A DNA stretch of 37,796 bases from a virus (lineage: Duplodnaviria > Heunggongvirae > Uroviricota > Caudoviricetes). How positions within the stretch are numbered: position 1 is the first letter of the stretch; each line of letters begins with the position of its first letter. Under the pieces are notes generated by a model. It saw only the letters and a list, made by a program, of their open reading frames with translations. It had not been told where the DNA came from and searched no databases. Of this stretch, positions 1-37,796 are shown piece by piece. The stretch spans positions 1 to 37,796 of IMG/VR virus record IMGVR_UViG_2897375277_000008. One strand, given 5' to 3'. The translations under genes and the position numbers were made by a program.

Positions 1-1445
1 CTTTCTGGATCCACGTCATTCAGTTTGCACGTCCCGATCAGGCTGTACAGTAGCGCTCCCCGCTCACCACCATGGTCAGAGCCGAAGAACAGGAAGTTTT
101 TACGACCCAGACTGACCGCCCGCAGGGCATTTTCAGCGATGTTGTTGTCGATTTCCACCCAGCCATCGTTCGCATAGTACGTCAGTGCCGGCCACTGGTT
201 AAGTGCGTACGCGAACGCCTTCGCCAACTCTGAGTGTCGCGACAGGGTCTTCATCTTTTCACGCAACCAGCTTTCCAGGGATTTCAACAGCGGTTTCGTT
301 TTTCGCTGACGTTCAGCAAGCCGCTGCTCTGCCGGCATTCCCCTTATATCCGCCTCTATGGCGTACAACTGACCGATCTGCTCCAGGGCTTCTTCCGTCA
401 GTGCTGACGGGATGCGGACGTGCACATCGTGGATCTTTCGGCGGGCATGAGCCCAGCAGGCAGCTTCCGTTATCCCACCATTGCGATACAGCTCGTTGAA
501 CCCGGCGTACGCATCCGCTTGCAGCACACCGCTGAAGCAAGCAAGATGAGTCTGCGGATGGATGCCTTTCCTGTCCGGGCTGTAAGCGAACCACACTGCA
601 GGTGCCAACGCTGACCCGGCATTGCGGTCATCACGAACATACGCCCACAACCGCCCGGTCTTCGTCTTCTTATTACCCGGCAGCAGTACCTGGACCGGGG
701 TATCATCGGCATGGAGTTTGCCGTCAGTCATGACATAGCCATGAAGCGCCTCTTCCAGCGGAGACAGCAGCCGGCAGCATGCATCCACCCAGCCCGACAG
801 CAGTGAACGGCTCAGCTCCACACCTTGCCGGCCGTATATTTCTGACTGGCGATACAGCGGGGTGTGCTCTGCATACTTCGAGGTCAGCACGCGGGCCAGC
901 AGCCCCGGTCCGGCGATACCCCGCTCGATGGGCCGCGAAGGTGCAGGTGCCTGCACGATGGCATCGCACTGAGTACAGGCATGTTTTTCCCGTACCGTCC
1001 GGATAACCCGGAAGGCGCTACGCATCAACTCCAGCTGTTCGGCGGTATCCTCGCCCAGATAGCTCAGTGAACCGCCGCAGTTCGGGCAGCACGGCGCCGC
1101 AGGCAACAGTCGCTTTTCGTCACGGGGTAGTGATTCAGGGAACGGCTTACGGGTGCGGGTCTGACGCAACGGACGCTGTACTGCCGGGTCATACACCCTA
1201 CCAGTCAGCGTATCGCTCTCTTTCTGAAGCCGGTTCAGATCGGCTTCCATTTGTGCGATACGGCGGGAGACTTTTTCGGAACGACTGCCGAAGTTCATCC
1301 GGCGGAGTTTATCCAGCTGCGCCTGCAGATGGTCTATTTCGCGCTCCCGGTTGCTCAGCTTTTCCTGCAGGGCGTGGATCAGCGCTTCCTGTTCGGCCAG
1401 GCGCTGTTTCAGCAGGAAGATGTCGTCAGAAGAGATGTCGTTCAT
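1..1445 (-). CDS. tnpC: IS66-family transposase TnpC, 5' part (481 codons open to window edge)
   Basis: Minus-strand ATG at 1445; my hand translation starts [30 protein letters not shown] and contains CCPNCGG and a DDE-type core. Frame stays open to position 1, which is why it is absent from the ORF track. Confidence 0.8.
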
Positions 1446-1494
1446 AAGCCCGTATTTTACCGGGCTTATTCTGTGACAACCAGGATAAAGAGAT

Positions 1495-1842
1495 TTACAG
1501 CATGGTCAGGGAGGTCAGCAGCCGCTTAGGCTGTCGCCAGTCGATACCTTCCAGCAGCATCGCCAGCTGCGCCTGCGTAAGGAACACTTTGCCATCACGG
1601 GCTGACGGCCAGGCGAAGCGCCCACGCTCCAGCCGTTTGGTCAGGAGGCACAGCCCGTCACCGGTGGACCACAGCAGTTTAACCTGACTGCCGCTGCGGC
1701 CCCGGAAAATGAAAACATGGCCGGACATGGGATCGTCTTTCAGCGCCGTCTGTACTTTCGCAGCCAGGCCGTTGAAGCCATTTCTCATATCGGTGATACC
1801 GGCAACCAGCCAAATTTTGGTCCCGGAAGGTAACGGGATCAT
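1495..1842 (-). CDS. tnpB: IS66 Orf2 (TnpB)
   Basis: 115-aa [33 protein letters not shown]..., recognised as IS66 TnpB; overlaps tnpA by 4 nt. Confidence 0.85.
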
Positions 1843-2240
1843 CGCTTCAGTTCCTGTATCAGCAGAGTCAGGAGCTTTTCGCTGACATTGCCATTGAAGC
1901 GGAGCGTCCCGTGCCGGAACGTTACCTCACAGCTGATACTGAGGGTTTCCGGGTCCTCTGCGAGCGATTCTGGCTGTTCGGCAGCTGCATCGAGAGTCAC
2001 AGGAAGTAGCTGGGGGCTCTCTGAAGAAGGTAATAGCAGCTTTCCCTTGCGCCATTGTTGTCGCCATTTGAACAACAGATTGGCGTTAATGCCATTTTCA
2101 AGAGCAAGTTTTGAGATGGATATCCCGGGTTCACAGGAGGCAGCAACGAGCTGCTGTTTAAATTCGGGAGGATAATTAGGGCAGCCTTTTCGCCTGCCGG
2201 GAGTCACATTTTTCTGCATATCTGACACTTTGGTTCCCAC
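1839..2240 (-). CDS. tnpA: IS66 Orf1 (TnpA)
   Basis: 133-aa ORF MQKNVTPGRRKGCPNYPPEFKQQLVAAS..., recognised as IS66 Orf1; about 70 bp inside the IS end. Confidence 0.85.
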   Translation of the reverse strand: MGTKVSDMQKNVTPGRRKGCPNYPPEFKQQLVAASCEPGISISKLALENGINANLLFKWRQQWRKGKLLLPSSESPQLLPVTLDAAAEQPESLAEDPETLSISCEVTFRHGTLRFNGNVSEKLLTLLIQELKR

Positions 2241-2291
2241 TACTTATTTGGTGGACACCACTTTGTCTAATTCGTCAGATTCTGACCAGAC

Positions 2292-2311
2292 GGTTCAGGC
2301 TGTACGCTTAC
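2292..2311 (-). repeat. IS66 terminal inverted repeat (element end at 2311)
   Basis: Plus strand ggttcaggctgtacgcttac, reverse complement GTAAGCGTACAGCCTGAACC. Confidence 0.7.
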
Positions 2312-2312
2312 T

Positions 2313-2483
2313 TCTGTTCAGAATGCTGTATTTCTGAAAAAACGTGATGCTCTCATCGTCCACACCAATCTACGACTGAACATTCCACTTATAGTTAAGG
2401 ATAAATGGGATGAGGATGAAATCCTGGAGCGGGGTAAAAAGTTGGGGGAAATTGCATTGAAAGTATGGCCAAAACACGATTAA
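2313..2483 (+). other. 3' end of a plus-strand ORF abutting the IS66 end (possible IS-disrupted gene)
   Basis: Frame open from the IS junction to TAA at 2481..2483, ending ...KWDEDEILERGKKLGEIALKVWPKHD; no start codon in window. Confidence 0.25.
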
Positions 2484-2507
2484 TGCAATTAATAAAATAA
2501 TTATAAC

Positions 2508-2527
2508 GGCCTTACATTAGTAAGGCC
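2508..2527 (-). terminator. Hairpin, probable intrinsic terminator for minus-strand transcription
   Basis: Perfect 8-bp stem ggccttac/gtaaggcc with 4-nt loop; on the minus strand it is followed by a U-rich tract. Confidence 0.45.
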
Positions 2528-2578
2528 GCTACTCACTATTAAATCCTTTAATTTGCATCAAGAACAGCAGTGTCAGCC

Positions 2579-2707
2579 CTAGGTCTCGGACTTTGTACCG
2601 CTTATCTTGTCTTCAAAAATCAGCTCGCATCCTGCACAGTTCAGCGCATTACGTTGTAGATCTGTGTTCTGGTCATTTATTGATACGCGTACATAGCCAA
2701 TAAGCAT
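2579..2707 (-). pseudogene. pin: Truncated Gin/Pin/Hin-type serine invertase (N-terminal ~40 codons only)
   Basis: Minus-strand translation MLIGYVRVSINDQNTDLQRNALNCAGCELIFEDKISGTKSET-stop matches the invertase N-terminus including the catalytic-serine region, then hits a stop at codon 43 and no further invertase-like sequence follows. Confidence 0.75.
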
Positions 2708-2733
2708 AGTGGCTCCCTCTGACAAAAGCAGGA

Positions 2734-3312
2734 ATGATGCCATTTGCTCGTTATTTCTGCATTTTCATAAACGTTGGTTTGGGAGAAGGCTCTGCATTAC
2801 CGGTTGGGGTGCCTGTTCCGTGGCCTTCAGCCACTCCGCCAACAGGCTGGCTGAAATGCAATGGTGCGGCTTTTTCTGCTGAAGAATACCCGGAACTGGC
2901 AAAGGCTTACCCGACCAATAAATTGCCTGATTTACGCGGTGAATTTATTCGTGGCTGGGATGATGGACGTGGAGTGGATGCGGGGCGAGCCTTGCTAAGT
3001 CTTCAGAATGACTCTTTTGAAGCTCACAGGCATGAGTCCTTTTTTTACGCGGGTATTTCACGCAATGAAACACCATTAAAAAATCTTCCAAGTTCAGACG
3101 AGATGCTGACTTTAAGTTCCACAACTAATGCCTTGTCCCCGGACAGTATTGATGCCACCAATTCGTTAATTGGTAATGATGATTACAACTGTCTGATTGA
3201 AGGAAATAAAAATAACAAACGAACGGCAACGGGGTTGAGTACCAGTATTGTCGGTGCAGCAGAGACACGCCCACGTAATATTTCATTTAATTACATTGTG
3301 AGGGCTGCATGA
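2734..3312 (+). CDS. Alternative tail-fibre C-terminal cassette (silent in this orientation; no own start)
   Basis: ORF contains PVPWPSATPPTGWLKCNGAAFSAEEYPELAKAYPTNKLPDLRGEFIRGWDDGRG, the classic phage tail-fibre C-terminal motif; real coding starts at the crossover site around 2776. Confidence 0.7.
   Translation: MMPFARYFCIFINVGLGEGSALPVGVPVPWPSATPPTGWLKCNGAAFSAEEYPELAKAYPTNKLPDLRGEFIRGWDDGRGVDAGRALLSLQNDSFEAHRHESFFYAGISRNETPLKNLPSSDEMLTLSSTTNALSPDSIDATNSLIGNDDYNCLIEGNKNNKRTATGLSTSIVGAAETRPRNISFNYIVRAA
2762..2787 (+). other. Inversion crossover site (gix/pix-like), left
   Basis: 26-bp site ttttcataaacgTTggtttgggagaa; right half-site and central TT identical to the reverse complement of the site at 4598..4623. 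Confidence 0.7.
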
Positions 3313-3914
3313 TGTATAACGCCATCTTAAATAATAAATTTATTGCCACAAAGGCAGGAGAGATTACCGTTTATAACTATGACAGTGAGACACGGGAGTA
3401 TATTTCTGCATCAACTGAATATCTTGCTGTGGGTGTCGGTATCCCTGCATATTCCTGTTTAGATGCTCCTGGCACACATAAGGTTGGTTATGCAATCTGC
3501 CGTTCGGCAGATTTAAACTCATGGGAATATGTGCCAGACCATCGCGGTGAAGTTGTCTATAACACCGAAACGGGAGAATCAAAAGAAATCACAGCTCCGG
3601 GTGATTACCCTGAAAATACAACCACTATCGTCCCGTTAACGCCATACGATAAATGGGATGGTGAGAAATGGGTGACAGATACTGAGGCACAGCATAGTGC
3701 CGCAGTAGACGCGGCAGAAGCACAGCGCCAGTCGCTGATTGATGCTGCAATGGCTTCCATCAGTCTGATTCAACTGAAATTACAGGCCGGGCGGAAGCTG
3801 ACGCAGGCAGAAACAACCCGACTTAACGCCGTGCTGGATTACATTGACGCGGTGACGGTAACAGATACCAGCACCACGCCGGATGTCATCTGGCCTGAAC
3901 TGCCGGAGGCGTAG
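3309..3914 (+). CDS. Tail fibre assembly protein (alternative cassette)
   Basis: 201-aa ORF directly after the alternative fibre cassette; C-terminus ...[12 protein letters not shown] is Tfa-like. Confidence 0.7.
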
Positions 3915-4314
3915 GCCATTCAATATCGGGTGCTGTTGAAGTATCAACACGCATCAGCAGCACACGGTATTTCTTCCATTTGGTGAGAGTTGAAGTTTCT
4001 TCATCAGTTGCGATATCAGCATCAACAGCATCCTGACGCCAGGATATTTCACTGTCAGCTTTTTCCCGTAATTGGGATTTTTTAACTTCAGCAATAGCTA
4101 TTAATTCCTTTTTGGTCGGCTGAGGAATATCTATCAGTGCTGGTTTTCCATTCAGTGTTCCAATCTGTTTTCCTGGTAGAATATCCGTAAATAACTTTTT
4201 ATGTTCTTCCTCACTGACTATTACACCATCATCAGGCCACAGACCTGATGCCTCAAATTTTTCTTTCTCCGATATGGGGAAAAAGCCATTTGCTTTAGCG
4301 CTCCATACGTACAT
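3886..4314 (-). CDS. Tail fibre assembly protein (expressed cassette)
   Basis: 142-aa ORF after the tail-fibre gene, C-terminus ...[15 protein letters not shown]; converges on and overlaps the other tfa by 29 bp. Confidence 0.7.
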
Positions 4315-4315
4315 A

Positions 4316-4900
4316 TCAATACCCCACCGCTATAATGTCCACATTAAATCCCCCGGGACCTGCCTGCCAGATGCTGGCCCCTGTTAATGATTTTGTTTGA
4401 TGAACAACCGCCACATTTGCTGGCGATTGTGTTTCAGTTGTTACAGTACCGATATCATTCCAGTTAATTGAGATGGAATAGTTCGTTGTTGTAAACGACC
4501 GGGGGAAAGTTATGTGTCTTACATTGGTGCCGACAGGAAATCCAAGATAAACACGCTGAATTATCATTCCTCCAGGTAACATAACCCAGTTAGCACCTTC
4601 TCCCAAACCAAGGTTTTCGAGAGCTGTTTTCACCGTGCCATCCGATTTGATATCGCCAAACGGATTCTTGCGGCTTAACAGCAGCGCACGAAGCGCGGTA
4701 AGCAACTGGTCGTGCCGCGCCTTCTCCAGGCTGGCACCGGAGGCCTCCACCACGCTGCAGAGTTCTTCCTGCAACATGTCAAAGTAGTCATCATCCAGAT
4801 CGGTGGCAGGCGTGCCTGTCTGGGGGTTACCACGGGTAAAACCGTTCTTACCCGGGCCGAACTTATCCTTCTGCGCGGTTTTCGTGTCTATACGATGCAT
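4316..4900 (-). CDS. Tail fibre protein (constant N-terminus joined to current variable C-terminus)
   Basis: 194-aa ORF between the YmfQ-like gene and tfa; crossover site lies inside it at the LENLGLGEG codons. Confidence 0.65.
4598..4623 (-). other. Inversion crossover site (gix/pix-like), right, inside the tail-fibre gene
   Basis: Plus strand ttctcccaaaccAAggttttcgagag; reverse complement shares TTGGTTTGGGAGAA with the left site; both sites encode the shared GLGEG peptide. Confidence 0.7.
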
Positions 4901-4903
4901 GGA

Positions 4904-5488
4904 TTACTCCGGATATTTAAAAATTACGTAGGTATGCGACGGGCAGAGTTTGTTAAGCACACATTCGACGACGGTGTCGCCCCAGACACGCAGCGCGGAA
5001 TCACAGGGATCGCCACATGTCATCCAGGTGGTGTTGGTGGCGGCTGGCATGTTGACCTGCCAGTAATACCGCCATTCCGGCGCATTCACCGCGTCAGTAC
5101 AGGCAGATGAGCAGGTGAAAGTGCTTTTATCGTATCGCGTGATGGTGGCATCCGGTCTGCCCAGGGCAGCAAGCTGTGCAAGGTAAAAATCCTCATTGAT
5201 GCCGCCCGCCAGATTAACCTTCGCATCCAGCCGTTGCTGACGCTGGCGAAGGGTCTGCGTTCCCGCCGGAATACATTCATCCGGCAGGCCGCACAGACGC
5301 TCCCAGCGGTTTATCAGTTCAGTGGTGGTGCGCGGATCCAGCTCCCGCATCAGGGCATCCGCACGCTGATGAACGCGGGTTAATGACGGTGCCGCACCGG
5401 CAATCGCCGGATCGCTGACTGACCACGCCGGACCGGGCGGCAACAGTGCCGACAACAGACGGATATAATCATCGTTTGTCACGTCCAT
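4904..5488 (-). CDS. Tail/baseplate protein, YmfQ-like (Mu gp48-like)
   Basis: 194-aa ORF between baseplate J and tail fibre; family recalled from e14/Mu. Confidence 0.6.
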
Positions 5489-6537
5489 GAAATCGTCCCC
5501 AGAACTGCCAGCTCATTTTTTGCAATGGAGATATTGTCCGCCGGGGCAAGCAACTGATGGCTGTATTCCCCGTTCGCACCGGAAATCGCTTCACTGATAC
5601 GTGACACCTTCAGTTCTCCCTGCGGATAACCATCACGCAGCAGGAACGAACGCAACTCCGCGGTGATGGCGGCTCGTATTTCCGGTGTATCCGGCGTCAC
5701 ACGGATATGAAAATCCACTTTATGCGCCACCGGCCTGAATACATACAAATCAGAGCCTGCCACCGGGGCCAGTGGCTCGATATGTTGTCTTGCCGCCGTT
5801 TCCGTTGATTCTTCCGGAATGGGATTAATCAGGTCACTGCTGGCAATCATCACACCGACAGTTCCCGTTCCCATCCAGTGACGGTATGTCCATGCGCGGG
5901 TAATGCCGGGCACTTCTTTAGCCCAGACGACATAGTCCCCGTCAGCCCCGCCCTGAGGCGTCCAGTAATACCGCTCAATGACGCGGGCGCGCCACGTTTC
6001 CAGCTCTTCAGTATCAAATCCACCTGTCAGGGTATCTGCCACGCCGGAAGACGGCAGACCATTCACCGGCGTGACCAGGATTAATGACGTACCGTCGTCA
6101 GCGTTACCGACCGCGCCTGCACTTGAGCAGGCGATCGGCACGCGCAGGACACCACCGGAGCTGGTTGCATCGGCAGTTGCCGTGTACTGAACCAGGTCAT
6201 CGCGCTGAATAACACTCCCGGCGGTCACCTTCAGGCCATCGCTGACACCTTCCCAGCGCATATACCCGCTGGCAGTCGTGGCCCCCTTGCGCGGACACCG
6301 TTTCATCGCAGCATGTCGCGCCAGCCAGGACTCATCGCACAGGTCAGGCAGCATGTTCATTGCCAGATAATCGATGTACCCGTAAACCGTATGCAGCGCC
6401 GCCGCATACACCTTTGCCCGCACGTCTTCATCCATGCGCCGGAGCGTGTCGCTGACGTCCAGCCTGGCGAATAAATCGTTACGGAGCATACTGATATTTT
6501 CTGCCAGCGTCGGGCGCTGAAATTCACTGTCCGCCAT
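5479..6537 (-). CDS. Baseplate J-like protein
   Basis: 352-aa ORF in baseplate cluster; position and size fit Mu gp47 / P2 gpJ. Confidence 0.7.
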
Positions 6538-6952
6538 GCATTATCGCACTCCACAGATCATCAAAAGAAATCATTACCGGTCCGTCACGACGCCAGAGAG
6601 TGATACTGTTACCCAGTTCATTAATCCCGGTGCGGCGGATATCCAGATCAATACGGGACACCACACCGTCATCAATCATCCATTGCAGGCATTCGCGGAT
6701 ATACCCCCTTACCGTCTGCACCAGCTGATTGGTCAGTTTGCCGCGCTGAAGCAGCCACAGCCGGGAGCCGTAACGGTCATTCTGTACCGCAGGCCAGGTA
6801 TCCCCCCACCATCCCATCGGGACGTCGGCATTGTCATCAGGCTCCGCCCGCCGCCAGGTAAACAGGGAAATCACCACGGCGCGGGTCAGCGGATCCAGCG
6901 GTGCGCTGGCGCAGGTGCGTTTACCGTTCACCGTCAGCCACAGTTCCATCAT
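6524..6952 (-). CDS. Baseplate protein, Mu gp46-like
   Basis: 142-aa ORF overlapping neighbours in the baseplate operon. Confidence 0.55.
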   Translation of the reverse strand: MMELWLTVNGKRTCASAPLDPLTRAVVISLFTWRRAEPDDNADVPMGWWGDTWPAVQNDRYGSRLWLLQRGKLTNQLVQTVRGYIRECLQWMIDDGVVSRIDLDIRRTGINELGNSITLWRRDGPVMISFDDLWSAIMHGGQ

Positions 6953-7497
6953 GCCTCCATCGCTTTATCCGGTTTGTCGGTGTTACTGCCCTGACCGTTC
7001 TCTCTGTGACGATGGCCGTTATAGGCAAGCCGCATCGCTGACATGGTGGTGCCGCCGGAGTCGCACAGGTCTTTCACCTGTCCGGTCACTTCCAGGTCCA
7101 TTTCAAAACGTGCTTTAGGTGAATTGCGAAACGTGATCGTTTTACCTGCACCGTCCACCACGATCCCCTCCCGGGTCAGCGTCACGGACTGCCCCTGATC
7201 GTCATAGACAGCCACCTCACCCGTCTGCAGCCCTTTCAGGCGGTAGCGCCGGTCCGACACCGTAACAACCACCGCATGAGAACGGTCGCCATCCGGAAAC
7301 AACACCACCGCTTCCGCACCGCTGTTTGCCCTTGAGGTAAAACCGTAGGGTTCAAGATGTTCAACCCCTGCTTTGGGTTCACCGGCAATCAGGGACACAT
7401 CCACGGTCTGACATTTCGTGGCGGCACTGATGCTTTTCACCACGGCCCGCCCAATCAGGCCGAGGAGTTGTCGCTGCATGGCTTCAATCGTCCTCAT
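6949..7497 (-). CDS. Baseplate assembly protein V / spike
   Basis: 182-aa ORF MRTIEAMQRQLLGLIGRAVV...; gpV-like N-terminus. Confidence 0.65.
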   Translation of the reverse strand: MRTIEAMQRQLLGLIGRAVVKSISAATKCQTVDVSLIAGEPKAGVEHLEPYGFTSRANSGAEAVVLFPDGDRSHAVVVTVSDRRYRLKGLQTGEVAVYDDQGQSVTLTREGIVVDGAGKTITFRNSPKARFEMDLEVTGQVKDLCDSGGTTMSAMRLAYNGHRHRENGQGSNTDKPDKAMEA

Positions 7498-8576
7498 CAG
7501 AACGGATCCTCCTGTACTCTGGCTTTTTTCTTTTTCCGCGAGCCGGGGGCTTCGGGTTCAGGCAGATAAGCATCAGGCGGGCCGACACGGATTTCCGTCA
7601 GGGTGCCGTTCTGGTCCTGAGTAAACGTGACTTCCGAAACAAGCAGTTCGGTATTGTCGAAACCACAGACCGGATCGAAGACAATCACCCGCTGGTTGGG
7701 CTGCCACAGCGTACCGTTACCCTGTCGCCAGCCCTGCACCACATAGGTGGTTTCATCCGTCCGCGCCGCCCGTTGCCGGGCTTCAAAGTCAGCACGGGCA
7801 ATACAGCCTGCCCCCGTGGCCTGCCCTGTCTGCCTGATATACATCGGACGGTAACGGGCAATAAATGCGTCCTCTGTGCGGGCCCGCAGCGCGGTGGTGG
7901 TGGCCTCACCGAAATCATCGTCGTTTCCGGCACGCTGCCCCGCCACCTGGTAAACTGAAAACCGCTCCCGGATACTCTTCTCCGTATCACAGGAAAGGAT
8001 GTTTTCCCCAAGTACCAGCGCGGTATGTGCCCGCGTTGAGCCAATACCGCCAATCACCAGCCTGCCGTGCGGGTCGTCATAAGCCAGCGCCTGCTGCTGA
8101 CCGAGTATTTTGTTGATTACCTCAATCACCGTTTCACCGTGATCAGGCTGGACATCAGGAATAACACCCGACGGCGCACCGCTGTTCACCACCTCAATGC
8201 CGAAAGGCGCAGCAAGCGCCTGCGCAATCTGTACCAGCGATCGTCCGTTAAACTGTGTCGGTTCGGCTGCACAGTCAATCAGGTCAGCGGTCAGACTACG
8301 TCCGGCAATACCGGTGCTGACCGAACGGGCATCGTAACGAACGGGCGTCGCCTCCACCCAGCCAGTGATCACCAGCTCATCACCAATCAGCACTTCCACT
8401 TTTGAACCGTTTTTAATGCGCGGCTGAAGCGTGGTGATACCCTCATCTCCCGGCCACTGGCGGGTGATCTCCACACTGAAATCCCGCGCCAGTCGTTCAA
8501 CACCGGCACCGATGCGCACCGATGTCCAGCCATTCCACTCCCGGCCATTTACCCGTAGCGTGACGTTATCGTTCAT
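7497..8576 (-). CDS. Baseplate hub / late tail protein (Mu gp44, P2 gpD-like)
   Basis: 359-aa ORF between the gp43-like and gpV-like genes; start overlaps upstream stop. Confidence 0.55.
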   Translation of the reverse strand: MNDNVTLRVNGREWNGWTSVRIGAGVERLARDFSVEITRQWPGDEGITTLQPRIKNGSKVEVLIGDELVITGWVEATPVRYDARSVSTGIAGRSLTADLIDCAAEPTQFNGRSLVQIAQALAAPFGIEVVNSGAPSGVIPDVQPDHGETVIEVINKILGQQQALAYDDPHGRLVIGGIGSTRAHTALVLGENILSCDTEKSIRERFSVYQVAGQRAGNDDDFGEATTTALRARTEDAFIARYRPMYIRQTGQATGAGCIARADFEARQRAARTDETTYVVQGWRQGNGTLWQPNQRVIVFDPVCGFDNTELLVSEVTFTQDQNGTLTEIRVGPPDAYLPEPEAPGSRKKKKARVQEDPF

Positions 8577-9943
8577 TGCACTGGCACCTTCAGAGGGATC
8601 ACCGGCACAAAGCCGGGATGCGTAATGGCATTACGCCGGATAATGTCCCCGTCACGCGCCGCGTTATCAAACCAGGTCGCCGCCAGCACCAGCGCGGGTA
8701 AAACCTCATCCGGCGTGCGCTGAATGATCCGTGCAGACTGTTCAAGGCGCGTGTTGATATCCGCATTCAGATCTGCTTTCACCCGGCGCAGCGCCAGAAA
8801 CAGCGCATCACTGGTTGTACGGGACAACTCCTTATCAATTGCCGTATTCAGTGTGTCGCGAATGTCAGTCAGTTCTTCCCACGTTGGCAGGTCAACCGTG
8901 CTTTTCACCGCCGGTGCATTGTTCAGTGCCGGATGCGTGACGGAAGGCCAGCCAGTGCTCTGCGCGGGTGTTGTTGCCTGCCCCACTGCGGCATTCTGCA
9001 TCACCGCGGAAGTTGTTGGCGCAGGCAATCGGGTGACGGCATACGCCGCTTCGCTGATTGCGGTCGTACGAAGGATGCTGGCAACCACGTTACGCTGCTG
9101 TGTCGCCGTGGCGGTGGTTTTACTGTCCGTTTTCCAGACGCCGCGCGGTTGCAGATCGCTGCCAAGGCTGACACCGGAAAGCGTTTTGATCATGGTGACC
9201 AGGTCGCTGGCGTTACCATAAAGGCGTTTCCCGGTACGCCACATTTTCTGCACCTGCTCAACGAAATTTTTGCCTGACGATGGCGGCGGCAGAAGTACCG
9301 AGATATCCCCCTGCAACAGCCTGGCGGCATCCGATACGGCAGAATCCACCACTTTCATCGCATCAGAAACATACCCAAGCATTGTGCCGGCATTACCGAC
9401 GACGTCGTTCTGCACAAAATCTGCCACGCCATCGATACTGAAACTACTGAAACTGTCACTGATGCAGTCATCCAGTGCAGAACAGGATGACATCAGCGTC
9501 TGCGCCGTCGCCGCACCTGATGTGGGGTAAGAGAGTTCTCCCGCTTCGACAAACTTCAGGTCAAAGCGGACAATACGCCCTTCACTCTTCGATGTGCTGA
9601 CCCGAACCTCTCCGTCAACACAGACTTTCAGCTCACCGTAAGTCGGATGGACAAGCGTGCCAGGACCGGGTTTATTCAGCGCGTCAATCAGGCGATCGCG
9701 CTGGTCAAAGCAGTCATCTCCCACCACATAAGCCGTGATGGACGGGCGGAAAGTGATTTTCCCCAGGTCTTCGGTATAGGGTTTGTCGCGGTTCGGGTAT
9801 TCGTGCGTTTCCACACGACGACCGGTTCCCGTACTTTCTTCTTCAACCTTAAACGGCACACCGCGAAATGACGCGTCCTGAAGTCTGTCTTTCCACGTCA
9901 TATAAACTCCGTACATAAAAAATCCCACCGGAGTGGGACTCAT
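8573..9943 (-). CDS. Mu gpN-like DNA circularisation / tail protein
   Basis: 456-aa ORF directly downstream of the tape measure gene, as in Mu-type tails. Confidence 0.55.
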   Translation of the reverse strand: MSPTPVGFFMYGVYMTWKDRLQDASFRGVPFKVEEESTGTGRRVETHEYPNRDKPYTEDLGKITFRPSITAYVVGDDCFDQRDRLIDALNKPGPGTLVHPTYGELKVCVDGEVRVSTSKSEGRIVRFDLKFVEAGELSYPTSGAATAQTLMSSCSALDDCISDSFSSFSIDGVADFVQNDVVGNAGTMLGYVSDAMKVVDSAVSDAARLLQGDISVLLPPPSSGKNFVEQVQKMWRTGKRLYGNASDLVTMIKTLSGVSLGSDLQPRGVWKTDSKTTATATQQRNVVASILRTTAISEAAYAVTRLPAPTTSAVMQNAAVGQATTPAQSTGWPSVTHPALNNAPAVKSTVDLPTWEELTDIRDTLNTAIDKELSRTTSDALFLALRRVKADLNADINTRLEQSARIIQRTPDEVLPALVLAATWFDNAARDGDIIRRNAITHPGFVPVIPLKVPVQ

Positions 9944-9961
9944 TAACAGATTAATTTTTCA

Positions 9962-11797
9962 TTACCTGCCAAAGCACGTATAGCCAACATCATGGCTGAC
10001 ATCAAAACCGCTGGATCGCGTTTCCATAACCCGCATCCCCGGAGGCGAATTCACAAAAGAGACCTTGATCTCACCATCAACTTTTGGCGCAGAAGCTTTG
10101 TTAATCATGAAGGGATTCGAGCCTGTGGCACCGGAGGCGTTGTTTGACTGAGCCGGATCCACCGCCGGATAAGGTGTGTATCCCCGCGCCGGTATTCCCG
10201 TCCCATAAGCATCATAAGCACCCGCGCCCCACTGCGCAGAGTTAATGGCATCGACCGTGTCACCGGAACTGTCGGTAAACCACTCAATAATTGGCTTCAG
10301 CTTGTCCCACATATCCTGAAACCACTTAACAACCGGTCCCCAGTTATTGATCACCATCCCCAGCGGCGACCAGGCAAAAACCTTCTTAAGAAGTTCCCAG
10401 CCAGTCTCAAAATAAGGACCAATGGTTTCCCAGAGTTTCTTGAAATAAGGTCCGACAACATCCCAATTAGTGATAATTAATCCCGCAGCCAGGGCTATCG
10501 CCGTCGCAATCATGCCAATCGGCGTCATCGACATGATCCTGCTGACAATACTGATGGCACCGCCAACGCCCATCAATCCCAGTTTCAGAATCGCAAGACC
10601 GGCAGCAAGCCCGACGACACCGCGAATAACCCGGGGATTTTCATCCGCAAACTTCGTGAATTTTTCCCCTAACTCCCCCAGCCATTGCGTGATATTTTTG
10701 GCGTCACCAGAAAATGCGCCGCCAATAGCCGCAAGGCCGTTAGTTGCGGTCCCCGTCATTGCCTCCCACAGGTTGGACAGCGTACCAAGCTGGGCCTGAA
10801 CACGTTTATTCAGGCTGGCCTGTTTATTCATCTTCTGCTGGATCTGATCGTAGCCATCCTTTCCTTTATCGATTAGTGCATTGACCACCTGAAGGGTTTC
10901 GGCATCATCACCAAATATTGCCTTAAGTACACCTGTTCGCTTAACGTCGGTCAGTTTTCGCAGCTTTGCCAGTTGCCTGAACATGTTATCAAGACCGCCA
11001 AAACTTCCTTTGCCGTCAGTAAAATCGAGCTGTACCCCGAGTTTCTGGCGGGCCATGACTTTATTGACGTCCCTGATTTTCTTAACGCTTAATCCGGACT
11101 GGATAACTTTTCGCAGGGCATTACCTGCCGACTCCCCGTTCATCCCCATCTGATCCATCATAACGCTGATGGGGGCAAGGCTCTGTGCAGCCTGAAGACC
11201 GTCCTTGTTCACCATCTTCAGAACAGAACTGGTTTTAGTGAAGAAGGACAACATGTTGGTATCGTCAACGCCCAGATAAAACGCCTTCTGGATAGTGTCG
11301 AACAGCCCCATCATGTCTTCTGACGCCGTTCCGGTAGCATCCTGCATCTTTGCAGCAAACTCAGCAGCCGCTTCCGGTGTTTTTTTCAGTTGTACCGCAA
11401 GATAAGCTGTCGCTTTACCCACACCGCCAAGAATGTTTTCTGCCGGGATCCCCTGACGCACCAGCATCTGCATCATGTTCTGGAAATCAGCCGTTGTACC
11501 GGGTAGCTGGTTACCCAGGCCAATAGCCAGTTTATTGATGTCCTGAAAGCGCTTTCCGACCTCACCGTTCGCATCCATCATGGCAACTTTCAGCCCGGTG
11601 GCGGCGTTTTCCTGATCGGCATAAGATTTCAGGGAAAGCGTCAGACCCGCAGCCAGTCCGCCACCAAGCGCCAGCCCACCCTGTGACGCTTCTTCCGCCT
11701 GGCGTTTAAATCCCCGGATTTTCTTTTGCATTTTCGACAGCGCGGGAGAAAGCCTGTCGACACCGGTGATCAACGCCTTAAGCTCAAATTCAGCCAT
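9962..11797 (-). CDS. Tail tape measure protein
   Basis: 611-aa ORF, Ala/Gly-rich with a hydrophobic central segment, following the frameshifted chaperone. Confidence 0.8.
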   Translation of the reverse strand: MAEFELKALITGVDRLSPALSKMQKKIRGFKRQAEEASQGGLALGGGLAAGLTLSLKSYADQENAATGLKVAMMDANGEVGKRFQDINKLAIGLGNQLPGTTADFQNMMQMLVRQGIPAENILGGVGKATAYLAVQLKKTPEAAAEFAAKMQDATGTASEDMMGLFDTIQKAFYLGVDDTNMLSFFTKTSSVLKMVNKDGLQAAQSLAPISVMMDQMGMNGESAGNALRKVIQSGLSVKKIRDVNKVMARQKLGVQLDFTDGKGSFGGLDNMFRQLAKLRKLTDVKRTGVLKAIFGDDAETLQVVNALIDKGKDGYDQIQQKMNKQASLNKRVQAQLGTLSNLWEAMTGTATNGLAAIGGAFSGDAKNITQWLGELGEKFTKFADENPRVIRGVVGLAAGLAILKLGLMGVGGAISIVSRIMSMTPIGMIATAIALAAGLIITNWDVVGPYFKKLWETIGPYFETGWELLKKVFAWSPLGMVINNWGPVVKWFQDMWDKLKPIIEWFTDSSGDTVDAINSAQWGAGAYDAYGTGIPARGYTPYPAVDPAQSNNASGATGSNPFMINKASAPKVDGEIKVSFVNSPPGMRVMETRSSGFDVSHDVGYTCFGR

Positions 11798-11972
11798 GTG
11801 TGCGTTTCTCCTGCTCTATCCTGTTTGCCTGACTGACCAGCAAGGGAATTTCACTGATCGGCATATTCAGCAATTCGAAGGGATTAATGCGCCAGTAGCT
11901 GGCGCAGTCAAAGAAGCGATCAGTGAGGTATTCAGCCGTCAGGCCTGGAGGAAAAAACCGGCCACAAGCCAC
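11790..11972 (-). CDS. Tail assembly chaperone, -1 frameshift extension
   Basis: ORF in the -1 frame overlapping the chaperone 3' end; shift at the heptamer gives ...VAGFF-PPGLTAEYLTDRFF... Confidence 0.6.
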   Translation of the reverse strand: MACGRFFPPGLTAEYLTDRFFDCASYWRINPFELLNMPISEIPLLVSQANRIEQEKRTHG

Positions 11973-12208
11973 GCCGCTGCATTCAGGTCTGCCGGAGACA
12001 TCTGGTCGACAGAGCTTTGCGGCACTTTCGCCAGCCGCACAATGTATTTCGACACCACATGCGCCAGAAGTCTGACGGACTCATCCTGATTCATCTGGTA
12101 GGGATACCCCAGCTCGCGGACATCCTTCCCGGTGGGTTCATCAAACTCCAGTACGGAGAGTGTCTCGCCATGAGCAATAATCGGTTTCTTTAACTCAAGC
12201 TCTTTCAT
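11939..12208 (-). CDS. Tail assembly chaperone (zero-frame product)
   Basis: 89-aa ORF between tail tube and tape measure, ending ...AAWLVAGFFLQA. Confidence 0.65.
   Translation of the reverse strand: MKELELKKPIIAHGETLSVLEFDEPTGKDVRELGYPYQMNQDESVRLLAHVVSKYIVRLAKVPQSSVDQMSPADLNAAAWLVAGFFLQA
11951..11957 (-). other. Slippery heptamer U-UUU-UUC for programmed -1 frameshift
   Basis: Plus strand gaaaaaa; on the mRNA GG-UUU-UUU-C in the zero frame, inside the overlap of the two chaperone ORFs. Confidence 0.6.
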
Positions 12209-12564
12209 TACTGGTAATCCCCTTCTTCACCGTGGAACTCAAGATCAACCGTGCCTTCTTCGGCATTATGGTTCGCTTCGCCGTGCAGCCAGGCAGACGA
12301 CAGTACATAGACCTGACCGTTCGCCAGCTCGGCAGTGATTGTCATCTCATCAGACGAGGTGATTTTGCTCACCGGAAAATTCTTCGGCACCTTGAAGGTC
12401 CCTTTGACATAAGGCGCACGGTGAGTTTCCTTGCGGTCCACTGAACCGTCCAGGCCGATGATGTCATCATTGACCGTCCTGTTCATGGGCACCTCAATGC
12501 CGCCGGTCAGCGATAGCTGCTGACCGTCAATTTTGAAATAACAGGTTCCCCCGATACGGGCCAT
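12208..12564 (-). CDS. Tail tube protein
   Basis: 118-aa ORF immediately after the sheath gene. Confidence 0.65.
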   Translation of the reverse strand: MARIGGTCYFKIDGQQLSLTGGIEVPMNRTVNDDIIGLDGSVDRKETHRAPYVKGTFKVPKNFPVSKITSSDEMTITAELANGQVYVLSSAWLHGEANHNAEEGTVDLEFHGEEGDYQ

Positions 12565-14060
12565 TATGCGGACTCCTCTGAATACTGAAGACGGAACTGG
12601 TTAACCACGGCAAAGACACGCAACTGGTTAACATAGTCAGGCGGGAACAGCGTGTTCAGGCGGTTCGGATCGCTGGCATCACGCTCCACAACCAGGTACT
12701 GCTTAAAAAGTTCGTAGTTTTCCACGATCCCCGCACGCTCAAGCTGACGGTAGGTTGCCAGCAGTTCCCCTTTGATCACCGCCTGGGTGACAATCGCCTG
12801 ACCGGGACCAAAGCGGGTACCGTCGCTGGCAAGCTTGTGACGCCCGTACTTACTGGTAATGACGGATTTCAGTTTGCGCAGTACATACGCACTGGTATGC
12901 AGCGTCTCGCTGTCGAGGTAGCTGTTATCCGCAACCCCGTAAGCGTTTTTCCTGTACGTGGTGACATCACGCTGAATGCGCAGTACCCCGCTTTCGACAT
13001 ACGCCGTTGCCACGCCATGAGACAGCAGGGTCTGTTGTTCGGTCATCGTGAACCGTTTCCCCTTCGGCGCAGGCAGCATACCCACCAGCTCACCGGTCTG
13101 CGTGGGACGTGCCGGATCGTTGCGGATAAACACCGCTGCGCGGGCGGTACGGCTTGCCGCCAGCTCGTCGGCAGGCGTCTGGGTCTCTTTTTCGTACCCC
13201 GCCAGGGTAATGTGCTGCTGGTTAAACTGGTCACCTGCGGTCACCAGTTCTGACAGCGTGCCGATCTTTGCCGTATACACATGACCATACAGCTGACGCG
13301 CATAGCTCCAGCGACCGCTGGTATCGTTCATCTCGGTCACCAGCGTGTTAACGGAGGCCGTGTCGTTGAACGGCAGGCCGATATAATCAAACGGCTCATC
13401 CGCCATTGCAGCCACCGCGCCGGTGAGAACAGGAGAACCCGTTCCGGCGGTACCCGTCGCCACGGCAATCTGTACGCCCGCTGGCAGCACTTCGCCCCCA
13501 CCAAAGCCGTAGTAATTGAGGCTGACAGGAATTTCATTCCCGCAAAGCCCCTTATGACGCGCGGTCAGTGTGACCACGCCAGCCGAAGATGAAGCTGTAA
13601 ACGGCAGAGTCGGAACGGCATTGATGGCATCCTGGATACTGCCGGCAATCGTCGCGACGTTATCGCCATTGGTCACCGGTGCCTGCACGCGGGTACGTCC
13701 CACATAAACATTCACCGTGCCGGTTTCGGTTGCCGCCCCGGTCACCGTCAGCGTAACCGTTGCCGCCGCGCCTGTGGCTTCCGGAACGGCAATCACATAC
13801 AGCTCGCCAAACGGGTCAGTCTGGCGATAAGCCTCGACCATACGCGCCAGCTGACTTCCCGCACCACAAATCTGGAGTGCATAGTCTGCCGACGGCATCA
13901 GTACCAGACTGTTGGCAACAATCTCTGCACCGTTATTGGCATGACCAATCAGCAGCGATGCTCCGCTGTCCTGTGCAGTATTCGCCGCCTGGTTATCCAT
14001 TTCCGCATAAAACAACGGAACCAGCGTATTCGACGGAATGGTGTTAAAGCTTATCGTCAT
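12564..14060 (-). CDS. Contractile tail sheath protein
   Basis: 498-aa ORF MTISFNTIPSNTLVPLFYAEMDN..., sheath-like; followed by tube, chaperone and tape measure. Confidence 0.85.
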   Translation of the reverse strand: MTISFNTIPSNTLVPLFYAEMDNQAANTAQDSGASLLIGHANNGAEIVANSLVLMPSADYALQICGAGSQLARMVEAYRQTDPFGELYVIAVPEATGAAATVTLTVTGAATETGTVNVYVGRTRVQAPVTNGDNVATIAGSIQDAINAVPTLPFTASSSAGVVTLTARHKGLCGNEIPVSLNYYGFGGGEVLPAGVQIAVATGTAGTGSPVLTGAVAAMADEPFDYIGLPFNDTASVNTLVTEMNDTSGRWSYARQLYGHVYTAKIGTLSELVTAGDQFNQQHITLAGYEKETQTPADELAASRTARAAVFIRNDPARPTQTGELVGMLPAPKGKRFTMTEQQTLLSHGVATAYVESGVLRIQRDVTTYRKNAYGVADNSYLDSETLHTSAYVLRKLKSVITSKYGRHKLASDGTRFGPGQAIVTQAVIKGELLATYRQLERAGIVENYELFKQYLVVERDASDPNRLNTLFPPDYVNQLRVFAVVNQFRLQYSEESA

Positions 14061-14222
14061 CGGTATTCACCTTTTTATTCACGCGCCGGATATCACCCGC
14101 TGCTTCACGGCGCAGCCAGTAGTTGTTCTCGTCAACATTTCGCCCTTCGGCGGGCAAAAGGTCGCCGCGGGCAGGGTCAGGAACTGACCGCCCTTTAACA
14201 GGTTTGACAAACATGAGGATCC

Positions 14223-14783
14223 TCAGGAAGGAAGGGTTATTTCGGTGTGATGTTCGATATCGCCGTCAGGCCCGTTACCGGGCTCGAGATAATCAACATC
14301 AATCGCCAGCGTTTGCAGTTCATCCAGACTGTTCAGATCATCCTGCTGGCGGGTATCGTCTTCAGTCAGCTCGCTGATGACCGAAAAATCGAACTGATAA
14401 ATCAGCTCATGACGATTCAGATCCAGCAGCGTGCCGCCGTCATAGGTAATCGGGTTACCGCACGCCTCCGGGTTCCAGCCCAGCAGAGCCTTAAAGAGCA
14501 TCTGCCGGACATCGTCCACCACATCATACGAGGCAAACTGACCGCGCTCATCACGCCCGTTACTCAGTATGACAACCACGGAGAAACCCTCTTTCAGCTC
14601 CTGCCAGTAGTCGGTCTGGCTTTTGTTTTCTCCCGGAGAATCATCACCCGGTACAACATATGCCGCCGGGAGTTTCAGCTTTCCGACCTCCGGCAGATTT
14701 TTGAACTGGGCCGCGCCTGCAACCCGGTTTTCAAAATACGGACAGCGGGCACGCAGTGCAGCAATAACAGGCGTCAGTTTCAT
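14223..14783 (-). CDS. Tail completion/terminator-like protein
   Basis: 186-aa ORF between head-tail joining genes and sheath; assignment by position only. Confidence 0.4.
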   Translation of the reverse strand: MKLTPVIAALRARCPYFENRVAGAAQFKNLPEVGKLKLPAAYVVPGDDSPGENKSQTDYWQELKEGFSVVVILSNGRDERGQFASYDVVDDVRQMLFKALLGWNPEACGNPITYDGGTLLDLNRHELIYQFDFSVISELTEDDTRQQDDLNSLDELQTLAIDVDYLEPGNGPDGDIEHHTEITLPS

Positions 14784-15286
14784 CTGTGTCGTCGCTCCGG
14801 CTTCAGTGATTTACGCAATTCCCGCGCCAGAAAATAGCGTGTCCAGCTGCGGTTCTTTTCAAGAGTTTCCACCATGAAGTTATTACGTGGAGCCAGTCGC
14901 CAGCCGCTGCCACCGGATGCACCACGATGATGGCTGCGACGACGCTTTGCCCCTCTCTTCACGCCATAGAACAAAAAAGCCGGATAAAAATCACCGGTGA
15001 TGCGGCGGTTTCCCTCACCATTACGCTGGTTAGGGGCTATACGAGCCATAAAACCGGGGCGATGTTTACTGGCTCTGGGTACCATATAACCAATCGAACG
15101 TGCCAGGCGTCCGGTCTGATAACCGGGGTTTTCACCCGGTGCCGACCGCGCACGGCGCATCACCAGCCGACGGGCATCACGCATATGACGCTGACCAATC
15201 GTGACAAACGCCCGCCGGACACGGGCGCGGTTAAAGCGCATCTCCGCGGGCTGCTGAAAATCAACGTGCAAAAAGGAAGTCGCCAT
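14780..15286 (-). CDS. Virion morphogenesis protein (HK97 gp10-like)
   Basis: Track ORF 14780..15355; start moved to the internal Met (MATSFLHVDFQQ...) at 15286, which has a GGAGG Shine-Dalgarno upstream. Confidence 0.55.
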   Translation of the reverse strand: MATSFLHVDFQQPAEMRFNRARVRRAFVTIGQRHMRDARRLVMRRARSAPGENPGYQTGRLARSIGYMVPRASKHRPGFMARIAPNQRNGEGNRRITGDFYPAFLFYGVKRGAKRRRSHHRGASGGSGWRLAPRNNFMVETLEKNRSWTRYFLARELRKSLKPERRHR

Positions 15287-15671
15287 TGTTGCCTCCGTGA
15301 CTCTGCCTACATTCGCCCAGCTCCGTACACTCCAGCAGCAGAAAGCGCCGCGCACCGTTCAGATCGCGCTGACGTTTCACCCGGTACACACTATCACCGC
15401 AGACCACCTCATAATCAGCGGTGATCCCCCGGCGGTAGCGAATGGTGATGTAATGGGTGATGGCGTCTCCGGTCTGCGCGGTTTCCTGCCAGGTGGTGGC
15501 ACTGGTCTGGACAACCTTCGCCCATGCCCGGAACGCAACCGGGTATTGAGGCTCCACGCCAAAGTTATCCGAGGGCATATCCACCCGCTGGCGGATCAGG
15601 ACGCGTTTATTCAGTTCGCCGGGGTCCGGCAGAATGTAGGTTGCGCTGGTCTGCGCCTGACGAATTTTCAT
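15261..15671 (-). CDS. Head-tail joining/adaptor protein
   Basis: 136-aa ORF in the head-tail connector cluster. Confidence 0.5.
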   Translation of the reverse strand: MKIRQAQTSATYILPDPGELNKRVLIRQRVDMPSDNFGVEPQYPVAFRAWAKVVQTSATTWQETAQTGDAITHYITIRYRRGITADYEVVCGDSVYRVKRQRDLNGARRFLLLECTELGECRQSHGGNNGDFLFAR

Positions 15672-15991
15672 TGCGGAAAGTACCTGTACGGGCCGACAAG
15701 CCAGCCAAAACTCTGCGGCATGTCGAGTTTCTCCACTTCCGTAACCGAAGAGCGGTTTTCGTAAAAATGGCTGATAAGCATCAGCATCCCCAGACGAATA
15801 TCATCCGGTAGGTGCAGCCCGTCCGGATCGCTGTCCGGAATGGTTTCATCCGGTGCATAGAGCTTCCGGTTCAGATACGTTTCCGTCCGCTTTTGTGCCG
15901 CACATGCCAGCAGTTGCAGATGGCGGTCATCAGTATCGAAATCCTCATCCAGCCGGAGTTGGGCTTTAATCTCTTCCATTGTCAGAAGCAT
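15668..15991 (-). CDS. Head-tail connector protein (gp6-like)
   Basis: 107-aa ORF MLLTMEEIKAQLRLDEDFDTDD...; typical size and position. Confidence 0.6.
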   Translation of the reverse strand: MLLTMEEIKAQLRLDEDFDTDDRHLQLLACAAQKRTETYLNRKLYAPDETIPDSDPDGLHLPDDIRLGMLMLISHFYENRSSVTEVEKLDMPQSFGWLVGPYRYFPQ

Positions 15992-15993
15992 AC

Positions 15994-16194
15994 TCAGCCC
16001 TCTTTACTGGTCGTGGCTTTTTTCTCTTTTGCCGCTTTACTGCTTTTTGCACTGATTCCGCGCTCTGCTAACCCGGCCTGAAGTGCAATCTCCTGCACCC
16101 GGGCAGGAAGCGCCCCGTCGTCATACTCACCGGCCCGAATGACCTCAACACGCATACCGTCCGGTGACCATTTCAGATCTTGTTTCAGGATCAT
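15994..16194 (-). CDS. Hypothetical protein
   Basis: 66-aa ORF after the capsid gene with a Lys/Ala-rich tail. Confidence 0.35.
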   Translation of the reverse strand: MILKQDLKWSPDGMRVEVIRAGEYDDGALPARVQEIALQAGLAERGISAKSSKAAKEKKATTSKEG

Positions 16195-16243
16195 GATTCT
16201 TCACCCGTCAGAACAGGGGGCGCGGTTCCGCGCCCCTGAGTGA

Positions 16244-17449
16244 TTACGCCGCTGCAATCTTCAGCAGTTTGATGGCCTGCGAATCGACCAGCATGCCGCC
16301 GGTGCGTTTGGTGGTATAAAAACCGACAAACGGTTTATTGGTGTACGGGTCACGCAGAATGCGGGTGCCGATACGGTCAACGATGGTGTAACCCCGTTTG
16401 AAGTTACCAAATGCAATGGCTTTCGCATCAGCGGCGATATCCGGCATCTGTTCGTTTTCAGCGATACCGTAACCCGCCAGAGAGGACGGCTGCCCCAGCT
16501 CCAGCCCCGGACGCCACAGATAGTTACCCTCGCTGTCTTTCAGCAGACGGATGGCAAACAGGCTGTTGTTGTTCATCATGAACTTCGCACCGGTGCGGTG
16601 TGCCTTACGCAGCGTGTAAATAAGTTTGATAATGGCGTCTGCGGTCACCGCAGTCGCTTCGCCGGATACAATATGCTGAAGTTTGCCGAACGCCCGGACC
16701 TTATCGGTTTCATCAGTGGATTCATACGCCAGGAACCCTTTCGGCTTCTTGGTGCCATCGCCTGAGGTAAAGGCAATTTCTTCCTGTTCGGCAAATTCGG
16801 TTGCCAGCTCGCTGTTGATCCAGGCCTCCACGTTGAAGAAGGCATCGTCCAGCATTTTCTGGGTGGCCTGCGGGTTGCCGTAGATTTCCCCCATGAGAGG
16901 TTCAATCAGCTCCAATCTGGAGGTGGCAGTCTGGGATCGCGTATCCGTTTCCCCCACCCATCCGGAAGCCGTGCCGCCCAGATTCACCAGTTTTTTGTAG
17001 TCGGAACCGCCAACGGTGATCACCGTGGCTTCCTGGCGCATCACCACTTCATCTTTCAGCAGGGTGAGAATGTTGCGATCCAGCGCTTCCGGCACGGCAT
17101 AGCCACCGTCTTCATCGGTGCCCACCTGCAATGCCTTACGCTCCAGATCGCGCAGACCATCTTCACGGCCTTTACGCAGGAAGCCCACAAACGCTTCTTT
17201 ATGCTCGGTGGCCAGTTTATTTTGCGCACCACCTGCCGGACGTTTCAGCTCAAGCAGCTCTTTTTCAAGATCGCTTTTGAGGTTTTCCAGCTCGCTGAGT
17301 TTTCCGTTCAGGGTTTCCACCTGCCCGGCAAGTTTGCCTTTTTCCTGCTCAATCGCATCCACGCGCTTGTCGTTCTTTGCTTTGAAGTCGTCAAACTTCT
17401 GCTGCAGCTCCTGCGCGACCTGTTCGACATCTTTAATATCTACCGCCAT
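16244..17449 (-). CDS. Major capsid protein, HK97 fold with N-terminal coiled-coil domain
   Basis: 401-aa ORF after the prohead protease; N-terminal coiled coil (…QVAQELQQKFDDFKAKNDKRVDAIEQEK…). Confidence 0.85.
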   Translation of the reverse strand: MAVDIKDVEQVAQELQQKFDDFKAKNDKRVDAIEQEKGKLAGQVETLNGKLSELENLKSDLEKELLELKRPAGGAQNKLATEHKEAFVGFLRKGREDGLRDLERKALQVGTDEDGGYAVPEALDRNILTLLKDEVVMRQEATVITVGGSDYKKLVNLGGTASGWVGETDTRSQTATSRLELIEPLMGEIYGNPQATQKMLDDAFFNVEAWINSELATEFAEQEEIAFTSGDGTKKPKGFLAYESTDETDKVRAFGKLQHIVSGEATAVTADAIIKLIYTLRKAHRTGAKFMMNNNSLFAIRLLKDSEGNYLWRPGLELGQPSSLAGYGIAENEQMPDIAADAKAIAFGNFKRGYTIVDRIGTRILRDPYTNKPFVGFYTTKRTGGMLVDSQAIKLLKIAAA

Positions 17450-17463
17450 CGTATTTCTCCTGA

Positions 17464-18150
17464 TTAGAAGTTCAGATTTTTCAGTGCATTCAGTGCAGAG
17501 CTCACATCCTCAGCGTCGCGCAGGGACAGTGCGCTATAGCCCCCGGCCATGAATGCTTTGGCCTGGGTACGGGAGAGTCCGACATCACGCAGGACTCTTT
17601 CGATTTTTTTCTGTTCGGGGATTTCCCCGCGGGCTAGCGCGTTCTTGACGTCGCTGATCCGTGCCTCGTCGTTAGACGGGAACGTCACCAGACTGACTTC
17701 CCAGAGGTCGATTTCTTTCAGCAGAAAGGCTTCTTTCGTCCGGTCGTATTCCCAGTCCTTCAGGACGTACCCAATAGAAAGGCCGGTTAACGAACCGGCC
17801 TTCATGTGTGCATGTGCGCGTTTTGCCAGGGGATCATCATCAATGAGCAACCGCCCCCTGACGTAAAGCCCGACATCGTCTTCCTTCATTTCGGTGTAAA
17901 CACCGATGGGCTCATCCATGCGGTGCTGCCAGAGCAGCGCAGGTAACGCTTTTCTGTCACTCCACGCCCGCAGGGAAGCAGCAAATGCCCCGGACATCAC
18001 CACATCATCGTGGCTGTCCTTTACACCAAAGACGGAGCCATACCCTTCAAACTCCCCGGAGTCACTGACAGATTTCAGACTCAGCGGTACATCAAGACGT
18101 TGTTTCGTCTGCATTGGCGTTATCCTTCTGCTTACCGGCTTTACTGCCAT
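17464..18150 (-). CDS. Prohead protease (HK97 family)
   Basis: 228-aa ORF between portal and capsid; overlaps portal 3' end. Confidence 0.8.
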   Translation of the reverse strand: MAVKPVSRRITPMQTKQRLDVPLSLKSVSDSGEFEGYGSVFGVKDSHDDVVMSGAFAASLRAWSDRKALPALLWQHRMDEPIGVYTEMKEDDVGLYVRGRLLIDDDPLAKRAHAHMKAGSLTGLSIGYVLKDWEYDRTKEAFLLKEIDLWEVSLVTFPSNDEARISDVKNALARGEIPEQKKIERVLRDVGLSRTQAKAFMAGGYSALSLRDAEDVSSALNALKNLNF

Positions 18151-19333
18151 CGGAGGGTTTCGTGGTCATGTTCATCGGTGTGAGATAGACATCACCACCG
18201 GGACGCGGATTCATATCTTCCAGGTCGCGGCAGTCATTGGGAGAGTAAATTCCCCAGTTGATCCCGGTGGCGTAGGCTTCAAAACGGGACTTCATATCCC
18301 CGCGCAGTAACGCCCCGGCGTTAAATTTGGCGTAATAAACGCCCTGCTTACTTTTTCGTACCAGTCCGGTGTTGATCCGCTGTTCGATGCGGGTCAGATA
18401 CGGCACCAGTGAATAGTTGATAAATCCCAGCCCCAGCTCTTCGATATTGTTGAAGGTGGCGCGATCGGTGTTCTGCACCATGTGCAACGGCACCCGGAAC
18501 AGACGACAGATTTCTTCAAGCTGAAACTTGCGGGTTTCCAGGAACTGGCTGTCCTCGGCGTTCAGCGCCATCGACTTCCAGTCCAGCCCCATCTCAAGGA
18601 TCATCGGGCGGTGAGCATTGCCAAGCCCGGTGTGACGCTCCTCAAAATCTTTCTTCAGGCGCTCATAAGCCTGATCTGACAACGTCTGCTCTGTACGCAA
18701 CACACCCGACGTCACCGCGCCATTGCTGAACAGTCTGGCCCCGTGCTCTTCGGTCGCTGCCGCCAGCGATATTGCCTCGCGGGCATAGGCGATGGGATTC
18801 AGCCCCACCAGTCCGTCCAGCGTCAGCGTGCGCACATGCCAGATATCCTCCTGGCTCAGTACATCCGTGGAGCCATCCGGGAATGTGACCTGATAGACCG
18901 GCTCCCAGCTACTGTTAAGCTTCGGTACCACACAGCCGGGATCGACGGGCAGCAGTTCAGCCACTTCGCCAAATGCTTTCACTTTGTAGGCGTAAAAGTT
19001 TCCCCGCAGGCACAGACAGGTGACCACCAGCTCCCAGAACTCCTGCGGCGTCATATAGCCATTGGGATGCGTGGAGATCAGCTTATGCAGACGTTCGCCG
19101 GTGGCTCTCTGCTTCAGGCTGCCGTTCAGGTGATACAGGTTGCAGGGCAACATCCCGACCGACTCCGCCAGCACCCTGACACAGGAAAAAACCGCCGTCA
19201 GTCGCATGGCCCTCTGGCTGCTGATCTGCTTTCCGGTATAGGTGTCGTAGGACAACCCGATAGCATCCGCCAGCTCTGCTGGCGTGGTCACCGGTGCGTC
19301 ACTTTTTCGTTGAAATAATCCCGAAAAGAACAC
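18092..19333 (-). CDS. Portal protein (HK97 family)
   Basis: 413-aa ORF downstream of terminase large subunit. Confidence 0.8.
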   Translation of the reverse strand: MFFSGLFQRKSDAPVTTPAELADAIGLSYDTYTGKQISSQRAMRLTAVFSCVRVLAESVGMLPCNLYHLNGSLKQRATGERLHKLISTHPNGYMTPQEFWELVVTCLCLRGNFYAYKVKAFGEVAELLPVDPGCVVPKLNSSWEPVYQVTFPDGSTDVLSQEDIWHVRTLTLDGLVGLNPIAYAREAISLAAATEEHGARLFSNGAVTSGVLRTEQTLSDQAYERLKKDFEERHTGLGNAHRPMILEMGLDWKSMALNAEDSQFLETRKFQLEEICRLFRVPLHMVQNTDRATFNNIEELGLGFINYSLVPYLTRIEQRINTGLVRKSKQGVYYAKFNAGALLRGDMKSRFEAYATGINWGIYSPNDCRDLEDMNPRPGGDVYLTPMNMTTKPSDGSKAGKQKDNANADETTS

Positions 19334-19515
19334 TATTTACCTCCGCCGACAGACGACTGTGTACGGTCGAGATATCGCGCCACCAGCCACGACCAGAACA
19401 GGCACAACGCCCCGACAACAACAAACCCCGCCGGGGGATAAATCAGCCAGGCACCATAAGCCAGCAAAAGCGCCCCCAGCACGCCCACCAGAGGCGCGAG
19501 AATCAGCATGATCAT
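19333..19515 (-). CDS. Small hydrophobic protein
   Basis: 60-aa ORF with two hydrophobic stretches between terL and portal. Confidence 0.35.
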
Positions 19516-19526
19516 AATTACCTCAG

Positions 19527-21260
19527 TTAAAGCGAGCGGATCCCATAGGACTCAATGTGGTCAGACAGCGTGTCTTCTTTCTCGTACAGCATGGCTCTGC
19601 CAACCGCCATAATCAGCGCAACTGCACCATCGATTTTGTTTTCCGCCTGCTCTTTGACGGGCTTCACCACATCATCGTTACCCGGAATGGTTTTGCCGAC
19701 CACGTTGCCGATACACCAGGTCATGATGGGATTGCCATCATGATGAAAGCGCCCCGATTCAATTGCCGCTTCCAGCTCTTTCATCGGGTCGGACATGTTG
19801 GTGTAGTTCTGAATGATAGTTATGGGGTTCAGGTCTTCATCAGCAAGGTCATGTGACAACCCGGTCGCCCCGAAGGGGTCGATGGGTGACTCACTGACCG
19901 GGCTGATTTTGTTCGCCGCTTTGGCCTCCTCGAGGATGTAGCGATAATCCACCTCCGCACCATCGGTAACGGTCAGAACGCCCATTTCCACCCATTTCTG
20001 AAAGCGTTCGGCTGTCCGTCGATCTTCATTTTTCTCGACGCTGTACACCGTGTCATACGGTACCCAGAAACGCGGGGCCACACTGTAGTAATGCGTTTTA
20101 CCGTCAATCTCGCGGGTATAAAGTCGCGCCATGCTGTTCATATCCAGCTTACGCGCCAGGTCAAAGGCCAGAATGCACGGCTGCCCCTCGAACTGCTCAA
20201 GGGTCAGTGATTTATCCTCGCAGCTCTGCCAGCTCACCAGGTTGAAATACGCCGAACGCGCCGACACCCAGATATTGAGGTGTTTTGTTTTAAAGACGTT
20301 TGCCAGACGGGCGTTATTTTTCGCACGTTGCTGCTGGCTTAACAAAAACTCGCGATAAACCGACACACCAATATTTGGATTGGCTTTTTCCAGCACCTGC
20401 GGGTCGGTCCAGTCGTCACCTTCATCAACGGTATAGATGATCCCGAACAGTTCATCGTTGGGCACCGAGCCGTTGAGCATCTCGATGACTTCCCGCCGTT
20501 TGTCGTAGCACGGCCCCTCAATGTTGTACCCGGCGGTGGTAATGGCCCACATCAGTGGCTGGCGTCGCGCCCCCATCCCGGTAAGCATCGTGGTGTAAAG
20601 CGCATCTGTGGCGTGCTCGTGATATTCATCCACCACCGCACAGTGGGGTGATGAACCATCACCGGGGTTACCGATCAGCGGTTCAAAACGCGCACCATCC
20701 TCCGGACGGTTCATGTTTGAGGCGTTAACCTCAATCCCGAACGCTTCCGTCAGCATGGGTGTGCGTTTACACATCAGTCTTGCCGGACGAAAGACTTCCC
20801 ATGCCTGTTTCTCCGTCGTGGCACCGGAATACACTTCCGCGCCGAACTCGTTATCACAGGCAAAACAATACAGGGCGACACCGGCAGAGATTGCCGATTT
20901 GCCGTTCTTACGGGGGATTTCGGTATACACCTCACGGAAGCGGCGCAGCCGGGAGCCTTTATTGACCCAGCCAAACGCGCAGCAGATCACAAAGAGCTGC
21001 CACGGCTCCAGCGTGATGGGCATCCTCTTAAATGCCCACTCACCCTTGGTGTGCGGCAACAGCTGAATAAATTTGGCGGCCCGTTCAGCCAGGTCCTTGT
21101 CGAAGCGGTAACGAAACGACTTACTTTTTTCCGCCATCAGGTCATCAAGATGGCGCTGGCAGGCCTGAATCACAAACTGGCAGGCCACAATCTTTCCGCG
21201 CACGACATCCCGGGCATACTGATTTGCAGCATTTACGTTGGGGTAAGATTTCCGGCTCAT
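19527..21260 (-). CDS. Terminase large subunit
   Basis: 577-aa ORF with Walker A-like [10 protein letters not shown] and acidic nuclease-domain residues. Confidence 0.9.
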
Positions 21261-21760
21261 GATTCGATAATTTTCAGAAACGGGTTAGTGGCTTTCTTCT
21301 GCCCCGCCAGGCCAATCAGACGCTGGCGGCTGCTGGGGTCGAGTCCGAGCATTGCCCCCGTACTGCTCATCTCGGACTCCTGTTCTTTTTTGGCGGTCAG
21401 CTCCGGATTTTTGACCATGCCGCCCATTGCACCGGTGATGGTGTTGCCCTGTCTGGCAATATTTTTCACGGCACGTCGCCAGAACTCATAGGCCACGCAC
21501 CACCGCTCAAGCACTGCGAGGTCAGTCACGCACAGCAGGCCCTGACCGCAGAGTTCTTTGGTTGTCAGTTGCCACATGATCGTGGCGAGAGGAAGCTCTT
21601 CTTCAGCGAACCACTCCGGTGGCTCAACACCTTTGATGGGCGTAAAAACAGGTTCATCTTTGTTCAGGGCTCGCTTGCCGGGGTTTCCGGCCAGCGCCTT
21701 GCGCGCCGTTGGCTTAGGGCGACGCCCGGAACGCCCCGCCGTTCCAGCCATATGCGGCAC
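21257..21760 (-). CDS. Terminase small subunit (P27-like)
   Basis: 167-aa basic ORF overlapping the terL start. Confidence 0.7.
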
Positions 21761-21876
21761 TCCTGGTTAAATTTCATTTTTCGCGGGTATAAAAAAACGA
21801 TGGGGCGGGCAGTCCGGAAGACGTCAGGTCACAGGGATTTGACCCGCCCCTCCCCTCAGACAGTTGAGAGTTATTA
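21761..21876 (-). other. Candidate cos / packaging initiation region
   Basis: Intergenic between HNH and terS; GC-rich inverted elements ggggcggg and cccgcccc and a GACCT element. Confidence 0.3.
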
Positions 21877-22227
21877 TCACTTTAACCGTTCACGGGCCGT
21901 CTTCGCCTTATGACACGGCCAGCACAGACTCTGCAGATTACAGTCGGCATCAGTGCCGCCATGCGCTTTAGGGATGATGTGGTCAACGGTTTTCGCCTCA
22001 CGCACCACACCGGCACGCAGACATAACTGACATAAACCTTTGTCACGCTTCAGGACGCGCACGCGGATAGCGTCCCACTTCGAACCATAACCGCGCTGAT
22101 GACGGGACAGGCCGCGTTGATATTGGATCCATCCTTCACCACGATGTTTAACACAATACCCAGAATTGTCTGTTGTAGTCCCCGCACACCCGTGCTTACG
22201 ACATGCTCGGGGAATTCGTGACGCCAT
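21877..22227 (-). CDS. HNH endonuclease (terminase-associated)
   Basis: 116-aa ORF with Cys clusters and HNH-type motif ...VDHIIPKAHGGTD...CWPCH. Confidence 0.85.
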   Translation of the reverse strand: MASRIPRACRKHGCAGTTTDNSGYCVKHRGEGWIQYQRGLSRHQRGYGSKWDAIRVRVLKRDKGLCQLCLRAGVVREAKTVDHIIPKAHGGTDADCNLQSLCWPCHKAKTARERLK

Positions 22228-22264
22228 ATTATCTCCAATAAAAAACCCGCTAAAGCGGGTCTTG

Positions 22265-22507
22265 TTAGCAACTTATTAACATTGCATGGTTATTTAGCAT
22301 CCAGTCGTTTAACTCATTTTCTGCCCATTCTACGTCTATAAGCACTTTGCATAAATTCGCAGGTTTAAGAAGTTCACCTGCTGACTCCCCTGAAGGCCAA
22401 AAATGCACAGCTACATAATTTTGAGTTACATATGTTTTTTTTATAGTTTGTCGTGTTTCGATTGAGACAATCACATCCGATATTTTACATTTTCTTTTTT
22501 TGACCAA
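22265..22507 (-). CDS. Hypothetical protein
   Basis: 80-aa ORF at the edge of an AT-rich stretch. Confidence 0.3.
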   Translation of the reverse strand: MVKKRKCKISDVIVSIETRQTIKKTYVTQNYVAVHFWPSGESAGELLKPANLCKVLIDVEWAENELNDWMLNNHAMLISC

Positions 22508-23064
22508 AAAATCATGAATTCGCTCCCCAACAGCTTCCTTAAAAATAGTTGAGTTAGCATGTTAATCAAATGTTGCAAAAATAAGTTTAAGTTCGCAATT
22601 TAAAGCCTTAGCTTTTGATATTCCTAATTGCATAGCCTTGTGAGCAGCTAGTATATGATTGCTATTTGCCCTGATTACATACTTTTCCATATTCGCTCTC
22701 CCAAAAAATCAGAGGTATATAATAAGAACACAGAAAAATTTATCAATAAAATCAGCAACAAAAGTAGCTCATCAGCATTACTGACTAAAAGTTCTAATAT
22801 CATTAACAAACGAGTATTGCACTGTACACTTTTTCAAAACGGACAAGTCTTTCAGATACTCACATCGACAACCAATAAAGAACACCAATTGTACTCATCT
22901 CGCGTCAATTCATTGTAGCCTGTGAGCCTATGCTTTCTGATCACAACGCTACCAGTATTATCGCTTCAAGCAGGAATGAACTCCGTATTTTAGCATCCAA
23001 AGGAATTAGCTGTCCCCAAACAGGGTATTAGAACGTAATAATATCACTTTACTAATATAATCAG

Positions 23065-23526
23065 CTAGTTAACACACTGCGCTCTAATGTATTCCTGTAG
23101 GTAATTAACCTGCGCAGTTATCTTGTCGATTCCACTTCGGAGACGGTAATAATTGAATTCAGCATCTGCTGTAAGTCTTGGGCTTTCTCCATCGCCCATG
23201 CCGCTGGCTCTGGTCGTTGATTTTGCACAGGTGGCGGCGACTTGCAGGCGCTTACGCCCAGCAGAAACATCAGCACGGAGGCTTTCGATAGTCGCGTTAG
23301 CATCAGCAAGCTCCTTTGTGTATCTGGCGTCAAGTTCTGCTACGTCACGTTGACGCTTCTGCATATCAGAAATGGTCGCCATAGCCGAATCTAATGCCAT
23401 AGCATTCTCATCACGCTGCTTTTTGTATTCAATAGCTTTATTGTGGTAATGATTCGCTGAACAGATAAAAGAACCAATGACAGTAACGAAGAAAGCAGCG
23501 ATAACCAGCTTATAGCTCAACTTCAT
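23065..23526 (-). CDS. Rz-like i-spanin
   Basis: 153-aa ORF with N-terminal membrane helix and coiled-coil periplasmic part; overlaps endolysin 3' end. Confidence 0.8.
   Translation of the reverse strand: MKLSYKLVIAAFFVTVIGSFICSANHYHNKAIEYKKQRDENAMALDSAMATISDMQKRQRDVAELDARYTKELADANATIESLRADVSAGRKRLQVAATCAKSTTRASGMGDGESPRLTADAEFNYYRLRSGIDKITAQVNYLQEYIRAQCVN
23118..23303 (-). CDS. Rz1-like o-spanin embedded in Rz
   Basis: +1-frame ORF inside Rz; from the internal Met gives MLTRLSKASVLMFLLGVSAC (lipobox) then a Pro-rich segment; track ORF extends to 23333. Confidence 0.6.
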   Translation of the reverse strand: MLTRLSKASVLMFLLGVSACKSPPPVQNQRPEPAAWAMEKAQDLQQMLNSIITVSEVESTR

Positions 23527-23986
23527 TTACCACCCCACCAGCCTCTTTAAATCGGGCAATCAGGTCACCGATTTTATGCTCATACTGACCGTAACCTGCA
23601 CCGGGTAATGACGCCCAGATATTGCTGCAACGATCGATAGCCTGACGGATATCACCGCGATCAATCATCGGTAAAGCACCACGCTCTTTAATCTGCTGCA
23701 ATGCCACTGCGTCCTGGCTTTTGGGGGAGAAGTCTTTCAAACCAAGCTGTTTACGGTAAGCATCCCACCAGCGTGAAAGAAGCTGATAACGCCCGGCGGC
23801 TGTTGATTTGAGTTTGGGGTTTAGCGTGACAAGTTTGCGAGGGTGATCGGAGTAATCAGTAAACAGTTCGCCGCCAACAATAACATCATAACCGTGGTTA
23901 CGTGTCGGTTGTCGCCCGTTATCCGTTCCTTCTGACCATGCCACCATATCGAGGAAAGCTTTACGCTGGGAATTTAGTACCTGCAT
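23510..23986 (-). CDS. Endolysin, lambda R-like lytic transglycosylase
   Basis: 158-aa ORF; long stretches match my recollection of lambda R (…NQRKAFLDM…AWSEGTDNGRQ…NHGYDVIVGGELFTDYSDHPRKLVTLNPKLKST…). Confidence 0.85.
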   Translation of the reverse strand: MQVLNSQRKAFLDMVAWSEGTDNGRQPTRNHGYDVIVGGELFTDYSDHPRKLVTLNPKLKSTAAGRYQLLSRWWDAYRKQLGLKDFSPKSQDAVALQQIKERGALPMIDRGDIRQAIDRCSNIWASLPGAGYGQYEHKIGDLIARFKEAGGVVNEVEL

Positions 23987-23989
23987 AAA

Positions 23990-24316
23990 TTACTCCTTAG
24001 AGCCACCAAACTTGTTACCGATTACTCTCATTGCAGCCCCACGAATAGCATCGACACCGATCAGCCCCACCCCACCACCAATGGCAACAGATAGTGATTT
24101 AGGCCATCCGACATACTCAAGAGCGGATGCAAAAGTCAGCGTCAGAGCGCCACAGAGTAGAATTTCGAGTGTTTTTCGCTTCCAGCCGCCACCACCGCCA
24201 AAATAGGCAATACGTAAACCAGCCATAACAATCGACATAATCACTGCGCCCAGCGGTGTGTCTCCACGCCACCAGCTCTGGACCAACTCCAGCCAGGTAT
24301 TTGGGTTATGAGGCAT
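23990..24316 (-). CDS. Putative holin
   Basis: 108-aa ORF with hydrophobic segments and charged C-terminus immediately upstream of the endolysin. Confidence 0.6.
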   Translation of the reverse strand: MPHNPNTWLELVQSWWRGDTPLGAVIMSIVMAGLRIAYFGGGGGWKRKTLEILLCGALTLTFASALEYVGWPKSLSVAIGGGVGLIGVDAIRGAAMRVIGNKFGGSKE

Positions 24317-24468
24317 TTGTAGTTATCTCTCACCTCGCTGATACAGCAGGTGCAAATTGAGGGAACATCATGTACCGCAAATCAGAAGCGGAAACGTCAA
24401 AGAAGCCGAGCCAATGGATAACTGCGGGATAGACCAGGCCCAACGAATCCCTAGGCCCAGAAACGACA

Positions 24469-24490
24469 AAACCCGCTCAGCGGCGGGTTT
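24469..24490 (-). terminator. Hairpin terminator upstream of the holin gene
   Basis: Stem aaacccgc/gcgggttt with 6-nt loop; on the minus strand followed by UUUUGUCGUUU. Confidence 0.5.
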
Positions 24491-24535
24491 AAGTTGTGTG
24501 GCGAAGTAACCACTCTTAACACGATACAATACTTT

Positions 24536-24565
24536 TTGCGTACGCGTTAGTGAAAAATATATACT
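24536..24565 (+). promoter_or_regulatory. Candidate sigma70 promoter for the two-gene insert
   Basis: TTGCGT (24536..24541), 18-bp spacer, TATACT (24560..24565); AAGGAA Shine-Dalgarno before the ATG at 24645. Confidence 0.35.
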
Positions 24566-24644
24566 ATCAAGCACAATCAGTTAACCTTTGGTTCTGCTGA
24601 ACTAAAAACAGCAATCAGTATTAGTGCTCGTATAAGGAACAGAT

Positions 24645-25580
24645 ATGCTCTTGGGAGATAATGAACGTTTCATGATCAAATGCCAGGTTACTTTAAAGAA
24701 GTATCCTAATGACGCACCTGACATGCCTTTAGTAAACTGTATTCCTGTTTTAAAAAATCGCTATAACAAAGGAGAAGCTGTTTACGAATTAAACAAAGGA
24801 CGTTCTGTCATAAGATTGCTATCCATAAAAGACGATGAAAATTACCTGAAATTGCTTTTTCAATATATAAATAAAGATGCTTCTGATCCCGCCTTTTCCA
24901 ACATAAAAACTGGTGAAACCAGAATTGAGAAAAAGCAAAATGATGAAGGTATGGGGTACTCTGCTCATGTGCTTATCAAAAAAAGACCGAGCGACTCATC
25001 ATTCCAAGATTGTTATGAGGCAATTTTAGAAGAAGTTCCGGGCATTACCAGAGGTTTATTAGCCCAAGCTTTAACTTATTTCCTGCGAGAAAATAATTTT
25101 TCCTTTATCCGTTCAGGAGGGAAAAAAGAACTTAAGTGCAGACCTATTTTCGACATTGATTTTTTGGCTGCAATAACACTTGAGCAATCTCTATCCACTG
25201 GTTATTTATGTGGACTTACTGCTACTCGTCGCTTTAAAGATAACTCTTTAGATGATGATGGCACAGTAATGGTTGAAGAAGAAACACTAAAGCTATCAAC
25301 AAAAATACGTCGCGGAGAGGGTGCAATTAAGGCGATTAAGTCTGCATATGACAAACTTCGTGGTAGAAAGTATACAATGTTAAGAATTTCTTATAAAGAC
25401 AAAAATAAACGCGTTTCATCAGATCTTGTTTCCATCGGAAAAGAAATGAGCTTACAGGAACTCGCAACAGCACAATTGGCACAACGTGAAAAAGCAGTGT
25501 TGGCATCAACAATTGCCGTTTGCCAAACAGCATTTCACGAAGAACTTCTCGCAAAAATGCAAAACTTTATGTTAAAGTGA
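24645..25580 (+). CDS. Hypothetical 311-aa soluble protein, first gene of the AT-rich insert
   Basis: Long ORF with AAGGAA Shine-Dalgarno; no Walker, HNH or other motif I recognise; codon usage visibly AT-rich; opposite strand to the late operon. Confidence 0.7.
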   Translation: MLLGDNERFMIKCQVTLKKYPNDAPDMPLVNCIPVLKNRYNKGEAVYELNKGRSVIRLLSIKDDENYLKLLFQYINKDASDPAFSNIKTGETRIEKKQNDEGMGYSAHVLIKKRPSDSSFQDCYEAILEEVPGITRGLLAQALTYFLRENNFSFIRSGGKKELKCRPIFDIDFLAAITLEQSLSTGYLCGLTATRRFKDNSLDDDGTVMVEEETLKLSTKIRRGEGAIKAIKSAYDKLRGRKYTMLRISYKDKNKRVSSDLVSIGKEMSLQELATAQLAQREKAVLASTIAVCQTAFHEELLAKMQNFMLK

Positions 25581-25612
25581 AGGCATGGAAAACCTGTCAA
25601 AAGGAGGCATAT

Positions 25613-26182
25613 ATGTATGTTTTATCTAAGGTTTTTACACCTATAGACTACCTACGCATAAAGCATCCTGAGAAGCGATTTTTTGACTGGGTTTTACCCA
25701 TTTTCACTGCTGCAATTATTACTTTATCCATCTATTACTTACCGAAAACCATCTCACTTCTCGGGAAGGATAGTCTTGTGTCTTTAGTAAACGGGATACT
25801 TCAAATACTATCTGGTTTTTACATTGCATCTATGGCTGCAGTTGCAACCTTCAGTAAGGATGGTATGGATGAAGTTATGCATGGCATACCTCCGGTATTA
25901 AAAGGTAAAAAACTTACAAGGCGTAAATTCCTCACTTATCTATTTGGTTATTTAGCGTTTATGAGCATCGCGCTGTATTTCGTTGGAGGAGCACTTCAAC
26001 TAACCAGTGCAAGCATCAAGGAATTACACCTTTCATCATATCCACTAGTGAAATCATTACTTTTGTTTATTTATTTAAGTACCATATGCAACATTATATA
26101 CACAACGGCATTAGGTATGTATTTTATGATAGACAAAATGCATGATGAAAAATCGAAACTTATAATTAAAGATAAAGAATGA
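25613..26182 (+). CDS. Hypothetical 189-aa membrane protein with four predicted TM helices
   Basis: Start set at ATG 25613 (AAGGAGG 5 nt upstream; track ORF begins 25520). Four hydrophobic segments of about 20 to 28 aa and a Lys-rich tail. Confidence 0.65.
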   Translation: MYVLSKVFTPIDYLRIKHPEKRFFDWVLPIFTAAIITLSIYYLPKTISLLGKDSLVSLVNGILQILSGFYIASMAAVATFSKDGMDEVMHGIPPVLKGKKLTRRKFLTYLFGYLAFMSIALYFVGGALQLTSASIKELHLSSYPLVKSLLLFIYLSTICNIIYTTALGMYFMIDKMHDEKSKLIIKDKE

Positions 26183-26206
26183 GGCTTACGCCTCATTCTT
26201 TTTAGA
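26175..26206 (+). terminator. Intrinsic terminator between the convergent insert and Q gene
   Basis: Perfect 11-bp stem aagaatgaggc/gcctcattctt, loop ttac, then T-run; overlaps the insert gene stop and the Q stop codon. Confidence 0.7.
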
Positions 26207-26564
26207 ACTCAATCAAACAAATACATCCTTCAACAAACCCCAAGGCAGTCTGCAATTTTTTCCTAACTGTGCCATCTGAACATCTTCTCTTCTTGGCAAT
26301 AGTGCGTAATGAGATACCAATGACAAAGTGAGCTATGATTAGCTCATATTCCTCTGGTTTATACTTTCTCAACCGAGCCACACAACTGTCTATCATAATG
26401 CCTTCGTCATCATCACACTGAACCCGGGACTTTTTGCCATGAGGTAAAAGCCCCTTGAAGCCTGCAGCTATCGGCTGCCAGTCCACGCCACTGTTATCTG
26501 CTGCAGCCCATGCTCCCCAGCGGTCCAATACTTCATACATATCACGCATCAACTTTCTCCACAA
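26202..26564 (-). CDS. Late antiterminator Q (QuuD-like small Q family)
   Basis: 120-aa ORF with ...VLDRWGAWAAADN...IAAGFKGL...; matches my recollection of DLP12 QuuD; sits upstream of the lysis genes. Confidence 0.7.
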   Translation of the reverse strand: MWRKLMRDMYEVLDRWGAWAAADNSGVDWQPIAAGFKGLLPHGKKSRVQCDDDEGIMIDSCVARLRKYKPEEYELIIAHFVIGISLRTIAKKRRCSDGTVRKKLQTALGFVEGCICLIEF

Positions 26565-26566
26565 AA

Positions 26567-27562
26567 TCAGGCCAGCACGCCAATTGCCAGCGCACGATCG
26601 ATAAAACGAAATATCAGCTCCAGCTGGGAGCCATACTTCTCTTCAAATGCCACGGTATCCGCATGCAGCTCGTCGTGATGCTTTCTGCACAAAGGCAACA
26701 CAAAGAGGTCATGCGCTTTTGTTCCCATTCCACCCTGACCGTGACCTATCAGGTGGTGGGGATCATCAGCAGGCTTTCCACAACATGCACACGGCTGTGT
26801 CTTAACCCAGCGCGTGTACTTTTCATTAACCCAGCGGCGACGTTTTGGGCGTAACATAAAAGACCCCGGCGACTCCGGATCCACTTTCAGCGCCAGCACC
26901 TTTTTCGCTTTATCCTGGATGATGCTGGTGGCAGGAACCGAAGGCACAAGGTCACTTTCCCGGGTAACAGACGGCACAACAGGCTTCGGTAATCTCAGTG
27001 CCTTACGGGCTGCACTTTCCGGTAAGGCATCCGCCAGGTCATTACGAACCAGCCACCAGCACAGTTCCGGCATTGTCACAACGTGACTATCATCAAAACC
27101 GAGATCACGGCGCACAACAGATAACACCCAGCGGGCACAGTTATCCGTTGCCATTGATTCCAGCCGTTCCGTGAACTGATCACGCAACTGGTTATCGCAG
27201 TGCCAACACAGACGGATTACGCCCGGCGCGCGTCGCATTGTGGTCATGTTCTCGCTGTGCCAGTCGGAATGAGGCCACTGACAGCCCTTTTCACGAAGTA
27301 ACCAGCTTTCAAGACATTCCACGCCACCAGCACGACGGATCACTGCCTCATTGCGGAACACGGCCCGAACGGCAGGATCATCCGCCAGCGGTTGTGATGC
27401 CGCTGGAACGGCACCACTGGCGAAAGATGAATAACGCTCCGGCTCAGGCTCCAGCAGGACACGCCCCTGCATAAACAGGGGCATCAGCTCTGAACCAGGC
27501 CTGAACAATACGATCCCCATACGCGGGGCAATTTCAGGGGTCAGTAGTGCTCTCACGGTCAC
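26567..27562 (-). CDS. Nin-region protein, DUF968-like, with C-terminal Cys/His cluster
   Basis: 331-aa ORF; C-terminus CACCGKPADDPHHLIGHGQ...CRKHHDELH suggests a metal-binding or HNH-like module. Confidence 0.5.
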   Translation of the reverse strand: MTVRALLTPEIAPRMGIVLFRPGSELMPLFMQGRVLLEPEPERYSSFASGAVPAASQPLADDPAVRAVFRNEAVIRRAGGVECLESWLLREKGCQWPHSDWHSENMTTMRRAPGVIRLCWHCDNQLRDQFTERLESMATDNCARWVLSVVRRDLGFDDSHVVTMPELCWWLVRNDLADALPESAARKALRLPKPVVPSVTRESDLVPSVPATSIIQDKAKKVLALKVDPESPGSFMLRPKRRRWVNEKYTRWVKTQPCACCGKPADDPHHLIGHGQGGMGTKAHDLFVLPLCRKHHDELHADTVAFEEKYGSQLELIFRFIDRALAIGVLA

Positions 27563-27563
27563 C

Positions 27564-28394
27564 TCAATGAACGGTATCGAGCAGCTTTAACAGCTCAGGG
27601 AATCGGGATTCGAAGAAATGCGGCTGCGTCTCGCGCGGATTTGCAGGACTGGTGATGTTCTTGCCGAACATGCAGCCTTTCGCCGTTAGCGACCAGAATT
27701 TTTTGATGTTGTTAATCGCGGTACGGCTGTATCGTTCGCGTTGTTCAACGATCCCCAGCTTCACCATCTGGTGATATGCCTGATTAGCCGTCAGGCGGAT
27801 ACCATACTGCTTCAGCAGTGCACTCAGCGACAGCGTGGGGCGACTTGAGCCATCGTGTGCATCAGCAGGAGCATCAACGGCATAGCGCGGTGCCAGATTC
27901 GGTAAGCCAACAGCCTCCTGGAGTTTCTGACAGGCCCCAAGCACAGATGAGTTAGACAGGTTTAACTCCCGACGCATAAAGTCCAGCAGAATCACTCCAG
28001 CCTGCATCTTGTCAGCAGCCTGTCCGGATAATTTTTCCGGTGCGCTGGTTACCATGTCGAAAGTACGGATCACCTTCAGATGGAATGACGGGCTGATCCA
28101 CATTGCATAGGCATACACCAGTTCCTTACAGACATACGTCCCCTGATTATTTCCGCCGCGAATAACGTTAACTGGCTCTATATTGACCGAGTTGCAAATC
28201 TGCAACTCGCTTATTAAACGTTCAGTTTGCTCATTGCGGAGCCAGAATGCAGGCTTATGCTTATCCAGAGAACCGGCAGCCCTGTGCAGATCGTTCAGGC
28301 TGTAACGCCCATAAGCATCACGACGAACTTCAATACCATCAATGACCATCAGATTATTCATACTTCGTTTCTCCTCTTGATCAGGCGGCTGCAC
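27564..28394 (-). CDS. KilA-N domain protein (antirepressor-like)
   Basis: 276-aa ORF; N-terminal region ...MVIDGIEVRRDAYGRYSLNDLHRAAG... is KilA-N-like. Confidence 0.55.
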   Translation of the reverse strand: MQPPDQEEKRSMNNLMVIDGIEVRRDAYGRYSLNDLHRAAGSLDKHKPAFWLRNEQTERLISELQICNSVNIEPVNVIRGGNNQGTYVCKELVYAYAMWISPSFHLKVIRTFDMVTSAPEKLSGQAADKMQAGVILLDFMRRELNLSNSSVLGACQKLQEAVGLPNLAPRYAVDAPADAHDGSSRPTLSLSALLKQYGIRLTANQAYHQMVKLGIVEQRERYSRTAINNIKKFWSLTAKGCMFGKNITSPANPRETQPHFFESRFPELLKLLDTVH

Positions 28395-28770
28395 CCGCCG
28401 TTTTCTCGTACTTACTGATAGTGATCTCGACCTTCCCTTCCGGGATAACCGGTCCCCACTCCACCAGCATTCTTTTCACCTGGCTGTCGTCTTCCCACAC
28501 ACCCGCGTGGGTCAGGGCGTCAAACAGTGCCTTGTTATAGTTGTCCAGATCGCGGATCCGGTTATCCGGAGGAAACAACACAATCTCCACTGAAGCAGGT
28601 GCCGACGTTGGTTTCGGCAGACGACGTAACTGCTCAACTATTGCTGCGCACGCCGCGCTCTGGAATTTTCGCCCCGCCGCACTTATCAGGCTCTTACCAG
28701 CAAATGCCCCTTTGTTGGGGTGTCGCCAGTAGGTGTTCACGCTGGGCGGAAAAGGCAGGATCAGCTTCAT
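28381..28770 (-). CDS. rusA: RusA-type Holliday junction resolvase
   Basis: 129-aa ORF MKLILPFPPSVNTYWR... with acidic catalytic residues (…DLDNYNKALFDALT…). Confidence 0.85.
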   Translation of the reverse strand: MKLILPFPPSVNTYWRHPNKGAFAGKSLISAAGRKFQSAACAAIVEQLRRLPKPTSAPASVEIVLFPPDNRIRDLDNYNKALFDALTHAGVWEDDSQVKRMLVEWGPVIPEGKVEITISKYEKTAGAAA

Positions 28771-29093
28771 ACTTTCAGGGCCCTCTCATGTAACCAGTAG
28801 GTTGCACGCAGCCTGGCGTTTTCCTCACAAGCAAGCAGTGCGCGGATAATCCCGACCGCCTCGCTGTCGTCATCCTTCACCGCGGTATGAAGCGTTATCC
28901 CCCGGGCCACGCCACGCTTTATCGTGATGACGCCTTTTTTCTCCAGTGCGCGAAGATGCTCCACCGCTGCATTCACTGAACGGTATCCCAGCATGGTTGC
29001 CACCTCCTGATTGGTTGGCGGAAAGCCACGCTCTTTCTGGTAAGAAATCAGCATATCCAGCACCTGCTGCTGGCATTGAGTTAACGTCGTCAT
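28767..29093 (-). CDS. LexA-N-like winged-helix DNA-binding protein
   Basis: 108-aa ORF ...LTQCQQQVLDMLISYQKERGFPPTNQEVATMLGYRSVNAAVEHLRALEKKGVI...; no peptidase domain. Confidence 0.5.
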   Translation of the reverse strand: MTTLTQCQQQVLDMLISYQKERGFPPTNQEVATMLGYRSVNAAVEHLRALEKKGVITIKRGVARGITLHTAVKDDDSEAVGIIRALLACEENARLRATYWLHERALKV

Positions 29094-29776
29094 GCCGCCA
29101 TCTCCCTGACCAGTTTTTCTGCCTGCTGGCGAACCTGCGCCAGAAAGGCCTCACCACATGCCTCAAGTTCATCGCGCCCGATATAGCTGATTGCCGATCC
29201 CTTCCAGGTCTTATCGAAAACAGCAATAGCACCAGCGAAGAACGCTCCTGTCGGCACCTGCTTCTCATCCTTCGGGATAAACCAGACAGGCAGTTCAAAA
29301 CCAATACGCCCGCGAATAAAAGCAATATGGTCTGCATCTTCCGGCCACCACACTTCGCTGGTGGCAGCTTTGATCAGGAAAACATAGCGCCCGCCCTTAT
29401 CACGCATGGCACTGGCATGTTTCATGATGTAACGCATGCCGGTGATGTATTGCCCCTCATGCTGACTGGCGCGGCTGTATGGGGGATTACCAAAGGCAGC
29501 ACCTTTAAGCTCCGCAAGACGTTCTGACCAGTCATGCGCCAGCGCGTTGTCTTCCGCCGTGTAATACGCAGCACATTTGGTGTTATCACCGTCAGTGAAC
29601 AGATCCAGAACAAACGGGCCAAACAGGGTGTTAATTCCCCAGAAAATGTTGTCCGGCGTGCGCCACTGATCGCCCACTTCCTTCAGTTCATGGGCTGGTT
29701 TGTTCCGCAGTTCCACCAGCGCCTGGCAATATTTATTACTCATTAAGCCCCCACGTAATTCCCTGACAGATACCAC
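29090..29776 (-). CDS. Orphan DNA N6-adenine methyltransferase (phage Dam-like)
   Basis: 228-aa ORF containing the motif FGNPPYS (NPPY catalytic motif); no adjacent restriction gene. Confidence 0.7.
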   Translation of the reverse strand: MVSVRELRGGLMSNKYCQALVELRNKPAHELKEVGDQWRTPDNIFWGINTLFGPFVLDLFTDGDNTKCAAYYTAEDNALAHDWSERLAELKGAAFGNPPYSRASQHEGQYITGMRYIMKHASAMRDKGGRYVFLIKAATSEVWWPEDADHIAFIRGRIGFELPVWFIPKDEKQVPTGAFFAGAIAVFDKTWKGSAISYIGRDELEACGEAFLAQVRQQAEKLVREMAA

Positions 29777-30237
29777 TCTTCACCCGATGCAGCGCGCTTG
29801 CTGCTTTTCCGTAAGCACCGCTCACGACGCGCCAGAAAATTGTTTCGTTCTGGCTGGGAGTGGCTTTCACGGAATGCCGCCATCCACACCGTTGCAGCAC
29901 GACGGTATAAGCCCCTGGACTCCAGTTCTTCAGCCTGGCGGGTCAGGCACAAAATCTCCCGCGGGTCGTTAGTGCCGACATAGAAATTGCGCACAGGTCT
30001 GGTTTCACGAACTGGTTGCGGTTCCGCCTCCTGCGCTCTCTCAGTCAGGCGCGGGAAATGTCTGCGTGTATCCCCTTCACAACGGTGAGCCACACGACCA
30101 CTCTGACGTAACTTGCTTGCTGACTGCAGAACGCGCTGCCGTGAGTAACCTGCAAAAGCATCCGCAATGTCTCCGGAAGTACAGCCCGGATGGGCTTCAA
30201 TGAATTTCTGAACGTCATTCAAAAGACTCATGCTCAC
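29743..30237 (-). CDS. Hypothetical basic protein (possible regulator)
   Basis: 164-aa Arg-rich ORF downstream of the replication initiator. Confidence 0.4.
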   Translation of the reverse strand: MSMSLLNDVQKFIEAHPGCTSGDIADAFAGYSRQRVLQSASKLRQSGRVAHRCEGDTRRHFPRLTERAQEAEPQPVRETRPVRNFYVGTNDPREILCLTRQAEELESRGLYRRAATVWMAAFRESHSQPERNNFLARRERCLRKSSKRAASGEEWYLSGNYVGA

Positions 30238-31175
30238 CCCCTGAATCCTGCCGGGATCTGGCTGTAGTCCACATTGTCGTAACTGGCTTTGAAGTACGGG
30301 TCTTCGCGTTTTTCTGTGTACGTGCTGACGGACGGCGATAAGCGCAGGGAAAGCTCATCCCATTTTTCCCGCAGCTTCGACGGGCTGAGCACGTTACGGC
30401 ACCAGAACGGATCGCGGCTGACGCGGCTGTACATCTCGCAGATTTGTTTGTGAGTACGACCATCCTGCACACACATCAGGCGTATTTCGTTTGCCCATGC
30501 TGTCCAGTTCGGTTCTTTGGGACGTACCACTTCGCCGTCACATTCGGCGGCCTGCTCGTACAGAGCGATGATTTTTTTCCAGAGCCACTGTGCGCAGGTC
30601 AAATCATCCTGCGTCCCCCACTGGCGCTTTTTAGGGCTGAATACAACCGCATCAGGATGGCGAGTTAAAAAATCCTGTTCAGCCGTCTGCGTGTCCGGTT
30701 GCGAAGCGTCCGGACGAGAAGGTTTTTTATCTGACGGATCATGTTTTGATTTTACTGACGGATCCCCGCCAGATTCTGACGGGTGAAAACCCGCTTTTTT
30801 GCCAGATTTCGACGCATCAAATTTTGACGGGTCAGATTTTGATGCGTCAGATTTTGACGGGTCAGAATCTGACAGTTGAGAAAATGCCGCTGCCTGAAGC
30901 TTCGCAACGTTAAGCTGATAAACATTCGACGCATTGCGGTTACCCTGGCGACGCGCCTTACGCGTTAACCAGCCTTCTGCTTCCAGCCGTGCGATAGCCG
31001 TTCTGACGGTACTCATCCCCGCGCCAATCTGACGGGCAATGGTTTCAATTGATGGCCAGCACACACCTTCGTCATTACTGAAATCAGCCAGGCGGGCCAT
31101 AATTGCCACGCTGGATAACTTCATGCCTGATGCAGCGCAACCATCCCATACATAGCCGGTTAATTTAGTGCTCAT
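30234..31175 (-). CDS. Replication initiation protein (O-like, N-terminal winged helix, iterons inside gene)
   Basis: 313-aa ORF; N-terminal HTH-like region; central repeated peptide DPSKSDASKSDPSKFDASKSG encoded by the DNA iterons. Confidence 0.7.
   Translation of the reverse strand: MSTKLTGYVWDGCAASGMKLSSVAIMARLADFSNDEGVCWPSIETIARQIGAGMSTVRTAIARLEAEGWLTRKARRQGNRNASNVYQLNVAKLQAAAFSQLSDSDPSKSDASKSDPSKFDASKSGKKAGFHPSESGGDPSVKSKHDPSDKKPSRPDASQPDTQTAEQDFLTRHPDAVVFSPKKRQWGTQDDLTCAQWLWKKIIALYEQAAECDGEVVRPKEPNWTAWANEIRLMCVQDGRTHKQICEMYSRVSRDPFWCRNVLSPSKLREKWDELSLRLSPSVSTYTEKREDPYFKASYDNVDYSQIPAGFRG
30722..30881 (-). repeat. Origin iterons (about 8 tandem ~15-bp repeats)
   Basis: Repeats of attttgacgggtcag-like units, e.g. 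30822..30836, 30837..30851, 30852..30866, with degenerate copies upstream. Confidence 0.65.
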
Positions 31176-31184
31176 GACCGACCT

Positions 31185-31523
31185 CTATTTCCCTGAATTT
31201 ACGACGAAACTGTTCGAGCGGACTGAAGCATTCATGCTCATAACCTTCGCGGAGGTAGATAACCCGTTGTGTTTCCGGCTCCCAACGAATGACTCTGACG
31301 GGCACTCCGTAGTGATCTTTGAACCAGCGGTTAACTTGTCGCAAAGGACTGTCTCCTTCTGCCGGTTGAAATCCCCCACAGCCCACTCTGCAAAGCTGTG
31401 GGTTACAATTTCCCTGTCACCTGGTACATTCACTGCATAGCAATACTCCACCTTCGCTTTTCCACCCGGAACCGGAAGCGCAATCAGTTGCGAGCGACGG
31501 TAGTGTGTTGTTAAACTGTTCAT
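31185..31523 (-). CDS. Hypothetical protein (e14 YmfM-like by size and position)
   Basis: 112-aa ORF between the CII-like gene and the replication gene; overlaps an alternative-frame 73-aa ORF. Confidence 0.4.
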
Positions 31524-32083
31524 GCGTTAGTTTCTCCACAGTCACGACACGCCACGGCGCCCGGAGCTGCACACTCGCGGGCGTCACTACTTTCTGAAAC
31601 GCAAAAGATTTTGTAGACCAGTGCTGCATGCTCCTGCAGCTTCGAAATTGAGAGGTACAGCTCATCGTTAATTGCTGTCTTCTCATGCGGTTCCACTACA
31701 CCGTCTTCAATTGCTGAACGAATCTGTTTTGAATAACTGCCGATCTGTTCAATGACCTCCAGCAGGCGTTGGTTGATATCGGCGTTGTCCACATCCTCGA
31801 CGTCAGGAAGAGACACAAAGACGCCATTTGCAGACTGCGCCACAGCATCAGCAATGAAGTGAGTGCCACCAGCACGCTGTAAAACCATTGCCCATCCCAG
31901 CGGGAAAATCTGATCGCCATCTGCACGAAGGCGGTTGAATAAAGCGTTTTCTGTTACATCGAGCCAGTCAGCCGCTTCAGCGTAACCACCCGGCAACGCC
32001 GCGATAGTTTTTCTGACAGCTTTCACGTACCACTCAGGCTGTTTTTCTATTTTCCAGTGATGCTTACCCACGATTAGCCTCAT
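31520..32083 (-). CDS. CII-like early regulatory protein (CP76 type)
   Basis: 187-aa ORF directly downstream of cro; family assignment from memory. Confidence 0.5.
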
Positions 32084-32114
32084 CGTTCTGTGGTTAAAAA
32101 TTGAAAGTGTTCTG

Positions 32115-32315
32115 CTAATCTTTCGGATAGATATCCGGTCTTAAGTCAGATTTCGTAATTGCACCTGATGTGTATTGCTCAAGTTTTTTAGCCAGCACAA
32201 AACTGGCTTTTTTATAGCCATTGAAAACCAGCCGTAAGTAGCCAGGTGTTGAGCCAACTTTTCCGGCCAACTCGCCCTGCTGTTCTTTGGTTAAAGAGTC
32301 CCAATACGCTTTCAT
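32115..32315 (-). CDS. cro: Cro-like repressor
   Basis: Start set at the Met of MKAYWDSLTKEQQGELAGKVGSTPGYLRLVFNG... (66 aa) with GGAGG Shine-Dalgarno; track ORF 32115..32618 is over-extended through the operator region. Confidence 0.7.
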   Translation of the reverse strand: MKAYWDSLTKEQQGELAGKVGSTPGYLRLVFNGYKKASFVLAKKLEQYTSGAITKSDLRPDIYPKD

Positions 32316-32405
32316 ACAATATGTACCTCCGGTATACATATTACATGATTGAAATGAACCTTCAAGATACTTGTACCTTAACGGTACAAGGGTTTTAATT
32401 TCGTT
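32316..32405. promoter_or_regulatory. Right operator/promoter region (divergent P_R and P_RM)
   Basis: 19-bp motif ATGTACCTCCGGTATACAT (32321..32339) and perfect 8-5-8 palindrome cttgtacc-ttaac-ggtacaag (32370..32390). P_R on minus: -35 at 32360..32365, -10 at 32338..32343. P_RM on plus: TTGTAC 32371..32376, N17, TTTAAT 32394..32399, about 7 nt from the cI ATG. Confidence 0.55.
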
Positions 32406-33080
32406 ATGAAAACAATCCATGACATCCGGCGGTCTAACGCCAGAAAACTGAGAGATGGTGTTGGCGGGAATTCTTCCTTTGCCACTATGATTGATCGCGA
32501 GCCAACCCAGACCAGCAGGTTTATGGGAGATGGTGCTACTAAAAATATCGGTGACAGCATGGCACGACACATCGAAAAATGTTTCGACCTGCCTGTCGGA
32601 TGGCTCGATCAAGAACACCAGACAACGAACATCACAAAAAAACCTGATGTTTCAATCACTAATAAACAAATCACATTAGTCCCTGTCATATCATGGGTAC
32701 AGGCCGGAGCATGGAAAGAAGTTGGATATTCTGAGGTTGATTTGAGCACAGCAGAAACGTATCCCTGCCCTGTACCCTGTGGGGAAATGACTTATATCTT
32801 GCGGGTGATAGGTGATTCAATGATTGATGAGTACCGCCCGGGAGACATGATTTTTGTCGATCCTGAAGTACCTGCCTGCCACGGTGACGACGTTATTGCA
32901 TTGATGCACGATACAGGTGAAACCACCTTCAAAAGGTTGATAGAAGATGGGACACAGCATTATCTCAAAGCGTTAAACCCAAACTGGCCTGAGCCTTACA
33001 TTAAGATCAACGGTAATTGCTCTATAATTGGAACTGTGATTTTCTCAGGAAAACCAAGAAGATACAAAATCAAAGCCTAA
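32406..33080 (+). CDS. cI: CI-type repressor (HTH plus S24 LexA-like peptidase domain)
   Basis: 224-aa ORF divergent from cro; C-terminal half ...LRVIGDSMIDEYRPGDMIFVDPE...GDDVIALMHDTGETTFKRL... is S24 autopeptidase-like. Confidence 0.85.
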   Translation: MKTIHDIRRSNARKLRDGVGGNSSFATMIDREPTQTSRFMGDGATKNIGDSMARHIEKCFDLPVGWLDQEHQTTNITKKPDVSITNKQITLVPVISWVQAGAWKEVGYSEVDLSTAETYPCPVPCGEMTYILRVIGDSMIDEYRPGDMIFVDPEVPACHGDDVIALMHDTGETTFKRLIEDGTQHYLKALNPNWPEPYIKINGNCSIIGTVIFSGKPRRYKIKA

Positions 33081-33092
33081 TCAATGTTTATG

Positions 33093-33115
33093 AACCTGCT
33101 TCGGCAGGTTTTTTT
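33093..33115 (+). terminator. Intrinsic terminator after cI
   Basis: Stem aacctgc/gcaggtt, loop ttcg, then TTTTT. Confidence 0.7.
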
Positions 33116-33119
33116 ATAC

Positions 33120-33153
33120 TTGACAATGTACCCTTAAGATACATAATGTACCC
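33120..33153 (+). promoter_or_regulatory. Candidate P_L-equivalent promoter with operator motif
   Basis: TTGACA (33120..33125), N17, ATAATG; overlapped by ATGTACCCTTAAGATACAT (33126..33144), same 19-bp pattern as in O_R, plus a second ATGTACCC at 33146..33153. Confidence 0.5.
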
Positions 33154-33314
33154 AAGAGAAACAACAAACAGGCAGGACGCCCACGAAGTAGCCGCCTGGG
33201 GCATATGAAGTCCAGGATGATTCGTTAGCAACAAAAAAGCGCCCTACAGGACGCTTAGCTCTTTAACAATCTGGTCCCCATCAACAAGTAACTGATAACT
33301 TGAGGAGGTGTGAA

Positions 33315-33521
33315 ATGCACAAAACAGAACCAAAAATCGTCGCGCCCGGATACACAAATGAGGAAATTTACGAGTGGATGGCAAAGAAGCTGGCAGCTAT
33401 AAACCAGCTTCGTGAAGTGCTGTCTTATCGACAGGAAACAATAGACTCCTTAAAAAAACTGGATCAGGAAATCACGGTTTTATCACAGGATGTTACTTTA
33501 GATATTGTGCAGACAAATTAG
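33315..33521 (+). CDS. Hypothetical 68-aa protein (first gene after P_L-like promoter)
   Basis: Start at ATG 33315 with strong GAGGAGG Shine-Dalgarno (track ORF starts 33300); predicted helical, not Arg-rich. Confidence 0.5.
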   Translation: MHKTEPKIVAPGYTNEEIYEWMAKKLAAINQLREVLSYRQETIDSLKKLDQEITVLSQDVTLDIVQTN

Positions 33522-33927
33522 GATCCCATTCATTTTCGTCAAAATCATCAAAGTGATGAATTTGTGATCTCCAGTCTCGATAATCTAAAAATTTCTGGGC
33601 GGTTACGCTTATTTTATCAAGCGTGAGTTCATCCTGAATTGAAAGAAGAAGTTCATCAAATTTCATCTCATTAATCTGTTTTGGCATCCAGTGATGCTTC
33701 ATCAGAATAAGGTGAACCAGAGCTTTTTTCCCATTCAACTGATTATAGGGAGTGCCGAATTTCTTCCGGTGCTCATGTAAGACAAGGTCCAGAAGAGTAA
33801 GTAATGTTGCCCTTGATTCAACTTTGCTTATTTCGACTGATGACACTACCCCACTGATTTCAATGCCCCGATACTTTCCAACATTTTCACAGTGGGATTT
33901 GTACAGCGTATAGATATTACCGGACAT
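33493..33927 (-). CDS. Hypothetical 144-aa protein in the immunity region
   Basis: ORF convergent with and overlapping the 68-aa gene by 29 bp; AT-rich; direct repeats in its upstream region. Confidence 0.5.
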   Translation of the reverse strand: MSGNIYTLYKSHCENVGKYRGIEISGVVSSVEISKVESRATLLTLLDLVLHEHRKKFGTPYNQLNGKKALVHLILMKHHWMPKQINEMKFDELLLSIQDELTLDKISVTAQKFLDYRDWRSQIHHFDDFDENEWDPNLSAQYLK

Positions 33928-33942
33928 TTCTTTTCCTTTTGC

Positions 33943-33993
33943 GTTGTTGGGGATAACCAGATTAACCGAATCCTTGTTGTTGGGGAATAACCA
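33943..33993 (-). repeat. Direct repeats upstream of the 144-aa gene
   Basis: gttgttggggataaccag (33943..33960) and gttgttggggaataaccag (33975..33993), 32 bp apart, 16 to 66 bp upstream of the start codon. Confidence 0.55.
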
Positions 33994-34210
33994 GGTCCAC
34001 CTCGCCTGATGTGGCTAAAAGCAGGCACATAACAGCTAAGTATTTTCAACCAGAGAGAATCCTTAGCGTTGTGGTGAATGCGGCTCAGCGCACGCGGGTT
34101 AAGGTTGAGGCTGACAGTCGACCTTCTGTGGATACCCACCCGTCTGGTGTGCAACCTTCGCTAGGCACCGGGAAGCACCCGGCACCACAACTTTATGCTG
34201 TGTGTAGTCT

Positions 34211-34259
34211 TGACGGTACCAGTTTGTACCCTTGCTTCCGGCTGGTACCGTCCTTTTTA
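34211..34259 (+). terminator. Intrinsic terminator-like hairpin
   Basis: 11-bp perfect stem gacggtaccag/ctggtaccgtc with 19-nt loop, then cttttt. Confidence 0.5.
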
Positions 34260-34347
34260 CAAAACAGAGAAGAGCATCACCGGACGACGGGCTCATAACC
34301 CAATCCATCCGGGCGGCAGTCATCGCAGGTGTTCTTCTCTGTTTTGT
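34259..34347 (+). repeat. Long inverted repeat (17 of 18 bp arms, 53-bp spacer) upstream of xis
   Basis: acaaaacagagaagagca (34259..34276) pairs with tgttcttctctgttttgt (34330..34347). Confidence 0.6.
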
Positions 34348-34420
34348 GGAGAAACTAACCGACCTTGCAGGGTCGATATGCAGAGACTGAACAGTTATTG
34401 AAGTAATAAGGTGATCGCAT

Positions 34421-34666
34421 ATGCTTCAAATGTTAACTCTTGAAGAATGGGCTTCTGAAAAATACAGAAGTAATCCTCCAAGCGTTTCCACGTTGCGTCG
34501 TTATGCTAAGCAGAATTTGTTTTGTCCACCGGCAATGAAACAAGGTCGGTTATGGCGAGTGCGTGAGGACGCCGAGTTAGTTGGAGAGCTGGTAACACCA
34601 GTAATTAAGAAAAATGACTCATTACTTTTGCAACGGATTTTGAGTGATGGCAGCCAGACCGCGTAA
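34421..34666 (+). CDS. xis: Excisionase-like protein
   Basis: 81-aa ORF immediately upstream of and overlapping the integrase gene. Confidence 0.6.
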   Translation: MLQMLTLEEWASEKYRSNPPSVSTLRRYAKQNLFCPPAMKQGRLWRVREDAELVGELVTPVIKKNDSLLLQRILSDGSQTA

Positions 34667-35774
34667 GAATAATGTTTCAGTCCCTAACTTATATCCGCTT
34701 TATAGCCGAAAGGTAAATAAAGTCTATTGGCGGTATAAGCATCCAATAACAGGGAAATTCCATGCTTTGGGAACAAACGAAGCTGAAGCTATCGCTATTG
34801 CCACTGAAGCCAATACGCGCCTGGCTGAACAAAGAACCCGGCAGATTCTGGCCATCAGTGACAGGATCGCAACCAGCAAAGGGAAAGCAATCACAACGTC
34901 AACTTGGTTAGATCGCTATCAAGCGATCCAGAATGACAGGCTGCAAAGTGGTGATATAAAGCTCAACACCTACAAGCAGAAAGCCAAACCTGTCTCCTTA
35001 CTTAGAGAACGGGCAGGATTGAAGCTAATTTCAGCTGTTGATGTCCGGGATATTGCACAATTACTTGATGAGTATATTGCCGCTGGGCAACCGAGAATGG
35101 CACAAGTAGTTCGCTCCGTCCTGATTGATGTTTTCAAAGAGGCGCAGCACTACGGAGAAGTACCTCCTGGCTATAACCCTGCATTAGCTACTAAACAGCC
35201 AAGAAGAAAAATTACCCGACAACGGCTGAGCCTCGAAGAATGGAAAAAAATATTCGATATCGCAGATGCCAGCCATCGTTACATGGGAAATGCCATGCTG
35301 CTAGCCTTGGTTACTGGTCAGCGGTTAGGTGATATTTCACGTATGAAATTTAGCGATATTTGGGATGATCATCTGCATGTCATTCAGGAAAAAACCGGGA
35401 GCAAAATCGCCATCCCGCTTTCCCTGCGCCTCAATGCGATTAACTGGAGTTTGCGCGATGTAGTAGCCCGTTGCCGTGACTATGCTGTCAGCCCATACCT
35501 TGTACATTTTTTTCGTACTACTTCACAGGCTGAACGCGGCGCACAGGTTAAAGCCAATACCTTGACTATGAATTTCAGTAAAGCAAGAGATTTAGCAGGA
35601 ATTGACTGGGGTGAAGGTTCTCCCGCAACATTTCATGAACAAAGGTCTTTATCAGAACGTTTGTATAAAGAACAGGGTTTAAATACACAAAAATTACTTG
35701 GTCATAAAACACAACAACAAACCGATCGTTATCATGACGATCGAGGCAAGGGATGGAGCAAAGTAGCGTTGTGA
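34644..35774 (+). CDS. int: Tyrosine integrase, lambda Int family
   Basis: 376-aa ORF; parallels lambda Int as I recall it (…VTGQRLGDISRMKFSDI…, …TFHEQRSLSERLYKEQ…, …LLGHKTQQQTDRYHDDRG…, with the C-terminal catalytic Tyr). Confidence 0.9.
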   Translation: MMAARPRKNNVSVPNLYPLYSRKVNKVYWRYKHPITGKFHALGTNEAEAIAIATEANTRLAEQRTRQILAISDRIATSKGKAITTSTWLDRYQAIQNDRLQSGDIKLNTYKQKAKPVSLLRERAGLKLISAVDVRDIAQLLDEYIAAGQPRMAQVVRSVLIDVFKEAQHYGEVPPGYNPALATKQPRRKITRQRLSLEEWKKIFDIADASHRYMGNAMLLALVTGQRLGDISRMKFSDIWDDHLHVIQEKTGSKIAIPLSLRLNAINWSLRDVVARCRDYAVSPYLVHFFRTTSQAERGAQVKANTLTMNFSKARDLAGIDWGEGSPATFHEQRSLSERLYKEQGLNTQKLLGHKTQQQTDRYHDDRGKGWSKVAL

Positions 35775-35924
35775 AAATTTAACATTAATCTTAGATAAAA
35801 GTCTCTAGTAGTTCTTCAACGTCGAAAGCTAACCACCGAAATCAAATATGATAACGGTGGTCATTCGATACTAAAATGTCAAGCTTTTATCGGTAACAAA
35901 AATTCAATAAAAGTGAGTCGGCCC

Positions 35925-37796
35925 TTAAACCACGATTCCTAAATGGCATGGTTGCTCACCTTCAAGAGAGGCTCTCATTAAGGTCAGGAATTGGGATAAA
36001 TTATTTCTAAAATCAGAACCACTATCTTCCGCCATTCCTGGAGCTAACGAACTTACTAATAAAGCAGGTGTGATAGGTCTTGTTCCGTAAATACTATATT
36101 TCTCATGATGGAAATGACGAGTCTCGCAAGATTCACTTGGATTTACAATCATCAGCCCAGAAGACAAACTTTTTCCAGTATTTTTTTCATGTATACCATG
36201 AAGGTATTTCATAGTGAGTTCGGGGAGGTAATGTGTAAACGCTTTTTTACTGGTAGTATACTTTGCATCTAGGATTAATTGCCTTTGTTCACCCGTAGGC
36301 GTTGAAATGCAAACTATCATGTCTGGTGATCGATTAGCATTAGGACCTTGCTGCCCTCTAGGCTTCAATTTACCTTTCACGGTGTCTAGAGTCCACCCTT
36401 CGGAGTTAATTAGGGAAGCCCCAAAAGAGCTTGCATGATCATGAGTCCAAATTTTCATCTCATAGATAAGCTGTACAGTAAAACCTCCCCAGTCATACTC
36501 AAAATTATTCCGTTCTATTACAGGGCCATTCACTAGCTCAAACTTCATGCCCAATAACCGTACGTTGTCAAAGTGATACTTAATTAAAAATAATAGGTAG
36601 TATTCAAAAAGTTTTGGGATACTTTGTATCGAAAATAGCTCTTCCTGTACGCTCCAATCAGGTGCGCCGAATCTATGCCAAGCAATTATTTTATGAAAAA
36701 CCTTCTGATAATGAAGGTTGTATCTAGCTTTTCTTGTGAATTGCGGAGTGCCAATGATAATATTAGTTACAGGAACCCGCTCATCAAAAGTTCGTTTCAA
36801 ACGCTGTAGATTAATAATCAATTCTTTACATCGTGAAACTTTATTTTTATTTACAACCTTTGCAAACTTACTTAGCTGTGCAAAAAATGAAATATACCCG
36901 GATATGCTCGACTGTTCACGAATTCTGGAAGAAGGATACTCTTCAAGCCGACTCAAGATCTCCGATGCAGCACGCATAAGGGATACTATAAAGCCATGGA
37001 CAACTTGATTTTCATAAATATTCAAATCCTCTTTTAGATGATTTTCTAATATTCGTTCCGATGAATAATATGTGCCATCTAGTTCCAATATTGCGCGGGT
37101 CTGATCATTAACTGGATAAAGGTTGTCAGAGTTTTCTGAAATCCAAGCTAAAGTGGTGTCATCGATAACAGAGTTTTCAGATACTACGACAACTTTAGTC
37201 ACTGGTGTAAGTTTTGCGATTGGCCTGGAATAGATATTTGGAATCTCGGTCATTAACAATAAAACATTTCGTTCGAGTTGTTCAATCAAAAAGCTAACCG
37301 ATCTTTCTCCTTCTTTGAATCCTGCATTTATACGAGTTACTCTAAAAAATGCTGCTAGAGCATCATTATCATGACACGCTAAGAAATCGAGCATTTTTTC
37401 TGCCCGTTCAGCATTCAATTTTTTGGCAAATACTTCAACCGGAGAATATTGTTCAATAATAACTCTTTCGCCAACTCCATCGATTTTCGTTACTATCGAT
37501 AGCTCTGCCATACCATAATAGTTATGAAAAAAGCATTCGTATGTTGATCGATATATAGATTTTGGTTTCCATTCGTAAATCCATAGGCCATCGTATTCTT
37601 TGCTAGAAGTTATTCCTATTTCATTTTCATGAAGACATAAAAAAACATCATCCAACGGAACAGATGCTTCCAGCCTAAACTCTAGAGCTTCGTCTTCCAG
37701 AAAATAAATCTGATTAGAGGACTGAAGACCAAAGGGAGTCAACCCTATCTCTAGACCACTTCTCCTGCCGTTTATTATCTTCGCAGTAAACCTCAT
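35925..37796 (-). CDS. McrC-like PD-(D/E)xK nuclease family protein (start codon at window edge)
   Basis: 623-aa AT-rich ORF; C-terminal ...SPDMIVCISTPTGEQRQLILDAKYT... parallels the McrC catalytic region (…DITIRSSEKILIVDAKYY…) as I recall it. Confidence 0.6.
   Translation of the reverse strand: MRFTAKIINGRRSGLEIGLTPFGLQSSNQIYFLEDEALEFRLEASVPLDDVFLCLHENEIGITSSKEYDGLWIYEWKPKSIYRSTYECFFHNYYGMAELSIVTKIDGVGERVIIEQYSPVEVFAKKLNAERAEKMLDFLACHDNDALAAFFRVTRINAGFKEGERSVSFLIEQLERNVLLLMTEIPNIYSRPIAKLTPVTKVVVVSENSVIDDTTLAWISENSDNLYPVNDQTRAILELDGTYYSSERILENHLKEDLNIYENQVVHGFIVSLMRAASEILSRLEEYPSSRIREQSSISGYISFFAQLSKFAKVVNKNKVSRCKELIINLQRLKRTFDERVPVTNIIIGTPQFTRKARYNLHYQKVFHKIIAWHRFGAPDWSVQEELFSIQSIPKLFEYYLLFLIKYHFDNVRLLGMKFELVNGPVIERNNFEYDWGGFTVQLIYEMKIWTHDHASSFGASLINSEGWTLDTVKGKLKPRGQQGPNANRSPDMIVCISTPTGEQRQLILDAKYTTSKKAFTHYLPELTMKYLHGIHEKNTGKSLSSGLMIVNPSESCETRHFHHEKYSIYGTRPITPALLVSSLAPGMAEDSGSDFRNNLSQFLTLMRASLEGEQPCHLGIVV

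Follow-up and report, generated by a model that had tools for sequence, protein, structure and literature searches.

The locus studied here raises the question of whether the sequences on either side of a phage repressor gene form the operators of a lambda-type immunity switch, how many sites such a switch contains, and how the repressor gene itself is transcribed. The window (i.e., the whole stretch of viral DNA analysed, 37,796 nucleotides) is an e14/SfV/SfIV-type lambdoid prophage, in which cI corresponds to ymfK/cohE and cro to ymfT/croE, both pairs of names (cI/cro and ymfK/ymfT) being those annotated in these SfIV, SfV and K-12 e14 relatives. DNA identity over 1.2-1.3 kb is 98.8% with SfIV, 98.3% with SfV and 98.7% with K-12, and spans cro, O_R, cI, the terminator, pL and O_L, so that the same module is present in all; CI, Cro and the intergenic region are near-identical to the e14, SfV and SfIV prototypes, and the mean column identity in the intergenic alignment is 98%. 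The cI gene (32406..33080, plus strand) encodes a protein of 224 aa with an N-terminal HTH and a LexA/S24-type autocleavage domain (Pfam Peptidase_S24, E 3e-26), as expected for a lambda-type switch, with the autocleavage residues Ala100-Gly101, Ser138 (GDSM) and Lys176 (FKRL). Among structures in the PDB, the closest solved C-terminal domain is that of lambda CI (E 2e-9), and residues 1-76 match the phage repressor 5d50 (E 0.0018). The divergent cro (32115..32315, minus strand), an open reading frame of 66 aa with weak Pfam matches to YdaS_toxin/HTH_3, is annotated as cro in SfV and as ymfT in E. coli.

The original prediction had drawn attention to a 19-bp motif shared by both ends of cI, and it is indeed present as ATGTACCTCCGGTATACAT at 32321..32339 and as ATGTACCCTTAAGATACAT at 33126..33144. 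The search of the whole window that had been proposed as a check gave five matches with up to two mismatches, representing four distinct sites (one was matched on both strands), where 0.60 would be expected; none of 100 shuffled sequences reached five, and all matches in the window fell within two clusters flanking cI. When the motif was loosened to TGTACC-N5-GGTACA with three mismatches, no enrichment was observed over the whole window (18 vs. 10.4 expected) and, consequently, only low-mismatch matches count. A palindromic 7-5-7 weight matrix trained on distant relatives only ranked five sites as the top five over the 37.8 kb, and these can be unified as WTGTACC-N5-GGTACAW: sites A (starting at 32321), M (32354) and B (32371) make up O_R, and sites C (33126) and D (33146) make up O_L. 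Three of these score 19.7 or higher (A 19.7, B 22.4, C 22.6), where 0.005 are expected per shuffled window, whereas the scores of M (9.5) and D (13.3) are reached 0.55 and 0.11 times per shuffled window, respectively, and neither is significant alone. The three sites originally named are thus real, but the set was incomplete, 32354..32372 and 33146..33164 having been missed. Judged from sequence and its conservation, the motif copies are almost certainly repressor-binding sites flanking cI.

The arrangement of these sites was compared in 22 non-redundant loci from approximately 15 genera, whose CI proteins are 73-100% identical. The cI-cro intergenic region measures 90 bp and holds three sites, overlapped by P_RM and a candidate P_R in a geometry that is fixed in all 22 loci; such a short multi-operator gap between divergent cI and cro genes, overlapping both promoters, is characteristic of a lambda-type switch. 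Site A (O_R1-like, 32321..32339, ATGTACC-TCCGG-TATACAT), recognized by both its matrix score and its conservation, had been placed over the cro promoter. It does include the start point, the cro Shine-Dalgarno sequence (GGAGG, minus strand, 32330..32326) and 2 bp at the end of the probable P_R -10, but not the promoter as a whole; the TCC in its spacer is invariant because it encodes this Shine-Dalgarno sequence. The candidate P_R (32338..32365, minus strand) consists of a -35 TTGAAG (32365..32360), a 16-nt spacer and a -10 TAATAT (32343..32338). Its hexamers match at 8 of 12 positions and it is absent from the list of a generic promoter scan at a threshold of 9; it was placed by its conserved position, TTGnnG occurring at -35 in 21 of the 22 loci and the -10 being TAATAT in 16 and CATAAT in 4. 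Transcription from P_R would start at approximately 32331-32333, giving a cro leader of approximately 18 nt.

Site M (O_R2-like, 32354..32372, ATGAACC-TTCAA-GATACTT) is a weak copy recognized by conservation; its centre coincides with the P_R -35 and corresponds to -43 of P_RM. Its last 2 bp are shared with site B (O_R3-like, 32371..32389, TTGTACC-TTAAC-GGTACAA), the centres of the two lying 17 bp apart. Site B spans -35 to -17 of P_RM (32371..32406, plus strand; placed by its geometry in the 22 loci), and its left half doubles as the -35 of this promoter (TTGTAC, 32371..32376), which is followed by a 17-nt spacer and the -10 TTTAAT (32394..32399). The palindrome reported previously at 32370..32390 (CTTGTACC-TTAAC-GGTACAAG) is a perfect 8-5-8 palindrome as described; however, it is not a separate element but the best copy of the motif, i.e., site B itself, and its eighth base pair is not kept in relatives.

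On the far side of cI, an intrinsic terminator with an 8-bp stem and a T-run (33092..33118, plus strand) was found by a terminator scan and is annotated in SfV and phage Ayreon. The strong TTGACA promoter predicted after it is present directly past the hairpin and T-run, which the scan places at 33092..33111: pL (33120..33147, plus strand) combines TTGACA (33120..33125) with a 16-nt spacer and CATAAT (33142..33147), an 11/12 match that is invariant across genera, and would start transcription at approximately 33154. Site C (O_L1-like, 33126..33144, ATGTACC-CTTAA-GATACAT), evident from both the matrix and the footprint, occupies the whole pL spacer: it begins right after the -35 and extends 3 bp into the -10. 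Site D (O_L2-like and half-conserved, 33146..33164, ATGTACC-CAAGA-GAAACAA), recognized by conservation in addition to its score, covers the point where pL transcription would start, and its centre is 20 bp from that of C; its left half is near-invariant and its right half weak (G-AAC-). This second operator cluster at pL, which is also a feature of lambda-type switches, is invariant across genera.

The conservation of these blocks might in principle reflect only the promoter elements of P_R, P_RM and pL, in which case their palindromy would be incidental and no operators would exist. Several half-sites do coincide with promoter hexamers: the left half of B serves as the P_RM -35, the pL -10 is formed where the right half of C meets the left half of D, and the P_R -35 lies within the spacer of M. 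However, half-sites are near-invariant throughout the 22 loci (1.8-1.9 bits per position) while the central 5 bp drifts (1.84 vs. 0.45 bits for half-sites and spacer of B, and 1.91 vs. 0.56 bits for C), and this invariance is also seen inside promoter spacers, whose sequence a promoter leaves free. The left half of C lies in the spacer of pL, so that the promoter does not account for its conservation; the right half of B is likewise invariant within a 16-17-bp spacer, as is the left half of M within that of P_R. Moreover, the 7-mer recurs in inverted pairs, always 5 bp apart, at five places, and conserved arms around a free centre are the pattern of a dimeric HTH site. Promoter elements alone are, therefore, a highly improbable explanation. 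The operator reading is further in line with the exact 50-bp spacing from A to B in every locus, without indels between them, and with the near-invariance of the predicted CI recognition helix (REPTQxSR) and of the Cro segment GYLRLVF-G-KKAG in the same loci. Within the switch, the e14, SfV and SfIV sequences show point differences only, and close relatives carry their substitutions in the N5 of sites B and C; the right half of site A also varies (TATACAT in the window, TGTACAT in K-12, GATATACAT in SfV). From 32336 to 32430, a stretch that takes in site M and runs past the cI start codon, the window and K-12 e14 are identical, whereas the K-12 homology stops at 33229, beyond which the cargo of the pL operon differs.

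This identity with K-12 e14 allows the cI start to be assigned. Differential RNA-seq of K-12 e14 places the transcription start of ymfK at 1202156, the first base of the gene, with a leader of 0 nt (PMC4681348, Table S3); because two published tables differ by one base (1202156 vs. 1202157), the leader, if there is one at all, does not exceed 1 nt. In addition, cohE has been listed among 'known leaderless genes' (PMC8794815). Transcripts from P_RM thus start at the A of the cI ATG (32406), and the cI mRNA is leaderless, as had been deduced from the closeness of the -10 to the start codon. That distance, given earlier as about 7 nt, is 6 nt here; 19 of the loci share this value and the other 3 have 7 nt, the intervening sequence being variable, and no conserved Shine-Dalgarno sequence precedes cI in the 22 loci. 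In uninduced cells, no start is listed at the predicted e14 P_R or pL (TSS list of PMC4681348).

The mapped start also bears on whether the palindrome at 32370..32390 could instead be an RNA hairpin or an intrinsic terminator, since a terminator scan flags its 8-bp stem followed by GGTTTTAATT. Against this, the palindrome lies upstream of the cI start and is, therefore, absent from the P_RM transcript; in the 22 loci its arms never covary but are invariant around a free loop, a pattern typical of a DNA site and not of an RNA helix; and the downstream T-run is not kept in relatives (AATGTTTAAT, GATGTCTAAT and others). We consider a role as RNA highly improbable and regard the palindrome as operator site B.

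A less remote alternative is that O_R is bipartite (A and B) and O_L single (C), with M and D unbound and a logic unlike that of lambda, e.g., no positive autoregulation. The scores of M and D are within the range of shuffled sequences, M overlaps B by 2 bp, and the right half of D is poorly kept; conservation of M could stem partly from the overlapping P_R -35, and that of D from the overlapping -10 and start point. On the other hand, although the left half of M lies in the P_R spacer, 21 of 22 loci carry it unchanged as ATGAACC, and most genera have the consensus GGTAC in the right half, while the left half of D (ATGTACC) is near-invariant over the start region. Furthermore, the centre spacings of A and M (33 bp) and of C and D (20 bp) place the two members of each pair on nearly the same side of the helix, an arrangement suited to cooperativity. 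We consequently deem a three-site arrangement unlikely, although it deserves some weight, and favour five sites.

Taken with the protein data, these features make it very probable that the locus is an e14/SfV-type immunity switch working like that of lambda, with five operators and a leaderless cI. A LexA-like CI (YmfK/CohE) and a small Cro (YmfT/CroE) would both read the one 19-bp operator type; that these proteins bind the sites, and which of them prefers which site, is suggested by conservation. In the literature other than the SfV genome paper of 2002 and the e14 analysis of 2004, a search for binding data on YmfK and CroE returned gene lists only. Occupancy of site A, on the start point and -10 edge of P_R, would block transcription of cro and the lytic genes. 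Site M, on the P_R -35, would be a copy weakened by design; its centre lies 43 bp upstream of the cI start, where lambda CI bound to O_R2 acts both as a repressor of P_R and as an activator of P_RM, and by this analogy its position is compatible with positive autoregulation of P_RM. Since site B covers the P_RM -35, its occupancy would shut off cI, and B may be bound by Cro, may mediate negative autoregulation by CI, or may do both. It would be awkward for the best palindrome to lie on the P_RM -35 if CI binds B most tightly. The overlap of M and B makes their simultaneous occupancy doubtful, so that the analogy with lambda may fail in detail: the bound states that activate and that repress P_RM may exclude each other, a switch logic that would be unlike lambda's. 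Sites C and D would together cover the strong pL, which would drive the leftward genes towards xis and int. The cI mRNA starting on the A of its ATG would be translated without a leader, and RecA-stimulated autocleavage of CI at Ala100-Gly101, with Ser138 and Lys176, would release P_R and pL together.

Inducibility of e14-type prophages by the SOS response might alternatively be explained by direct control through the host LexA, the sites then being LexA boxes. The half-site TGTA does resemble the CTGT of the SOS box. However, the LexA box is CTGT-N8-ACAG (16 bp), so the spacing is wrong, TGT and ACA being 11 bp apart here. The motif also travels with the CI/Cro pair across genera, and other operators replace it beside other repressors (SfII, phiNP). 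Although intE and ymfJ were once listed as LexA-regulated, e14 genes are induced approximately 40 min after LexA-controlled genes and are off the heterology-index trend (PMC11002266). The genes induced late in the SOS response comprise ymfJ, intE and, on the other side, ymfM, which the authors credit to a CI-like repressor and not to LexA (PMC11002266). Direct LexA control of these sites is, in our opinion, barely credible, and repressor operators remain the preferred reading.

The proposed switch resembles that of lambda in its divergent cI and cro, its tripartite O_R with an operator on each promoter, a middle site located approximately 43 bp upstream of the cI start, a cI mRNA starting at AUG, an S24 autocleavage domain nearest to that of lambda CI, and a pL directly after the cI region. 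In lambda, the centre of O_R2 is near -42. It differs in that the operators are 19 bp (7-5-7) instead of 17 bp and of unrelated sequence, in centre spacings of 33 and 17 bp (vs. approximately 24 and 23 bp in lambda) with an overlap of M and B, in an O_L with two detectable sites instead of three, in a Cro of the YdaS family, and in the lack of an N gene and of rexAB between cI and pL. The Shiga-toxin phage 933W reportedly has three O_R and two O_L sites, in work attributed to Tyler, Mills and Friedman in 2004; the site count is the same here, but repressor and operator sequence differ. With HK022, likewise an N-less lambdoid phage, the window shares the half-site core TG(T/A)AC...GT(A/T)CA according to our own reading of the HK022 sequence (e.g., O_L ATGTACtattgGTACTT and ATGAACtttaaGTACAT; O_R GTGAACttatgGTTCAT and TTGAACttatgGTTCAA). 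However, the HK022 sites are 17 bp long (6-5-6), placing the TGTAC and GTACA cores 5 bp apart vs. 7 here. The HK022 repressor matches only in the S24 domain (E 1e-5), and the HK022 Cro is unrelated to that of the window by BLASTP. With a spacing 2 bp longer and N-terminal, DNA-binding domains that share no BLASTP similarity, the window does not belong to the HK022 operator/repressor type.

Both the operator sites and the leaderless cI were thus read correctly in the original prediction, if incompletely in detail, and both were known already. The operator reading of O_R and O_L is backed by the footprint, but the claim that the motif "defines" them is not new because the SfV record (GenBank U82619) annotates exactly such a stretch, 69 bp equal to window positions 32321..32389, as "putative operator region". 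The promoter after the cI terminator is annotated in the Ayreon record, and the leaderless start of e14 is on record. Little is, therefore, added as discovery, and the finding is an ordinary one since both points had been annotated or published for identical sequences. What is added here is a unified 7-5-7 consensus, a five-site map whose geometry is fixed across approximately 15 genera, and the observation that site A overlaps the ribosome-binding site of cro. This immunity type is among the commonest in E. coli: the module matches 2166 of 5426 complete genomes, and it is also found in K-12 e14, in Shigella serotype-converting phages and, at 95% identity, in 12 records of Stx2c-converting phages with an e14-type immunity region. 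Knowing the operators precisely consequently helps in annotation, in predicting which phages share a superinfection immunity group and in planning induction or reporter assays.

Adjacent to the stretch originally described but not part of that prediction, 4 nt past its end, a conserved structured RNA of approximately 70 nt (33157..33230, plus strand) forms the 5' end of the pL transcript. It was recognized by covariation (CM score 92 bits in the window), with an outer helix (33163..33168 / 33221..33226), an inner hairpin (33195..33199 / 33212..33216), compensatory changes in 9 of 11 pairs, and a 26-nt unpaired core that is almost invariant among loci found through the repressor protein. Folded as one RNA, the whole pL leader is as stable as shuffled sequences (z -0.14), the structure being seen only by covariation. 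An Rfam search gave nothing across O_R, O_L and the pL-leader area, nor a family for this RNA. In size and position, immediately downstream of pL, it agrees with the put elements of HK022 and HK639. However, its covariance model has no match in these phages, including the annotated putL-like RNA of HK639, and covariation favours a closing helix with one inner hairpin over two side-by-side stem-loops; it also occurs as a single copy in the window, with no second copy after P_R, and no second boxA was found downstream of cro. The anti-sRNAs AgvB and AsxR of EHEC prophages were rejected as its identity, these being sited at the P_R' moron site. The genes N, cII and cIII have been reported missing from the SfII/SfV/SfIV phage group (SfIV paper), and on this basis the RNA could represent a new class of cis-acting early-operon regulator, e.g., a protein-independent antiterminator like put, an identification that we put forward only tentatively. 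The RNA occurs in at least 120 IMG/VR contigs, and in the window as well as with at least 12 other, unrelated operator types it starts approximately 10 nt or less from the predicted pL start.

The immunity module consists of a cI gene (224-aa ORF, 32406..33080, plus strand) and, divergent from it, a cro gene (66-aa ORF, 32115..32315, minus strand) encoding a YdaS-family/HTH_3 protein. CI contains a Peptidase_S24 domain (E 3e-26), with Ala100-Gly101, the GDSM serine and the FKRL lysine all present; among solved structures its C-terminal domain is closest to lambda CI (E 2e-9), and residues 1-76 match the phage repressor 5d50. Downstream of cro lies the gene for YmfL (31520..32083, minus strand), which matches the Pfam family Phage_CP76 (phage regulatory protein CII; E 1.4e-13), although SfII, SfV and SfIV are said to lack a cII function in the SfIV genome paper. 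The xis and integrase genes (34421..35774) are located on the far side of cI. A 1.28-kb region surrounding cI shares 98.8% identity with Shigella phage SfIV, 98.3% with SfV and 98.7% with e14 of K-12-type strains; in the e14 element, the three genes are known as ymfK (cohE), ymfT (croE) and ymfL. On the basis of this near-identity in sequence, we assign the module to the e14/SfV immunity type. The cI region was matched in 2166 of the 5426 complete E. coli genomes, and 12 records of Stx2c-converting phages (LC7278xx) carry the same immunity region at 95% identity. Therefore, the operator map should also hold for the repressor controlling Stx2c prophage induction.

The 19-bp motif ATGTACC-N6-ATACAT, originally predicted to occur at both ends of cI, is indeed present in exact copies at 32321 and 33126. 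A search of the whole window for this pattern, allowing up to two mismatches, returned five matches against 0.6 expected, a number reached in none of 100 shuffles, and all are confined to two clusters flanking cI. The 8-5-8 palindrome, which had been regarded as a separate element, occurs at 32370..32390 but represents the same motif in a 7-5-7 register. A palindromic weight matrix, trained on distant relatives only (i.e., with the window and its close kin excluded), returned as exactly the top five of the 37.8-kb window three sites at O_R, between cro and cI, and two at O_L, over the promoter pL. The O_R sites are A (32321-39, ATGTACC TCCGG TATACAT, score 19.7), M (32354-72, ATGAACC TTCAA GATACTT, 9.5) and B (32371-89, TTGTACC TTAAC GGTACAA, 22.4); those at O_L are C (33126-44, ATGTACC CTTAA GATACAT, 22.6) and D (33146-64, ATGTACC CAAGA GAAACAA, 13.3). 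Three hits score at least 19.7, against 0.005 expected per shuffled window, and D and M are individually not significant by comparison with shuffled windows. The observation of a repeated motif is confirmed, and its interpretation as an operator is supported, if incomplete in detail. For identical sequences, both the operator region and the leaderless start had been documented before: a regulatory feature in the SfV GenBank record, “putative operator region,” corresponds exactly to 32321..32389, a stretch that opens with the first base of A and closes with the last of B. An annotated promoter in the record of phage Ayreon maps to 33120..33147. The finding is of use for annotation, and as a discovery it is ordinary. 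Site A is embedded in a longer, imperfect inverted repeat (32312..32348; TCATACAATATGTA / TACATATTACATGA, 12 of 14 positions complementary), which extends to the cro start codon at one end and to the -10 of the candidate cro promoter at the other and is only partly kept in relatives.

DNA searches yielded Hafnia phage yong2 and Edwardsiella phage EPP-1 as two relatives, at ca. 70% identity, and a protein-guided scan with one genome per species added 19 more loci from ca. 15 genera (CI 73-100% identical). The footprint was read from 22 non-redundant loci. A and B are exactly 50 bp apart in all 22; the end of B is separated from the cI ATG by 16 bp in 19 loci and by 17 bp in three, and the layout of TTGACA, site C, 1 bp and site D is constant. 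The information content is 1.8-1.9 bits at each half-site position, compared with 0.45 bits (B) and 0.56 bits (C) in the central 5 bp, which overlap no other signal and are also where the few substitutions in the closest relatives are located. Since invariant half-sites (left of C, right of B, left of M) fall inside promoter spacers, where promoters impose no sequence constraint, promoters alone do not explain this conservation. The arms never covary, which points to a DNA-binding site rather than to an RNA hairpin or terminator. Near-invariant in these loci, too, are REPTQxSR, the likely recognition segment of CI, and GYLRLVF-G-KKAG in Cro.

The cI promoter P_RM (plus strand) has a -35 of TTGTAC (32371-76), formed by the left half of B, a spacer of 17 nt and a -10 of TTTAAT (32394-99), T-TAAT-like in 19 of the 22 loci, which precedes the cI ATG by 6 nt, close to the approximately 7 nt predicted. 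The best conserved candidate for the cro promoter P_R (minus strand) combines a -35 of TTGAAG (32365-60), a 16-nt spacer and a -10 of TAATAT (32343-38); TTGnnG occupies the -35 in 21 of the 22 loci, and the -10 reads TAATAT in 16 loci and CATAAT in four. Transcription from P_R is predicted to start near 32331-32333, which would provide cro with a leader of ca. 18 nt containing GGAGG (32330-26). The claim that the 32321 site lies over the cro promoter is only partly borne out: site A, centred at -76 relative to the P_RM +1, overlaps the last 2 bp of the P_R -10 and the putative start point, while its remaining overlap is with the cro Shine-Dalgarno sequence, of which the invariant TCC in the spacer of A is the complement. 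Site M (centre -43) is centred on the P_R -35, and site B (centre -26) lies upstream of it. After the cI terminator (33092..33111) follows, as claimed, a promoter, pL (TTGACA-16-CATAAT, 11 of 12 positions matching), with site C in its -35/-10 spacer and the centre of D ca. 2 bp past the predicted start. The centre-to-centre distances of A-M (33 bp) and C-D (20 bp) are roughly whole helical turns; M and B are 17 bp apart and overlap by 2 bp.

The predicted leaderless cI transcript is backed by published data. Differential RNA-seq of E. coli K-12 revealed only five mRNAs with leaders of <10 nt, e14 ymfK among them (PMC4681348). Its transcription start is listed at 1202156, the first base of the gene (leader 0; PMC4681348 Table S3), and at 1202157 in the general table of the same study, so that the leader is at most 1 nt, and cohE is in the list of “known leaderless genes” of a ribosome-profiling paper (PMC8794815). 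Between 32336 and 32430, where M, B, the P_RM -10 and the cI start codon are located, the window does not differ from K-12, and this result therefore transfers to it. The 6-7 nt between the -10 and the ATG are, moreover, freely variable across the 22 loci, leaving no room for a cI Shine-Dalgarno sequence. Its absence apparently led gene callers to misplace cI starts in two GenBank records, which disagree with the conserved leaderless ATG: that of yong2 (L004:1484) is 117 nt too far downstream and that of EPP-1 (L005:1586) 66 nt too far upstream. In the K-12 list, which is from uninduced cells, the predicted e14 P_R has no start on the forward strand, nor has the predicted pL one on the reverse strand (PMC4681348), which is weakly consistent with both being repressed while P_RM is active. 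In an SOS time course, genes located on either side in e14 (ymfJ and intE; ymfM) were induced ca. 40 min after the LexA genes, a delay that the authors ascribed to a CI-like repressor (PMC11002266). The K-12 list also has two reverse-strand starts (1203046 and 1203132) past ymfL, deeper in the rightward (P_R) operon, which could mark promoters of the establishment type for cI.

As proposed here, binding, site order, cooperativity and activation would follow the overall logic of the lambda switch. P_R would be blocked by CI bound to A and, through cooperativity, to the weakened M; from its position at -43, CI at M could contact sigma region 4 and activate P_RM, and occupation of B, over the P_RM -35, would shut off cI. 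B may be the preferred site of Cro, the site of negative autoregulation by CI, or both. C and D together would close pL, and RecA-stimulated autocleavage of CI would open both operons. At the outermost positions B differs from A and C, with T instead of A at position 1, as needed for the TTG of the P_RM -35, and a variable base instead of T at position 19; judging from the sites themselves, these differences could be the basis of CI/Cro discrimination. Apart from this shared logic, the system differs from lambda in its unrelated operator sequence (here 19 bp, 7-5-7), the distances between its sites, including the overlap of M and B, two detectable O_L sites instead of three, a Cro of the YdaS family and the lack of an N gene. 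The HK022 operators (L033 780..880 and 1620..1710) have the half-site core TG(T/A)AC in common with those described here, whereas their layout is 17 bp (6-5-6), and the HK022 repressor DNA-binding domain and Cro have no BLASTP similarity to the proteins of the window. This is resemblance, not membership, and could reflect convergence or a very remote common origin.

A conserved, structured RNA of ca. 70 nt (33157..33230, plus strand), with strong covariation, is located at the start of the pL transcript. A stretch of ca. 40 nt just past D also matches phages with unrelated repressors, including SfII and phiNP, and at least 120 IMG/VR contigs contain an exact copy of a 25-mer taken from this stretch, always with 10-20 nt between it and the -10 of a preceding pL-like promoter and behind at least 12 different operator types; the e14-type O_L precedes only 30 of 118 copies. 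In 40 diverse copies, 93% of the cells of the outer helix (33163-68/33221-26) and the inner hairpin (33195-99/33212-16) are paired, compared to 19-44% with slid partners, 9 of the 11 pairs have undergone compensatory changes, and the covariation score was reached by none of 500 shuffles. A covariance model finds a single copy in the window, at 92 bits (E 3e-25), and the RNA has no Rfam match. Homology to put RNA was rejected, as the model misses HK022 putL and putR and the annotated HK639 putL-like RNA. Ayreon, yong2 and EPP-1 all possess an e14-type O_L and, according to the model, lack the leader RNA, which is therefore a separable module. Judging from its position and size, and from the reported lack of N in this group of phages, the RNA may act in cis as a regulator of the early operon.

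After the leader RNA comes a hairpin (33237-56), which on the minus strand reads as a good intrinsic terminator for the convergent gene 33493..33927, and right behind it an exact boxA of the rrn/nut type (GCTCTTTAACAA, 33258-69, plus strand). This boxA, ca. 105 nt into the pL transcript, is the sole exact copy in the window, where neither an N-like ORF nor a second boxA after cro was seen. Between the minus-strand ORF and xis, a near-match to the prophage sRNA STnc100 was found at 34038..34261 (plus strand; 44.3 bits versus the Rfam gathering score of 47, E 1e-7), within which lies a weak DicF-like match (34199..34253). In yong2, a tRNA-like sequence (L004:2352..2425; gtggtgtagctcagttggtagagc...) is located ca. 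150 nt downstream of the pL/O_L unit, in the position taken by the leader RNA and a small ORF in the window.

Follow-up and report, generated by a model that had tools for sequence, protein, structure and literature searches.

The dicBF operon of the Qin prophage in E. coli K-12 is repressed by DicA and encodes the small RNA DicF, which derives from transcripts of dicBp and receives its 3′ end by termination; no internal promoter was found. Processing by RNase III leads to an rnc-dependent 190-nt form and processing by RNase E to a 53-nt form, and an rnc-dependent site has been recorded in the dicF-dicB spacer. Despite lacking its own promoter, DicF is also detected without induction. A second group of prophage-borne RNAs consists of STnc100 and its relatives EcOnc27/sRNA103 and PasD. 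EcOnc27 and PasD are Hfq-bound small RNAs of lambdoid prophages found in uninduced cultures, and the described STnc100 copies are located in the late region, 3′ of Q or stx2B. In phage lambda, a long duplex occurs in the PL transcript in two places: at sib/tI, where it is completed only by read-through of the terminator, and in the N leader, where a large RNase III hairpin separates the PL-proximal control RNA from the first gene.

We analyzed a stretch of 37,796 nucleotides of virus DNA, referred to as the window, in which about 420 bp upstream of xis and int had been described in a preliminary way as structured and non-coding. Like the dicF locus, this region is a non-coding stretch within a repressor-controlled early-left operon of a lambdoid prophage, with a small RNA that appears to end at an intrinsic terminator hairpin. 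The explanation that we favor, with a probability of about 0.65, is that the region represents a non-coding RNA module of the PL unit of an e14/SfV-like prophage, from which a small RNA is made in the manner of DicF. The features of the locus are collected in Table 1.

Table 1. Genes, RNA structures and mapped 3′ ends in and around the module (window coordinates; K-12 3′ ends are placed at the homologous window position)
Feature	Position	Strand	Remarks
Replication gene	30234-31175	-	
CII-like gene	31520-32083	-	
cro	32115-32315	-	
cI	32406-33080	+	own terminator at 33092-33111 (terminator scan)
PL-type early-left promoter	33120-33147	+	TTGACA-16-CATAAT, 11/12 match (promoter scan)
Conserved 62-nt structured RNA	33164-33225	+	about +10 to +72 of the PL transcript
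Two small genes	between PL and the structured region		
Hairpin H0	34026-34077	+	about 20 bp; -24.5 kcal/mol, z -5.4
K-12 3′ end 1201423	34028	+	5′ foot of H0; most abundant of the three ends
STnc100-like core	34068-34191	+	closing helix GUUGUGGUG / CACCACAAC around internal hairpins
K-12 3′ end 1201257	34195	+	after CACCACAACUUUA, at the core end
DicF-sized 3′ domain	34196-34258	+	63 nt; single-stranded leader and terminator hairpin
Intrinsic terminator (supported)	34212-34258	+	stem 34212-34222 / 34242-34252, U-tract 34254-34258
K-12 3′ end 1201195	34258	+	last U of CCCUUUUU after the homologous hairpin
Long hairpin	34255-34352	+	stem of about 24 bp, two small internal hairpins
Small hairpin	34360-34375	+	-8.5 kcal/mol; just 5′ of the ribosome site of the next gene
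xis	34421-34666	+	Pfam Exc PF07825, 6.4e-12
int	34644-35774	+	lambda integrase arm-binding domain (4.5e-37) and Phage_integrase domain

Position of the module in the prophage

The genes are arranged in the order cro - cI - PL - module - xis/int, and the window represents the end of a lambdoid prophage that carries its immunity and integration functions. A BLAST search identified E. coli H22 as 99.6% identical over the query. PGAP names the corresponding genes of this strain ymfL, ymfT, ymfK, xisE, and intE; based on these names and the high identity, the element is e14-like. The near-consensus promoter downstream of cI was taken as PL. It overlaps with ATGTACC operator repeats recognized by reading the sequence and points into the structured region, which makes it the probable source of the module transcripts. 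The promoter scan detected no consensus promoter inside the module. Domain searches revealed no N-like protein among the PL genes, and neither N nor a nut site was recognized in the window. The genes that read-through transcripts would express are xis and int.

The region was also found by BLAST in SfV, SfIV, SfII, and many E. coli phages as well as in Salmonella phage ST64B (77% identity), and its 3′ half alone (from 34210) is present in Stx2a, Stx2c, mEp460, and cdtI phages. Among 5426 complete E. coli genomes, 2780 match at least part of a 491-nt query, and most of the query is matched in 1352. In SfIV, SfV, ST64B, and Stx2a_1447, the module follows cI/PL and precedes a yfdP-like gene, the first of the early-left genes. 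Similarly, 75 of 100 phage contigs with the long-hairpin motif run on into a yfdP-like gene and five into xis. A special tie of the module to xis-int is not supported; where it directly adjoins xis, the arrangement is of the e14 type. In CPS-53 of K-12, the ribosome site of yfdP is kept and the module is lost. When species-representative genomes were searched for the 17-mer CTGTTTTGTGGAGAAAC, 64 matches were obtained, about the number expected by chance; the real matches come from Escherichia, Shigella, and Citrobacter only. Two other prophage small RNAs, svsR at the 3′ end of cI and HnrS in the late region, are different from the RNA described here.

Conserved structures of the plus-strand RNA

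The whole stretch 34000-34430 folds with -171.5 kcal/mol (z -6.4, 0/100 shuffles); the z-scores of this stretch, of the terminator hairpin, and of the long hairpin refer to dinucleotide-preserving shuffles. Within it, the repeat finder and inspection of the sequence confirmed the previously noticed 11-bp perfect stem with its T-run: two arms of 11 nt, 100% complementary to each other, enclose a loop of 19 nt and are followed by CC and five T. The hairpin has a folding energy of -22.0 kcal/mol (z -3.9), and none of 200 shuffles was as stable. It was not listed by the consensus terminator scan because a 19-nt loop is long for an intrinsic terminator. Four of nine stem pairs are changed on both sides (for example, TACCAG/CTGGTA to TGCCAG/CTGGCA), and 97% of the cells are paired. 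Different lineages share the terminator segment CTTTTTAC, and the alignment described below shows hardly any variation in the U-run. The hairpin hence shows the properties of an intrinsic terminator, a G+C-rich stem of 11-13 bp and five U, conserved with compensatory changes.

The second structure noticed before, an inverted repeat matching at 17 of 18 positions around a 53-nt GC-rich spacer, was likewise recovered by the repeat finder. Its 18-nt arms occupy 34259-34276 and 34330-34347 (94%), and the spacer contains 64% G+C compared with 52% for the region. The complete long hairpin reaches -46.9 kcal/mol (z -6.3, 0/200 shuffles). At its base, the U-tract and the following ACA are paired with UGUGGAGA (34345-34352), an element that is invariant in 16/16 copies. 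Since this base includes the U-tract of the terminator, the long hairpin can form only in read-through RNA. Three diverged loci (L132, L151, and L138) possess a stem of 22-27 bp at the same place (z -4.8 to -8.2), and in L132 and L151 the arm sequences are wholly different while the stem is kept. Compensatory changes in the lineages of ST64B, L098, and L138 replace G:C by A:U, C:G, or other pairs. The small hairpin is also retained though its sequence varies by lineage, with pair 205:216 occurring as AU, GC, GU, and CG.

For the covariation analysis, homologues were gathered from viral contigs by two short patterns, and 16 diverged phage copies were aligned over the terminator, the long hairpin, and the small hairpin (alignment A1). 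RNAalifold recovered all three structures from this alignment. In total, 94.4% of the cells are paired compared with 45-56% in controls with the partner slid by 1-3 columns, and 12 of 40 pairs are changed on both sides compared with 1-5 in the slid controls. For four of five measures, 0/500 shuffles reached the observed value; for further pair types, it was 3/500. Covariation therefore supports the terminator, the long hairpin, and the small hairpin. Because the U-G pairs of the stems would be C-A on the other strand, it is the plus-strand RNA that is conserved. The interpretation of the region as structured and non-coding thus held, as did the expectation that the paired arms should be found in related phages, where they are present with compensatory changes.

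Further upstream, hairpin H0 precedes the core. A partner located upstream and complementary to the H0 segment is present in 34 distinct related loci, where it covaries; the duplex has a mean energy of -24.3 kcal/mol versus -16.5 kcal/mol when shuffled. The 3′ strand of H0 overlaps the 5′ strand of the helix that closes the core, so that the two pairings compete and are mutually exclusive. A reading of AGTGCTCTTTCC, the block preceding the core in relatives, as boxA/nut was dropped because this block changes freely when its partner changes; it corresponds to the 3′ strand of H0. Near-perfect duplexes of about 20 bp or more are long enough to serve as RNase III substrates, and both the long hairpin (24 bp predicted) and H0 (about 20 bp) are of this length and conserved. 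Judged by this predicted fold, the long hairpin is a putative RNase III site.

For the core, the repeat finder reported a 9-bp perfect inverted repeat, and the hairpins inside the closing helix include CCGGG-AAGCA-CCCGG. An Rfam search had been suggested for this region. With a sensitive search of 0.9 kb, STnc100 (RF02076) aligned over its full length (model positions 1-206 of 206) to 34038-34261 with 44.3 bits and E = 3.6e-8, a score below the gathering cut-off of 47; no Rfam family attained its gathering score anywhere on the whole window. The minimum free energy fold of 34038-34262 has the same layout as the STnc100 model, namely a closing helix, internal hairpins with CCGGG-loop-CCCGG, and a 3′ terminator hairpin with a U-run. 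The copy in the window shares with STnc100 and its relatives the full-length match to the model and the location on a prophage, but it is found in the early-left leader instead of the late region. STnc100 scores of the relatives are 38.4 bits for SfIV, 35.1 for ST64B, 34.4 for Qin, and 29.2 for K-12 e14. A comparison of 13 related cores, among them the neighbor of dicF in the K-12 Qin prophage, showed near-invariant 5′ and 3′ blocks and a variable middle. Pairs in this middle part were not counted because MAFFT, which was used to align the cores, misaligns it. The core belongs to a far larger set of phage RNAs sharing GUUGUGGUGAAUGCG ... CACCACAAC. Among 17 sampled loci of that set, mostly “type 1”, the only Rfam matches at gathering score were tRNA genes and an IS element.

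Mapped 3′ ends and comparison with dicF

Window positions 33997-34440 show 91% column identity to ymfH (b1142) and the start of xisE in the e14 element of K-12. This element has the xis-type arrangement with the module 5′ of xisE, and the annotation lists the module as an ORF, ymfH. For K-12 MG1655, 3′ ends have been mapped by Term-seq (Adams et al. 2021, eLife, PMC7815308); the sequence column of that data set gives 50 nt upstream, the 3′-end nucleotide, and 10 nt downstream. Three of these ends are located on the e14 strand equivalent to the plus strand of the window. Ends 1201257 and 1201423, scored in LB at OD 0.4, lie outside of Rho-termination regions, and end 1201195 is listed in one of three growth conditions only. 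The text of the paper does not discuss these e14 ends. The K-12 ends were detected in uninduced cultures.

A discrete 3′ end at the hairpin had been set in advance as a test of the region, and such an end is mapped at the homologous site of the 91%-identical K-12 e14 copy. For the window, the in vivo 3′ end at the U-run is thus provided by homology only. Together with the STnc100 match and the covariation of the stem, an end on the last U agrees with the initial suggestion of a small RNA, and these results support that the 11-bp hairpin and T-run behave as an intrinsic terminator ending a small RNA. We infer that the 63-nt 3′ domain is a small-RNA species of its own, bounded by two of the 3′ ends mapped in K-12. 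The DicF model (RF00039) matches the window at 34199-34253 with 19.9 bits (E = 0.12) and the K-12 e14 copy with 28.5 bits (E = 4e-4), both below the threshold of 48; the score of true DicF is 76.7 bits. Almost the same sequence forms the 5′ arm of the hairpin in DicF (UUUGGCGGUAUCAGUUU), the window (CUUGACGGUACCAGUUU), and most relatives (UUUGGCGGUACCAGUUU). The loop sequence of the window differs from that of DicF, and the DicF seed region is therefore not kept. In duplex energy calculations with ftsZ from -60 to +45, the window RNA performed no better than shuffles; since the same was true for DicF itself, this test has no power.

The similarity to Qin extends beyond the terminator. Both loci have a long helix (21-24 bp) after the U-tract and an STnc100-like core adjacent to it. 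In Qin, a 21-bp helix starting 8 nt past the DicF U-tract closes the STnc100-like core (34.4 bits), which is followed by dicB. The order is reversed in the window, where the core is located 5′ of the DicF-like hairpin and not 3′ of it. Moreover, the long helix of the window pairs with the U-tract itself, unlike the Qin helix, and the gene following the module is xis (or a yfdP-like gene) instead of dicB. The window also resembles lambda sib/tI and the lambda N leader in the long duplex of the PL transcript, but there is no sequence relation to either, and the position relative to int differs from that of sib.

Explanations for the module

By analogy to dicF of Qin, PL transcripts would mostly stop at the hairpin, at position 34258. 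RNase III, at long helices like that of H0, and RNase E, at the AU-rich CUUUA/UG site, may then trim these transcripts to a stable small RNA of about 230 nt, possibly also of about 63 nt, which would carry the terminator hairpin and a U-tail and act in trans. A polymerase reading through the terminator would complete the long hairpin by transcribing its 3′ arm, and this arm could pair back onto the U-tract. The 24-bp duplex formed in this way would be a likely target of RNase III, and a cut there would split the small RNA from the xis-int message, leaving the small hairpin at the 5′ end of the released message. The terminator would thereby set the share of PL transcription that reaches xis and int.

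The same terminator could have a mainly cis-acting role. According to this possible, though in our judgment less probable explanation, the leader is a regulated terminator, as initially suggested, that holds xis-int or the early-left genes off unless the polymerase becomes termination-resistant, for which the PL-proximal RNA at 33164-33225 is one candidate cause, and the small RNA is a by-product. It agrees with the arrangement in every relative, in which the terminator separates PL from all genes downstream, with the failure to find an N-like protein among the PL genes, and with a conserved structured RNA that occupies +10 to +72 of PL, the place of putL in HK022. This 62-nt RNA consists of a closing helix and two hairpins, and its conservation extends over heteroimmune phages from six genera (Escherichia, Salmonella, Klebsiella, Pantoea, Yersinia, and Pectobacterium). 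In its alignment, 94.1% of the cells are paired compared with 16-47% in slid controls, and four of five pairs of stem II are compensatory; Rfam returned no match for 33164-33225.

The RNA is a candidate put-like antiterminator. It shares with HK022 putL/putR a length of about 60-70 nt, a start a few nucleotides past that of PL, high conservation across phages, and an occurrence in phages in which no N protein is recognizable. Homology to HK022 put was rejected: BLAST detected no similarity to the HK022 immunity region and the helices differ, with two side-by-side stem-loops in HK022 put but a closing helix enclosing two hairpins in 33164-33225. In addition, HK022 contains put copies after both PL and PR, whereas the window harbors a single element after PL and no second copy elsewhere. 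Among 100 module-bearing loci with enough upstream sequence, 53 carry the 62-nt RNA, which can be read in favor of a regulated terminator, but about half of the loci manage without it. The sequence conservation of the core is also stronger than a simple attenuator needs.

Alternatively, the module could be a self-contained small-RNA gene (“moron”) that is transcribed from its own promoter just 5′ of the core independently of PL in the lysogen, with the terminator serving only for insulation. We consider this unlikely, even though the K-12 3′ ends and the Hfq-bound relatives STnc100, EcOnc27, and PasD were all seen in uninduced cultures. A weak promoter-like sequence, CTGATG-16-CATAAC, is present at 34006-34033; its predicted start at about 34038-34040 coincides with the position where the Rfam model begins, and good sigma-70 promoters starting exactly at GUUGUGG precede the cores of L126, L131, and L199. 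However, the final T is missing from the candidate -10 element, nothing similar is present at this position in ST64B, and a scan of 33930-34040 finds no promoter. Expression in uninduced cells does not require one either, as DicF is detected there yet promoterless.

A more far-reaching explanation, which we regard as improbable, is that the early-left leader constitutes an RNA-only circuit made of a 62-nt antiterminator, a DicF-like stop, and release by RNase III, and that the STnc100-like cores form one large family. If this is true, 33164-33225 would represent a polymerase-modifying antiterminator of a new class, comparable in role to HK022 put without any sequence relation to it. The 62-nt RNA would choose between a stop, yielding the trans-acting small RNA, and read-through; in the latter case, the U-tract would be captured by the long hairpin, and RNase III would free a translatable xis-int message. 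The cores of types 1 and 2, found in hundreds of phage contigs and mostly missed by Rfam, would then represent an unrecognized family.

Retroregulation of int and xis in the sense of lambda sib, one of the initial suggestions, has very little chance of being correct. In such a mechanism, an RNase III cut of the read-through hairpin initiates 3′-to-5′ decay of the upstream message, and an RNase III-type duplex that forms only on terminator read-through is indeed a shared feature with sib/tI. But the module ends at about 34380 and xis starts at 34421, with int ending at 35774, so that the element lies 5′ of xis-int and not 3′ of int. Furthermore, the upstream RNA would after the cut still end in a stable terminator hairpin, which should protect it.

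That the region encodes a small protein, as annotated for YmfH in K-12 and SfIV_34/35 in phage SfIV, is hardly credible. Mechanical ORFs of 52-102 amino acids do overlap the region, which is not literally free of ORFs, and in 14/16 homologues the long hairpin is traversed by one uninterrupted frame, but no coding signature was found: start codon and ribosome site are not conserved, the variable columns are distributed 14/15/15 over codon positions 1/2/3, substitutions are paired across stems, RNA 3′ ends fall inside the ORF, and PGAP called the H22 copy frameshifted.

An element acting at the DNA level, such as extra repressor operators, a cruciform, or a protein-binding site controlling int/xis, is equally implausible. 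The GGTACC/TGTACC words previously compared with operator half-sites do occur three times within 30 bp (34215, 34225, and 34244), but the real operators at OR and OL are TGTACC-N5-GGTACA palindromes while the hairpin words are 13 nt apart, and GTACC-N3-9-GGTAC is found once in the window, at OR (32373-32387). The same hairpin is present in the heteroimmune L003 with unrelated operators, ST64B has an unrelated stem at the same place, and the stems are tied to one strand by their U-G pairs, as RNA stems should be. The likeness of the words to operators is a coincidence.

Taken together, the region is mis-annotated as the protein ymfH in K-12 and is a conserved, transcribed non-coding module, in which an STnc100 relative is joined to a DicF-like terminator within the early-left leader. 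An annotated hypothetical protein, which has counterparts among the ORF calls of SfIV and many genomes, thereby becomes a small-RNA module with an experimentally mapped 3′ end in K-12, a strain rich in genetic tools. Our favored explanation would link DicF, STnc100/EcOnc27, and PasD to one architecture in operons that are switched on at induction. If host targets exist, as for DicF, the module would be an unrecognized regulator in many lysogens of E. coli, Shigella, Citrobacter, and Salmonella, and if the terminator is regulated, it would be a control point for prophage excision.

An RNA element beside PL and possible small RNAs at cI and the CII-like gene

Directly 3′ of the early-left promoter PL, we identified a near-invariant 62-nt RNA element (CAGGCAGGACGCCCACGAAGUAGCC), in which a closing helix and one hairpin are supported by covariation among heteroimmune Escherichia, Salmonella, Klebsiella, Pantoea, Yersinia and Pectobacterium phages. 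The E. coli K-12 prophage e14 also carries this element, and a search of Rfam returned no match for it. It is a candidate for a put-like antiterminator, or possibly serves some other leader function.

A second candidate lies on the strand opposite the CII-like gene, at the 3′ end of that gene. This sequence exactly matches the K-12 e14 sequence around the Term-seq 3′ end 1203751, which is antisense to ymfL, was covered by 14-50 million reads and, within the parts of the published table covered here, is among the most abundant 3′ ends (Adams et al. 2021; PMC7815308). The site looks like the terminator of an OOP-type antisense RNA against cII. A 2026 paper located the C0293-like small RNA svsR at the cI 3′ end of the related NC-SV prophage.

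Features at the PL transcription unit, the structured module and the flank of int. L-numbers denote comparison loci.
Feature	Locus	Position	Strand	Remark
Candidate antisense RNA terminator	window	31558-31583	+	CII-like gene at 31520-32083
cI 3′ end and terminator	window	about 33000-33111
62-nt RNA element	window	33164-33225	+
phrog_1744 gene	window	33315-33521	+	68 aa
phrog_5286 gene	window	33493-33927	-	144 aa, "ECs1072 family"
Direct repeat GGGGATAACCAGATTAACC / GGGAATAACCAGGTCCACC	window	33949-33967 and 33983-34001		79% identical, 34-bp spacing
623-aa protein gene	window	35925-37796	-	DUF2357, weak PD-(D/E)XK nuclease match
ymfH (b1142), E. coli K-12	L279	5570-5881		over module
SfIV_34 and SfIV_35	L001			over module
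P5708_RS14645	L278			over module
Type 1 RNA examples	L130, L147, L151, L208			viral contigs

Genes and repeat inside the PL unit

The phrog_1744 and phrog_5286 genes, both inside the PL transcription unit, are convergent, their 3′ ends sharing 29 nt, and transcription from PL must run antisense through the phrog_5286 gene. At this position, relatives carry other inserts: orf33 in SfV, ymfI and ymfJ in e14. Between the start of the phrog_5286 ORF and the module lies the direct repeat, whose conservation does not extend to SfV or K-12 e14 and which could serve this gene as a promoter or regulator site.

Type 1 phage RNAs and the region outside int

Viral contig loci L125-L210 hold a large set of phage RNAs with "type 1" STnc100-like cores sharing GUUGUGGUGAAUGCGCAGGCUGAUGCGC ... 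GCCGGAGAUCAGCACCGGCCACCACAAC. The loops of two of their hairpins are complementary to each other (GCUGAU / AUCAGC), and copies often occur in tandem, beside tRNA genes, or 5′ of holin genes. At gathering thresholds, Rfam matched only tRNA genes and an IS1222 frameshift element in the 17 loci of this set that were scanned, most of them type 1.

The DUF2357 gene lies immediately outside int; in E. coli H22 it is followed by another large hypothetical gene. This is possibly a restriction or defence locus beside the attachment site. The window contains no tRNA gene.

Protein annotations over the module

Four protein annotations cover the module in comparison loci, and PGAP flagged the H22 copy of the module ORF as frameshifted. 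All four are probably spurious calls; the K-12 "ymfH" ORF is the non-coding module.

Follow-up and report, generated by a model that had tools for sequence, protein, structure and literature searches.

Gene C, the 623-codon reading frame that closes the 37,796-nt window (the whole stretch of viral DNA analyzed here), probably encodes the nuclease subunit of a self-contained, two-gene NTPase–nuclease defense cassette derived from McrBC. The cassette would belong to the NxD/coiled-coil branch of such systems (CoCoNuT Type I-like, with Type I-C as the closest subtype) and is carried by an e14-like prophage as low-GC cargo in the interval from int to attL (icd). Together with the motor gene that precedes it just outside the window, here called B, gene C is a genuine representative of a known kind of system, rare and poorly annotated.

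Genomic context and composition of gene C

As the preliminary description had it, gene C is an AT-rich, intact ORF whose ATG starts at the final base of the window (Table 1). Its GC content is 37.6%, whereas the window as a whole has 50.9% and the structural-gene block 55.7%. Over its last 2.1 kb the window is 100% identical to Escherichia coli H22, where the identical CDS corresponds to RefSeq entry WP_099588085.1, annotated as "DUF2357 domain-containing protein"; the broader proposal that the window matches H22 along its entire length was rejected, as it is wrong for window positions 1–4616. On the inner side of gene C, intE ends at position 35774 and runs convergently with it. A terminator scan called no convincing intrinsic terminator in the spacer between the two, and neither promoter nor terminator scanning gave results above chance.

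Table 1. Window coordinates of gene C, the domains and catalytic codons within it, and the adjoining spacer
Feature	Coordinates	Strand	Description
Nuclease gene C (McrC/CnuC-like)	35925..37796	-	Complete 623-aa ORF; downstream gene of two-gene operon
C N-terminal beta-sandwich, Ig-like	37422..37796	-	aa 1–125; without counterpart in K-12 McrC
C DUF2357 / McrC N-terminal helical region	36537..37421	-	aa 126–420; beta insertion at about aa 195–257
E398 codon	36603..36605	-	In LFEYY helix of nuclease core
C PD-(D/E)xK nuclease domain	36027..36536	-	aa 421–590; alpha/beta core in AF2 model
P491-D492 codons	36321..36326	-	First catalytic acidic residue; counterpart McrC T243-D244
D510-A511-K512 codons	36261..36269	-	(D/E)xK motif; counterpart McrC D257-A-K259
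intE/gene C spacer	35775..35924	.	150 bp between convergent stops; inner boundary of cargo slot

In H22, the B–C cassette is a 4.4-kb operon between icd (attL) and intE. This agrees with the earlier placement of gene C just past int, at the position where e14 carries lit: the icd–int interval of e14 in E. coli K-12 holds ymfD, ymfE, and lit, and the B–C cassette stands in their place here. The K-12 genes thus share the slot and the prophage family with B–C, and lit is itself an abortive-infection defense gene, but the proteins are unrelated to those of B–C, whose operon is of the McrBC type. Also present in the H22 prophage are a GmrSD gene and a candidate PDC-M53 pair. With these comparisons, e14-like prophages are documented with interchangeable defense cargo at both ends, the int end bearing lit or B–C and the pin end mcrA or GmrSD.

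Domains and catalytic residues of protein C

The AF2 model of protein C (mean pLDDT 84.8) was compared with the PDB using Foldseek, and the top four matches were all McrC chains or an McrC-like model (E-values 5e-7 to 1e-5), the named ones being McrC 6ut7_G, 6hz4_M, and 6ut6_G and the McrC-like YdjA model. Searches of PDB sequences with protein C, both as a single sequence and as a profile, returned no McrC, which was matched by the fold search only. At the N-terminus, residues 2–125 were modeled as strands only, mostly at pLDDT 75–90, and the sole fold matches of this sandwich were weak ones to Ig-like KIR domains (E-values 0.03–0.1). The DUF2357 family, for which an HMM check had been proposed, was found: the Pfam model (PF09823) matches residues 90–292 with 37.4 bits (cut-off 23.3; E-value 2.2e-9), and the residues Y261-E262-N263 are invariant in the homolog alignment. 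By analogy with McrC, this domain would be the McrB-interacting region, with McrB binding and GTPase stimulation as its predicted functions.

For the nuclease domain, the Pfam PDDEXK_7 model scored 19.2 bits, just under its cut-off of 22.1, and hhalign placed the domain on residues 251–319 of K-12 McrC. The preliminary description had read a PD...LILDAKY signature as a parallel to the McrC catalytic region, and this held when the residues were checked. Profile comparison aligns ILDAKY of C with IVDAKYY (D257/K259) of K-12 McrC, and E398, P491-D492, and D510-A511-K512 are invariant in 39 C homologs with identities down to 26%. The LYEF motif of K-12 McrC, at residue 205 and upstream of TD...DAK, was matched to E398 by position only. 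The accompanying claim of an N-terminal extension of about 250 aa was right in that C is longer than K-12 McrC (348 aa), by 275 aa, but the extra length consists of the roughly 125-aa N-terminal beta-sandwich plus insertions and not of a single extension.

The partner protein B

An NTPase partner, if there was one, had been expected upstream, beyond the end of the window, and inspection of other genomes located it. In H22 and in all eight other assemblies listed, an 848-aa McrB-like gene ends 9 nt upstream of gene C, with icd following; the sequence of B thus comes from these genomes, which carry the identical C protein, and not from the record of the window. H22 has both ORFs intact, as do seven of the eight places listed, the B gene being split into 196 and 595 aa in the remaining assembly. 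Protein B begins with a beta-rich region, continues with a long helical hairpin that has coiled-coil character, and includes a McrB-like AAA+ domain.

The AAA+ domain is of the McrB/MoxR/dynein group, with a Walker A motif GPPGTGKT and a Walker B motif LLDE. A profile of B matched K-12 McrB with a probability of 94% (E-value 8.5e-8), and E. coli McrB was the best PDB match of B by Foldseek. Of the two motifs anticipated for the partner, GxxxxGK[ST] is present as the Walker A, but the second is NxD and not NxxD: the sequence T-I-N675-N-D677 is one residue shorter than M-N-T-A-D of McrB. This NxD motif is invariant in 31 sequences, with N-Q-D in distant homologs, and the spacing from Walker B to the asparagine is 51 residues in B versus 53 in K-12 McrB.

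The AF2 model of B, built from 16 sequences, is of moderate quality (mean pLDDT 66). In it, helices 289–364 and 369–449 form a hairpin of about 160 residues, and in a windowed test the local heptad score exceeded 99.5% of shuffles at residues 317–370 and 381–444; a global test for 3.5-residue periodicity was not significant for helix 289–364. The first 105 residues form a small beta-barrel-like unit in the same model, and residues 1–75 give the impression, on reading of the sequence, of resembling a cold-shock domain. Searches with the N-terminal region (residues 1–235) gave no Pfam match in 17 family members and no match among PDB sequences; hhalign of its profile against CspA found nothing, and a homolog search with that profile returned two fragments and nothing more.

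These results bear on the possibility that B–C is a classical modification-dependent Type IV restriction system, in which the N-terminal domain of B, like that of McrB, would recognize DNA that is methylated, hydroxymethylated, or glucosylated, bringing the cassette into conflict with modifying phages and linking it functionally to the N6-adenine methyltransferase of the prophage. We regard this as unlikely. The homology to McrB and McrC, the intact nuclease, and the Type IV cargo of e14-type prophages (mcrA in K-12, GmrSD in H22) speak for it, as does the N-terminal region of B being far more variable than the motor (median identity 39% versus 66%), which is expected of a specificity module. 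Yet variability in B is as high or higher in the coiled coil, the linker, and the C-terminal region, no DUF3578/ADAM, SRA, EVE/YTH, or other known modified-base reader was matched by the N-terminal region, and the NxD clade stands apart from the characterized NxxD enzymes (PMC11090510). The methyltransferase, for its part, lies about 6 kb from the cassette in H22, among early replication and regulatory genes, and no methyltransferase accompanies the cassette in the other genomes examined. Because B matches no known modified-base reader and the cassette moves elsewhere without a methyltransferase, the modification-based conflict that the preliminary description drew from the phage adenine methyltransferase is unsupported.

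Comparison with known systems

K-12 McrBC (Type IV; PDB 6HZ4 and 6UT6) shares with B–C the pairing of an AAA+ NTPase with a DUF2357/PD-DxK nuclease, encoded with the B gene first; the catalytic D...DxK residues can be aligned, and among solved structures McrB and McrC give the best or near-best matches to B and C. By contrast, McrB has NxxD where B has NxD, carries a DUF3578/ADAM 5mC-binding domain of which none was found in B, and is without the approximately 200-aa coiled-coil region that precedes the motor in B, while McrC is 275 aa shorter than C and does not have its Ig-like domain. The sequences share very little identity, and neither Pfam nor NCBIfam assigns B or C to McrB or McrC.

The differences from McrBC coincide with the description of CoCoNuTs as the NxD-signature, coiled-coil branch of McrBC systems, for which two-gene Types I-A and I-C have been defined (Bell et al. 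2024, PMC11090510). The CnuC proteins of the NxD clade were described there with an Ig-like domain, and Type I-C was interpreted in that work as a CnuB of CSD-YTH-CoCo-McrB architecture plus a CnuC of IG-McrC_N-PD-DxK architecture. In the B–C pair we found NxD, a long coiled coil N-terminal to the NTPase, the Ig-like sandwich of CnuC, and two genes. Since B combines NxD with a long coiled coil, we place the pair in a derived, CoCoNuT-like branch and not with canonical McrBC.

Within that branch, B–C is most nearly Type I-C, the subtype being assigned by architecture and elimination and not by placement in a GTPase tree. Like B–C, Type I-C is a two-gene operon with B upstream and no helicase or HEPN partner; its CnuB joins beta domains at the N-terminus to a long coiled coil and a McrB-like NTPase bearing NxD, its CnuC unites an Ig-like beta-sandwich and DUF2357 with an active PD-DxK domain (predicted to be active in C), and both Type I-C and the B–C family are abundant in Gammaproteobacteria. 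Searches of the B N-terminal region matched neither the CSD-like nor the YTH-like domain of CnuB. The int–attL prophage location at icd is not described for Type I-C in PMC11090510. The CoCoNuT reference accessions cited there were absent from cluster accession lists.

Type I-A of E. coli (e.g., AZU78436.1/AZU78437.1) is likewise a two-gene, coiled-coil NxD system, and its CnuB is collinear with B in an alignment that runs from the coiled coil to Walker A and the segment W..(D/E)(I/L)LG(F/Y)YN (25% identity, pairwise E-value 1e-8). However, it has a helical insert between Walker B and NxD that is absent from B, and its CnuC has a zinc ribbon and a CSD/coiled-coil insert, in contrast to C, which is without CxxC and in which no CSD-like insertion was identified. 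BLASTP detected no similarity between C and Type I-A CnuC.

Among defense-system models, PADLOC PDC-M26A is matched by B in its coiled coil and Walker A/B region (E-value 1.8e-15; the other E. coli allele reaches 1.1e-23), although the match takes in only part of the model, positions 128–440 of 724. No mention of PDC-M26 was found in the literature searched. Protein C has no match in PADLOC, NCBIfam, or PHROGs, and the latter two hold no fitting family model for either protein, giving weak generic P-loop matches for B only. PADLOC would not call the locus because C matches none of its models. Across PGAP, Pfam, NCBIfam, PADLOC, and PHROGs, the motor B goes unrecognized and the locus would not be called as a defense system.

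Predicted mechanism and substrate

The defense role, the hexamer, the use of GTP or ATP, and the substrate are all inferred. On a model drawn by analogy with the solved McrBC complexes, B would assemble with NTP into a hexameric ring, and the DUF2357 region of C would enter the ring and stimulate hydrolysis. Invader nucleic acid would be recognized by the N-terminal domains of B, possibly together with the coiled coil, and NTP-driven remodeling or translocation would then hand the substrate to the nuclease of C.

RNA is a doubtful alternative target. Here, OB/CSD-like and YTH-like N-terminal domains of B would bind RNA of phage or host origin, which might be methylated, and C or the whole complex would cut or sequester RNA, resulting in translation shut-off or abortive infection. 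RNA targeting has been predicted for CoCoNuTs (Bell, Makarova, Wolf, and Koonin, eLife 2024, PMC11090510), and the B–C architecture fits Type I-C as read in that work; the beta-barrel-like start of B is also in keeping with such a role. Furthermore, a Type II CoCoNuT locus protects Pseudomonas aeruginosa against RNA phages, as well as against one DNA phage (bioRxiv 10.64898/2026.04.06.716636). Foreign DNA is nevertheless the most likely substrate, because the sole nuclease of the cassette is a predicted active PD-(D/E)xK domain that is accompanied by neither an RNase nor a helicase.

A more speculative proposal, to which we assign a low probability, is that B–C represents a minimal, two-protein CoCoNuT native to E. 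coli, whose motor B senses RNA (e.g., methylated or phage-derived) or some infection feature other than modification, and not modified DNA, and licenses C to destroy nucleic acid in a manner resembling abortive infection. If this were true, McrBC-type machines would reach beyond modification-dependent DNA restriction, and the B–C locus would be the simplest tractable model for the entire CoCoNuT branch. In the literature searched, Type I CoCoNuT-like systems had computational descriptions only, and we found no target, nucleotide specificity, or coiled-coil role for them. Being small (4.4 kb, two genes), derived from E. coli, located in a well-known prophage cargo slot, and intact in its catalytic motifs, B–C is a convenient entry point to the function of the NxD/coiled-coil branch.

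Linkage and spread of the pair

Genes B and C lay side by side in 35 of the 36 related loci, which came from Gammaproteobacteria and Betaproteobacteria, and the pair was all that these loci had in common: the contexts examined differed throughout, with neighbors that were otherwise unrelated and none conserved. CnuA, CnuH, CnuE, and CnuD were not found beside B–C in any context examined. The cassette is rare in E. coli, the allele studied here occurring in three of 5,426 complete genomes and a 40%-identical allele in seven.

This rarity, together with the split B gene of one assembly and the position of the cassette beside the int/att machinery, might suggest decaying or non-defensive cargo, either a remnant without activity or a module that serves the prophage itself, for example in addiction or by excluding rival icd-integrating phages. 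We consider either very improbable: both ORFs are intact in nearly all of the places listed, no catalytic or NTPase motif varies in a family of at least 678 clusters at 50% identity, and the same pair also occurs in non-phage islands.

A McrC-type nuclease beside the integrase

The gene adjoining intE encodes a 623-aa protein (here C) that the preliminary description took for a McrC-like nuclease with a possible NTPase partner outside the window; domains, fold and the partner itself show that this observation was real and its core interpretation right. More precisely, we assign C to a derivative of McrBC that has the NxD motif and a coiled coil and is similar to CoCoNuT Type I, with C as its predicted nuclease subunit. 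Pfam searches placed DUF2357 at aa 90-292 (37.4 bits, cut-off 23.3) and PDDEXK_7 at aa 482-516 (19.2 bits, below the threshold of 22.1), and PADLOC and NCBIfam scans of C gave no match. Its approximately 120 homologue clusters are nearly all about 600-645 aa long and, where a species is named, all from Proteobacteria, chiefly Gammaproteobacteria. Across 39 aligned homologues with identities down to 26%, E398, P491-D492 and D510-A511-K512-Y513 were invariant, as was the Y261-E262-N263 motif.

The AlphaFold2 model computed from this alignment (mean pLDDT 84.8, pTM 0.71; graded good) comprises an all-beta N-terminal domain (aa 1-125), a helical middle part interrupted by a beta insertion (about 195-257), and a C-terminal alpha/beta nuclease core. 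Against the PDB, Foldseek gave four significant matches, all McrC-type, the best being Thermococcus McrC (6ut7_G, E 4.7e-7) and the others a model of the B. subtilis McrC-like YdjA (9a5m_A) and E. coli McrC (6hz4_M and 6ut6_G). Profile comparison with K-12 McrC aligned ILDAKYT of C to IVDAKYY, which contains McrC D257/K259; PD(492)MIV of C is the counterpart of the TD(244)ITI segment of McrC. Because of this alignment, the McrC-type fold matches and the residue invariance, we consider the PD...LILDAKY signature genuine and catalytically placed. The extra length relative to K-12 McrC, originally described as one extension of roughly 250 aa, amounts to 275 aa and is divided between an Ig-like beta-sandwich (~125 aa) and insertions.

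Features of the prophage and sequence motifs of the McrB-like partner (B)
Feature	Position	Strand	Details
C gene	35925-37796	-	ORF reading; single unbroken ORF, 623 codons; ATG starts at the window's final base
intE	34644-35774	+	convergent with C gene
Low-GC ORF pair (~38% GC)	24645-25580, 25613-26182	+, +	between holin and Q antiterminator; annotated hypothetical
IS66-family element (ISEc8-like)	1-2311		absent from equivalent H22 site
Inverted segment relative to H22	2769-4616		carries tail-fibre C-terminal and assembly genes
B Walker A	aa 538-545		GPPGTGKT
B Walker B	aa 621-624		LLDE
B signature			T-I-N675-N-D677, plus R690

The McrB-like partner and the icd locus

Over its final 2,097 bases the window matches the E. 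coli H22 chromosome (NZ_CP120563.1) with 100% identity, and the identical coding sequence is annotated there as 'DUF2357 domain-containing protein'. In H22, the gene for an 848-aa 'hypothetical protein' (WP_099588086.1, here B) lies upstream and stops 9 nt short of the ATG of C, with a Shine-Dalgarno-like AAGGTG in between; 420 bp separate it from icd. An NTPase partner upstream of C had been anticipated together with an NxxD motif; the partner is present, and its signature is instead NxD, one residue shorter than the N-T-A-D of McrB. The Walker A, Walker B, N675/D677 and R690 positions were invariant in 31 sequences, the exception being the variable middle N676. The B profile matched K-12 McrB (94% probability, E 8.5e-8) over a stretch that begins at Walker A and reaches the signature Asn, and McrB entries were also retrieved in its search of PDB sequences. 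N-terminal of the motor, the structure model contains two helices, 289-364 (76 residues) and 369-449 (81 residues), and windowed heptad scores exceeded 99.5% of shuffles at 317-370 and 381-444. Residues 1-210 are beta-rich and form two subdomains; searches of Pfam and PDB sequences and a comparison with CspA detected no relative.

The order in K-12 e14 is icd, ymfD, ymfE, lit, intE, xisE ... pinE, mcrA, icd', which confirms that C lies just past the integrase at the position of lit. In H22 the B-C operon takes the place of ymfD-ymfE-lit and a GmrSD Type IV enzyme that of mcrA; the att sites are marked by a 216-bp duplicated icd 3' end, and the start of B lies about 370 bp into the prophage. 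Because it lies within these att sites and replaces ymfD-ymfE-lit, the cassette is cargo of the prophage, in a slot where defence genes were known before. A second lambdoid prophage, with bet/exo/gam genes and an integrase carrying an internal stop, follows in tandem across a 168-bp icd 3' fragment (H22 2900000-2909364, locus L002, outside the window); icd has therefore served twice as an insertion site in this strain.

GC content is 37.6% in the C gene, 50.9% over the full window and 55.7% within the structural-gene block. The allele occurs in 3 of 5,426 complete E. coli genomes, and tblastn found zero matches to the gene among 50,697 phage records. The exact protein is recorded in 118 blocks of public assemblies, and the order icd, 848-aa gene, 623-aa gene, intE, xisE held in all eight places listed among them. 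In one of these eight (locus L044 3446-5991, assembly GCA_048857885.1), B is split into 196 and 595 aa beside an identical C, which suggests occasional inactivation of the motor subunit.

A two-gene cassette of the NxD coiled-coil branch

We compared 36 related loci, drawn from Enterobacterales, Pseudomonas, Aeromonas, Vibrionaceae, Marinobacterium, Janthinobacterium, Iodobacter and others; in 35 of them only a few bases lie between the end of B and C, and the sole exception is a 1.2-kb contig. Neighbouring genes differ wholly among the e14-like prophage at icd, an integrase/AlpA element in E. coli and unrelated chromosomal settings in Aeromonas and Pseudomonas, and no conserved methyltransferase, helicase or RNase accompanies the pair across the contexts compared. 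An exhaustive HMMER search with B returned 678 clusters (50% identity) below E 1e-30, mostly 820-870 aa and aligned over full length. Median identity to H22 B was 66% for the motor, its most conserved part, 39% for the N-terminal region and 30% for the coiled coil; medians for the domains of C were 36-44% within the family. A second E. coli allele (MB50, CP073949.1, locus L004 5440-9857) shares 40% identity in C and 58% in the B ATPase domain with the H22 allele. Its setting is a small element with integrase, AlpA and replication-protein genes, located between der and xseA; 7 of 5,426 complete E. coli genomes carry this allele, and relatives occur on hundreds of Klebsiella pneumoniae contigs.

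In their survey of about 34,000 McrBC systems, Bell, Makarova, Wolf and Koonin (eLife 2024, PMC11090510) defined a major branch by McrB homologues with NxD in place of NxxD. Part of it is a large clade whose members have long coiled coils fused to them; these are the CoCoNuTs, whose CnuC (McrC) bears an Ig-like N-terminal beta-sandwich. CnuB and CnuC are the sole components of Types I-A and I-C, and Type I-C, CSD-YTH-CoCo-McrB plus IG-McrC_N-PD-DxK, matches the architecture of B-C. Type I-A was ruled out by the spacing of Walker B and NxD in B, which at 51 residues (53 in K-12 McrB) shows no insert, and by the lack of a CxxC zinc ribbon in C; the E. coli Type I-A proteins resembled the pair only weakly. 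A separate coiled-coil protein is a feature of Type I-B, and helicase and HEPN partners of Types II and III, which were likewise rejected. Since the architecture matches and the other types are excluded, membership in the NxD coiled-coil branch is well supported, and we provisionally assign Type I-C. Among PADLOC models, the candidate PDC-M26A matched B partially (E 1.8e-15) and nothing, PDC-M26 included, matched C; PDC-M26 was not mentioned in the literature searched. B-C is a previously unannotated member of a recently catalogued, computationally described kind. It would be no surprise to a specialist, but, being compact and from E. coli, it offers a model for studying how the branch works.

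Proposed mode of action

Domain content, intact motifs, a tight operon and cassette mobility are established here for B-C; by analogy with McrBC structures as summarised in PMC11090510, B would form an NTP-bound hexamer, the DUF2357 part of C would enter the ring and stimulate hydrolysis, and the PD-(D/E)xK site of C would cut the substrate. The variable N-terminal domains of B may recognise the target, with the coiled-coil hairpin as a possible spacer, oligomerisation arm or sensor. We favour DNA as substrate because the sole nuclease is of the active PD-(D/E)xK type and no RNase or helicase is associated. RNA, the target hypothesised by Bell et al., seems improbable for this pair. [quoted passage not shown] Recognition of modified DNA, linked in the preliminary description to conflict with the prophage's adenine methyltransferase, is conceivable in principle; nothing found in this analysis backs it, and we regard it as unlikely.

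Other features of the prophage

The low-GC ORF pair has no Pfam match and corresponds to a PADLOC candidate defence pair (PDC-M53A, E 3.5e-17; PDC-M53B, E 1.6e-39 over full length), making it a candidate second moron-like defence cassette. The IS66-family element truncates a GmrSD-family Type IV restriction gene, leaving its last ~170 nt (window 2312-2483); the H22 gene encodes 629 aa and matches PADLOC mREase_IV over its full length. Its pin-side slot is that of mcrA in K-12 e14. Alignments of the inverted segment overlap by ~21 bp at each end, the pattern that a Pin/Gin-type invertible host-range switch would give, and the adjoining recombinase gene is merely a 123-nt fragment in the H22 annotation. 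About 220 bp (~22805-23026) between two H22-collinear blocks did not align to the H22 prophage; they precede the lysis genes and fall in a region of low GC (39.6% at 22001-23000).
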